Positions 1-40,733 of a DNA stretch of 40,733 nucleotides are shown here, in pieces. Source of the stretch: Candidatus Hermodarchaeota archaeon. GTDB taxonomy: Archaea > Asgardarchaeota > Lokiarchaeia > Sigyniarchaeales > SOKP01. The translations under genes were made by a program, and so were the position numbers. The stretch is taken from positions 1-40,733 of the forward strand of contig JBHLLG010000024.1 in assembly GCA_048885925.1 (NCBI GenBank). Reading direction: 5' to 3'. How positions within the stretch are numbered: position 1 is the first letter of the stretch; every line of letters starts with the position of its first letter. The notes under the pieces were generated by a model that did no database searches, was not told the DNA's origin, and was given only the letters and a program-made list of their open reading frames with translations.

Positions 1-76
1 TGAGTTTAGCGTCCTACCAACCTTTATCGCTTGACTTGCATTCAAGAGGTCACGGGTTCAATTCCCGTCAGGTCCA
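1..76 (+). tRNA. tRNA-Ala(TGC), 5'-truncated by window edge, with a probable D-loop intron (3' part at 1-24)
   Basis: Anticodon arm CTTGA-CT-TGC-AT-TCAAG (30-46), T arm ACGGG-TTCAATT-CCCGT, acceptor 3' strand CAGGTCC-A with U70 (Ala G3:U70 identity). Bases 1-24 are not D-arm sequence and end AACC-TT|T, like the 3' half of a BHB at 21/22. Confidence 0.88.
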
Positions 77-329
77 TATTCCTCAAATTAAGTTGAAGAT
101 GAGCTCAATTTTTATTAATATAAAAGGATATAATATTTTTTTAAAAGATATAGTATGTTTTTTTTGTTAATGAACTATTTAAAACACTCTTATCAATAAA
201 GAGCGCTATTTGCAACTTTTTTGGTACGTCGTTGCTTAGAAAAAAAATCCAGCTATTTAAAATTTAAATCTTTTTCAATGTTAAAAATAAGAAATTTTTT
301 AATTATTTAATTAATACTACAATATAAGT

Positions 330-485
330 ATGAAGTTTTATGAAATTTTATTAAGTATTGTATTATTTTTATTTCAAATTAATACTGAAGACGTTGAAAT
401 GTATAATTTCCTACTTGTTTTTTTCGGGATTATTTTATTAGTTATAATTCTTCTTTATATCCTCTTAACTTCAAAACAAGATTGA
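330..485 (+). CDS. Possible 51-aa small membrane protein
   Basis: Read by hand: MKFYEILLSIVLFLFQINTEDVEMYNFLLVFFGIILLVIILLYILLTSKQD*. Two hydrophobic segments, stop 6 bp from the convergent ychF stop. AT-rich DNA can give such ORFs by chance. Confidence 0.35.
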   Translation: MKFYEILLSIVLFLFQINTEDVEMYNFLLVFFGIILLVIILLYILLTSKQD

Positions 486-491
486 ACTTTA

Positions 492-1709
492 TTACTTACT
501 TTTTGATGTTACAATCTTTATAATATCTCTATCGTTTAATTCATAATTTTCTCCCAGTCTTTTTTTTGTTTTAGCATCTATACCAAACATAAAATTCTCA
601 GCCAATTCGCTATGGATTTTATCTCTAACAAAGTCTCTCAATAATGTTCCTTTTTTTACTAGAAATGCATCTGGTAAAACATTTCCCTTATTATCTGAAA
701 ATGCATTAATGTCTGAAACTGGGTAAATACAGATTTGATTAGCTATTTTAAATGAGGCGTAATCTAAAACTCTTTGAACGCCTGTCCCATCATATTTATT
801 TAATATTTTATCTTTTATCTTTTCTAACATTTCTAATTCATTTGAATCTAATTTTCCCTTATCAAGAATTTTAAAATTATTTGAGCCTGGAATATAGCTA
901 ATTACTTTTTCTTCATGATACTTTCTTAAAAAGTGCTCAGCTAATGCACTACAAGGGATTATAGGATCTTCATATTTAATTTTTAACTTTTTGAAATTTT
1001 CCTCGCCAATTTCTTTATCAATTTTATTTGCTACAATTAAAATTGGTTTTGATATTCTCCTCAATGCTTTAATAAAATCTAAAATTTCTTGATCAGTCCA
1101 TGTCGAAGGATTTTTATTTTCTAAATTTGAACTCTTTAATGATAATATAATCTCTTGTTTTTCCACCTTAACTCCTGAAAGTCTTTCATAAAGCGCTTCA
1201 ATAAGTTTTTTTTTTTCTGCAAGAATTCCTTTGGTGAAACGTGTCCAATCTTCTCTTTCAAGAATCTCTTTAAACCATAAATTTATTTCATTTTCTAAAA
1301 ACAAAATGTCCTCATAAGGGTCATTTTCACCCATAGAAACTAACTTTCCCGACTTATCAAGGGATCCTGTTATATCTACTATATGTAAAAGAACATCTGC
1401 TCTGATTAAGTCGTTTAAAAATTTATTTCCTAAACCCTTCCCTTTATGGGCATCAGGTACTAACCCAGCTACATCTATTAAATTAATTGGTATAAATCTA
1501 TCACCATTAATACAAATTGAATTCTTTGGATTATCTTTAACATCTAATTCTTTACATACACATTTACTTTTAATATAAGCAACTCCTTTGTTTGGTTCAA
1601 TAGTAGTAAAAGGTATTTCACTAACTTTAGCATGTGTCAAACAAGTAGCATTTAAGAAGGTAGTTTTTCCACTACTAGGTTTTCCAATAATTCCTAATAT
1701 TAGTGTCAT
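492..1709 (-). CDS. ychF: OBG-family YchF/Ygr210-type GTPase with C-terminal TGS domain
   Basis: GKPSSGKTT, PFTTIEPN, DVAGLV..A..G.GLGNKFL and NKID motifs. Start moved to the ATG at 1709 (MTLILG) because the longer ORF overlaps the upstream gene. Confidence 0.9.
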   Translation of the reverse strand: MTLILGIIGKPSSGKTTFLNATCLTHAKVSEIPFTTIEPNKGVAYIKSKCVCKELDVKDNPKNSICINGDRFIPINLIDVAGLVPDAHKGKGLGNKFLNDLIRADVLLHIVDITGSLDKSGKLVSMGENDPYEDILFLENEINLWFKEILEREDWTRFTKGILAEKKKLIEALYERLSGVKVEKQEIILSLKSSNLENKNPSTWTDQEILDFIKALRRISKPILIVANKIDKEIGEENFKKLKIKYEDPIIPCSALAEHFLRKYHEEKVISYIPGSNNFKILDKGKLDSNELEMLEKIKDKILNKYDGTGVQRVLDYASFKIANQICIYPVSDINAFSDNKGNVLPDAFLVKKGTLLRDFVRDKIHSELAENFMFGIDAKTKKRLGENYELNDRDIIKIVTSKSK

Positions 1710-1737
1710 ATGTATATTGAATCTTGATATTATAAAA

Positions 1738-3453
1738 TTATTCCTTTTTCTTTTCTTGGTCAATATACAATGAATTTATATAATGTTTTAATTTTTTAAT
1801 ATCATTTCCATTTGTTTCAAATTCCCCAATATCTTTGAAATTTTTATAGTCATTATTAGAATTCGTAACTACATCGTTCTTTTTTTGTGTTTCTTGAGTT
1901 CTTTTTGAATTTTTACAATCATTTTTCAAATTAAGATTGTTGGTTTTAATATTTTTAACTTTATGTTTCATACTGATTTCATTAAAGTTATTGATTTCTT
2001 TTGAATCAAGCCATTCTCTCTTTATCAAAGGAACATTAAGCAAAAAAGGTCTCTTTATTGAATTAACTCTTAGAAGACATTGACCTTGTTCTAAAATGGA
2101 TAAATATTCCTCATTTTCAGTATTGAGATTTAATAATTTACATAAAAATTTCTTTTCCATATGTGTTTTAAAACATACCAAAATTCCACAGTTGGCTAAT
2201 ATTTCTTCACTAATATCAGGATGAGTAGCTAATGAAATCAAGCATTCACCAGTACCTCTTTGGAGTAAAGCTATATCCTCTAAATAAGTAGTTAATTTAT
2301 TTTGTTTTGTAAGCTCTTTTGGAGCAAAGTATTGAGTATCTTCGATAATTGTTATATGCTTCATTCCACGAAATTTAAATGCTCCTCGTGAAAGATTCTT
2401 ATCCCATAAATATTTTAAAATCATATTCAAAAAGAATAAAGCATCTTCTTTTTCACCCCCTAAACGAATTATGGAACTTAGATCAAATAAAACATTCTTT
2501 TTAAATAATTCTCGCATCTTAAGGTTATTATTCTTATCAAATATTGCCTTTAACGAGCCTAAGGAAAATCTTCTAATTCTATTAGTAATACTAATAAGCG
2601 TTTGACTCAACATAGGAATTTCATTTTTTTTATTTTTAGCATAATCATTACAGCACTTATAAAATCCTTCCCAACTTTGAAATTTATCCATTTCACAAAC
2701 TTTTGTTAAAATCTCAACTAAAACTTTTTCCATTTGTGGAGAAAATTCCGCATTATCATCTAAAAACTTTCCGCTCTTTAAAATGTCAAACAGCCTCTCT
2801 GCATGGATCTCTGGAATAGCTCCTTCAGGGTTAAATATATTAATTGAGAAATTTTCTCCAGGTCTAATAATTAATAAATTTTCAACCTTTTTCTGTAAGA
2901 AATGATATTCCCCTTTAAACTCAACTAACATAAAAGGAATTTTATAGTTTTTAGTAAAATTGATTAAAAAGTTTTGTAAAAAGTTAGTTTTTCCTGTACC
3001 TGTTGCTCCACATATAAACATATGTTTCTCAATGTCCTCAATTGATAAATAAAATTTCTTTCTCTTAGCATTTCCTTTTAAGATTCTTCCAATAGGGATA
3101 TTCTCATTCCTATTTCTCGCTTTATATGGAATCTCAAGGTCTATTATATTTTTATCGCCTTGCAAGAAAGGTAATAAAAATAAAATAACTGAAGCTGTAT
3201 ATAAACCATTAGCTATATTAAATAAAATAGTAGGAATAAAGAAACCAATCTTTCTTTCTATAAAAAGAATAGAATTACTAAAAATAAAAAAGGGTATATT
3301 GAGAATAAGAACTCCTAATGTCGCCAATAATATTACGAGAATTAAGATTTTAATACTATTAAAATAATACTTTTTCATTCGGTATCTATAGAAAAGAATA
3401 TTTGTAATTAAAGAAATAATACATGAATAAAAGAATAATAAATTTAATAACAT
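1738..3453 (-). CDS. Membrane-anchored HerA/FtsK/VirB4-like ATPase (DUF87; CedB-like architecture)
   Basis: About 3 N-terminal TM segments, then IPIG...HMFICGATGTGKT (Walker A), VEFKGEY, INIFNP, a divergent Walker B (TIIEDTQ) and LQRGTGECLISLATHP. Confidence 0.8.
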   Translation of the reverse strand: MLLNLLFFYSCIISLITNILFYRYRMKKYYFNSIKILILVILLATLGVLILNIPFFIFSNSILFIERKIGFFIPTILFNIANGLYTASVILFLLPFLQGDKNIIDLEIPYKARNRNENIPIGRILKGNAKRKKFYLSIEDIEKHMFICGATGTGKTNFLQNFLINFTKNYKIPFMLVEFKGEYHFLQKKVENLLIIRPGENFSINIFNPEGAIPEIHAERLFDILKSGKFLDDNAEFSPQMEKVLVEILTKVCEMDKFQSWEGFYKCCNDYAKNKKNEIPMLSQTLISITNRIRRFSLGSLKAIFDKNNNLKMRELFKKNVLFDLSSIIRLGGEKEDALFFLNMILKYLWDKNLSRGAFKFRGMKHITIIEDTQYFAPKELTKQNKLTTYLEDIALLQRGTGECLISLATHPDISEEILANCGILVCFKTHMEKKFLCKLLNLNTENEEYLSILEQGQCLLRVNSIKRPFLLNVPLIKREWLDSKEINNFNEISMKHKVKNIKTNNLNLKNDCKNSKRTQETQKKNDVVTNSNNDYKNFKDIGEFETNGNDIKKLKHYINSLYIDQEKKKE

Positions 3454-3622
3454 GTTATCTTGTTTATCTCTTTATTCGTCTATAATTTTAAAAACATCAA
3501 TAAATTTTAAAAAACCTAAAAATCAAGCTTTTAATTATTTTTCGTAAACTTTTTTAATTTTATGACTTAGAGATCTATATAAATAAAATTTAAAAATTAT
3601 AATAGAAAAAGTTGAAAAAAGA

Positions 3623-5233
3623 ATGGCACAATTATCTGGTGTTCCAATACTTATCTTAAAAGAAGGAACTGAAAGAAAACGAGGAAAAGATGCTCAAAAA
3701 AATAACATTGCTGCAGCAAAAGCTGTAGCTGAAGCAGTAAGAACTACATTAGGCCCAAAAGGAATGGATAAAATGCTCGTTGACTCATTAGGAGATGTTA
3801 CAATAACAAATGATGGAGCAACAATTTTAGATACTATTGATGTTGAACATCCTGCTGCAAAAATGATAGTAGAAGTAGCTAAAACCCAAGATGATAAAGT
3901 TGGAGATGGAACTACTACAAGTGTTATTATTTCAGGAGAACTTTTAAATCTAGCAGAGGAATTAATGGAGCAATCAGTACATCCTACGATAATTTTTAGA
4001 GGATATAGAAAAGCTTTACTAAAGAGTAAAGAGATCCTACAAGATTTAGCCACTGAGATTGATATTAATGATAGAGACACTTTAATGAAAGTTGCAGAAA
4101 CATCTATGAATAGCAAATTAATAGCAGGTGTAAAAAACCATTTTGCAGATATTGCCGTTAAAGCTGTAACTCAAATCAAAGAAGTGCGTGGGCAAAATAT
4201 TATGGTTGATTTAGATCAAATTCAAATAATTAAAAAAGAAGGAAAAAGCCTTTTAGATACAAATATCATTGATGGAATCATTGTTGATAAAGAAGTTGTT
4301 CATCCAATGATGCCAAAATTAGTTAAAAATGCTAAAGTTGCTTTAATCGACTCCTCATTAGAAGTTGAAAAGACTGAATTTGATGCTGAAATTCGAGTTC
4401 AAACACCCGATCAAATAAATAAATTTCTTGAAGAAGAAGCAAATATGCTAAAGAATCGCGTTATGAAACTAAGAGAAATTGGTGCTAATGTTGTAATTTG
4501 CCAGAAAGGTATCGATGATAAAGCCCAAAATTTTCTTGCAAAAGAAAATATTTTGACAGTAAGGAGAGCTAAAAAATCAGATATGGAGAAACTAGCGAGA
4601 GCTACTGGTGCAAAAATTATAAATAATATTTTTGAAATCAATGAAAACGATTTAGGGAAGGCTGGAAAAGTAGAAGAAAAGAAAATTGGGGATGATAACA
4701 TGATTTTTATCTCAGAGTGTGCTGATCCAAAAGCAGTAAGTATACTCGTTAGGGCGGGGATTGAACATGTTCTGGATGAAGCAGAAAGAATGTTACATGA
4801 TGCATTATCAGTGGTCAAGGCAGCATTTGAATTACCATATATTTTACCTGGTGGTGGTGCCTCTGAAATAGAACTCGCAAAGCGACTTAGAGCCTATGCT
4901 AGATCAATTGGAGGAAGAGAGCAATTAGCTATCGAAATATATGCTAATGCTTTAGAAATAATTCCTAAAACTTTAGTTGAGAATGCAGGATATAATCCTG
5001 TAGATTTAATAGTTGAGTTAAGATCTAAACATGAAAGTGAAGATGGTAGTTCTAATGGTATCAATATTGACACAGGAAAGCCAGATGATATGGTAAAATT
5101 AGGTGTTCTCGAACCATTATCGGTTTTGACTCAAGCTATCCAATCAGCAACAGAAGTTTCGTCCATGATTCTTAAAATTGATGATGTTATAGCGGCTTCC
5201 ACCCTTTCTAAAGGTGCAGGACCTGGAGAATAA
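3623..5233 (+). CDS. ths: Thermosome (group II chaperonin) subunit
   Basis: [27 protein letters not shown] and GGGASE motifs; 536 aa. Confidence 0.97.
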
Positions 5234-5253
5234 TAAAATTTTAGTTTATGTAA

Positions 5254-5276
5254 TTTTTTTTTACCCTTTTTTTTTT
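5254..5276 (+). terminator. Oligo(T) archaeal terminator after the thermosome gene
   Basis: T9-ACCC-T10 starting 21 bp after the stop codon. Confidence 0.55.
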
Positions 5277-5736
5277 AAAATTTATTGAATTCTTTGAATT
5301 GAGTTCCCCAAGAAAACTTAGAAAGAATTAAATTTGCATCCTCAAGAAAATTCGTAATAAAAAGTGCCGCTGCTAAAGCTTCTACTGAACTTAATTTTTC
5401 CCATTTACCATAATTAGTTGGATTTGCAGCTATTAAAGGAGGCAATTTGCGAGAGTTTTTAAAATTTATTTTTGTTAAATTCATAATATTTTTCCAAGAA
5501 CAATCAATAACAATTAAACCATATGTCAAAATTTTACTTCGATCTAGAATAGATAATTCTTTTTGGGCGAATGGATTTAAAATAACGCTATTATTTAAAG
5601 ACCCCTTAATCTCTTTTATGATTTTTATTAAATTTAATTTATTTAACTTTAACGCTGTACACTTTTTTGGATCACATTCTCTATAATGAAGACAATATAA
5701 TTTTGGTCGTCCTTTTACCGAAAAAGTATCATTCAT
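5275..5736 (-). CDS. tsr3: SSU rRNA aminocarboxypropyltransferase Tsr3
   Basis: ECDPKKCTA.KL, IDCSW and R.LP.LIAANPTNYGK..KLSSVEALAAAL signature. Confidence 0.95.
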   Translation of the reverse strand: MNDTFSVKGRPKLYCLHYRECDPKKCTALKLNKLNLIKIIKEIKGSLNNSVILNPFAQKELSILDRSKILTYGLIVIDCSWKNIMNLTKINFKNSRKLPPLIAANPTNYGKWEKLSSVEALAAALFITNFLEDANLILSKFSWGTQFKEFNKF

Positions 5737-5796
5737 TATAAGATATTCAAAAAAAGTTATTTTAAAAATTTAAAATCGTTGATAACACCCTAAGGA

Positions 5797-6807
5797 TTAA
5801 TCATACTTAAAACTTGTAAGAACATTTACAGAATTTATGAAATTTTTAGTTACTTTTTCATCTCCTAAAATTTGTAATATTGAATGAATAATATTCCGTG
5901 ATTCACAGATAACAGGTATGCCTCCATATGCTAAGCTAAATAACCCAATAAACGAAATAACCTCATAATTTGAGGTTTTTTCCGTTGGGGAAAACAAAAT
6001 TTTACCAGATGGACATGTAATAAGACCATAAAAATTTTCAGCATTTTCCCCAGATATAGCGATATAACTTAATAAATCTCCAAGTGAACTTCCTTCTGAT
6101 TCTTCTTTCATTTTTTGAAAAGCTACATTAGCATTTGCTGAGAAGGCTTCAATAGATATCGGTAGATTTTGACCACTTACATCTCTTGCATCTAAAGTTA
6201 AACCAGAAGGACTTACCAGGCTATATCTTATAAAAATTGGATTTTGAACTGAATCTAAAATAGTTTTTATCGAAGTTAATAAATTTGAAGTTACAACTTT
6301 TTCGGGTTTATATGATATAAAAGGAACTTCTGAACCCATTCCAAAAAGATAAATAGCACTACGAACTTTATCGCAAAAGATTTCAACTTCTCTTTCAGAT
6401 TCATCTCCGCTTCCAAAAAAATCACCTAATTTCTGTTTCAAATAATACATTGCTGTTGCTAAATTATCGGCATCTAATGGCCATTCTTTATGATAATCAT
6501 GTACAATAGTTAAGAGAGTCTCATTAATTCTGATAGTTATTAAACAAACTTTATCAAAGTATGAAAAAGATATAACTTGATCCATTATTTCTAAATCTTC
6601 CCAATTTTCTTCGCTTGCAGAAAAAGCTGCTGAAGCTAGACTTGTAATTTGATTTGGATTCAAATCAATCTCACTTTTCCTACCTATTTTAGCTATTGAA
6701 AGACCATTTTGATCACATAAAACTACTAAAACTGTACCCTCTGACGCTCTTAAAATAGAAGTTAGATGTTTTATTAGAGAATCTCTAACACTCATCGAAG
6801 GAACCAC
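5797..6807 (-). CDS. Tandem Roadblock/LAMTOR-like domain protein
   Basis: Two helix-beta-beta-helix units with Roadblock patterns: VVLCDQNGLSIA...ITSLASAAFSASE and SLVSPSGLTL...FSANANVAF. The start may be the ATG at 6795. Confidence 0.7.
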   Translation of the reverse strand: MVPSMSVRDSLIKHLTSILRASEGTVLVVLCDQNGLSIAKIGRKSEIDLNPNQITSLASAAFSASEENWEDLEIMDQVISFSYFDKVCLITIRINETLLTIVHDYHKEWPLDADNLATAMYYLKQKLGDFFGSGDESEREVEIFCDKVRSAIYLFGMGSEVPFISYKPEKVVTSNLLTSIKTILDSVQNPIFIRYSLVSPSGLTLDARDVSGQNLPISIEAFSANANVAFQKMKEESEGSSLGDLLSYIAISGENAENFYGLITCPSGKILFSPTEKTSNYEVISFIGLFSLAYGGIPVICESRNIIHSILQILGDEKVTKNFINSVNVLTSFKYD

Positions 6808-6970
6808 GTATTTTTAACATTAAGTCTTGTAAAAATAATTAGTATTATGTATAATAATAAATTTTTATCTTTTAATTCAATCGTATTTACTTTTAAATTT
6901 TTAATATAAAAAATTTTTTTATTATTTTATATATTAATTAATAAATATAGCTTTTCTTTAAATTTCATTT

Positions 6971-7088
6971 GCGGGAATTGCCAAGTCTGGTCAAAGGTTA
7001 TTGCGAGCTTAATCGAAAGCCAACTATAGGCGGTGGACTTAGAATCCATTCTCAAAGGAGTTCGGGAGTTCAAATCTCCCTTCCCGCA
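6971..7088 (+). tRNA. tRNA-Leu(TAG) with a 33-nt intron at 21/22 (6995-7027)
   Basis: GCGGGAA/TTCCCGC acceptor, GTGGA-CT-TAG-AA-TCCAT arm, long variable arm, GGGAG-TTCAAAT-CTCCC. Relaxed BHB GGTC-AA|A ... AACT-AT|A with intron helix GGTT/AGCC. Confidence 0.93.
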
Positions 7089-7213
7089 TTATTAAAACTT
7101 TTAGTCATAAAATTTTTAATCCAAAATTAATTAAAAAATTAATAATTAATTAAGATCTTACAAATTGAAAGTTTTAAAAGACTGATTGGCCTTTAATATT
7201 TAAATCATAATCT

Positions 7214-7318
7214 GCTCCCGTAGTGTAGTCCGGCCAATCTTTCTAATATTTTTAAAAAAAGGGTTTCGCATAGCGGGCCTTCACCCCGCCGACCCGGGTT
7301 CAAATCCCGGCGGGAGCA
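7214..7318 (+). tRNA. tRNA-Glu(TTC) with a 30-nt intron at 21/22 (7238-7267); C33 instead of U33
   Basis: GCTCCCG/CGGGAGC acceptor, GTGT-AGTCCGGCCAA D arm, GCGGG-CC-TTC-AC-CCCGC arm. BHB GGCC-AA|T ... GGTT-TC|G with intron helix CTTT/AAAG. Confidence 0.88.
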
Positions 7319-7395
7319 CTAATTATTCATTAGAAACCATCTTAATTTATTCTCAACTGGAGCCCTGAATCGAGATTTAATATTTTTTAACTTCT

Positions 7396-7415
7396 TATAT
7401 GATTCGAATCATATA
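7396..7415. repeat. Perfect 20-bp palindrome between convergent tRNA genes
   Basis: TATATGATTCGAATCATATA is its own reverse complement. Confidence 0.85.
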
Positions 7416-7476
7416 GATCTGAATTCTGAGCAAATTATAAGATATATATGAGGTTTTAGGTTTAAATAGAAAAATG

Positions 7477-7638
7477 CGCCCCCGGCATGGTTTTCGTGAT
7501 AATCAGAAACTGATCATCGAAATCGAACATGCGACCGCCCGGTTAACTTCCGGAGGTATTTTTAGACCCCAAATACCTAAGCCGGGTGCTTTTGGCACAC
7601 CTTTATGGCGGTGCTCTACCTAGCTGAGCTACGGAGGC
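7477..7638 (-). tRNA. tRNA-Asn(GTT) with three introns (22/23: 7591-7615; 33/34: 7548-7579; 59/60: 7491-7521)
   Basis: Removing 25+32+31 nt gives a 74-nt cloverleaf: GCCTCCG-TA-GCTC-AGCTAGGTA-GAGC-A-CCCGG-CT-GTT-AA-CCGGG-CGGTC-GCATG-TTCGATC-CATGC-CGGGGGC-G. Each junction forms a BHB-type motif. Confidence 0.92.
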
Positions 7639-7742
7639 ATATTTATGATATTTTTATAGATATATTATTTCATTAAATATAATATTTAGCTTTTACTCTA
7701 TATAGGATAATTAGAGATATGAATTTTAATCATAATATAATT

Positions 7743-8273
7743 CTACAAAGAACTTTCTGAAGCATAATAAATTAACCATTTACCCATTGCAGAAAAAGAT
7801 TCATTGATATTAATATCCTCTTTTGATGAGCAGAACACACACTGATTACACTTTGCTTTTATAGCATATTCGTTAGCGATATTATAGTCCACCTCATGGT
7901 CAGTGAGATCCCATTTCATACCCATAAGAATTATAGGGATAAAACCCGCTTTTTGCCGAATAATTTTAAGCCATTCTGGGATTTCTCTAAATGTATCGTA
8001 ATCAGTAATATCAAAGCAAATAAATGCACCACTAGCACCTTTGCAATAATCCGGTAAGAGTTCACGGAATCGTTTTTCACCGGCAAAATCCCAAAGTTGC
8101 ATTTTAACAGCTTCTCCAGTATCTAATATTTCTGATTTCGTATGAAATCCTGCACCAATCGTCATTTTATAACCTTCCTCAAATTTTCCAGTACAATATC
8201 TTGTTACCATAGCAGTTTTTCCTACACCACCTGCCCCCGCTATAATTACCTTGAAAATCCATGAGCTCTGCAT
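7743..8273 (-). CDS. Rab/Ras-like small GTPase (Asgard type)
   Basis: GAGGVGKT, YKMTIGAGF, LWDFAGEKRFR, MGMKWD and CSSK motifs; no C-terminal Cys prenylation motif. Confidence 0.92.
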   Translation of the reverse strand: MQSSWIFKVIIAGAGGVGKTAMVTRYCTGKFEEGYKMTIGAGFHTKSEILDTGEAVKMQLWDFAGEKRFRELLPDYCKGASGAFICFDITDYDTFREIPEWLKIIRQKAGFIPIILMGMKWDLTDHEVDYNIANEYAIKAKCNQCVFCSSKEDININESFSAMGKWLIYYASESSL

Positions 8274-8655
8274 TTTAATAAATCACATAAAATTTCTACC
8301 ATATAGAATAAGCTTATTGATAAATAATAAAAATTCTTCTTTAAATATTTTTTTACTTAAAAAGATCCCTCTTCCATTTTTGAATCATAAATTTGGAAAT
8401 ATAGATCTAATGAAAAAATTAAAAAAAGATTTAATATATTTTCGATAATAATATTCTGATTTAATTCATGTTAAAAAAAAAATCCTGCTTTACATTTCCT
8501 AGAATTTTGAATTGAAAAACATTAATAGATCAAGATTTGATATTTTTATGTAAGTTTCCTATCAAAACGAAAAAGATTTTTATAAGACTTTATTCTATTA
8601 TTTTTTAGATCTAAATTTTAATAAGCTTCAATAATAAAGGTTGTGATAAAAGAGT

Positions 8656-8973
8656 ATTAAAGACGACGATATTTGTCCTATATGTAGTTTTCCAAAAGAA
8701 CTATGTATATGTGATAGTTTAAGTGCAGATGAGCAACAAATAATAATCTCTAATGATACACGAAAATGGGGAAGAGTCGTTACCGTCGTTACTTTTGTTG
8801 GTAATTTTGATGTAAATTTAAAAAACATTCTAACAAAAGCCAAAAAGAAGTGTGCTTCAGGTGGAACTGTCAGAAATAATGAAGTTGAACTGCAAGGAGA
8901 TCATAGATTCAAAATGAAAAAATTTTTAATAGACCTTGGATTCCCTGAGGAAAATATATTAATAAAAGAATAA
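8656..8973 (+). CDS. sui1: Translation initiation factor aIF1/SUI1 (start uncertain; ATT at 8656 used)
   Basis: Missing from the ORF track. Reads (I)KDDDICPICSFPKELCICDSLSADEQQIIISNDTRKWGRVVTVV...AKKKCASGGTVRNNEVELQGDHRFKMKKFLIDLGFPEENILIKE*, with the archaeal N-terminal Cys cluster and the SUI1 CASGGTV/ELQGDHR motifs. Confidence 0.93.
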   Translation: MKDDDICPICSFPKELCICDSLSADEQQIIISNDTRKWGRVVTVVTFVGNFDVNLKNILTKAKKKCASGGTVRNNEVELQGDHRFKMKKFLIDLGFPEENILIKE

Positions 8974-9069
8974 TTTGAAATAAAAAACTATCATTGGATA
9001 TATATTCATAACAATTAGAGCACTTGATATATGATAAATTAATTAAAAGCATGAATTAATTTAATTTCT

Positions 9070-9510
9070 ATGGATTCTGTTGTTTATAAAGTAATTTTTA
9101 AGGCACATGAACAATTAGAGAATAAAAATCTCACATTAAGTTTTAGAAGTCTCGATTTTGAGAAACCTATAATAGTAAATCCTAAGTTTATCTCAGATCT
9201 AAAGACTTTAAGTGAAAAAAGCCAAAATATATTAAATATCCAAAACGTTGAAGAGGTTCTCATTATTGGAAATCAGACAACAGATTATGCATATAATTAT
9301 TATCTGGTTTTATTACTTACAGAAAAATCAGATGGGAAAAAAACAGGTTATTTGATTAGCAATGTTAAGAAATTAGGCGATATATTAATAGGAATTTGTC
9401 CTTTTAATACCCAACTCGAAGAATTAAAAAGGGTTAATATACGTGAAACATTTAATGAGGTTTTAAATAATCCTAATAAGTATGATAATATTACTTTAAT
9501 ATCTCAATAA
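9070..9510 (+). CDS. Hypothetical protein
   Basis: 146-aa ATG ORF filling the gap between genes; no motif recognised. Confidence 0.7.
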   Translation: MDSVVYKVIFKAHEQLENKNLTLSFRSLDFEKPIIVNPKFISDLKTLSEKSQNILNIQNVEEVLIIGNQTTDYAYNYYLVLLLTEKSDGKKTGYLISNVKKLGDILIGICPFNTQLEELKRVNIRETFNEVLNNPNKYDNITLISQ

Positions 9511-9525
9511 TTTATTAGCAAAATT

Positions 9526-10488
9526 TCAATTAAAAAAAAAATCTTTATCATATTTATTTAAAAACATTAAAAGCTCTTCTTCTGAAGGCATACCCGTTCT
9601 AGCGCCTAATTTTTGAATCTTTAATGCTGCTGCAGCATTTGCATATTTGACTGATTTTTTCAAATTCCATTTCTTTATCCAATAAGCTACGGAAAATACA
9701 CCATTAAAAGTATCACCTGCTCCTGTCGTATCAACAATATTGTCAACGCTATATGCTGAAATTACCGTTTGAAATTCTTCTGTAGCAATTAAAGCACCTT
9801 TATTGCCCAAAGTAATAATAACAATAGGGATTCCTTTTTTAATTAGATCCATAGCCGCATCCTTTGGATTTTTTCTTTTTGTTATAATTTTTGCTCCTTC
9901 TTTATTCGGAATTAAAATATCCGCCTTAAGTAAAATATTTTTCAAATTCCCCCATCCTCTCTTAGCTATCTGTGATTCTAAATCAATACTAATTTTAACA
10001 TCGTGCTTTTTGGCTAAATTAAATGCTTTTTCTGATAATTCAGGGTGTATTAATGTTGTGTGCAAAACTTTAGATTCAGCTATACAAGATTCTTCCAAGT
10101 CAGTGAGTTCTAATTTAGTTCTTGACATATAAGGAGATTGTATTATTGTTTTTTCACCCTTTACTACAAAAATGAAATTCATGGGTGTTTTAAATCCTTT
10201 TTTTTTAATTATTAATCTGGTATCCACATTTTCTTTTTTGAAATCCTCGATCAAAATATCTCCATAAGCATCATCTCCTACTGCTCCAATGAATCCACAT
10301 GAAATTCCCAATCGTGCAACAGCAACTAAGAAATTAGCAGTTACACCTCCAGGAAAAAAGCTTTCAGTTATAGCATTAACTTTTTCATCTGGTCTAGGAA
10401 AGTAAGGGATCTCAGACACCCAATCAATAACAACTTCTCCTAATCCGATAATATCAATTTTTTTTACTTTTTCAATCAAAATCTTCAA
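9526..10488 (-). CDS. PfkB/ribokinase-family carbohydrate kinase
   Basis: PGGVTANFLVAVARLG, PNKEG, ITLGNKGA and DTTGAGDTFNG PfkB signatures. Confidence 0.93.
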   Translation of the reverse strand: MKILIEKVKKIDIIGLGEVVIDWVSEIPYFPRPDEKVNAITESFFPGGVTANFLVAVARLGISCGFIGAVGDDAYGDILIEDFKKENVDTRLIIKKKGFKTPMNFIFVVKGEKTIIQSPYMSRTKLELTDLEESCIAESKVLHTTLIHPELSEKAFNLAKKHDVKISIDLESQIAKRGWGNLKNILLKADILIPNKEGAKIITKRKNPKDAAMDLIKKGIPIVIITLGNKGALIATEEFQTVISAYSVDNIVDTTGAGDTFNGVFSVAYWIKKWNLKKSVKYANAAAALKIQKLGARTGMPSEEELLMFLNKYDKDFFFN

Positions 10489-10547
10489 TATAAAAGAATT
10501 TTTACTAAAATAATCATAATTAGAGACATTAAGGATAAAACTTAGAA

Positions 10548-12275
10548 TTATGTTTCAATTTTCTTCATTACACGCTCTAATTCTTCATCAATATTAATAT
10601 CTTTAAAATCATATCCTATAATCTCGTATGAATTTCTATAATCACTAAATTTTGCTTTGCCCCTAATAATAATATCTTTACCCAAAAATTCGGATGACTT
10701 TTTTTCTAAAAATTTCTCAAATTCAGATGTTTCCTTGATTTTCACAATATTAGCTGTACTTATACCTATTAGTTTCTCTGCTAGATCTCCCATAAAAGTA
10801 GCTCTTATTGTTCCAGTTCCATCATCAATAATAAGATTGATTATCATTCGAAATTCTGTATCTTCACCTTTTCCACAAGTACAATTATCAATTTTCTTGA
10901 AACAGTGTTTGCAACCCTCATAAATAGTTATATTATTAAGATCTTTAGCTATAAATCCCTTTATTTCTGCGATACCTGGAGCGTTAATTGTATTAATTTT
11001 AATATAATTTCCTGAAAAATTGGTAGCAAATTCATTCTTCGTAACTGTCTCATTTATCTTGAGATTTTTAATTTTTAAATCTTCTAACTTTAGAAGTGAA
11101 TCCTTAATTAATGAAACTTCATTTCTTTTTGAAAAATTATTATACTTTAGTAAAACTTTTTCTAAGGATAATCCTTGTCCATCAGTTAGTATCTTTGAGT
11201 ATTCTTCTGCTTTATCGCGCCATAAGGTAACTCTAATACTATCGGTATTATCACTTACAATAAAACCTAATAAAGAAATCGTTTCACCAGATTTTAGAGT
11301 TATTGTCTTTATATTGTCGATTGAAGTAATAATTCCCTTAAATGAGACGATTCCTTGACTAGTCTCAAGAGTTTTTATGTTTTCAATTAAATTTTCGTTC
11401 AAATTTAAATCGGTTTGCTTTATTACAATATTTGTGGATCTATTGGCTGTTAATTCGATAGTTTTTGAATCTAAACTGCTTAAACGAGGATTTAAGTTTG
11501 TAATTGAAATTACATCATCAATTTTAATTGATTTTAACTTTTCTGTGTCTTCATTCCAAAAGGTGACTTTAATTAATCCTGTAGAATCAAATAATCTTAC
11601 AGACTGAACACTCCCAGATTCTCCATCTTTTCTGGTAAATTCCCTTTTTGGAGATATCTGTATGATCTTTCCCTCTATTGAAATGGATTTAAGATTTAAA
11701 TTAATATCATTTATATTAATTGTTTGAGATGTAATTTTAGGGTGTTTTTTATAATCTACATCTTCGGGAGATAATAATATTCTTCCGTATCTCCCTAAGT
11801 GGATTTCAATATCTTCAAACTTCCCTTTCTTACCAATTCCATTAACAATTTTTACAAGTTCGTTTTTTCTAAAATTAGGGTCACTAAATATCTTTACTTG
11901 ATCATCCCAAACCACAATTCGAGCGTCTCCAGTATGATCATGTAATAAAAAAGAACCTACATATCCCTGACTACCATCATTTCTTGCAAAACTATTTACG
12001 TTATAGATCTCTTTTATTCTACCAAATAGAGTGATATTCTTCATATTTTTAGTAATATCTGAAATATAAATTTCAATTTCTTTTAATAAATCCTTATTCT
12101 CGCTTTTAATGTCAACTCCCAATTCTTTAGCAATTATAAATAGAGCACCCTCGTCGGAAATTAAACCTTTTAATTCATTCTTTTTATCTTCAACTAAATT
12201 TTGAATTTCTTTTCTCGTTAAACCAGTATCCTCAATTATCTTATTAATATAAATCTCAGTTTTCATTTCAATCAC
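10548..12275 (-). CDS. rpa: Replication protein A large subunit (multi-OB-fold ssDNA-binding protein)
   Basis: N-terminal helical domain, four OB repeats (LHDHTGDARIVVW, LFDSTGLIKVTFW, VSDNTDSIRVTLW, IDDGTGTIRATF) and a CKHC..CTC zinc motif in the last repeat. Confidence 0.9.
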   Translation of the reverse strand: MIEMKTEIYINKIIEDTGLTRKEIQNLVEDKKNELKGLISDEGALFIIAKELGVDIKSENKDLLKEIEIYISDITKNMKNITLFGRIKEIYNVNSFARNDGSQGYVGSFLLHDHTGDARIVVWDDQVKIFSDPNFRKNELVKIVNGIGKKGKFEDIEIHLGRYGRILLSPEDVDYKKHPKITSQTININDINLNLKSISIEGKIIQISPKREFTRKDGESGSVQSVRLFDSTGLIKVTFWNEDTEKLKSIKIDDVISITNLNPRLSSLDSKTIELTANRSTNIVIKQTDLNLNENLIENIKTLETSQGIVSFKGIITSIDNIKTITLKSGETISLLGFIVSDNTDSIRVTLWRDKAEEYSKILTDGQGLSLEKVLLKYNNFSKRNEVSLIKDSLLKLEDLKIKNLKINETVTKNEFATNFSGNYIKINTINAPGIAEIKGFIAKDLNNITIYEGCKHCFKKIDNCTCGKGEDTEFRMIINLIIDDGTGTIRATFMGDLAEKLIGISTANIVKIKETSEFEKFLEKKSSEFLGKDIIIRGKAKFSDYRNSYEIIGYDFKDINIDEELERVMKKIET

Positions 12276-12492
12276 AATAGTATAAAAAATTATTTGAATT
12301 TTAAAAATATTTTAGAAGGGATTATTTAAAAAAAAAATTATTTAATTGTAATTAAAAAAAGTTATTCTTTTAAAAATAGAGAGTATTTAATAAAGGTAAT
12401 TTTTTAAAATTTTTAATTCGGTTTAATTACTGATGATAATTGTTAGGCAAATTTAATTTAAAAAAACTATAAAAAAAATATCACAAACCTAA

Positions 12493-13245
12493 ATGAAGAA
12501 TTTTAAAATTATCCCTGTTATAGATATTCTAAATTCTAAGGCAGTTCATGCTATTAGTGGACATAGAAATAAATATAAGCCACTCAAATCGTATCTCTTT
12601 CAATCATCTAATCCTATGGATATAATCAGAATCCTAAATACTAAATTTTTCTTTAAAGAATTTTATATAGCAGATTTAGATTCCATTCTTAAAAAAAAAC
12701 CGAATTTTCAAATATTAAAAGAAATAGTAAATTTTTCTAATATTAATGTCATTTTAGATCCTGGAATTGTTAATATTGACGACATTTTTCATTTTTCAAA
12801 ACATAATATTAAAAATATAGTTCTGGGATTGGAAACTATCAAAAGTTTAAAAATTATTAATCAAAGTATCCAACTATTTGGTCAAAATAACATAATAATT
12901 AGTTTTGATCTGTATAATGGAAAGATTCTATCAAAATCTAAAGAAATAAGTAATCAAGATCCTATAAAACTAATAAATAATATCCAAACTACTGGTGTTA
13001 AAAATATTATAATCTTAGATTTATATCGAGTAGGTCAAAAAATTGGAGGAATACCATCACTTTACATAGAAATTTTACAAAATTTTGATGGAAATATTTT
13101 TGTTGGTGGAGGTATAAAAAACTATAAAGATCTCTTAGATTATAAAGAAAAAGGATTTTCCGGAGTATTAATAGCAACTGCTTTATATGATGGAACAATA
13201 AATTTAGAAAAATTAAATAATTTTCACTTTACTGAAAAAGATTAA
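12493..13245 (+). CDS. HisA/HisF-related TIM-barrel protein (methanofuran/H4MPT-associated type)
   Basis: IIPVIDI...AVHA..G.R..YKP, YIADLDSI, ILDL.RVG and VGGGI motifs; lies close to mfnB. Confidence 0.8.
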   Translation: MKNFKIIPVIDILNSKAVHAISGHRNKYKPLKSYLFQSSNPMDIIRILNTKFFFKEFYIADLDSILKKKPNFQILKEIVNFSNINVILDPGIVNIDDIFHFSKHNIKNIVLGLETIKSLKIINQSIQLFGQNNIIISFDLYNGKILSKSKEISNQDPIKLINNIQTTGVKNIIILDLYRVGQKIGGIPSLYIEILQNFDGNIFVGGGIKNYKDLLDYKEKGFSGVLIATALYDGTINLEKLNNFHFTEKD

Positions 13246-13769
13246 TCTAGAAAAATTACACCACTACTTGAAACATTTAAAGACTTTTTACATACTGGGC
13301 ATGTATGTTTCATCCTAACCCAATCTATTAGATGATCTTTATGTGCTTTTGCTTCACAGATAGGACAACCGGTTAACTCATCAAAAATTTCGATATTTTT
13401 TCCACATACAGAACATTTTGTTTTTGAAGCCGTAGAGATTTTTATCAATTCTTTTTTAATATCTAATGTTACTTTTTCAGTGTTTTCTGCTGTTGGATTG
13501 ATTTGTTTTAACTCATCTTTCGTATCCACACAAAATATCGATCCTTCTGTGTCATCTTTCTTATTACCAATCCAAACAACCTTACCTTTAAAATAATTCG
13601 AACCCTCACGCTCTAACGTTAAATTTAATCGTCGATCTTCCATAACATAAGTTTGAATCACTTTAGTGTATTTTAAATCTAAGTTTGATGATAATTGCTT
13701 TACTACTTCTATTGGTTCTTTAAATACTTCATTGGTAATATCTAATTTTGTAATTTCTTTAGGCGACAT
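13242..13769 (-). CDS. Protein with C-terminal RING-like zinc finger
   Basis: C-x2-C-x12-C-x2-C-x4-H-x2-H-x3-W-x6-CPVC. Confidence 0.75.
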   Translation of the reverse strand: MSPKEITKLDITNEVFKEPIEVVKQLSSNLDLKYTKVIQTYVMEDRRLNLTLEREGSNYFKGKVVWIGNKKDDTEGSIFCVDTKDELKQINPTAENTEKVTLDIKKELIKISTASKTKCSVCGKNIEIFDELTGCPICEAKAHKDHLIDWVRMKHTCPVCKKSLNVSSSGVIFLD

Positions 13770-14035
13770 AATAAAGTACTATTTTTTTTTATATTTAATA
13801 AAAATATTTGAATTTAAATCTTTATATAAATTTATACAAAAATAAATGTTTTGGATTTCTTTATTCTTTTTAAATATTATCAGTTTTAAAAATAACATCT
13901 CTCTATACTAATTTTTTTTTAGTTTTAACAACAATTAGCATATTAATTCAATTTATTATTTAAAATTCACTTAATTTTATCGCCAATAAATCCTAAATAA
14001 ATTTTTTAAGATTTTTACATTATATATGATACAAA

Positions 14036-14776
14036 ATGCCCCGAAAAATCAAACTATTAATTAGTCCTAGAAACATTGAAGAAGCTAAAATTGTTATTGA
14101 TAATAAAATAGATTATATTGATTGTAAAAATCCAGATGAGGGATCTTTGGGTGCCAATTTTCCTTGGATTATTAAGGAAATGAAAAGTTTGATACCACCT
14201 GATAGTTTACAATTATTAAGCGCTACTATAGGTGACTTTCCAAATTTACCTGGTTCTGCTTCCTTAGCAGCTTTAGGTGCCGCAGTATCTGGTGCAGATA
14301 TTATAAAAATTGGATTAAAAGGTCCGAAGAATGAAAAAAGTGCAATAAAATTGATGAATAAAGTTGTTAAAGCAGTTAAGGATTATAATGCAAATATTAA
14401 AATCGTTGTTGCTGGATATGCAGATCAGAAAAGAATGAAATCATCACCAGAAATAATGAGTATTCCTGCTATTGCATCAGAATCTGGTTCTGAGATTGTC
14501 ATGCTTGATACTTATATTAAAGATGATAAAGGAATATTTAATTTCCTAAATATCGATCAATTAATTCAATTTAAAAATAAAGCAAAGAGCTTTGAACTCG
14601 AAGTAGCGTTAGCGGGTAACTTAAGAAAAAAGGATATTCCTCAAATTCAAGAGATATCACCAGATATAATCGGTGTAAGATCAGTTGTATGTGAGGGATA
14701 TGACAGAAACAATGGATTCATTAAAGCTGAACTTATTAAAGAATTAAAAACAGAATTATACGGAAAATATGAATAA
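14036..14776 (+). CDS. mfnB: (5-formylfuran-3-yl)methyl phosphate synthase (methanofuran biosynthesis, DUF556)
   Basis: LLISP...EEA, D.KNP.EGSLGANFPW, SATIGD, MLDT..KD and IIGVR motifs. Confidence 0.93.
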   Translation: MPRKIKLLISPRNIEEAKIVIDNKIDYIDCKNPDEGSLGANFPWIIKEMKSLIPPDSLQLLSATIGDFPNLPGSASLAALGAAVSGADIIKIGLKGPKNEKSAIKLMNKVVKAVKDYNANIKIVVAGYADQKRMKSSPEIMSIPAIASESGSEIVMLDTYIKDDKGIFNFLNIDQLIQFKNKAKSFELEVALAGNLRKKDIPQIQEISPDIIGVRSVVCEGYDRNNGFIKAELIKELKTELYGKYE

Positions 14777-14805
14777 TATATTATTATCCTTAAAACTAGA
14801 AAGAT

Positions 14806-15768
14806 TTATACCCCCTTTAATAGTATGGTTTTATTTTCATTGATTGATGTATGATAAATTTCGATCTCTGGTTTATAAGATTTCATAATTTCTAACACTT
14901 TTTTTTCATCTTCTTTTTTGCATATTGTATAAACCGACTGCCCTAATTGATTCATACTAGCACCAATAATATCTAATTTATTTAAATCAATTATCAAATC
15001 ACTTATTCTATGTAAGTTGAGAATTTTGAGAATTTCTGTATTGTTCACAAATTCAATAGACAAAGATATAAATGTATTAATATTTGGTGATAATACTAAT
15101 TTCTCAAGGGCTTTTTTCCCAGCTTCTTTTATTTTTAAATTTAAAATTGGATCAGTTAGAATTGATTTAGTATGAATGGGACCAAAAGATCCGCATATAA
15201 TTCTTAGCTTTTTTGGTATAGATATTCGCTGATAAACGCAGGGATAGCCAGGTTCCTTCAATATCCCCAAACCTCCACCTAATTGACCACAGACAGTTCC
15301 TAATCCTGTATGATTTACAACTTCTGCAATATGAGCTATTTTTCCTTTTTCTAAATATGATAATCTTAAATCCAGCAAATAATCTAATCCAAAAATCGTC
15401 CCAAGTGCCCCAGCTCCACTAGCTCCATATCCACATCCAACTGGAAGATCAAACTTATGATTTATTATTATTTTATATGGATTTTTGACATACTTTTTAA
15501 CATATTCAATAATAAAGTCTGTTGTTTCAGCATTACTATCCACCCTTTTACCATTAATGTAAATCTCTTTTCCAATTTCGTCAAAATTTTGAATATCTTG
15601 TATAGATATCTCTGTTTTACCATATGCATTCACACAAAAGCCTGCTCCTCGAGAGCCTATTCTCTCTGGATTTTTGATCTTAATTCCATTGACACTATCC
15701 ACAATTTCAAAAAATCCCGATATTCTATGTGGTACCTTGATTATAACCTTTTTGATCTTTTTAGACAT
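14806..15768 (-). CDS. pok: Pantoate kinase (GHMP family)
   Basis: PHRISGFF, GSRGAG, LPVGCGYGASGA, AHIAEV...TGLGTV and ASMNQLG motifs. Confidence 0.88.
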   Translation of the reverse strand: MSKKIKKVIIKVPHRISGFFEIVDSVNGIKIKNPERIGSRGAGFCVNAYGKTEISIQDIQNFDEIGKEIYINGKRVDSNAETTDFIIEYVKKYVKNPYKIIINHKFDLPVGCGYGASGAGALGTIFGLDYLLDLRLSYLEKGKIAHIAEVVNHTGLGTVCGQLGGGLGILKEPGYPCVYQRISIPKKLRIICGSFGPIHTKSILTDPILNLKIKEAGKKALEKLVLSPNINTFISLSIEFVNNTEILKILNLHRISDLIIDLNKLDIIGASMNQLGQSVYTICKKEDEKKVLEIMKSYKPEIEIYHTSINENKTILLKGV

Positions 15769-15836
15769 TAAACAAAAGTAACTTAATTTAGCTAAATAAT
15801 TATATATTAATAAAAGAAAATTTCAATGAAAATATT

Positions 15837-16544
15837 ATGAAAGGTAATATTGTTATTAAAATTGGAGGATCATTACTATTTAAAGAAAATTATGAGATTG
15901 ATTCCGAAAAAGTAACTGGATTCTGTGATATTTTTAAAAATGGAAAAAGTCCAGAAAAATGTGTTATTGTTTGTGGCGGTGGAGCAATAGCTAGAGAGTA
16001 TATAAATGCAGTAAGATCTTTCAATGGAAGTGAAGCATTATGTGATACCTTTGGAATAGAAATATCACGGTTAAACTCTAAATTATTAATTTCCTCGTTA
16101 AAAGAATTTGCCTATCCTTTAGTTCCAAAATCGATTGAAGAACTTTCTGCAGCCTTACTTTTTGCTAAAATTATTGTTATGGGTGGTTTACAGCCAGGGC
16201 AATCTACTACTTCCGTTGCTCTCGAAGTAGCTGAATTTATAAATGCTGAGGAATTAGTGATTCTTACAGACGTAAATGGAATATATGATAAAGATCCCAA
16301 AAAATTTGATGATGCTAAATTATTGAAAAAATTAAATTATAATGATCTACAAAAAATAATTATCAATTCGACCGGAGATAAACAAGCAGCAGCGGGAGAG
16401 TATCGTATATTTGACGTAGTTTCTTTGCAAATATTAAAAAGAAGTAAAATTAAAACTATAATTATGTCTGGTAAAGACTTAAAAGAGTTTGGAAAGTATT
16501 GGAAAGGAGAAAAAGATTTAATATGTACTAAAATTTCTGATTGA
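15837..16544 (+). CDS. pyrH: UMP kinase
   Basis: VIKIGGS, VCGGG.IAREYI, PGQSTT and TDVNGIYDKDP motifs. Confidence 0.95.
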   Translation: MKGNIVIKIGGSLLFKENYEIDSEKVTGFCDIFKNGKSPEKCVIVCGGGAIAREYINAVRSFNGSEALCDTFGIEISRLNSKLLISSLKEFAYPLVPKSIEELSAALLFAKIIVMGGLQPGQSTTSVALEVAEFINAEELVILTDVNGIYDKDPKKFDDAKLLKKLNYNDLQKIIINSTGDKQAAAGEYRIFDVVSLQILKRSKIKTIIMSGKDLKEFGKYWKGEKDLICTKISD

Positions 16545-16617
16545 ATTCTTATAATAAATTATTTTAATTTTCAAATTTTATTTATTCTATACAAATTTTT
16601 TAAAAAAGGTATAAAAA

Positions 16618-16857
16618 ATGTCACAAACTTCATGGAAAGATCAAATAAAAAGAAAATGGGGGCCTCATAGTCATTGTCCAATTTGCGGTAAAGCCATGCC
16701 GACAGATAAAAAATTTTGTAGTCAAGTATGCCGGGATAATTATCTTGAACAAGAAAGAAAACAGAAAAAAAAAGGAAGATTACAGTGTGTTTTTTTAATA
16801 GTAATGCTTGTTGTGATGTTTTTAGTGATGATTGTGCCTGGCCTTTTCGCAGGTTAA
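16618..16857 (+). CDS. DUF2116-like Zn-ribbon protein with C-terminal membrane anchor
   Basis: PHSHCPICGK..P....FCS..C, then a basic run and one terminal TM helix. Confidence 0.85.
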   Translation: MSQTSWKDQIKRKWGPHSHCPICGKAMPTDKKFCSQVCRDNYLEQERKQKKKGRLQCVFLIVMLVVMFLVMIVPGLFAG

Positions 16858-16954
16858 ATTTTCTAAAAGAATTAACCAGTTTTTTTAGATTTTCCTTTAA
16901 AAATTAATAGAAAAATTTCATTTAAAAAAAATTACATATTTAAAAAGTATATTG

Positions 16955-17114
16955 GCAGGGATAACCAAGTTGGTCAACGGTGCCGGACTTTTTGGAAATA
17001 AAAAGACCAAATACCGGATTCAAGATCAATTTATTATAATCTCCGTTGATTAACATAAATTTATGAGATATCCGGTGAGATAGCTCTTCGTGGGTTCGAA
17101 TCCCACTCCCTGCA
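16955..17114 (+). tRNA. tRNA-Leu(CAA) with two introns (32/33: 16989-17019; 37/38: 17025-17069)
   Basis: GCAGGGA/TCCCTGC acceptor, long variable arm, GTGGG-TTCGAAT-CCCAC. Removing 31+45 nt gives CCGGA-CT-CAA-GA-TCCGG. BHBs: CCGG-AC|T/CCGG-AT|T and CTCA-AG|A/TGAG-AT|A. Confidence 0.92.
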
Positions 17115-17117
17115 TAT

Positions 17118-17480
17118 TTATAATTTATTAATAAATTCCTTTAAAATTGTATTTAGAAAATTCATTAAGGGTTTGATAATCTCCTCTTCATTTTTTTTAC
17201 TTTTTAAAAATAGAAGGAGAAGAACTGGTGCTTTAAGAATACTTGAAGCTCTTTCTGCGATTATTGTTCCTAATAATCGACCATTTACCCCAAATAGATT
17301 ATAAGATGCTGTTGGTGCTTTAATACCTTCCAAAATAGGAGGGCTGCTCAAGATCACATTCCCAATCCCCATATTTGGCTGATCGGAAACTAGTAACAAA
17401 TAACTCTTATGTAATTCTAAAATATTTAAATAGATTGTTAGATCATCAATAATTAATTTTTCTTCAACTATTAACTTCAT
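17118..17480 (-). CDS. Hypothetical protein, possibly proteasome assembly chaperone PAC4/PAC3-like
   Basis: Pattern 'SYLLLVSD...GIGNVILSSP...LFG...IAERAS..LKAPVLL' recalls the PAC4 fold; recognised by eye only. Confidence 0.5.
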   Translation of the reverse strand: MKLIVEEKLIIDDLTIYLNILELHKSYLLLVSDQPNMGIGNVILSSPPILEGIKAPTASYNLFGVNGRLLGTIIAERASSILKAPVLLLLFLKSKKNEEEIIKPLMNFLNTILKEFINKL

Positions 17481-17600
17481 TTTTATAAATTATTTTATAT
17501 TTTGAACTTGTTTAATGAATATAAATTATATAAGCTTTAAAGATGATTTGTTATAACATTGCTTATATTATTTAAAAATATTTAAAGGTTATAGTAAGAT

Positions 17601-18089
17601 TTAATCAGAAGATATTACAACATCGGATATTCTCTGTCTTCGTATATCAAAATCATGATCAAGATGAATTGTTAAGCAATGTTGGTCCTCATTTTGGAGA
17701 TTTTTATGTACATAGCTTATTGGGACTACAGGTAAATCCGAATTCAAAACTGACTTTTTTGGAATTGGAACAGGGATTACAGCTCTGCATCTTTCACAAT
17801 TTACTAGAACTACTTTCACTTCTGGTGATTCAATCTTTTTCATCCTTTCCAAAACATCTGTAGACAAATTTGATGTATCTAATTTATTTTTCTTTTTCGG
17901 TGCTTCTGGTACCAGAGGAATATCTAATTCTAAATCTTCATCTGATAAGTAACTTTCATTTATTTCTTCTTCTTTTTGTGAAGATAGTTCAGATTTTTCC
18001 TCTTTTACAATTTCTTCCTCAGTACTTTTTCCTTTAACTTTTTCTGCATTAAAAGTTTTCTTCTCTTTAATCCTAATCTTTTTCGCCAA
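17601..18089 (-). CDS. Hypothetical protein with charged N-terminus and C-terminal Cys/His zinc-binding module
   Basis: CERC...VH......HCLTIHLD.....R; TTG start. Confidence 0.7.
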   Translation of the reverse strand: MAKKIRIKEKKTFNAEKVKGKSTEEEIVKEEKSELSSQKEEEINESYLSDEDLELDIPLVPEAPKKKNKLDTSNLSTDVLERMKKIESPEVKVVLVNCERCRAVIPVPIPKKSVLNSDLPVVPISYVHKNLQNEDQHCLTIHLDHDFDIRRQRISDVVISSD

Positions 18090-18282
18090 AAATCTTACCT
18101 TTTTTTAATAATAGAATCACTTTATAATTAAAATCAACTAAAAATATAAAAATTTTATATATTTGAACTTCATAGTTATCAAATCTGTCAATGTGTATGA
18201 AACCTCGAATAGAAAATTTCTTAAAAATTAAATATTTAAAAGAGCCAACCAAGAATTAAAATTGAGGGGAATTTTATATTAA

Positions 18283-18918
18283 TTAAACTCCAAAAATTTG
18301 TCTTAGTTCATTATAAATTTTCGATAATTCGGAGATTATTTGAGCGTTATTTTGTTGAAGATAATAATTAATATATCCCGCTAAACCTTCACTATCTTTA
18401 ATCCAGTCTAAAAATGATTGAATTTCACCTTTTAAGTTAGGATCCACACTTATTCCAGAACTTGTTGGAGACGAAACTCCTACAGATGCGGCTCCACCTA
18501 TCTGAGATGCCTTTTGACCAAAACCTGCGCTTGAGTCAGCATAAGGTGACTTCGAGCTCATTGTCCCTACTGCTCTTTGAACATCCATTGCAGCACCCAA
18601 ACCGTATCCATCGGGATCCATATATGCAATTAATTTATGTTCATCATCTTTTGCAGCTACTATATATCCTTCGCCTTTATAAGACATAGCTACTAATCGT
18701 TCAGCTTCCATTTGTAATATAGAATACTTAACTCCTGATACCATGATGAATTGGGCATTTTGACCGATCCAACTTGATATAACCCTATCAATATCTGCAC
18801 TAATATCCCAATTGTCTGTTGAATAAATAATTTCTTTACCTCTAACTACTGCAGCCGCAATAATATGGGGATCATTTTGCATTAAATTATAAACAGCGGT
18901 TTGTGGTTCTACGGGCAT
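18283..18918 (-). CDS. Asgard (Loki-type) profilin with a ~90-aa C-terminal extension
   Basis: IIAAAVV...IIYSTDNWDIS...SSW....I.VSGVKYSILQ...ERLVA....G.G.IV.AK......AY..PDG matches the Loki profilin pattern. It is followed by an S/G/A linker and a helical tail. Confidence 0.82.
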   Translation of the reverse strand: MPVEPQTAVYNLMQNDPHIIAAAVVRGKEIIYSTDNWDISADIDRVISSWIGQNAQFIMVSGVKYSILQMEAERLVAMSYKGEGYIVAAKDDEHKLIAYMDPDGYGLGAAMDVQRAVGTMSSKSPYADSSAGFGQKASQIGGAASVGVSSPTSSGISVDPNLKGEIQSFLDWIKDSEGLAGYINYYLQQNNAQIISELSKIYNELRQIFGV

Positions 18919-18925
18919 TTATTTT

Positions 18926-18931
18926 CCTCCT
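18926..18931 (-). promoter_or_regulatory. Shine-Dalgarno site of the profilin gene
   Basis: AGGAGG 7 nt upstream of the ATG at 18918. Confidence 0.7.
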
Positions 18932-19030
18932 TCTTTTGGTATTTTAAATTTAAAATAAATCTAAAGTCATTAAATGATGTTATAAAATAATTATATACTA
19001 ATTTATTAAAAATTTATCGATATCTTAATT

Positions 19031-19504
19031 TTAATTGATTTTTTTATTTTTTTTTATATTAATTTTACCAAATGCGGGGTAATCATAGGATTTCAGATGA
19101 TTCGAATCTTTTAATTTAACTTCCTTAAGATTATTTTCAAATAATAATTTATTATTAATGAAAAGCTTATGATAGATATCTGTTTTTTTCAAGTTCTCTA
19201 AATGATCATTTAAACTTTTAATATCTTTAAATAATTTTCCACACACAGGGCAACTAGGAGACTGTTTTTGCAAAATTCTTGTTGATTTTATAACAATACT
19301 TTGAATAGATTTTTTTATAGTAAATGTCTCCTTATAATGTCGACAAAGATGTCGCACCAATTTTCCATAAGGTGGATATTCAAAAAAAACCTTACATCCG
19401 TGAGTACATTCCCAATATAATATTTTAGCATTACACTTTGGGCATTCTGATTGAAAAGAACGAAGATAGCAATGTTTCCCATGAGGCTTATAATAATGTC
19501 GCAT
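19031..19504 (-). CDS. Zinc-finger protein (N-terminal Cys cluster plus C2H2-like finger)
   Basis: CPKC....YWECTHGC..FF and CPVCGKLF....SL.DH motifs. Confidence 0.7.
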   Translation of the reverse strand: MRHYYKPHGKHCYLRSFQSECPKCNAKILYWECTHGCKVFFEYPPYGKLVRHLCRHYKETFTIKKSIQSIVIKSTRILQKQSPSCPVCGKLFKDIKSLNDHLENLKKTDIYHKLFINNKLLFENNLKEVKLKDSNHLKSYDYPAFGKINIKKNKKIN

Positions 19505-19672
19505 TATATTAAATATATGAATGAACTTATTAAAATTTTTTGATCTAATCCTATATTCAAAAATTGTAACTTGAGTTTATTATTAATGGATAAATCCTCA
19601 AAACGCAAACATTTAAATGTGTAAAACTAATTATGAAAATTAAAGAAGAGAATTTTTTAAGGGTAGGCGTTA

Positions 19673-20602
19673 TTGGATCTTTCATTTTCTCAAAAAAATT
19701 TCAATTTATGTCCAGAATGTGGTAATAAAAATTTGTTATCAGATGAATCTCGCGGGGAGATAGTTTGTAATGTATGTGGTTTAGTGTTAAGTCAAAGAAT
19801 TATAGATACAGGTCCTGAATGGCGTGCTTTTACCTCTGAAGAAGCAAGTAAAAAAGTTAGAGTAGGTGCTCCAACAACTTTAACACTCCATGATAAAGGT
19901 TTGAGTACTATGATAGGCTGGAAAAATAAAGATGCCTTTGGAAAGACCATAAGCCCAAAAATGAAGGCAGAAGTGTATCGATTAAGGAAATGGCATGTTA
20001 GAACCCGGACTAACAAATCTATAGATAGAAATTTAGCCTATGCAATGAATGAATTAGATAGATTCTCCTCTCAGTTAAACCTCTCTAAAGATTTGAAAGA
20101 ATCTGCTGCACATATTTACAGAAAGATGGCTAATAAGAACTTAATCAGAGGAAGATCTATTGAGGCTATGTTGATTGCATCGATTTACTTATCTTGTAGA
20201 CTAAATAGTATTCCTAAAACATTAGATGATTTTATTGAATTTGCATCAGTGGATAAAAAAAAAGTTGCTCGATGTTATAGGTTAATTCTTAATGAGCTTA
20301 AATTAAATATTAAAGTATCCTCACCAATCACTTTTATTCCAAGATTTTGTGCTGAATTAAAACTCTCTGGAAAAACTCAAAATAGGGCTGCGTCAATTTT
20401 AAAGCTAGCAAAAAAATATCGTATTACTGCGGGAAAGGCACCAACTGGTCTCGCTGGTGCAGCTTTATATGTTGCTGCTATTCAGGAAGGAGAACGCCGT
20501 ACCCAGAAAGAAATTTCATTAGCAGCAGGAGTTACGGAAGCCACTATCCGTAATCGATATAAAGAATTAATTAATCATTTGAAGTTTGAAATAAATATTT
20601 AA
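19673..20602 (+). CDS. tfb: Transcription initiation factor IIB
   Basis: CPECG..CNVCG zinc ribbon, IDTGPEWRAF B-reader, two cyclin repeats, VTEATIRNRYKEL. Confidence 0.97.
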   Translation: MDLSFSQKNFNLCPECGNKNLLSDESRGEIVCNVCGLVLSQRIIDTGPEWRAFTSEEASKKVRVGAPTTLTLHDKGLSTMIGWKNKDAFGKTISPKMKAEVYRLRKWHVRTRTNKSIDRNLAYAMNELDRFSSQLNLSKDLKESAAHIYRKMANKNLIRGRSIEAMLIASIYLSCRLNSIPKTLDDFIEFASVDKKKVARCYRLILNELKLNIKVSSPITFIPRFCAELKLSGKTQNRAASILKLAKKYRITAGKAPTGLAGAALYVAAIQEGERRTQKEISLAAGVTEATIRNRYKELINHLKFEINI

Positions 20603-20656
20603 TACAATTCTCTTCTTTACATCTTAACACAAATTATAAATTATAAAGTGCGAAAA

Positions 20657-20806
20657 TTAGCGAACCTTAATTCTTTTTATTACATCTGGGCGCTTTTTAT
20701 ATAAAATTCGAAATCCACAGTGTGAACATTTAATGCCAGGAAGTGCGCTTAATTCTTTTTTACTGACTTCCTTTCCACAACTCTTCCTAGCACATACATA
20801 TTTCAT
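20657..20806 (-). CDS. rpoP: DNA-directed RNA polymerase subunit Rpo12 (RpoP)
   Basis: Missing from the ORF track (49 aa): MKYVCARKSCGKEVSKKELSALPGIKCSHCGFRILYKKRPDVIKRIKVR*, with the classic C..CG.RILYK.R motif. Confidence 0.95.
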   Translation of the reverse strand: MKYVCARKSCGKEVSKKELSALPGIKCSHCGFRILYKKRPDVIKRIKVR

Positions 20807-20904
20807 ATTAAATTCAAATTATACATAATTAATATACTTTTCTCTTATTTCCTTTAAGATAAAATAATTTTAAAAGAATTAAGAATTAATTTAAGAATTG
20901 TATC

Positions 20905-21738
20905 TTAAATGTATAAAGATTTTCGTTTATCTTCTGAGTCAATAATTTGAAGACTATCAAGATCTTTTTCTAATTGTTCTCTTTTAATTTGAAGGTTTTT
21001 AGTAATATCATCAATATTTTCCAATGAATATTTCTTTTTAATTGGTAAAGTAAAGGATTTTTTAAGCATTTCTAAAAGAGTAATGGATGCTTTTAAATCC
21101 GTTACGTCTTCATTAATCATAGCAATATTATCTGTTTCTGCAAGGAAAACTAATCCATCAATATTAAACCTTGCTTTTGCTAATGTTGGAATCAAGCCAT
21201 TGGCTCCTATGATTACCCCCTTCTGAATTTTCTCACATATACTCTCTTTTAAATGAAATTCTAACAAATCTCGATTTGTTGAGCTTATAAAAATTTTAGG
21301 TACTTTTAAGTTTATTTTTCTACTACTTACAGGGTAGGCTCCTAAAGCTATTATTAATCTAACACCATACTGGTCAATAATTTCTGCCAGAAAATTAGAT
21401 ATTTTATATATCCCTTTCGGAGTAAGACTTTGTGCATCTGCAGTTATTAGGATTATATCTCTTAATTCATTTGGATCTTTCCAAAATAATATTTCAGCTT
21501 TAGGCGCAGATAATAGACTATCATCTACAATTGCTCCAGCGGGATAATCATCAAAAATAATATCAAGCAAATTCTTAGCATCAAGTTGTCCTATAAGAGA
21601 ATCTAATGCAAATTTACCCACATCCGCAATACCTGGCATTCCTAAAATGCAAATAGGGTGTATAAAGTCTTTCTTAGTTAAATTTTCATGTTTTATAATT
21701 CTTATTCCTTCCATGACATAAACCATATTTAATAACAA
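20905..21738 (-). CDS. PAC2-family proteasome assembly chaperone (PbaA/PbaB-like)
   Basis: GMPGIADVGK, IIALGAY and IIGANGLI motifs; C-terminal HbYX motif (L-Y-I). Confidence 0.88.
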   Translation of the reverse strand: MLLNMVYVMEGIRIIKHENLTKKDFIHPICILGMPGIADVGKFALDSLIGQLDAKNLLDIIFDDYPAGAIVDDSLLSAPKAEILFWKDPNELRDIILITADAQSLTPKGIYKISNFLAEIIDQYGVRLIIALGAYPVSSRKINLKVPKIFISSTNRDLLEFHLKESICEKIQKGVIIGANGLIPTLAKARFNIDGLVFLAETDNIAMINEDVTDLKASITLLEMLKKSFTLPIKKKYSLENIDDITKNLQIKREQLEKDLDSLQIIDSEDKRKSLYI

Positions 21739-21893
21739 ACGTCCCTAAAAATAGAGTATTTTTATTTATTTAAAAACGATGTATTATCCTAGTAGACACA
21801 AGATTTATTGTAAAACTAATATAATCATATTATCGAAAATTAATTTTAAGAATAACTCCTATTCTTTATGTTAAAAGAAAAATAATTATTAAT

Positions 21894-22490
21894 ATGGCTT
21901 TAAGATATAAATGCAAAATGTGTGGTATATGTTGTCATGAAGTTCCAGGGGATTTTGTTAAAAGAATTCCTATATATCCAAATGAAGCTGATAAACTAAT
22001 TGAGATTGCGAAAAAAAATAATATCGAATTCAAGATAATCGAAGATTTAGTGTTTCCAGATATAAAAAATAAAAAAATATTGATTTTAACATATCGAATA
22101 AGGTTAGATAATGAAGCACAAGGATGTCCCTTTTACGATCAAGTTAATGGATGTAAAGTCCATGATTCTAAACCTTTAGCTTGTCAAGCATATCCTTTAG
22201 CATTAAAACGTGTTGATGCTTTTAATTTTGAGATATCCATCGATCCTCTATGTAATTTCATAATAGATAATTATGAAGAATTAAAAAATATAGATCTGCA
22301 ACAATTGAAAGAAATATTCCTAGAGGAATATCCAAAAGCCGAAAGATTCTATCAAAAAAACAAGAAATTAATCCTTAAAATTAGAAAATTAGAGGTTACA
22401 AATAAAATACTAATACCTCGCCAAATAAAATTAGAAGAATTCAATGAATATTTAAAAAAGTGGGAACGCTTAGAGATATTTGATTCATAA
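21894..22490 (+). CDS. YkgJ-family (CxxCxxCC) cysteine-cluster protein
   Basis: CKMCGICC, CPFY....C.VH..KP..C..YP. Confidence 0.9.
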   Translation: MALRYKCKMCGICCHEVPGDFVKRIPIYPNEADKLIEIAKKNNIEFKIIEDLVFPDIKNKKILILTYRIRLDNEAQGCPFYDQVNGCKVHDSKPLACQAYPLALKRVDAFNFEISIDPLCNFIIDNYEELKNIDLQQLKEIFLEEYPKAERFYQKNKKLILKIRKLEVTNKILIPRQIKLEEFNEYLKKWERLEIFDS

Positions 22491-22509
22491 ATTCTTAAAT
22501 TGAAAAGTA

Positions 22510-22902
22510 TTAGATTTTTAATTTTAAATCCATAACAAATTCTTTAAATTTATTATCTTCTAAAATAATTTCTTTAAAATTATTAAAAGCTTCGCTTATT
22601 GTCTGGGCTACCATATGTTTACAAAAACTACGCTTTTTTTTTATGACAACACTTTTATAAAAATCCTGACATGAACAATATAATTTAGGATATATTAAGT
22701 GCTCTTGATTCTCTCCTTTTATCGCCCAGATGATCCTGTTCGAAGGTTTATATATATATTTTGTAATTCCTCTTTTTAATACATTAATTACATCTACAGA
22801 TTTTTCAGGAAAAATTTTTTCTAAAAATGCGATAAAATCTTCATCAATATTTTTTTTTTCCTTTGCTCTCAAAAAAACCTGTAATAATAAATCTTTTGAC
22901 AT
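22510..22902 (-). CDS. SWIM zinc-finger protein (Sws1/ZSWIM7-like)
   Basis: YCSCQDFY..VV......CKH SWIM motif in a 130-aa stand-alone protein. Confidence 0.82.
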   Translation of the reverse strand: MSKDLLLQVFLRAKEKKNIDEDFIAFLEKIFPEKSVDVINVLKRGITKYIYKPSNRIIWAIKGENQEHLIYPKLYCSCQDFYKSVVIKKKRSFCKHMVAQTISEAFNNFKEIILEDNKFKEFVMDLKLKI

Positions 22903-22952
22903 AGTATCTTATATATTATTATTATTCATATATAAAAAGGATCATTTAATTC

Positions 22953-24248
22953 ATGAATTCCATTTTATATCTTCCAACAAGATATTTTCCTTCAATCTCT
23001 GGAGCAGAATTTTATTTTCAAAGGATGGCAGAAATTTTAAGTAAGAGATTTAATTATAAAATCGACATTTTTACCTCAAATGCAATAGATTTTAAAGCCT
23101 TGAGGAATTCAAAGGGAAAAATAATAATGTATAATGACAATTATTTCAATCAAGTAAATAATTTAAAGATAAAAAGGTTTCCAGTAAATTACAATCTCTC
23201 AAAAATTGAAAAGCTTAAAAAGTTGAAATCTATTCCTGCGTATACATCACTTAATTTATCTGATATAAGTACATTGAAATATATAAAGAATGGACCTTAT
23301 TTGGACGGATTAATTGATTATTTATTAAAACAACCGGATCTAAAGTACGATTTAATTCATACTACCTTTTTCCCTTATTTTAATTTGATTATTAGTTTAA
23401 TTATAGGAAATTTAATTGATATACCAAAAGTTTGTACTCCTTTTTTTCATTTTTCCAATCCTAGATATTCAGAATTAGAATTAATAGATGTCCTGAAAAA
23501 ATTTGATTTAATAATTGCTTGTACAAAACTTGAAAAAAATTTTTTAATTCAAAATTATAAAATAAATCCAAATACAATTGAAGTCATTCCAATGGGTGTG
23601 GATTACGAAAAATTTGCGAACTTTCAAAAAAAATCTTCTAATTATTACTTTTTTAAGCAGAAATTCTTCAATATAAAGGAAAAATCATATAAGTTAGTAT
23701 TATTTTGCGGAAATAAGAATTATGAAAAAGGAGCAATTTCAATTTTGAAAGCAATACCTTATATTCTTGAAGAGTTTAGAAAAGTATACTTCGTATTTAT
23801 CGGACCACCCACAATGGGATTCAATAGGGAATGTTCGAAAATTCAAAAACTAGACGATGTAAAAATAATCAATTTAACACCTGATAATTTAACGGGATAT
23901 TTTGATAAGAAAAAAATATCTGCATTTAATGAAGCAGATATTTACTTAATGCCAAGTAGGAGTGATGCATATGGGATCTCCTTTCTTGAAGCTTGGGCTG
24001 CAGGAAAACCAGTTATAGGGGCGAGAATTGGAGCAACACCAGAAGTAATTCGAGAAAAAGTCGATGGATTATTAGTTGAATTTGACAATCCTGAAGATAT
24101 TGCCCAAAAGGTTATTACTCTTCTAAAAAGAAAAAGATTAAGGAAAAAACTTGGTTTAGCCGGTCAATCTAAAGTATATCAAAATCTAAATTGGAATAAT
24201 ATCGCCAATACAACCCATATTACTTATCAAAATTTAATATCTATCTAG
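22953..24248 (+). CDS. GT4-family glycosyltransferase
   Basis: YFP.ISGAE, IPMGVD and PSRSDAYGISFLEAWAAGKPVIG motifs. Confidence 0.92.
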   Translation: MNSILYLPTRYFPSISGAEFYFQRMAEILSKRFNYKIDIFTSNAIDFKALRNSKGKIIMYNDNYFNQVNNLKIKRFPVNYNLSKIEKLKKLKSIPAYTSLNLSDISTLKYIKNGPYLDGLIDYLLKQPDLKYDLIHTTFFPYFNLIISLIIGNLIDIPKVCTPFFHFSNPRYSELELIDVLKKFDLIIACTKLEKNFLIQNYKINPNTIEVIPMGVDYEKFANFQKKSSNYYFFKQKFFNIKEKSYKLVLFCGNKNYEKGAISILKAIPYILEEFRKVYFVFIGPPTMGFNRECSKIQKLDDVKIINLTPDNLTGYFDKKKISAFNEADIYLMPSRSDAYGISFLEAWAAGKPVIGARIGATPEVIREKVDGLLVEFDNPEDIAQKVITLLKRKRLRKKLGLAGQSKVYQNLNWNNIANTTHITYQNLISI

Positions 24249-24261
24249 AACTAATTAAATT

Positions 24262-25482
24262 ATGAAAGAAATCTCTGGAAACCCTTTTCTAAAAATTAAA
24301 AACGGTAATATTTTAATTGATTCTATTGCTTTTAATGATATTTTGAAGAATTTTAAAACCCCATTACTTATATTTTTAGAAAATAGAATTAGGGAAAATA
24401 TAAGAATGTTTAAAAGAATTTTTAGTTCTAAATTTGAAAATTTAGAGTGTTTATATTCATTTAAAGCAAATTTTCTCAAGGAAATTTGCGAAATTATACA
24501 ATCTGAAGGAATTGGAGCAGAAATAATTAGTCTTCCTGAACTAAAGTTAGCTTTAAGTTTGGGATTCCCTCCTGATAAAATAACAATAGGGGGTCCATAT
24601 TTATCAAAAGCACTTCTGGAATTAGCCATTAAAAATCATGTCAAAGAAATAATCATTTATAATCTGAATGATATAGAAAAGATCAACTCGATTGCCCAAA
24701 AATTGAATACAATTCAACATATTTGTATAAGAGTTAATTCCCAAAAATATAATAGTAAATTGGGCGTCAATTTGGATAAAAAAGAAGTAGAACAATTAAA
24801 AAAGATATCAAAAAGTTATCTTAACATCAAGTTATCATCAATCCTTTCTCATTATACTACTCAAATGAATGATATTGAACAATTTAAAAAAAATGTGAGA
24901 ACTTTAGATTATAGTTTGAAACTCCTATCTACTTATGATATAATTATAGATAATTTAAATCTTGGAGGCGGATTTCCAGAAGCTACTGTTATGCCTCAAA
25001 ATCGATTAGAAAATGTTGCTAAAGAAATAAAATTTGAATTGGATCAACTTGAAATTAAATATAAAAGGATTACTTTTGAACCCGGAAGATATTTTGTAGG
25101 AGACGCAGGTTTATTTATTTCAAAAATAGTAAAAGCTAGTGAAAACAGATGGATTTTTTTAAATATTGGAAATAATATTTGTCCTAAATTCGCAAAATGT
25201 TCTTTAAGATTCTATAATGCTTCACAGATTACTGAACCCCATAAATATAAAACATCAATTGCAGGAATAGTTCCTACAGATCAAGATGTATTAGCCAAAA
25301 ACTATTTTTTTACTGAAAGTCTAAGAGAAGGAGATAAAATTCTCGTTGCTAATACTGGAGCCTATTGTCTTACTTTCTCAAATAGGTTTCCATATACATT
25401 ACCGACAATAATTCTTATTAAAGACAAAACTTTTAGAACGATTTTTGATCCGAATATTGACCACGATTTTTCATTAAATTAA
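24262..25482 (+). CDS. Diaminopimelate/ornithine decarboxylase-like PLP enzyme (fold type III)
   Basis: YSFKAN (PLP lysine), SKLG, NLGGGF, EPGRYFV and GAY motifs. The usual GPxC Cys appears replaced (AGIVPTDQD). Confidence 0.8.
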   Translation: MKEISGNPFLKIKNGNILIDSIAFNDILKNFKTPLLIFLENRIRENIRMFKRIFSSKFENLECLYSFKANFLKEICEIIQSEGIGAEIISLPELKLALSLGFPPDKITIGGPYLSKALLELAIKNHVKEIIIYNLNDIEKINSIAQKLNTIQHICIRVNSQKYNSKLGVNLDKKEVEQLKKISKSYLNIKLSSILSHYTTQMNDIEQFKKNVRTLDYSLKLLSTYDIIIDNLNLGGGFPEATVMPQNRLENVAKEIKFELDQLEIKYKRITFEPGRYFVGDAGLFISKIVKASENRWIFLNIGNNICPKFAKCSLRFYNASQITEPHKYKTSIAGIVPTDQDVLAKNYFFTESLREGDKILVANTGAYCLTFSNRFPYTLPTIILIKDKTFRTIFDPNIDHDFSLN

Positions 25483-25590
25483 ATTTAATATAATATTTTT
25501 TAGTTTGAAGATATAATATTCCAATATTACATGAATTCTAATTTTTTCATTATGATTTTTTCTGTAAATTAAATTAAATTTTGACTAATA

Positions 25591-26700
25591 ATGGAATCAT
25601 TTATAAAAAATGCTCTTAATAGAGAAATAAATCGCCCACAGATTGAAAACTTCGGCTATGCAAATATTAAAATAATTGGTTGTGGTGGGGCTGGAAACAA
25701 TACAATTAATAGACTCATGAAAATAGGGATAAGAGGCGCAAAATGCGTTGCCGTTAATACGGATTGTCAACATTTAGATAGTATTGAATCGCATATAAAA
25801 ATACTAATTGGGAAAAATTTAACTAAAGGACTTGGTGCTGGAGGAAATCCTGAAATAGGAAGAGCTGCAGCTGAAGAATCTCGAGAAGATCTAACCAAAG
25901 TTTTAAGGGAATCAAACTTAGTTTTTATAACATGTGGAGAAGGTGGGGGAACTGGGACAGGAAGTGCTCCAATTATAGCAGAAATCGCTAAACTCGAGGG
26001 TTCAATTGTTGTAGGTGTAGTCACATTGCCATTTGATACTGAAATTGGAAGAATTGACAAAGCTAAAACGGGTTTAAATCAATTGAAACGATATGTTGAT
26101 ACATTAGTCGTCATAGATAACAATAGATTACTTGAAATAGCTCCAAATTTACCAATTGTAGAAGCTTTTAGTGTAGCAGATGAAGTTTTAGCAACAATGG
26201 TTAAAGGCATCACAGAAACAATTTCCTTACCTTCATTAATTAATTTAGATTTCGCTGATGTGAGAACTATTTTAAGTACTGGAGGTGTTGCTATTGTAGG
26301 TGTAGGTGAATCTAATGGAAAAGAAAATCGTGTTGAGGAAGCTATCAATGATGCCCTTAATACTCCATTGCTTGATGTAAGTATAGATGGTGCAAAAGGG
26401 GCCTTAATTCATATATGTGGGGGAAATGATATGACATTAGCAGAAGCAAATTCAGTAGCAAAAAATATTACAGAAAAGATGGATGTGAATGATTCAATGG
26501 TTATTTGGGGTGCTCGTGTTTCCGATGAATTTGATGGACTTATTAGAGTAATGCTTTTAATCACAGGTATTAAATCTCCTCAAATTTTTGGTAGTGGGTA
26601 TTCATTTAATCAATCTATTAATAACCCCAGAATTAAAAAGACTTCAAAACTAGGATTATCTGATGATATTTTTAATATAGAAGAAATTGCATTCGATTAG
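25591..26700 (+). CDS. ftsZ: Cell division protein FtsZ
   Basis: GCGGAGNN, AVNTD, GLGAGGNP, GGGTGTG and INLDFADV motifs. Confidence 0.97.
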   Translation: MESFIKNALNREINRPQIENFGYANIKIIGCGGAGNNTINRLMKIGIRGAKCVAVNTDCQHLDSIESHIKILIGKNLTKGLGAGGNPEIGRAAAEESREDLTKVLRESNLVFITCGEGGGTGTGSAPIIAEIAKLEGSIVVGVVTLPFDTEIGRIDKAKTGLNQLKRYVDTLVVIDNNRLLEIAPNLPIVEAFSVADEVLATMVKGITETISLPSLINLDFADVRTILSTGGVAIVGVGESNGKENRVEEAINDALNTPLLDVSIDGAKGALIHICGGNDMTLAEANSVAKNITEKMDVNDSMVIWGARVSDEFDGLIRVMLLITGIKSPQIFGSGYSFNQSINNPRIKKTSKLGLSDDIFNIEEIAFD

Positions 26701-26747
26701 ACAATTTTTTGATTCGCCTTTTTATACTTCTTTCTAAGAAATAATTT

Positions 26748-27116
26748 ATGGAAGATAAGTATTCACCAGAAATACAAATAGAAATAAATGAAATTTTAAA
26801 TAAAATCAATGACTGCTATAATTTTTTTGATTTAAAAATTGAATTTTATTTTGATGGTTGGGCAATATTTTTGAGAGAGAAAAATTTATATCCTCGATAT
26901 ATTATTATTTTTAAATCATATGCTAATTCCAATTATTTCATTAAAAGTTACGAAATTCACCTAAGAAATTATAAGAAAGAAGAATTTAAAGAATTGTATT
27001 CTTTAGAAAATATTAAAAACAAAGAGGCGTTGTTAAAGGAATTAAAAGAAATTATTTATGGAAAAGATTTAATAAAAAATGCTATAAAAATTTTTAATAA
27101 CACTTTTTTGAAATAA
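26748..27116 (+). CDS. Hypothetical protein
   Basis: 122-aa ATG ORF downstream of ftsZ; no motif recognised. Confidence 0.65.
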   Translation: MEDKYSPEIQIEINEILNKINDCYNFFDLKIEFYFDGWAIFLREKNLYPRYIIIFKSYANSNYFIKSYEIHLRNYKKEEFKELYSLENIKNKEALLKELKEIIYGKDLIKNAIKIFNNTFLK

Positions 27117-27119
27117 TTA

Positions 27120-27677
27120 TTACAGTTCAGGCTTATAAAGCTGCCTAAACTCTTCCTTTTTCTTTTCATTATATTTATTTTCTAAAAATCTTAAAACAAC
27201 ATTATGAGGTACTCCATTAATTAACATACTTACTGCCTTTCTTGCAATCTGTAAATTTTCATAATCTGCAATAATAGAGATCGTTTTCCCATAAACCGAT
27301 ATAAAACTTTCAGCATATCTTTCAATAGCTTTTCTCATTTCTCCATTTCTACCGATTACGCGACCTTTTAAACGTTTAATTCTTTTCTCAGATTTTCCTA
27401 AAATTGTTAATAAATTAAAAATCTCAAGATCATAATTATCTTCAATTAATTTCATAGCTTTTAAGGGATTAAAACCTCTATTTATCGCGTTTACTACTTT
27501 TTGTGCTGCAAAAATATTTAAAGGTTGGTAATTTAAATCCTCTGGATTTGATAATATCTCACAATTACCCGATTTACTATCTATATTTATCCTAACTCCT
27601 AACTTTCTTTCAATTTCATCTTTTACTTCTCCATCTTTTCCTATCAAGACTGCTATACGACTTTTACCAATTTTCAT
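27120..27677 (-). CDS. pno1: KH-domain pre-rRNA processing protein Pno1/Dim2
   Basis: LIGKDG, AINRGF.P..A, KGRVIGRNG and G.PH motifs; directly after rio1. Confidence 0.92.
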   Translation of the reverse strand: MKIGKSRIAVLIGKDGEVKDEIERKLGVRINIDSKSGNCEILSNPEDLNYQPLNIFAAQKVVNAINRGFNPLKAMKLIEDNYDLEIFNLLTILGKSEKRIKRLKGRVIGRNGEMRKAIERYAESFISVYGKTISIIADYENLQIARKAVSMLINGVPHNVVLRFLENKYNEKKKEEFRQLYKPEL

Positions 27678-27720
27678 TTTAATGTGCCATTTATGTAAAT
27701 TTTTTATATTTTATAATTAC

Positions 27721-28572
27721 TTAATTACCAATATTAATTACTTCATAATAAAACTCCTTAGGATTCGGTGTTTCTATCCCCAATTTTTCAAAATATCTAA
27801 AAATATTTTTTATATCCCTTGCTAAATATATTTCTGCCTTAGGATGGTAAATAGATACCGCTTGTGAAATATCAATTACTACTGGTTTTTGATTGTGGTA
27901 TAAAATATTGAACTCACTGAGATCTCCATGAACTAGTTGGGCTTTTTGAAATAAAATTTTCATAAAAGTTAAAATTTCTCCCATTAGGTTTACAATATTT
28001 TTAGGTTCTTTCACATCTTTTAATAATGGGGCAGGTATTGATTCAAATCCGATATATTCCATTATTAATATATTATCTTTAACAAATATCGGCTTTGGAA
28101 CACTTAATCCCGCTTTGTATGCTCGCTTTAGATTTTTATATTCTTTGCCTGCCCATAAAAAAATGATCTTTGCAATATTACTAGGAATTTTCTTGAATCT
28201 TGGATCTCCAATAATATAATTCCTCATCCATTTTGATGTGTTGCGATCAATCTTATAAATTTTTAAAGCAACCTCCATACCATTTAAATCATATGCTAAA
28301 TAAACATTTGCTTCTTTTCCGGCTGAAATTATCCCTTCCACTCGATCTAAAGGTCCATTCATTAATAGTTTATTTAAATTAAAAATTGTTCGCTCATCAA
28401 AAACAGATTCTATAGCTGCTCTTTTTTTTGATTGGTCTATCTTCTTAATTCTTTTATAATCTATCTTTTTTTTTTGTATTTCATCTACACTTGTATCGAA
28501 ATCTTTCCTTCTTTCATCATCTTCTAACATCTCATCAAATTCATCATCATGAATATCATTATTTTCTTCCAC
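27721..28572 (-). CDS. rio1: RIO1 atypical protein kinase
   Basis: ISAGKEANVY, ALKIY, YI.GDPRF, VHGDLSEFNIL and IDISQAV motifs. Confidence 0.96.
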   Translation of the reverse strand: MEENNDIHDDEFDEMLEDDERRKDFDTSVDEIQKKKIDYKRIKKIDQSKKRAAIESVFDERTIFNLNKLLMNGPLDRVEGIISAGKEANVYLAYDLNGMEVALKIYKIDRNTSKWMRNYIIGDPRFKKIPSNIAKIIFLWAGKEYKNLKRAYKAGLSVPKPIFVKDNILIMEYIGFESIPAPLLKDVKEPKNIVNLMGEILTFMKILFQKAQLVHGDLSEFNILYHNQKPVVIDISQAVSIYHPKAEIYLARDIKNIFRYFEKLGIETPNPKEFYYEVINIGN

Positions 28573-28583
28573 TAGATCTTCCT

Positions 28584-29498
28584 CTATTGACTTTTTATAA
28601 TTATATTCTCACTAAAGAAATAAGAATAGTCTTTTATCAATTTAGTTTTATTTTGACTCCTTAGGACAACCTTATTTTTAGTAATGTTCTCTACGACATA
28701 TATTTGATTTTCAATGAAAATTTGATCATTCTTATTAAATGGTAAAAATTTTATCAAAGATTTAAACCTATAGAGGTTTTGACCTTTTTGAATGTCCCTC
28801 CCTACTAACTTCTTTGATCTTTTAAATAAAAAGTTATATTTTGTTTTCAAGAATTTTACCAGATGATTCATTAATTCATTTGTGCTAAGATACAGATCTA
28901 CTCCATACTTTTGATTTTCTATTTTTGAAATGTATTGTCTACGGTCCTTATCAAAAAGCTCTTCTATATAGGTACTTATTTCATCTAATACTTTTTTTAT
29001 CAAATCAAATTGATTCTCATTTTTAACTCTTAATTGAATAATTGATAGAAAGTACATACCCCCTCTTAAGTTTGCACAGTTCGTGCACAATGTATGATTT
29101 ATATTCAATTTAATTATTTCTTGATGTTTTAAGTTAAAATCTCTTTTTAACACTCCTTGGATTATAGCTTCAAGTGAAACTAATAAATCCTTTGAAGAAA
29201 AAATGAAACTTTCTTCATTAAATGAGATTGAAAATTCAATATTATTTTTCTTTAAAAATGGTTTCAACAAAAACCTTTCAATAGCTTCTTCTAAAATTGT
29301 AAATAATTCATTTTCTTGTGGTTTTATCCAATCTTCTTTTTTAGAATAGTTCCCACAATCAAGACAGATATTTAACGAAAACGTATTAGCTAGTTTAAAT
29401 AAAGGGTTTTCTTTTAAATAACATTTAAGACACATTCCAAAATGAGGATCTTCTTCAACTAATTTATTTCCACATATCGCGCAAAATCGATTAGGCAT
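28584..29498 (-). CDS. nmd3: Large-subunit biogenesis protein Nmd3
   Basis: Four CxxC pairs and ..IIQLR, followed by KLVGRD. Confidence 0.9.
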   Translation of the reverse strand: MPNRFCAICGNKLVEEDPHFGMCLKCYLKENPLFKLANTFSLNICLDCGNYSKKEDWIKPQENELFTILEEAIERFLLKPFLKKNNIEFSISFNEESFIFSSKDLLVSLEAIIQGVLKRDFNLKHQEIIKLNINHTLCTNCANLRGGMYFLSIIQLRVKNENQFDLIKKVLDEISTYIEELFDKDRRQYISKIENQKYGVDLYLSTNELMNHLVKFLKTKYNFLFKRSKKLVGRDIQKGQNLYRFKSLIKFLPFNKNDQIFIENQIYVVENITKNKVVLRSQNKTKLIKDYSYFFSENIIIKSQ

Positions 29499-29794
29499 TA
29501 AAACATCATCTTTATAGCCATGGGAATTCCGTTAATAAATCTAACTCCTTCTTTTGGCAATAACTGGCAAGCAATGCATCTATTAATTATTTTATCCCCT
29601 ACAATATTAAAGCATGAAGCTCGTCTTAAAATAGAAATTGCATCTTCGAGATTTATTAATTTTCCTCCAAAAAATTGGCTTGAAATTTCAATTCTTAAAT
29701 TTCCATCTTTAAAAACTTGATTGAGTAATTCTTCATCGCAGCATGCAATTGTTTCTAAATCATCTTTTATATGAACTTTAATATATACTTTCAT
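29498..29794 (-). CDS. DUF424 family protein
   Basis: IACCDEELL...F......I...FFGG, NIVG. Confidence 0.9.
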   Translation of the reverse strand: MKVYIKVHIKDDLETIACCDEELLNQVFKDGNLRIEISSQFFGGKLINLEDAISILRRASCFNIVGDKIINRCIACQLLPKEGVRFINGIPMAIKMMF

Positions 29795-29819
29795 AATTAT
29801 TTATTGACATTAGGATACT

Positions 29820-30233
29820 TTAATTCTCTTTAATCTCTTCTCTCGCTCCACAAGCAGTGCATTTTAAATAAAGCTTTTTACTTTCTCTTTGAATTTGAGT
29901 ATCTGGTTTATTACATATATTACAAAGCACATATGTTTTTGTATAACTTTCAATTAACTTGTTTAATACTTGTTCCTTATACTGACCTTTTAAGAATAAT
30001 TGTTGTCCTCTTATTTCACCCATAGTTCCTGCTTTTTTGAGAAAAATACCTTTAAAATGATTTTTATCTCTATTAAGCGTACTAATTATTTTGTTAAAAT
30101 TTGTAATAAAAGTATTTCTACTCTCTATACGGAGTTCTACTTTTGGGATTTCAAATCTCGATAATTTTTTTACATTATCTGGAATCTTCTCATATGCGTT
30201 ATCTAATAAATTTTCATAGTTCTTCAAATCCAT
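29820..30233 (-). CDS. aIF2B: Translation initiation factor aIF2 beta subunit
   Basis: YENLLD.AY, RFEIP, T.I.NF..I...LNRD, YV.C..C.KPDT and C.ACGA motifs. Confidence 0.95.
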   Translation of the reverse strand: MDLKNYENLLDNAYEKIPDNVKKLSRFEIPKVELRIESRNTFITNFNKIISTLNRDKNHFKGIFLKKAGTMGEIRGQQLFLKGQYKEQVLNKLIESYTKTYVLCNICNKPDTQIQRESKKLYLKCTACGAREEIKEN

Positions 30234-30326
30234 AGTAATCTAATCTTACCCATGTAATTAACTTAAAAATGTTAAATGAATAATAAGAAAAATATTTTTC
30301 TATTTATCATAAAAAAACCAATTCAG

Positions 30327-31061
30327 CTAAAAAGCTTCAAAAATATCATTTTCTGATTCATAAATCCGTGATTCTAATATTAAATCATGGAGATAGGATC
30401 TTAATTCACTTTCAGGGATTTTAGATTTTTGTTTCAATTTTTCAAAATTGATTCCATTTCCTTTTGAAGAATATTTCTCAATTATTAGAAAAATTTGTTC
30501 TTTTTTATCATTTCGTTGATGATTTTTACTCTCATTTTCGAATAGAGTTACAACATCTATCTCATCTGAAAATTCATCTATATCGTCTCTTAGATCAGTT
30601 AGTTCGGGAATTTCTTGGATCTCTCCATGCTTTATCTTAACCACAATTTCAGCATCTCTTAATATAATAAGATTAGGATTTTCGACTTTTTTTATAATTT
30701 CTATCCATAATGTTACAAAATCTCCAAATTTAGTTACACGACCCACAATATCTGCAACATCACCTTTTACAAACATCTTATATTCTTCTGGGTTGATATT
30801 TCTTACTATTGCTCTTATCATTCCTGTACCATCATCTACATCAAAATCAAGTCTAACATTGTGGTTAGATTCTTCGTCTAAACCCATATCCGCTTCATTT
30901 GATTCAATTAACTTTTCTTTTTTATCTATTATTGTAGCTATAATTCTAATTCGCTTGACATTTCCAAAAATTGTATAAAAAAATTTCTCATTTTCGTCGT
31001 ATTGACCCTCTAAAATGTGTTTTATCCAACATTGAACGGTAGGATTTCTTTTATAACTCAT
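30327..31061 (-). CDS. RPA32/Stn1-like protein (OB fold plus C-terminal winged helix)
   Basis: V.RIRIIATII, DDGTG.IRA, VGRV..F, an acidic linker, then a wHTH-like tail (GI.FEKL......ELRSYL.DL..E.RIYE). Confidence 0.8.
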   Translation of the reverse strand: MSYKRNPTVQCWIKHILEGQYDENEKFFYTIFGNVKRIRIIATIIDKKEKLIESNEADMGLDEESNHNVRLDFDVDDGTGMIRAIVRNINPEEYKMFVKGDVADIVGRVTKFGDFVTLWIEIIKKVENPNLIILRDAEIVVKIKHGEIQEIPELTDLRDDIDEFSDEIDVVTLFENESKNHQRNDKKEQIFLIIEKYSSKGNGINFEKLKQKSKIPESELRSYLHDLILESRIYESENDIFEAF

Positions 31062-31210
31062 TATTTATTCATCTCACATTTTTCCCTTGTTTTTACATTT
31101 TAAATTTAAATAATTTTTCAATATAGAAATATCTATTAAGCTAATAATATTTTTGAGCTTTTTTTCGTAAAGCACCTATAACAAATGATTCTATTAAAAA
31201 GAAAAGAAAA

Positions 31211-31314
31211 TGGTAGCGGGGGTTCGATTTGAACGAACGATCTCAGGGTATCTCTAGGGCAATTTATTGCCATTTATGAGCCCTGCGGCATAAACCAGGC
31301 TAGCCCACCCCGCT
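31211..31314 (-). tRNA. Initiator tRNA-Met(CAT) with a 25-nt canonical 37/38 intron (31250-31274) and encoded CCA
   Basis: A1:U72 (AGCGGGG/CCCCGCT), GGG/CCC anticodon stem, CT-CAT-A|intron|A, relaxed BHB CTCA-TA|A / AGAG-AT|A. Confidence 0.95.
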
Positions 31315-31510
31315 ATAAATGTATTTATGGGTGTATCCATATATGATATATTATATTTATATATAGAAGATTATAAACTTATAATTTAATATTTTTCTAT
31401 TTTTTAATAGTAATTATTGCCTAAGTATCAAATTATTTAGAATATAATCAATAACTTTAACTTCCAAATTAAATTAGAAAATAAAAGTGAATATAAATTA
31501 ATAGAACAAT

Positions 31511-33325
31511 ATGTCCCTATTTAATATTATTTTGGATTTCATTCTAAATCCTTGGTTTATTTTTTCATTAATATTTTGGATTATTGTTTTACTTTTAGTT
31601 TATTTATTAAGGAATAAAAAAGAAGCAACTTATCTTTTTTTTCCATTGCTTGCAATGTTTAAAACAAGGAAGTTAAACAATATTATAAAAAAAATCTCAA
31701 GAAAAGCTCCGAAATTTTGGAAGTATTTTTGGACTATAGGAATATTTGTTTCATTCAGTTTTATGATTTTTGCTTTTTACTTCTTTTTCACCAATTTCAT
31801 TAATTTAATTGTTAATCCTAAAGTTGAACAAGCGGTAGTTCTTCTTATTCCGGGAGTAACAATCGATCTACCACTACTTTTTTATTTAATTCTCCCTCTT
31901 TTATTCATAATTACTACACACGAATTTGCTCATGGAATTTCAGCTAGCGTGGAAGGCGTAGATATTAAGTCTACAGGAGTAATGGGTGCAGGTCTTTTTT
32001 TCATCATCGGATTTGGTGCTTTTGTAGAAGTGGATGAGAGAGAGCTGAATTCAACCAAAATCCACCGAAATACAAGATTAAGAGTTGCGGCTGCTGGGAC
32101 TTATGTGAATGCCATCACACTTGGAATTACCATTATATTATTATTAAGTTTTCCTTTAATAATTTCACCTTTTTATCGACAAGTTACTCAAGTAAATACA
32201 GTATTTACAGAAGCGCAGGGGGGTTTCAATTATGGAATTCTATCAGATGGAGATGTTATACTTGCAATTAAAAAGAAAGGGACTTCAGATGATCAATATA
32301 TATCTTTAGATATAAACCAAGGACGATCTCTTTCTAATATCTTAAATAATAAAACAAGTTTACAGTGTTCAATAGGAGATAATCTGACATTCAGAATTTA
32401 CTATCCATCTCAAGATGAATATTTAGAAAAAAATGTAACCCTAGGACCTCGTTACTACATCGGAATTATGTATAAATATATTTCCAACACAGAATTAGAA
32501 ATAACAAAAATATATACAGAAAATGAGGGAGGAAATAATTTCAATACAAATTTAACAGAAGGAACTATAATTAATGAAATAAATGGTAATTTGATAAACA
32601 TAACGAAAGGAGATACATTAGAAAAAGCGTTAACAAAATTTAATCTAAAGAATATAACTTTAAATAAAGATTCAGAAACTTATATATTAAATGTTACAGC
32701 TGTGGGAGTCGTTCTTGGAATTTATAGTAATTCTTATTTCATGCATAAAAATAATATAGCAAAATTCTTTACTAGTTTTTGGCCCGAATTTTGGTTAAGA
32801 GAACTCCTATGGCTTTCTATTATAGCATTTAGTATAACACTTTTTAATTTACTTCCCTTACCCGTTTTCGATGGGGATAGAATCATGAAAGAATTAATTA
32901 ATTGGGGATTTGGAGAAGATTTTAGAACTTTAAAAACAAAAACAGATAAATCGTTATTTAAAAAAGATACTCTTCAAATCCAACTCTCAGAATATAGAAT
33001 AGAAAAAGTAAATTCTGTAAAAATTATAATGGAAAATAAGCTTCAAAGCAGAGAAAAAAATGAAATAATCTTAGCTGAAGATAAATATAAATTAGTTGAT
33101 ACTATTGGTGATGAATTTAAAGACTCAATAGCTTTTAATTTACCTGAACAGACGCAATTAGAACAAGATTCTTTAGTTGAAGTCACTTATGAATATAAAT
33201 ATGATGAGAAACAAAAAATTAAAAGACCTCTACTTAATATTTTACGTTTTATTACATTATTTATTGTTCTTGGTAATTTTATCTTATCTTTTATAAAATT
33301 TGGCGGAATTTTTTTCTGGATTTAA
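31511..33325 (+). CDS. Site-2 protease (M50) with tandem PDZ-like domains
   Basis: HEFAH, GAFVE, AAAG.YVN and FNLLPLPVFDG motifs; multiple TM helices. Confidence 0.92.
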   Translation: MSLFNIILDFILNPWFIFSLIFWIIVLLLVYLLRNKKEATYLFFPLLAMFKTRKLNNIIKKISRKAPKFWKYFWTIGIFVSFSFMIFAFYFFFTNFINLIVNPKVEQAVVLLIPGVTIDLPLLFYLILPLLFIITTHEFAHGISASVEGVDIKSTGVMGAGLFFIIGFGAFVEVDERELNSTKIHRNTRLRVAAAGTYVNAITLGITIILLLSFPLIISPFYRQVTQVNTVFTEAQGGFNYGILSDGDVILAIKKKGTSDDQYISLDINQGRSLSNILNNKTSLQCSIGDNLTFRIYYPSQDEYLEKNVTLGPRYYIGIMYKYISNTELEITKIYTENEGGNNFNTNLTEGTIINEINGNLINITKGDTLEKALTKFNLKNITLNKDSETYILNVTAVGVVLGIYSNSYFMHKNNIAKFFTSFWPEFWLRELLWLSIIAFSITLFNLLPLPVFDGDRIMKELINWGFGEDFRTLKTKTDKSLFKKDTLQIQLSEYRIEKVNSVKIIMENKLQSREKNEIILAEDKYKLVDTIGDEFKDSIAFNLPEQTQLEQDSLVEVTYEYKYDEKQKIKRPLLNILRFITLFIVLGNFILSFIKFGGIFFWI

Positions 33326-33355
33326 TTAAAATCATTCACTTTTTATCCAACTTTT

Positions 33356-34333
33356 ATGAATAATTATAAATTATTTTTAAAACAAGGTAAATGTTCTCAA
33401 TGTAATAATATTCTCATAATCCAAAGACCATATTCAGGAGAAAATTTATGTCCAGAATGCTTTCAAAAAAATATTGAAAAAATTATTTATAAAACAATAT
33501 CTAAATATAAAATGCTAAGACCAAATGACAAGATTATTATAGCATTATCAGGTGGCAAAGATTCAATTGCACTTTCCTACAATTTACATAAAATTCAAAA
33601 TCGAACCTATAACTCAGAACCTATTAAAGCATTAATTATTGACGAAGGAATAAAAGACTATAGGGAAAATAGCATTAAACTTGCTGTGGATTTTTGCCAG
33701 AAATACGATATTGAATATAAAATCATTTCATTCAAAGATAAAATTAGTTTTACTTTAGATGAGATTATCGATATAAAAAAGAATTCTTCTGATTATAAGT
33801 ATGCTTGCAATTATTGTGCAACAATAAGAAGAAGGTTAATAAATGATGGTGCTAAAGAGTTAGGAGGCACAATCTTGGCCATGGGTCATAACCTCACCGA
33901 TTTCGCAGAAACATATTTAATGAATATTTTTTATAAGCGGTTAGATATTATAGCAAACCAATATTTCTTTAAGGAAGAGAATGATAAAATTAATAAATTT
34001 TATATTAAAAAAGTATCTCCTCTTATAAGAATTCCTGAGGAAGAAATCTTTTTGTACGTGAATATAAAACAACTAAAATATTATCCATCTCATTGCCCCT
34101 ATAGAGAAAAAGATCCAATCATCAGAAAAAGAATTTTAGATTTTATTCAAACCTGCAAAAAATATAGTCCAGAAATAGAATTCAATCTACTTAATAGTTT
34201 TTTAGAAATATCTGAAATACTTTATTATCATAAAGAAAGAAAAAGTTATAACTCATGCAAACTGTGTGGATATCCTTGTGGGAAAGCTAAACTATGTACT
34301 TATTGTAGTTATATAAAGGAATTTAATCAATAA
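33356..34333 (+). CDS. ncsA: tRNA 2-thiolation enzyme NcsA/Ncs6 (CTU1/TtuA family)
   Basis: Terminal zinc fingers, SGGKDS PP-loop, IDEGI, C.YC...RR, GHNLTD and CPY motifs. Confidence 0.9.
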   Translation: MNNYKLFLKQGKCSQCNNILIIQRPYSGENLCPECFQKNIEKIIYKTISKYKMLRPNDKIIIALSGGKDSIALSYNLHKIQNRTYNSEPIKALIIDEGIKDYRENSIKLAVDFCQKYDIEYKIISFKDKISFTLDEIIDIKKNSSDYKYACNYCATIRRRLINDGAKELGGTILAMGHNLTDFAETYLMNIFYKRLDIIANQYFFKEENDKINKFYIKKVSPLIRIPEEEIFLYVNIKQLKYYPSHCPYREKDPIIRKRILDFIQTCKKYSPEIEFNLLNSFLEISEILYYHKERKSYNSCKLCGYPCGKAKLCTYCSYIKEFNQ

Positions 34334-35310
34334 ATCAAATATTCTCCCATTTCCTTCAATTTATCATATTCTCTTACTTCTTCCTTGAATAAAGGAATTT
34401 CAATCAAATTTTTATGCAATTTATGCAAAAATATATTTCTAATTTTTTCAATATTTTTTTGCTGCATTTCTCGTCTACTTTTACAGAAGTCACATAATTC
34501 AGTGGTATCTTGGTATAATTGATTAATAATTATATTATTAACAGGAATATTATATTTAATCAATTCATTCAGTAATCGACCACTCTCTAAAATTGCCATT
34601 TCTTCTGGGATCATTACAATTACAAACGAATTTTTAATCGGATTTGTAAGATCTTCTCTAGCGTTTAATATAGATTGATTAAGTCTTTCTAAAACTTCTA
34701 ATGAATCGTCTGTTTTCTTCTCTTCACGAGTAAAAAATCTTTTAAAAGCACCGAGCATTTTTCCAATTCTTAATCTCATCTTTATGAGTTTACCAATCCA
34801 TCCACTCAAAGTCTCTGGGAGACTCAACAGTCGCAAAGTGTGTCCCGTAGGTGCGGTATCAAATATAATTAAATCATAATTGTGATCCGTCTCAATAAAC
34901 TCTAAAATTTTTCCAAAAGCTAAAGCTTCGTCAATACCTGGGGGATTTGCTGAAGTTAATTCATCCAAATCACCAAATAAGGGGATTCCTTCCAGCATGT
35001 TATTCATACCCATTTCTTCTAAGGGATTTATATCACCTACGCCACTAAATTCTGAAATACTAACTTTAGGATTAATTTCTAGAGCAGTTAAATTATTTAT
35101 TTTATCAATCGAAGTAGGAATACCGGGAGGCAATTCTACTCCAAAACTATCACCTAGAGAATGAGCAGGATCAGTACTTATAATTAAAGTGTTTCTTCCA
35201 TGTTCAGCAGCCCATATTGCTGAACTTGCAGCACAGCTTGTTTTTCCAACTCCACCTTTCCCCCCAAACATAATAAATTTTAAATTTAATAGCTGATCTT
35301 TTAATTCCAT
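34327..35310 (-). CDS. Get3/TRC40/ArsA-family ATPase
   Basis: GGKGGVGKT, STDPAHSLGD, PGIDEA, DTAPTGHTLRLL and C-terminal CDFC motifs. Confidence 0.92.
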   Translation of the reverse strand: MELKDQLLNLKFIMFGGKGGVGKTSCAASSAIWAAEHGRNTLIISTDPAHSLGDSFGVELPPGIPTSIDKINNLTALEINPKVSISEFSGVGDINPLEEMGMNNMLEGIPLFGDLDELTSANPPGIDEALAFGKILEFIETDHNYDLIIFDTAPTGHTLRLLSLPETLSGWIGKLIKMRLRIGKMLGAFKRFFTREEKKTDDSLEVLERLNQSILNAREDLTNPIKNSFVIVMIPEEMAILESGRLLNELIKYNIPVNNIIINQLYQDTTELCDFCKSRREMQQKNIEKIRNIFLHKLHKNLIEIPLFKEEVREYDKLKEMGEYLIY

Positions 35311-35362
35311 TATGAATTCTAAAACCTATTATTATATTATTACATAAATTATGGTATTATAT

Positions 35363-36637
35363 CTAATAATCAATTTTAAAACGAAGAATTGCCGCGATTC
35401 CTCCAAAAGTACTGTATAACATTTCGCCTTCTTCCGTTTCGGTTGATAAAATGTCAACTTGCGTTCCGGTTGCTTCACCAATTTCCCCTAATTCTTCTAT
35501 AATTGATTTGCTTTCAATTATGTTAAAACTATTTGATGAACATTTAGGGCAAATTTCTTCTTGAATCTCTCCTTTAACTTTTTCCAATTCTTTTTCCTTA
35601 ATTATTCTAGATTCAATATATCCACAATTTGAACATTCTAATTTAATTTTATACAAATCTAATTTTTCTGATAACAATAAGTTTCCCACAGCACCATAGT
35701 TTAACCCTTTTTGAACGTCCTCAAGACCATAAGAAGCTAAACCTGAATCAATAGAAATCTCTTTCATGAATTGTTGCATTACCTGTTTTTCACGAATATA
35801 TTTAACATCTTCTATCTTATTTTTCACTTTTTCAATTAATGCTCGGATTCCCTCGGCACCTCCATAACCTAGATCAACAACATCTAATATCATTTCACGT
35901 AGTCTATAATCTAAACTCTCATCATTAACAAACTTTTCTTTTGATGGACCTGGCCCTCCAATAAAGATTCCTCTAAGATCTTCCATTGTTAAGAAAAGCT
36001 CATTAACAGTGTCTGAAATCCTCCTATGAAAAAATTTTTCTCCTTCTTCAATTAATCTTTCAAATCTTCTTTGAGATTGACCTCCCGCCCTATGTTTACC
36101 GTGGACACCAGATGTAAATTCTCTAATAACTTCAACTTTATTTCCTTTAATATAACCTACAGCTGCCTCTTTTCTATCTACAACTATTAAACCATAAGCC
36201 TCTTTAGTAGTTAACATCTCTTCTAGAGGCCATAAAAGAAATTCGCTTGCACAATGATATCGAAAAGTTTTAACTCTATCTGGAGGTTCAATTATATATA
36301 ATTCATTTTTTTCCGTTCCTGGAGAGTTACTTTGAGGAATTGCTCCTGAGAACATAACTAATCCATTCTCAGGAACATCTCTGATGTTTTTTAATTGTCC
36401 TAAGAGACTAGAAATGCTATCTAATACATTTTTTCGGGTTAATTTTGATTTAATATTTTGACTTTCACTAATTTCATTTTTAAGATGGTTTGTTACATCT
36501 GATATTTTCCTATCATGAGGGATATATACAGAAATTAATTCAGTATGAAATCCTTTTTTACTTTTAAGATCTTCTAGTAGGTGTTTAGTTTTATAGATTT
36601 TTAAATCGTTTGGCTTTTTTTTAACTACTGAACTCAT
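35363..36637 (-). CDS. prf1: Peptide chain release factor aRF1
   Basis: TELISVYIP, NIKS, YHCASEF, GGQS and a zinc-ribbon minidomain. Start set at the ATG at 36637; the ORF track uses an upstream TTG. Confidence 0.96.
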   Translation of the reverse strand: MSSVVKKKPNDLKIYKTKHLLEDLKSKKGFHTELISVYIPHDRKISDVTNHLKNEISESQNIKSKLTRKNVLDSISSLLGQLKNIRDVPENGLVMFSGAIPQSNSPGTEKNELYIIEPPDRVKTFRYHCASEFLLWPLEEMLTTKEAYGLIVVDRKEAAVGYIKGNKVEVIREFTSGVHGKHRAGGQSQRRFERLIEEGEKFFHRRISDTVNELFLTMEDLRGIFIGGPGPSKEKFVNDESLDYRLREMILDVVDLGYGGAEGIRALIEKVKNKIEDVKYIREKQVMQQFMKEISIDSGLASYGLEDVQKGLNYGAVGNLLLSEKLDLYKIKLECSNCGYIESRIIKEKELEKVKGEIQEEICPKCSSNSFNIIESKSIIEELGEIGEATGTQVDILSTETEEGEMLYSTFGGIAAILRFKIDY

Positions 36638-36732
36638 ATTTATCTGCAAATTATTAGAATTATACAAAAAATTAATAGTTTTTCTTTATTATCAATCTAT
36701 ATAAAGAACGATAATAATGGATTTGAAATTTA

Positions 36733-37530
36733 ATGGGTTTTAATGATAAACAAGACCATACAGTTCCTAAAACACACCCCCGCTATGAAAGTTTAAATTA
36801 TCGGCATAAAATTATCGATGGTATGAAAAATTTAGTAGTTGCTGAAGCTGGCTTAATTGCACATGGTAGGGGTGAATGTTTTGATTATATCTTAGGTGAG
36901 AAAACCTCTGAGACTGCTAAAAAAGCAATCAAAGCTGCTGTCGCGGCATTATTAATAGCTAAGAAACCTGTTATTAGTGTAAATGGAAATGTTGCCGCAC
37001 TAGTGCCCAATGAAATTGTTATTTTATCTAAAACAATTGATATCCCCTTAGAAATTAATTTATTTTACCAAAAACAAGGAAGGATTGACGCAATAAAACA
37101 TATTTTACAAAATGCTGGAGCTACAAAAATTCATGGTATTGATCCAAATAAAATGATAGAACTTGAGGGTCTTGAAAGTAATAGAAGAAAAGTAGAGTTA
37201 ATTGCAAATGCAGATGTAGTTATGGTGCCATTAGAAGATGGGGATAGAACAGAAATTCTAAAAAAATTAGATAAAATGGTTATTGCAATTGATTTAAATC
37301 CATTAAGCAGAACGGCCTTATGGGCCAATATTACAATCGTTGATAATATCGTAAGAGCTGTTCCAGAAATGATAAAATATGCAAAAAAATTAAGAAATCT
37401 ATCTAATTCACAACTATACGAGATTGTCAGTAACTTCAATAATAAGCAGAATATTCAAAATACTCTAGATTTAATAATTGAATATATTGAAAAACAGAAA
37501 GAAAAAGCATTTCAAGATTTAAATCTATGA
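36733..37530 (+). CDS. pps: Phosphopantothenate synthetase
   Basis: HPRY.SL, GLIAHGRGE.FDY, ISVNGN, VPLEDGDR and IDLNPLSRT motifs. Confidence 0.95.
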   Translation: MGFNDKQDHTVPKTHPRYESLNYRHKIIDGMKNLVVAEAGLIAHGRGECFDYILGEKTSETAKKAIKAAVAALLIAKKPVISVNGNVAALVPNEIVILSKTIDIPLEINLFYQKQGRIDAIKHILQNAGATKIHGIDPNKMIELEGLESNRRKVELIANADVVMVPLEDGDRTEILKKLDKMVIAIDLNPLSRTALWANITIVDNIVRAVPEMIKYAKKLRNLSNSQLYEIVSNFNNKQNIQNTLDLIIEYIEKQKEKAFQDLNL

Positions 37531-37627
37531 TCTTTAGTAATTAATTTATTTCATAAAAGCTTAAAAGTTTTTAATTTTATATACCTTATATTAATAAGGC
37601 TATTTTTCATTTAAAAAATCTCTAGCT

Positions 37628-38164
37628 TTGATTTTAATGACGACCAGTAAAGAAAGAGAACCGAATATCTTTAATAACCTTAAAATTGAGTCAGAAATCA
37701 TTATTAGAAGATGCAACTTAGAGGACTTAGAAAAGGTAATTGAAGTAAATGAAAAAGAATTACCAGAAGATTATCCATATTTTTTCTATAAAAGCATACT
37801 TGATGATTTTCCAGAATCTTTTTTAGTTGCTCAGAATAAAAATAATGAAATTGTTGGTTACATTATGTGGAGGGTCGAAAAAGCACCCTCTGTTAATAGT
37901 CTTAAATATATTAATAAAGGACATCTTGTATCAATTGCTGTATCTGAAGGTTATAGAAGAAAAGGAGTGGCTCAAACCTTATTATTAAATAGTATGACAG
38001 CTATAAAAAAGTACAAAATTAAAGAATATGTACTAGAAGTTCGAGTTTCTAATTACACTGCGATTAAACTTTATGAAAAATTTAATTTCAATATTGAGGG
38101 AATTAAAAAAAATTATTATCGAGATGGCGAAAATGCTTATTTTATGGCTTTAAAAGTTGAATAA
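37628..38164 (+). CDS. N-terminal acetyltransferase Ard1/RimI (GNAT)
   Basis: LPEDY, GHLVSIAV...YRRKG, LEVRVSN..AI.LY and YYRDGENA motifs. The start may be the ATG at 37637. Confidence 0.92.
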   Translation: MILMTTSKEREPNIFNNLKIESEIIIRRCNLEDLEKVIEVNEKELPEDYPYFFYKSILDDFPESFLVAQNKNNEIVGYIMWRVEKAPSVNSLKYINKGHLVSIAVSEGYRRKGVAQTLLLNSMTAIKKYKIKEYVLEVRVSNYTAIKLYEKFNFNIEGIKKNYYRDGENAYFMALKVE

Positions 38165-38166
38165 AG

Positions 38167-39174
38167 TTAATTTGCCGAACGTTCTAGACCCAATATAAGA
38201 TAAGTTAGAATATTGTTAACTGGGACTTTAATTCCTAAATCTGTAGCATATTTTAAGATTCTTCCATTTAAAAAATTTATCTCTGTTAATTGATTATTTA
38301 AAATATCTTGCAACATTGAATTTTTATTTTCTGCAGTCTTTCTTGCTACATCATAGGTTATTGAAATATAATCTCTTTTAGGAAGTTCGATTTTTTTCAT
38401 TTCTGCAACTTCAATAGCTTCTTTAATAGCTTTTCCCATGATCTCCTTTAATCCTTCAATTTCAAGTAGCATTCCATTAGGTAAACGTGTTAAAGCGCCA
38501 ATTGCATTGATTCCAATATTAACAAAAGCTTTCTCCCAACATTCCTTAATAATATCTTTAACTATAATAGTTTCAAAACCGGAAAGTGATAAAATTTCTC
38601 TAAGTAAATTAAGATCTAACTCGGCTTGTTTAAATTCTTGCGATTCTGAACTAAATTCATTAATGAATGGGAATCCAATCTTAGTTTTTCCTTCGCCCGT
38701 ATGAAATACACAGCCTGGCTCATCTAAAAATGCTCCATTTGAAGTCAATGCTCTAATGATTTTTGATTTATCACAATAATTAACCACTTTGTCTTCGTTT
38801 CCAATCCCATTTTGTAAGATCACTAATCTCTTACTTTGATTAACTAATTCTTTATATTGGAGCAATGCGGACTTAATATCATATGCCTTAGTTGTAAGAA
38901 AAATAAAATCAAATATAAAAGGCGAATCCCTTCTTAATTTCACATCAAAGGATTTTTCATTCTCAAACGCTTTAATTTTATTAATAACTCTGATCTTTTG
39001 ATTTCTGACAATTTTTAACCCTTTCTTATTAATTACATCCGCGTGTGATTTCATACAAAAAAGAGTTACTTCGATCGAATATTTTCTGCTTCTTATATCC
39101 GCTAAATAACCTCCAAATAAACTTCCTATAGATCCTGCTCCAATAAATCCAATTTTTATATGCTGATTACTCAA
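38167..39174 (-). CDS. panE: Ketopantoate reductase
   Basis: GAGSIG, TKAYD, LQNGIG, WEK...N..IN, NSMLQD and TEI..LNG motifs. Confidence 0.93.
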   Translation of the reverse strand: MSNQHIKIGFIGAGSIGSLFGGYLADIRSRKYSIEVTLFCMKSHADVINKKGLKIVRNQKIRVINKIKAFENEKSFDVKLRRDSPFIFDFIFLTTKAYDIKSALLQYKELVNQSKRLVILQNGIGNEDKVVNYCDKSKIIRALTSNGAFLDEPGCVFHTGEGKTKIGFPFINEFSSESQEFKQAELDLNLLREILSLSGFETIIVKDIIKECWEKAFVNIGINAIGALTRLPNGMLLEIEGLKEIMGKAIKEAIEVAEMKKIELPKRDYISITYDVARKTAENKNSMLQDILNNQLTEINFLNGRILKYATDLGIKVPVNNILTYLILGLERSAN

Positions 39175-39196
39175 AATAAAACTGATCTCAGATCTT

Positions 39197-40069
39197 TTAT
39201 TTTAAAAATTTATCTAATCCTACTTGACCCTTTGATAATTCTCCCGATTTTTTCTTAATTTTTAAAATACTTACATCCTCTGGTAAATTTTTAGGTTGAA
39301 TCTCTAACTCTTTCATTAACATCAAAGAATTCTTTGCTGCGTAACCTGAAAAATGATTATTAAAGTAAATACCCACCATATTTGACTTTTGAATTACCTC
39401 CCTAATTGAAGGAACCCACCCTTTTATTTCCTCTTCAGTAAAAAAATAATCAAACCAAATTTTCTTACCAAATCCATGAAACCTGATATATGCAAAATTT
39501 GAATTTGTAACATCCATCCTTGGAGGTAAAAGAGGTTCAATAACAGCGCAATATGTCAGAGATTTACTTTTTAGATAAGAAAATACCTCATCATCCATCC
39601 ATGATTTATCTCTGAACTCAACTACTATATTATAGTGACCTTCATTAGAATCCCTTGGCCAATTGTCAATAAATTCCTTTAGATTACTAAAATGTTCTTC
39701 TTTTTTAAAATAAGGTGGTAACTGAATTAAAAATGCTAATATTTTTCTCGCTTCAATAATAGGCTCCATTGCTTTTAAAAAGAAGTCTAAATCATCCAAA
39801 CAATAATTAACATCTAATTTATTCTCATGGGTGATTGATTGAGGGAGTTTAATTGAAAAAAGAAAATTGTTTGGCGTTTTATCAACCCAATTTTGTACTA
39901 TCCATTTACCAGGGATATTATAGAAGGTTGTATTTATCTCACTTGTATAAAAAATTTCTGAATAATAAACTAAATAATCTTCTTTCTTTAATCCTTTAGG
40001 ATAAAAAGGTCCAACCCACTCGTCATAGCCCCACCCTGATGTTCCTATTAAAACTCTACTATCTGTCAT
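39197..40069 (-). CDS. DUF72 family protein
   Basis: IGTSGW.Y..W.GPFYP, EINTTFY, QLPP, EFR..SW, YIRFHG and YFNNH motifs; SD-like GGAGTG upstream. Confidence 0.93.
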   Translation of the reverse strand: MTDSRVLIGTSGWGYDEWVGPFYPKGLKKEDYLVYYSEIFYTSEINTTFYNIPGKWIVQNWVDKTPNNFLFSIKLPQSITHENKLDVNYCLDDLDFFLKAMEPIIEARKILAFLIQLPPYFKKEEHFSNLKEFIDNWPRDSNEGHYNIVVEFRDKSWMDDEVFSYLKSKSLTYCAVIEPLLPPRMDVTNSNFAYIRFHGFGKKIWFDYFFTEEEIKGWVPSIREVIQKSNMVGIYFNNHFSGYAAKNSLMLMKELEIQPKNLPEDVSILKIKKKSGELSKGQVGLDKFLK

Positions 40070-40682
40070 TCACTCCTAGCCTAACTTTGCTTTCTCACTA
40101 TCCCTCAAAGATAATATATGCATATGAATAATAATTTAAGGTATTCATAATTAAACTATAAAAGTTACTATAATTTCTAAATTATATCCCTAGATACCTC
40201 CTTTCCCCTTCAATTATACCAGTTATTTCCATGATAATAAATAACTGTAAATCATACCATTTCCTTTTAAAAATTTATTTAATAAGACCATAAAATTTTT
40301 AATCAAGCATTTACTCTAATATTTCGCCGATAGTAACTTTACTATCGACAATTATTGGTGAGAAAATATCTCATCCTGCATGGATGATATACACCTTTAA
40401 TTGGCAATGCTACGTGGAAGTACATCACATAATGCAAAACATGCGAGAATTTGATGACAGAGATACCATCTTATAAAATACACAATAATACTTCGCATGG
40501 AGTGCCTTATGAATGAGATGATACGGGAAGCGATAAGCTACGCCAAGCATGAAAATCATGCTCATAAGAACATACTTCTGATATAATACAAGTCTTTTTT
40601 ATTTCGTCTCAAATCGTCATTTATGATATTGAGTGATCAAAAATCTACTCAATTTTTTTACCGTCTCCGAATACGCAAACCC

Positions 40683-40733
40683 TTATGCAAGCAATCTGAA
40701 TCTTTCCTCAATTAAACGCCAATACGCCTCCGC
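40683..40733 (-). CDS. Possible 3' end of a gene entering from beyond the window
   Basis: Open frame from the window edge: ...AEAYWRLIEERFRLLA*. Only 16 codons are visible and the codon usage is GC-richer than the rest of the window. Confidence 0.35.
   Translation of the reverse strand, partial: AEAYWRLIEERFRLLA

Follow-up and report, generated by a model that had tools for sequence, protein, structure and literature searches.

A tRNA-Asn(GUU) gene split by three short introns in an Asgard archaeon, with junctions fixed by uninterrupted relatives and an exon copy in the D-arm intron

A heavily interrupted gene can keep an essential tRNA out of sight of standard annotation, and the locus described here raises the question of whether such a gene can be recognized and delimited without relying on the splicing motifs themselves. 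The locus lies on the minus strand of the window, the term used here for the whole stretch of DNA analysed (40,733 nt). Neither ARAGORN nor Rfam sees it: the unspliced gene received no ARAGORN call and no Rfam match at the gathering score or at E values up to 10, so that automated annotation based on these tools would report a genome without tRNA-Asn. A first-pass annotation, made from the sequence alone, had read the locus as a tRNA-Asn(GUU) gene split by three introns, placed in the D-arm, the anticodon loop and the T-loop. The strings, segment lengths and positions it gave are all present in the window, on the minus strand, and the reading is supported by orthologs, by bulge-helix-bulge (BHB) geometry, by covariation and by the presence of EndA and RtcB. 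Taken as a whole, the evidence makes it very probable that the locus is a functional three-intron tRNA-Asn(GUU) gene with BHB introns spliced by EndA and RtcB.

The gene runs from position 7638 to position 7477 and comprises four exons and three introns (Table 1). Computed removal of 25, 32 and 31 nt from the 162-nt precursor leaves a 74-nt product, made up of exons of 23, 11, 26 and 14 nt. The introns amount to 88 of the 162 nt (54%), in line with the earlier statement that over half of the precursor is intron. They interrupt the tRNA at sites 22/23, 33/34 and 59/60, while site 37/38 carries no intron; this numbering assumes a 9-nt D-loop with one extra position, 17a. When the computed spliced product was submitted to ARAGORN, a tRNA-Asn(gtt) was called with all four stems intact, namely an acceptor stem of 7 bp with one G.U pair, a D-stem of 4 bp, and anticodon and T-stems of 5 bp each. 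The G+C content is 66% in the exons, about 41% in the inserts and 52.5% in the whole precursor. CCA is not encoded after G73, the following bases being CAT.

Table 1. Features of the tRNA-Asn(GUU) gene and of its neighbourhood, in window positions
Feature	Positions	Strand	Remarks
Exon 1, 23 nt	7616..7638	-	Acceptor 5' strand, D-stem 5' strand, D-loop, G22; 100% match to uninterrupted ortholog
Intron 1, 25 nt, site 22/23	7591..7615	-	Relaxed HBh' motif
Exon 2, 11 nt	7580..7590	-	D-stem 3' strand A23-C25, A26, anticodon stem 5' strand, C32, U33
Intron 2, 32 nt, site 33/34	7548..7579	-	HBh', perfect central helix
Exon 3, 26 nt	7522..7547	-	Anticodon GUU, A37, A38, anticodon stem 3' strand, variable loop, T-stem 5' strand, T-loop U54-U59
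Intron 3, 31 nt, site 59/60	7491..7521	-	T-stem as outer helix
Exon 4, 14 nt	7477..7490	-	C60, T-stem 3' strand, acceptor 3' strand, discriminator G73
A+T-rich block, 21-50 nt upstream of the tRNA-Asn gene	7659..7688	-	Conserved among orthologs regardless of intron number
T-rich tract CATTTTTCTATTT, directly past the discriminator	7464..7476	-	T-runs behind the gene in most orthologs
Interrupted tRNA, anticodon UUC (Glu)	7214-7317	+	Rfam 27.6 bits, under the cut-off of 29; 38-nt insertion in the D-loop alignment
160-nt tRNA with inserts	16955-17114	+	Rfam 43.8 bits; ARAGORN Lys(UUU) with a 76-nt 'intron'
Met(CAU) call with 25-nt insert	31211-31314	-	
Cut-off tRNA	1-76	+	
176-aa ORF	7743-8273	-	P-loop GAGGVGKT and DFAGE motif, by motif reading

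The surroundings of the gene were also inspected. The upstream A+T-rich block, which is near-identical in nine orthologous loci (L005, L007, L008, L018, L019, L020, L034, L035 and L037), is probably a BRE/TATA promoter, and the T-rich tract behind the discriminator is probably an archaeal oligo-T terminator. No ORF of at least 50 aa overlaps the tRNA-Asn gene. A search of sequencing runs returned no RNA run containing the locus; three metatranscriptome runs from the same study, mapped to positions 7150-7750, gave no cover, a result which says nothing on expression. Other kinds of interruption were considered and set aside: the Rfam intron families gave no match at the gathering score or at E values up to 10, group I and group II self-splicing introns are ruled out by the length of the inserts (25-32 nt, as against a ribozyme core of hundreds of nucleotides), and a split or circularly permuted tRNA gene is ruled out because the four exons are colinear within 162 nt.

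The exon boundaries were established by comparison with related genes. The precursor was used as a BLAST query against 39 related genomes as well as its own genome, and the matching loci were then extracted; L013, from G005, is absent from the same-genus loci recovered. Two genomes of the same genus, G007 and G008, carry an uninterrupted 74-nt tRNA-Asn gene. That of G007 (L019) contains no intron, is identical to the computed product at 74 of 74 positions (alignment score 148) and reaches 64.9 bits against the Rfam tRNA model, for which the cut-off is 29. Since an uninterrupted ortholog is identical to the product, the junctions are fixed without any splicing motif. Together with the ARAGORN call on the product, this identity upholds the earlier description of a 162-nt gene giving a 74-nt tRNA, with introns at 22/23, 33/34 and 59/60 and none at 37/38. 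In addition, intermediate states are available among the 23 same-genus genomes: two have no intron, nine have only that at 59/60, three only one at 63/64, one has introns at 33/34 and 59/60, two combine a D-arm intron with that at 59/60, one shows introns at 22/23 and 33/34 before the contig ends, one has four introns, and the remaining four are unresolved or without a match. By virtue of this graded series each insert of the window gene is bounded exactly by relatives which do not have it. In fact, the intron 1 insert is missing in G021, G007, G008 and others, and intron 2 is absent from the 14 same-genus genomes having one or no intron.

The comparison could be extended beyond the genus, since an exact match to the 26-nt exon 3 was found in 45 further stretches of public genome records, with titles naming Promethearchaeota, Promethearchaeia, Hodarchaeota, Thorarchaeota or 'uncultured archaeon'. 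These titles agree with an Asgard origin of the window, Promethearchaeota being a name for the Asgard archaea. Several of the stretches match same-genus loci exactly, and a locus recorded as Promethearchaeia shows such identity to a same-genus ortholog even in its intron, which would probably place the genus in Promethearchaeia, a Loki-type class. When the 45 stretches and the BLAST loci were aligned with splicing, 46 distinct precursors could be told apart, each having 0 to 4 inserts, the recurring insert sites in the tRNA-Asn orthologs being after mature bases 14/15, 19, 23, 34, 60 and 64. The combination of three sites seen in the window recurs in six further loci (L031, L036, L052, L059, L065 and L075). 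The survey of Asgard tRNA-Asn orthologs suggested in the first-pass annotation returns 0-4 introns per gene, with recurrence of the window's sites. Moreover, in orthologs further removed, the paired bases of the acceptor stem vary together on either side of the introns (for example GCCTCTG/CAGGGGC and GCCTCGG/CCGGGGC), and the flanks of the gene are colinear with those of orthologs. In the row of L049 in the spliced alignment, the 22/23 intron, exon 2 and the 33/34 intron are merged as one 57-nt 'intron', and the rows of L057 and L071 are odd or partial.

A separate observation concerns site 63/64, that is, after mature base 64. Here an insert of 60 nt is present in L003, L032, L037, L045, L049, L050 and L051, the others measuring 29-30 nt. 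The longer insert is similar to the 30-nt intron over its first half. Taken as one unit, it forms 0-1 of 4 central pairs and so lacks strict BHB geometry; two adjacent or nested introns may be present.

With the junctions in place, the motifs around them were examined. Strict BHB geometry was taken to require a 4-bp central helix, 3-nt bulges cut after the second base, and flanking helices (the cut is marked below by an arrow). In intron 2, the central helix CCGG/CCGG is paired at four of four positions, the bulges read CU↓U and AA↓G, and the inner helix AGGUAUUU/AAAUACCU has 8 bp. In intron 3, the central helix UUCG/CGAA likewise forms all four pairs, the bulges are AU↓U and AA↓C, and the 5-bp T-stem acts as outer helix; the 9-bp inner hairpin is offset from the bulges by an internal loop of 5 nt by 1 nt in the minimum free energy (MFE) fold, so that the bulges and central helix of the motif originally drawn for this intron hold, while its hairpin does not adjoin the bulges. 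Intron 1 belongs to the relaxed BHB class only. Its bulges (AG↓A and AA↓A) and its 5-bp inner helix GCACC/GGUGU agree with the first drawing, but the central helix AGGU/GCCA forms three of four pairs, with an A.A mismatch, no outer helix is present, and the position is ambiguous over seven registers. The suggestion that the unspliced loop mimics a Leu anticodon did not survive the comparison, in which the base opening the intron, behind CU, varies between T, A and C over 24 distinct orthologous introns. Another candidate feature, the TTCGAT-TTCGAT tandem at the 5' junction of intron 3, was rejected as due to chance or lineage-specific, being found in one of 24 distinct orthologous introns.

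How much weight such motifs can bear was assessed with shuffled sequence. In a de novo scan of the region, a simple BHB score gave 12, 13 and 14 for the three junctions, and, of 17,219 candidate site/length pairs, the junctions fixed by comparison rank within the top 50, 9 and 2, respectively. At scores of at least 12, 50 candidates were observed in the region as against a mean of 50.4 in shuffled copies, and at scores of at least 13 the figures were 9 and 18.2; in neither case is a BHB-like motif above chance. Since shuffled copies score as high, the motif was not kept as evidence in its own right and was considered only at junctions already fixed by comparison. A relaxed BHB motif alone is likewise treated as weak evidence by Goswami et al. 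(2026, bioRxiv 10.64898/2026.10.13.758758). In the MFE fold of the whole precursor, the acceptor stem and the motif of intron 3 form, while those of introns 1 and 2 do not.

The behaviour of the motifs among orthologs is a different matter. All 24 distinct orthologous introns at 33/34 have a paired central helix, and pairs 1, 2 and 4 of h' are formed in every one of them, with 2-4 pair types. Pairing is preserved at most positions among the distinct introns at 22/23 (n=17) and 59/60 (n=26), where 2-5 pair types occur. At the 3' bulge, AA↓N is retained in 21/24 distinct introns at 33/34, 20/26 at 59/60 and 15/17 at 22/23. These pair counts left out inserts longer than 45 nt, including the seven 60-nt inserts at 63/64. 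As judged from the aligned orthologs, the intron helices are maintained by compensatory change.

The genome was also searched for the enzymes that splicing would require. Contig C22 encodes a catalytic (alpha) subunit of EndA, 198 aa long, which matches PF01974 (101.7 bits) and PF02778 (33.8 bits). Among solved structures it comes closest to chain B of 3p1z (E 5.5e-38), a 186-residue chain matched over 7-186. We take this entry to be the alpha2beta2 structure of the Aeropyrum pernix EndA, with chain B as the alpha subunit. It was equated with the published A. pernix alpha2beta2 crystal structure, in which chains B, F and L model residues 7-186 (PMC3241643), since chain length and residue range fit. 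By alignment count, K44-P45-R46 of chain B aligns with K-P-R in the EndA encoded here, so that the loop and the Lys/Arg pair responsible for the wide substrate range of crenarchaeal enzymes are predicted to be present. A specific loop and its lysine allow the A. pernix enzyme to cut D-loop, other non-canonical and relaxed motifs (Hirata et al. 2011, PMC3241643), and this loop is reported to be present in Asgard archaea (Kaneta et al. 2018, PMC5829648). No EndA beta subunit was found in the genome by PF01974, by PF02778 or by a self-search with the alpha subunit at E values up to 10. An RtcB ligase is encoded on contig C12 (569.6 bits). EndA leaves 2',3'-cyclic phosphate and 5'-OH ends, which are joined by RtcB. 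The genome encodes, on sequence similarity, a predicted broad-specificity EndA and an RtcB ligase.

From the exon/intron structure, the motifs, their conservation and the enzymes present, we infer transcription, cleavage at exactly these bonds and ligation as follows. A precursor of about 162 nt would be transcribed from the locus, and each intron with its flanking exon would fold into a BHB in which a 4-bp central helix lies between two 3-nt bulges. EndA would cut after the second base of each bulge, RtcB would join the four exons into the 74-nt tRNA, and CCA would be added after ligation. As to the order of removal, the three motifs use separate sequence, so that none should need the prior removal of another.

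The importance of such a product depends on whether the genome has another source of tRNA-Asn. The assembly is a 3.9-Mb draft in 181 contigs, 95% complete and with 4.4% estimated contamination. No second tRNA-Asn is among the 31 tRNAs listed by ARAGORN with introns allowed in this 95%-complete genome, and short-word BLAST of the spliced product against the genome returned this locus only. An intact tRNA-Asn elsewhere, which the first-pass annotation had named, combined with an untranscribed locus here, as a point against its reading, was thus not found by either method. The locus is the only tRNA-Asn(GUU) gene detected, and a second copy could lie in the missing part of the assembly. Interruption is not confined to this gene: ARAGORN finds 12 uninterrupted tRNAs in the genome and 31 when one anticodon-loop intron is allowed, and 10 of the 23 tRNA matches obtained with Rfam are 100 nt or longer. 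Most tRNA genes of this genome are probably interrupted.

Three other explanations have to be weighed against a functional three-intron gene. The locus could be a decaying tRNA-Asn pseudogene with three insertions that yields no working tRNA, as might be suspected from the fact that standard finders miss it and that BHB-like motifs are common by chance. We regard this as very unlikely indeed, since the exons agree with the uninterrupted ortholog at 74 of 74 bases, whereas the inserts vary freely in sequence and yet keep their helices by compensatory changes. Furthermore, the genome has no other tRNA-Asn that could be found, the promoter-like upstream block is conserved as in intronless orthologs, and the three-intron layout recurs in six other loci. 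An artefact of assembly or binning, in which the inserts would be chimeric joins in a metagenome-assembled contig, might be invoked in view of the fragmented draft and its estimated contamination. It is practically negligible as an explanation, because related inserts occur at the same sites in many independently assembled genomes, including the single-contig G021 and G006, and the flanks are colinear with orthologs.

It could also be argued that only the 33/34 and 59/60 introns are spliced, the D-arm insert either leaving in a different register or by some other route, or being kept as an enlarged D-arm. The motif of intron 1 is the weakest of the three, lacking one central pair and an outer helix, its position is ambiguous, and the MFE fold pairs the D-stem with the intron's own AGC; in addition, canonical motifs are rarest among D-arm inserts (33% of the missed ones; bioRxiv 10.64898/2026.10.13.758758). 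Against this, only register 22/23 is BHB-like and all seven registers give the same product. The 17 distinct orthologous D-arm inserts keep AG↓A (17/17), AA↓A (15/17) and the helix GCAYC/GGUGU, and the uninterrupted orthologs, with their normal D-arm, display the selected end state, which argues against retention. Moreover, D-loop BHB introns are cleaved in vitro by an A. pernix-type EndA that has this loop (PMC3241643). Retention or a different route for the D-arm insert is accordingly very unlikely, and removal of all three introns is the reading retained here.

The D-arm intron has a further peculiarity, which bears on its origin. The sequence AGCACC opens both intron 1 and exon 2, giving rise to the seven sequence-equivalent registers, among which 22/23 is the only one with a BHB-like fold. 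Related inserts at 14/15, 18/19 and 22/23 have a common core, ..CCG-loop-CGGUGUGC.., and are colinear in a MAFFT alignment of five same-genus genes. The 5' part of each of these D-arm inserts repeats the exon sequence that comes after the insert; those compared in this respect include the inserts of L001, L004, L003, L015 and L021. The window and G012 have an intact upstream copy, GGTAGAGCACC, used as exon, and of their downstream copy only AGCACC is left. The opposite is seen in G020, G016 and G022: the upstream copy is decayed there, and the downstream one, GTAGAGCACC, acts as exon. Both 10-nt exon copies are intact in L048. A tally restricted to inserts of 15-45 nt compared the first 12 nt of each insert with the first 12 nt of the next exon: the identity is 5-10 of 12 in most D-arm inserts (range 3-10), as against 0-5 for the inserts at 33/34, 59/60 and 63/64, which served as internal controls. 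Two of the registers use look-alike D-loop units, AGCU-AG and AGGU-AG, with GGCA or GCCA as partner strand, and the 4-nt step between registers matches this D-loop quasi-repeat, the pairing strand having GCCA in place of GGCA.

These observations suggest, as a tentative reading which we regard as possible and still rather doubtful, that the D-arm intron may be one ancestral insert with an exon copy, and that differing decay of the copies may have moved its register between 14/15, 18/19 and 22/23. The exon copy may be a trace of origin by local duplication. Alternatively, it could be merely one strand of a selected inner helix, inherited by descent, a view that would account for AGCACC and that accounts less well for the longer copies. 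Were the single ancestral insert with its decaying copies the true account, the register shift would be a concrete case of tRNA-intron 'sliding', and it would hint at local duplication or template switching, and not a mobile donor, as the source of some Asgard tRNA introns. The route by which Asgard tRNA introns arrive is left open by Goswami et al. (2026, bioRxiv 10.64898/2026.10.13.758758), the main text of which contains neither 'direct repeat' nor 'sliding' and uses 'duplication' once, for whole genes. The phrase 'intron sliding' did not occur among the tRNA-intron papers listed by a library search. The exon-copy signature is the only part of the present results that could add to the published picture.

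In all other respects that picture is unchanged by the structure of this tRNA-Asn gene. Whether three-intron tRNAs had been reported in Asgard archaea was a question the first-pass annotation could not settle; they have (PMC11291895; bioRxiv 10.64898/2026.10.13.758758). More than half of the tRNA genes contain multiple introns in three complete Asgard genomes (Valentin-Alvarado et al. 2024, PMC11291895), and 2.2 intervening sequences per gene, with up to five in one gene, are reported for three focal families (Goswami et al. 2026, bioRxiv 10.64898/2026.10.13.758758). The latter source also describes a six- to ten-fold BHB enrichment, D-arm inserts often missed by tRNAscan-SE, and repeated intron gains, mostly on terminal branches. 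The gene of the window resembles these published tRNAs in its several short introns, mostly at non-canonical D-arm and T-arm sites and with BHB boundaries (PMC11291895; bioRxiv 10.64898/2026.10.13.758758), and, as in the published cases, the introns are missed by standard finders and repeatedly gained or lost between close relatives. Multi-intron Asgard tRNA genes being already published, the present one is a sound, ordinary example. It differs in its source, since the published work, as far as these two accounts go, centres on Atabeyarchaeia and Jordiarchaeia/Freyarchaeia, whereas the window genome is apparently Loki-type; neither 'Lokiarchae' nor 'Asn' occurs in the main text of bioRxiv 10.64898/2026.10.13.758758, the per-gene supplementary tables of which fall outside this check.

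More distant systems offer partial parallels. Three-intron tRNAs were reportedly described in Thermoproteales by Sugahara and co-workers in 2008. The likeness to Thermoproteales lies in up to three BHB introns per tRNA, in the non-canonical positions and in a broad-specificity EndA; the differences are that Thermoproteales belong to another phylum (TACK) and that related introns recur there in different tRNA types within a genome. In fact, intron transposition involves 28% of sequences there as against 1.5% in Asgard archaea (bioRxiv 10.64898/2026.10.13.758758). In A. pernix, the D-loop BHB intron of pre-tRNA-Thr2 is cut by a CSL-bearing alpha2beta2 EndA (Hirata et al. 2011, PMC3241643); the EndA encoded here, known from its sequence, similarly keeps the K-P-R of the specific loop and, unlike that of A. 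pernix, has no beta subunit that could be found. Several short, protein-spliced introns at unusual tRNA positions are also known from Cyanidioschyzon merolae (PMC3728597), which differs in that its genome is a eukaryotic nuclear one and some of its genes are circularly permuted, whereas the exons described here are colinear.

What the present gene does provide is a set of relatives with 0, 1, 2, 3 and 4 introns in one gene within one genus, which gives motif-free junctions. The same series is good material for studying how fast introns come and go.

Some minor observations were made in the neighbourhood of the gene. The 76-nt 'intron' called in the tRNA at 16955-17114 is probably made up of several inserts, and the tRNA at 1-76 is truncated by the start of the contig. 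The 176-aa ORF next to the tRNA-Asn gene is presumably a small GTPase of the Ras/Rab type, common in Asgard archaea. The tRNA-Glu gene is convergent with that for tRNA-Asn, 160 nt apart, while in other lineages tRNA-Asn lies directly downstream of tRNA-Glu on the same strand. The anticodon loop of this tRNA-Glu, CCUUCAC, has C at position 33 and not the near-universal U; the same loop is present in L031, L048 and L068, and other relatives have CUUUCAC.

What the first reader, a model, noticed from the sequence alone, without database searches (positions are those of the whole stretch)
8638..8973. aIF1/SUI1, the start-codon fidelity factor, has no canonical in-frame start codon
Seen: the frame reads TTG TGA TAA AAG AGT ATT AAA GAC GAC GAT ATT TGT..., so two stops precede the conserved CPIC motif with no ATG/GTG/TTG in between. 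The first in-frame ATG is near the C-terminus. The near-cognate candidates are ATT (8656 or 8671) and AAG (8650), downstream of an SD-like AGGTTGTGAT. An overlapping mini-ORF, GTG ATA AAA GAG TAT TAA (8643-8660), would join the gene by a +1 shift in the A4 run. Established: bacterial infC (IF3) autoregulates through an AUU start, and eukaryotic eIF1 through a poor AUG context. Inference: an archaeal version of this feedback loop. Alternatives are an ATG-to-AAG miscall or one extra A in the homopolymer.
Basis: partly seen in the sequence, partly recalled or inferred. Interest (0 to 1): 0.8.

Follow-up and report, generated by a model that had tools for sequence, protein, structure and literature searches.

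The report
aIF1 gene starting at AUU
In this Asgard archaeon and its whole family, the gene for aIF1, the factor that rejects wrong start codons, itself begins at a weak AUU codon, which probably lets the factor limit its own synthesis.

Summary
The SUI1/aIF1 frame (window 8656-8973) is preceded by in-frame TGA and TAA. It has no ATG/GTG/TTG before the zinc-knuckle cysteines, and the first in-frame ATG is codon 87.

It is not an error. Contigs from 4 runs of 4 studies show no indel there. In family f1, 89 of 95 readable primary-copy loci (12 genera) have no in-frame canonical start.

The start is almost certainly ATT 8656. An AUH codon (ATT, ATC or ATA) sits at that position in 95 of 95 loci. 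GTGA lies exactly 9 nt upstream in 86. NCBI's own annotation of relatives begins MKDDDICPIC.

My screen changes the context. ATT/ATA/ATC starts are common in this genome: 62 ORFs behind Shine-Dalgarno motifs, 34 of the 40 scanned with Pfam domains. So a near-cognate start alone does not mark aIF1 as special.

What is special is fixation. Six other AUH-started genes all switch to ATG within the family; aIF1 never does. Its site is also weak in two more ways: an imperfect SD and a spacer 3 nt longer than the AUH optimum.

IF3/eIF1-like self-limitation is the best reading, but it is untested.

This scan has noted AUH starts before on other Asgard and DPANN genomes, aIF1 included. My seven literature searches found no paper on it.

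The parts
8596..8608 (+). Conserved AT-rich block TATTATTTTTTAG, 48-60 nt upstream of the ATT. Putative TATA/BRE promoter element (inference). It would place the transcript start near 8630 and give a leader of about 25 nt.
   Evidence: The block recurs at the same distance in several genera of the family (upstream sequences printed). No transcript data are available, so the start site is inferred from the usual archaeal TATA-to-start distance (recalled).
8638..8647 (+). Imperfect Shine-Dalgarno element AGGTTGTGAT. It matches the anti-SD complement GGAGGTGAT at GG..GTGAT, with two central mismatches.
   Evidence: The 16S 3' end of a same-genus genome reads ...GGATCACCTCCA. GTGA lies exactly 9 nt before the AUH codon in 86 of 95 readable family loci. 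The spacer sequence itself varies.
8641..8649 (+). In-frame TTG TGA TAA. The TGA is part of the SD element and closes the aIF1 frame upstream.
   Evidence: The in-frame TGA follows from the GTGA+9 geometry, which is present in 86 of 95 loci.
8643..8660 (+). Five-codon mini-ORF GTG ATA AAA GAG TAT TAA, in the frame one base behind the aIF1 frame. Its stop overlaps ATT by one base. Judged a by-product of the SD (GTG) and of the second codon (AAA), not a functional uORF.
   Evidence: Its codons change non-synonymously between species. It stops early in L121 and L131 and has no canonical start in genus g78 (L124, L140).
8656..8658 (+). ATT, the proposed start codon (read as Met by initiator tRNA; inferred).
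   Evidence: ATT in 87 and ATC in 2 of the 89 loci without any canonical start. AUH is at the homologous codon in 95 of 95 loci. NCBIfam NF002096 aligns protein residues 4-103 to profile positions 2-101 of 102. NCBI proteins of relatives begin MKDDDICPIC.
8656..8973 (+). aIF1/SUI1 coding sequence, 105 codons plus TAA.
   Evidence: Pfam PF01253 at 65.2 bits. NF002096 at 112.7 bits, cut-off 98. 181 related proteins at E<=1e-10.
8674..8712 (+). N-terminal zinc knuckle CPIC-x6-CIC (Cys 7, 10, 17, 19). It must be translated, so the start lies upstream of 8674.
   Evidence: C7, C10, C17 and C19 are invariant in the alignment of 11 Asgard aIF1 proteins. Monestier 2018 (PMC6237735, Discussion read) states that many archaeal aIF1 carry such a knuckle.
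8671..8673 (+). Second ATT (Ile 6). It is the alternative start used in one public gene call (MCAIC...). Judged an ordinary Ile codon.
   Evidence: It lies 24 nt after GTGA, outside the range of spacings seen genome-wide. The K-D/E-D/E-D/E stretch before it changes mostly at third positions, and genus g15 has an in-frame extra codon there. See also the NF002096 alignment.
8914..8916 (+). First in-frame canonical start (ATG, codon 87). It lies far inside the SUI1 domain.
   Evidence: The Pfam domain spans residues 28-99 of the 107-residue query.

Best explanation
The aIF1 gene is intact and is translated from AUU at 8656.

Shown:
- The frame is closed upstream by TGA and TAA.
- No canonical start is available before the essential zinc knuckle.
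- An SD-like GTGA sits exactly 9 nt upstream.
- This geometry and an AUH codon are kept throughout the family.
- AUU/AUA/AUC behind SD motifs serve as starts of dozens of other genes in the same genome.

Inferred, step 1: the 30S subunit is placed by the SD pairing, and initiator Met-tRNA (anticodon CAU) pairs with AUU despite a third-position mismatch.

Inferred, step 2: aIF1 destabilises such near-cognate complexes. A rising aIF1 level would therefore lower initiation on its own mRNA, and a falling level would raise it. That would be a homeostatic loop like AUU-started infC (IF3) in bacteria and poor-context eIF1 in eukaryotes.

The aIF1 site is weak in three ways, and all three are fixed in the family:
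- an AUU codon;
- an SD with two central mismatches;
- a spacer 3 nt longer than the optimum used by the other AUH genes.

My odds for the parts: AUU 8656 is the start, 0.9. The weak site is kept by selection, 0.7. It serves aIF1 autoregulation, about 0.45.
For: Sequence and integrity. No indel in contigs of 4 runs from 4 studies.

Conservation: of 96 primary-copy loci of family f1, 1 is unreadable. Of the other 95, 89 have no in-frame ATG/GTG/TTG before the first Cys (ATT 87, ATC 2), and 86 have GTGA exactly 9 nt upstream.

Sister family f2: 8 of 8 loci are non-ATG (TTG 4, GTG 2, ATA 2). The ATA aligns with the TTG/GTG codon of its sisters.

N-terminus: NF002096 aligns from residue 4 to profile position 2. 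NCBI proteins of relatives start MKDDDICPIC.

AUH is a working start here. At the SD optimum the counts are ATG 49, TTG 25, GTG 4, ATT 25, ATA 13, ATC 3. Behind the reverse-complement decoy motif they are ATT 2, ATA 2, ATC 0. There are 62 unique such ORFs. Of the 40 scanned, 34 have Pfam domains, and about 17 of these begin within 20 residues of the AUH codon.

Fixation is specific to aIF1. Six control genes that start with AUH in this genome were read in up to 30 family loci each:
- IMPDH: AUH 2 of 28.
- L7Ae: AUH 10 of 30, all in the window's genus.
- ThiF-like: AUH 14 of 29.
- NBP35: AUH 4 of 29.
- MGMT-like: AUH 10 of 27.
- DUF134: AUH 7 of 30.
ATG is found elsewhere in every case.

Weak geometry: aIF1 lies at spacer 12 in the GGAGG-end measure, where only 2 of the 62 AUH ORFs lie; 40 lie at spacer 9.

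Other initiation-factor genes of this genome (aIF1A, aIF2-alpha, aIF2-beta) start at ATG.

Mechanistic premise: Asano 2014 (PMC4705826, passages read) reports that S. solfataricus aIF1 blocks 30S complex formation on an AUU model mRNA but not on AUG. The same review describes IF3 and eIF1 autoregulation.
Against: There is no expression, proteomic or ribosome-profiling datum. No RNA run holding the stretch was listed, so neither the start codon nor the feedback has been observed.

AUH starts are common in this genome. The cell clearly tolerates and uses them in the presence of its aIF1, so this aIF1 may discriminate poorly against AUH. That would weaken the loop.

The control set is small (6 genes). 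Only the 27-30 best-matching loci of 27-46 matching genomes were read per gene, and related genomes are not independent.

In 6 of 95 loci (genera g13, g18, g79) and in most second copies, the GTG of the SD is in frame with no stop after it. A GTG start cannot be excluded there.

Across the phylum the trait is not general. In 30 loci from other Asgard families, 16 start at ATG, 9 at GTG, 4 have no canonical start (ATA candidate) and 1 is unclear. In 72 of 72 loci outside the window's own lineage (L157-L228, mostly Bathyarchaeia and Thermoplasmatota) an ATG precedes the knuckle.

The 16S 3' end came from a same-genus genome, because none was found in this assembly.
Confidence: 0.5

Rival explanations
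1. AUU 8656 is the real start, but it has no regulatory meaning. It is one more example of the lineage's general habit of SD-led AUH initiation. It is kept because low aIF1 output is adequate, or because the in-frame TGA/SD geometry makes a change to ATG no better.
For: 62 AUH-started ORFs with SD in the same genome. L7Ae keeps AUH in 10 of 10 same-genus loci, so genus-level conservation alone is not special. Elsewhere, aIF1 of many archaea starts with a plain ATG (16 of 30; 72 of 72), so a weak start is not a requirement of the protein.
Against: aIF1 has AUH in 95 of 95 loci and 12 of 12 genera, while all six control genes have ATG in other species or genera of the same family. A single T-to-G change would create ATG and is never seen. 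The sister family also avoids ATG (8 of 8). Imperfect SD, long spacer and weak codon are conserved together.
Confidence: 0.33
2. Translation starts at GTG 8643. The ribosome then enters the aIF1 frame either by a +1 shift at the mini-ORF stop (UAU UAA A) or by termination-reinitiation at the overlapping AUUAA.
For: GTG 8643 is invariant in the genus, and the mini-ORF is open in every same-genus locus read. Its stop overlaps ATT by one base in most genera. Shifts at stop codons are known in prfB and antizyme (recalled).
Against: The GTG is the core of the SD match and has no SD of its own; only AAGG lies 2 nt before it. Mini-ORF codons change non-synonymously (I-K/R/I-E/K/Q-Y/H). The mini-ORF ends early in L121 and L131, and genus g78 (L124, L140) has no canonical start in that frame, yet the ATT and the closed aIF1 frame persist. 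An overlapping stop arises whenever the second codon begins AA, AG or GA, which is common. Dozens of other genes use the same SD-to-AUH layout without any need for a shift.
Confidence: 0.06
3. The start is the second ATT (8671), giving M-C-P-I-C, as in one public gene call.
For: A 100-residue public protein begins MCAIC (P0007). The codon is always AUH (ATT/ATC/ATA).
Against: It lies 24 nt after GTGA, whereas genome-wide starts lie 3-9 nt after GGTGA/GTGAT. The preceding K-D/E-D/E-D/E codons vary mainly at third positions and carry an in-frame extra codon in g15. NF002096 aligns from residue 4, upstream of this codon.
Confidence: 0.05
4. Sequencing or assembly error (ATG miscalled as AAG, or an extra A), or a decaying pseudogene.
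For: A homopolymer A4 lies at 8648-8651. The assembly is a fragmented metagenome bin (181 contigs).
Against: There is no indel and no ATG at 8650 in contigs of 4 runs from 4 studies. The layout is the same in 89 of 95 family loci assembled independently. The frame is open for 105 codons, with 90-97% protein identity across the genus. It is the only aIF1 copy in the genome.
Confidence: 0.01

Closest known systems
Bacterial infC (IF3): AUU start codon with translational autocontrol (Butler et al. 1987, as cited in Asano 2014, PMC4705826; passages read)
   Same: The gene encodes the factor that proofreads the start codon. It begins with AUU behind a Shine-Dalgarno element, and the codon is conserved across relatives. 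The proposed logic is the same: less factor means lower stringency, which means more initiation on its own AUU.
   Different: IF3 and aIF1 are unrelated folds. Here the autocontrol is untested. In E. coli AUU starts are very rare (infC and pcnB; recalled), whereas this genome uses AUH for dozens of genes. The factor would therefore also set the output of a large gene set.
Eukaryotic eIF1: AUG in poor context with negative autoregulation (Ivanov et al. 2010, as cited in Monestier 2018, PMC6237735, Discussion read, and in Asano 2014, passages read)
   Same: aIF1 is the homologue of eIF1 (SUI1 domain). In both cases a deliberately weak initiation site sits on the fidelity factor's own mRNA.
   Different: The weakness lies in the codon, the SD match and the spacing, not in a Kozak context. 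Initiation is SD-guided with no long-range scanning. The archaeal protein has a zinc knuckle that eIF1 lacks.
SD-led ATT/ATA/ATC starts of ordinary genes in Loki-type Asgard archaea
   Same: Same genome-wide habit and the same geometry. GGTGA plus 6 nt plus AUH is the commonest layout here: 40 of 62 ORFs.
   Different: aIF1 uses GTGA plus 9 nt and an SD with two mismatches. Unlike six other AUH genes, it never reverts to ATG in the family.
Programmed +1 frameshifting at a stop codon (prfB/RF2, antizyme; recalled)
   Same: A short upstream frame ends in a stop from which a +1 move would enter the main frame.
   Different: The upstream frame has no independent ribosome-binding site. Its peptide is not conserved. 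It is absent in one genus that keeps the ATT.
S. solfataricus P2 aIF1, once annotated as interrupted by a -1 frameshift and found full-length on resequencing (PMC8211752, passage read)
   Same: An aIF1 gene whose 5' part looked broken in a database record.
   Different: That case was put down to a sequencing error. Here the layout is confirmed by independent assemblies and by 95 loci.

Membership tests
SUI1 / aIF1 (Pfam PF01253; NCBIfam NF002096) | SUI1 domain scoring above the curated cut-offs | tested here: met
   PF01253 at 65.2 bits against 25.5. NF002096 at 112.7 bits against 98, covering residues 4-103 of 105.
SUI1 / aIF1 (Pfam PF01253; NCBIfam NF002096) | Archaeal-type N-terminal zinc knuckle (four Cys) ahead of the SUI1 domain | tested here: met
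   C7, C10, C17 and C19 are invariant in 11 Asgard sequences. The feature is described for many archaeal aIF1 in PMC6237735 (Discussion read).
SUI1 / aIF1 (Pfam PF01253; NCBIfam NF002096) | The genome's only SUI1-family gene, as expected of the essential factor | tested here: met
   One match in the window's own assembly, which is 95% complete.
SUI1 / aIF1 (Pfam PF01253; NCBIfam NF002096) | Binds the 30S subunit and rejects non-AUG complexes | not testable with these tools
   Known for the S. solfataricus and P. abyssi proteins (PMC4705826 passages; PMC6237735 Discussion). Assumed here by homology.
infC-type autocontrol (fidelity factor gene with a near-cognate start) | Near-cognate start codon with no canonical alternative, conserved among relatives | tested here: met
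   89 of 95 family loci have no canonical in-frame start. AUH is at the homologous codon in 95 of 95.
infC-type autocontrol (fidelity factor gene with a near-cognate start) | The weak codon is kept by selection rather than by drift | tested here: inconclusive
   Six of six control genes revert to ATG within the family and aIF1 never does. However, there are only six controls, only part of the loci were read, and no tree-based test was run.
infC-type autocontrol (fidelity factor gene with a near-cognate start) | Expression rises when the factor is scarce, and changing the codon to AUG abolishes control | not testable with these tools
   This needs a reporter, toeprinting or a genetic experiment.
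Programmed +1 frameshift genes (prfB / antizyme type) | An upstream frame with its own efficient start and a conserved shift site present in all members | tested here: not met
   There is no SD for GTG 8643. The mini-ORF is absent in genus g78 and truncated in L121 and L131, and its peptide is not conserved.
Bacterial YciH (the name NCBI gives to relatives) | Bacterial SUI1 homologue acting as a stress-response inhibitor | tested here: not met
   The equivalog model TIGR01158 scores 80 bits, below its cut-off of 111.65. The organism is an archaeon: records of relatives are titled Promethearchaeota or Hodarchaeota. The protein carries the archaeal zinc knuckle. The name comes from the subfamily model NF002096.

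The most novel reading that the evidence does not exclude
aIF1 is the set-point of a genome-wide stringency circuit. Roughly a tenth or more of SD-led genes in this Asgard family start at AUU/AUA/AUC, among them the L7Ae-family ribosomal protein gene, IMPDH and several small GTPases. The level of aIF1 would therefore tune a whole 'AUH regulon'. aIF1's own triply weakened AUU site would hold that level constant. This would be an archaeal forerunner of the eIF1-based stringency control of eukaryotes, found in their closest prokaryotic relatives.
Probability: 0.25. Interest if true: 0.85.

Novelty: new variant of a known kind. Interest (0 to 1): 0.6.

Why it matters
Bacteria (IF3, AUU start) and eukaryotes (eIF1, poor AUG context) both regulate their start-codon proofreader through a weak start on its own mRNA. 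No archaeal counterpart appeared in my seven literature searches.

A family-wide fixed AUU on aIF1, in the archaea closest to eukaryotes, would fill that gap. It gives a concrete leader sequence to test in existing archaeal toeprinting systems.

There is also a practical consequence. Gene finders limited to ATG/GTG/TTG truncate this protein to 70-100 residues, as seen in public calls. They do the same to dozens of other genes in these genomes, which distorts gene-content and marker-gene analyses of Asgard archaea.

Tried and rejected
- RNA evidence: the look-up of sequencing runs listed no RNA holder of the stretch. All four runs laid were DNA contigs, so no transcript start or expression level was obtained.
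- Conserved RNA structure: RNAalifold on 20 family sequences (-28 to +59) predicted 0 pairs. The window's own fold had z = -1.54. No leader structure is claimed.
- 16S rRNA: a motif search and Rfam SSU found none in this assembly. The 3' end was taken from a same-genus genome instead.
- First SD-spacing script: it gave a 3-nt periodic artefact and was replaced by the k-mer position count.
- Codon-usage screen for coding sequence ahead of the first canonical start: not selective, with aIF1 ranked 334 of 793. It was dropped for the SD-anchored screen.
- Locus L022 (G006): the 5' part of its aIF1 reads N. It was left out.
- tRNA check: the tool's ARAGORN run found no tRNA in the window, and Rfam found nothing at 31000-31500. 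Only ARAGORN with introns allowed reports an initiator-like tRNA-Met there.
- No dedicated initiator tRNA with an Ile anticodon turned up among the 31 tRNAs detected. That set is incomplete, so this is no proof of absence.
- Structure, complex and atlas tools were not used, because the protein family is not in doubt.
- Supplementary files of papers were not consulted. They might hold start-codon tables of Asgard genomes that bear on the novelty claim.
Full report
**What is there**

Window 8641-8685 reads TTG TGA TAA AAG AGT ATT AAA GAC GAC GAT ATT TGT CCT ATA TGT. The frame runs on to TAA 8971-8973 and encodes a SUI1-domain protein. Pfam PF01253 scores 65.2 bits against a cut-off of 25.5. NCBIfam NF002096 scores 112.7 bits against 98. 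The protein has the four-cysteine knuckle typical of archaeal aIF1: C7, C10, C17 and C19 are invariant in 11 Asgard sequences.

No ATG, GTG or TTG lies between the two stops and the first Cys codon. The first in-frame canonical start is ATG 8914, codon 87, deep inside the domain. This is the only SUI1 gene of the assembly. TAA 8660.

**Not an error**

Logan contigs of four runs from four studies were laid on 8450-9050. They show no inserted or deleted base between 8492 and 9050. Near the start they show only three substitutions: 8650 A>G, 8652 G>A and 8670 T>C. There is no ATG at 8650 and no shortened A run. These are contigs, not raw reads, so rare variants could be hidden.

The comparative data settle the point. 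In 20 other same-genus genomes the layout is the same. The only exception is one locus whose 5' part reads N, which I left out.

**How far it goes**

I fetched the 5' regions of aIF1 from the whole family (for places; for DNA; for reading). Of 96 primary-copy loci, one runs off its contig. Of the 95 readable loci:
- 89 have no in-frame canonical start between the upstream stop and the first Cys. These cover genera g1 (42), g14 (29), g16 (4), g15 (4), g12 (3), g17 (3), g78 (2), g19 (1) and g77 (1).
- The candidate codon in those 89 is ATT in 87 and ATC in 2.
- In 86 of the 95, GTGA lies exactly 9 nt upstream. Its TGA therefore falls in frame and closes the reading frame.
- The nine spacer bases themselves vary freely.
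- The other six loci (g13 ×4, g18, g79) have GTGA 8 nt upstream or a GTAGTG variant. The GTG then falls in frame with no stop after it, and an ATT or ATA still sits at the homologous codon.

Other observations:
- The codon at 8650 is TAG in two same-genus loci, which rules out AAG as the start.
- Nine second copies (about 61-64% identical), found in some genomes but not in this one, mostly carry GAGGTGA with an in-frame GTG. One of the nine was unreadable.
- In the sister family, all 8 loci read use TTG (4), GTG (2) or ATA (2). The ATA sits exactly where the sisters have TTG or GTG.

Further out the trait fades.
- I read the 30 best-scoring loci out of 270 matching Asgard genomes. Of these, 16 start at ATG and 9 at GTG. 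Four have no canonical start and carry ATA 9 nt after AGGAGG. One is unclear.
- I also read the 80 best of 588 confirmed loci from the species collection. The 72 outside the window's own lineage all have ATG one to five codons before the first Cys. They are mostly Bathyarchaeia and Thermoplasmatota, with one Jordarchaeia.

Both samples were chosen by similarity, not at random.

**Which codon starts**

ATT 8656 is favoured over ATT 8671 on four grounds.
- Distance from the SD. The 16S 3' end of a same-genus genome gives the SD complement GGAGGTGATCC. In this genome, SD k-mers pile up so that GTGAT ends 3-8 nt before the first ATG of long ORFs. ATT 8656 lies 8 nt after GTGAT, and ATT 8671 lies 23 nt after it.
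- Coding signature. The intervening K-D/E-D/E-D/E codons vary mainly at third positions, and one genus has an in-frame extra codon there.
- Profile alignment. NF002096 aligns from residue 4 to profile position 2.
- Public annotation. NCBI's annotation of relatives starts at this codon (MKDDDICPIC). Other pipelines give truncated proteins of 100, 84 and 70 residues.

**The mini-ORF**

GTG 8643 is the core of the SD match and has no SD of its own. The mini-ORF peptide is not conserved. It ends early in two genera, and genus g78 has no canonical start in that frame yet keeps the ATT and the closed frame. The overlapping stop arises automatically whenever the second codon begins AA, AG or GA. A +1 shift or a reinitiation cannot be excluded from sequence alone. 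It is unnecessary, however, and I give it 0.06.

**The wider context, found while building a control**

I anchored on SD 5-mers in this genome and asked for four things: a long open frame (100 or more codons); an in-frame stop within 10 codons upstream; no canonical start between that stop and the site; and no canonical start within the next 15 codons.
- The codon at the optimal spacing is ATG 49, TTG 25, GTG 4, ATT 25, ATA 13 and ATC 3.
- Behind the reverse-complement decoy motif it is ATT 2, ATA 2 and ATC 0.
- Over spacers 7-12 this gives 65 AUH sites against 278 canonical ones, with 20 and 17 behind the decoy.
- After removing duplicates there are 62 ORFs, 40 of them at exactly GGTGA plus 6 nt.
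- I scanned the 40 ORFs at exactly that spacing. 34 have Pfam domains at E<=1e-5.
- In about 17 of those, the domain begins within 20 residues of the AUH codon at profile positions 1-6. Examples are AFOR_N, GFO_IDH_MocA, Response_reg, adh_short, ThiF, Ras, DsrE and IMPDH. A downstream canonical start would decapitate these domains.

AUU, AUA and AUC are therefore ordinary, if minority, start codons in this organism.

An initiator-type tRNA-Met with anticodon CAU and an intron was found only by intron-tolerant ARAGORN, at window 31211-31314 on the minus strand. No Ile-anticodon initiator was seen among the 31 tRNAs detected, and that set is incomplete.

**Is aIF1 special then?**

I took six other genes that start with AUH in this genome and read their orthologues. 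For each I used the 27-30 best of the 27-46 matches in a sample of 46 family genomes. Counts are loci with AUH at the homologous start, of readable loci:

| Gene | AUH | Other |
|---|---|---|
| IMPDH | 2 of 28 | ATG 23, TTG 2, GTG 1 |
| L7Ae | 10 of 30 (all in the window's genus) | ATG 20 |
| ThiF-like | 14 of 29 | ATG 11, GTG 1, unclear 3 |
| NBP35 | 4 of 29 | ATG 21, TTG 1, unclear 3 |
| MGMT-like | 10 of 27 | ATG 14, unclear 3 |
| DUF134 | 7 of 30 | ATG 22, TTG 1 |

All six genes switch between AUH and ATG inside the family, and several do so inside the genus.

aIF1 has AUH in 95 of 95 loci and 12 of 12 genera, although one T-to-G change would make ATG. Its site is weak in two further conserved ways. 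The SD has two central mismatches (GGTTGTGA against GGAGGTGA). The spacer is 3 nt longer than the AUH optimum; only 2 of the 62 AUH ORFs sit at that spacing. The genes for aIF1A, aIF2-alpha and aIF2-beta start at ATG.

No conserved RNA structure covers the leader.

**Reading**

The start at AUU 8656 is close to certain (0.9). That the weak site is maintained by selection is likely (0.7). This rests on six controls and on related, non-independent genomes.

That the purpose is self-limitation of aIF1 is the most economical explanation. Three things support it:
- aIF1 of S. solfataricus prevents 30S complexes on an AUU model mRNA (Asano 2014, PMC4705826, passages read).
- IF3 is regulated through an AUU start.
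- eIF1 is regulated through a weak site (same review; Monestier 2018, PMC6237735, Discussion read).

Nothing here measures it. The abundance of AUH starts cuts both ways. It shows that AUH initiation works in this cell. It may also mean that this aIF1 is lenient towards AUH.

**Novelty**

Seven full-text searches found no paper describing a non-AUG start or autoregulation of archaeal aIF1, or AUH starts in Asgard archaea. Supplements were not available.

NCBI's pipeline already annotates relatives from the ATT, under the misleading name YciH.

This scan has noted the same theme before on other DNA:
- aIF1 starting at AUC in an Aenigmatarchaeote.
- aIF1 starting at AUA in Borrarchaeum.
- AUH starts of ordinary genes, aIF1 included, in several Loki-type genomes.

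Those notes are unchecked leads. The genome-wide screen and the turnover controls reported here are my own.

Noticed in passing
whole genome G000 (e.g. contig C5, C128, C14, C72, C64, C2; loci L229-L268): ATT/ATA/ATC are used as start codons by at least 62 ORFs behind Shine-Dalgarno motifs, most often as GGTGA + 6 nt + AUH. Of the 40 scanned, 34 have Pfam domains. Gene finders limited to ATG/GTG/TTG will truncate or miss them.
   Followed up: yes
window 31211-31314, minus strand: ARAGORN with introns allowed reports an intron-containing tRNA-Met (anticodon CAT). It has an A1-U72 end pair and a GGG/CCC anticodon stem, which are initiator-like features. The default ARAGORN tool and Rfam (E<=0.01) do not see it.
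   Followed up: partly
window 29820-30233, minus strand: aIF2-beta (Pfam PF01873) lies in the same window and starts with ATG. So aIF1, aIF2-beta and the initiator-like tRNA all lie within 23 kb.
   Followed up: partly
G000 contig C8, plus strand, near 64526: A ribosomal protein uS8-like ORF has ACG at the SD-optimal spacing (GGTGA + 6 nt) and no canonical start nearby. This is a possible ACG start.
   Followed up: no
loci L125, L126, L130, L133, L138, L141, L143, L144, L147 (second aIF1 copies in other genomes of the family): Some family genomes hold a second SUI1 gene about 61-64% identical to this one, usually with GAGGTGA and an in-frame GTG. One copy (G007) has two internal TAA codons. 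Whether these are true paralogues or bin contamination was not examined. The window's genome has one copy only.
   Followed up: no
G006:C1:1032005-1032082 (minus strand) and L022: In one closed same-genus genome the 5' part of aIF1 reads N. A 26-residue match to the aIF1 N-terminus (92% identical) lies elsewhere, inside a 189-codon open frame. This is unexplained.
   Followed up: no
proteins P0001-P0006, P0011 (relatives): NCBI names these archaeal aIF1 proteins 'stress response translation initiation inhibitor YciH', after subfamily model NF002096. The bacterial equivalog model TIGR01158 is below its cut-off for the window's protein.
   Followed up: partly
window 7743-8273, minus strand: A Rab/Ras-like small GTPase gene (176 codons, ATG start) lies directly upstream of aIF1, in keeping with an Asgard origin.
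   Followed up: no
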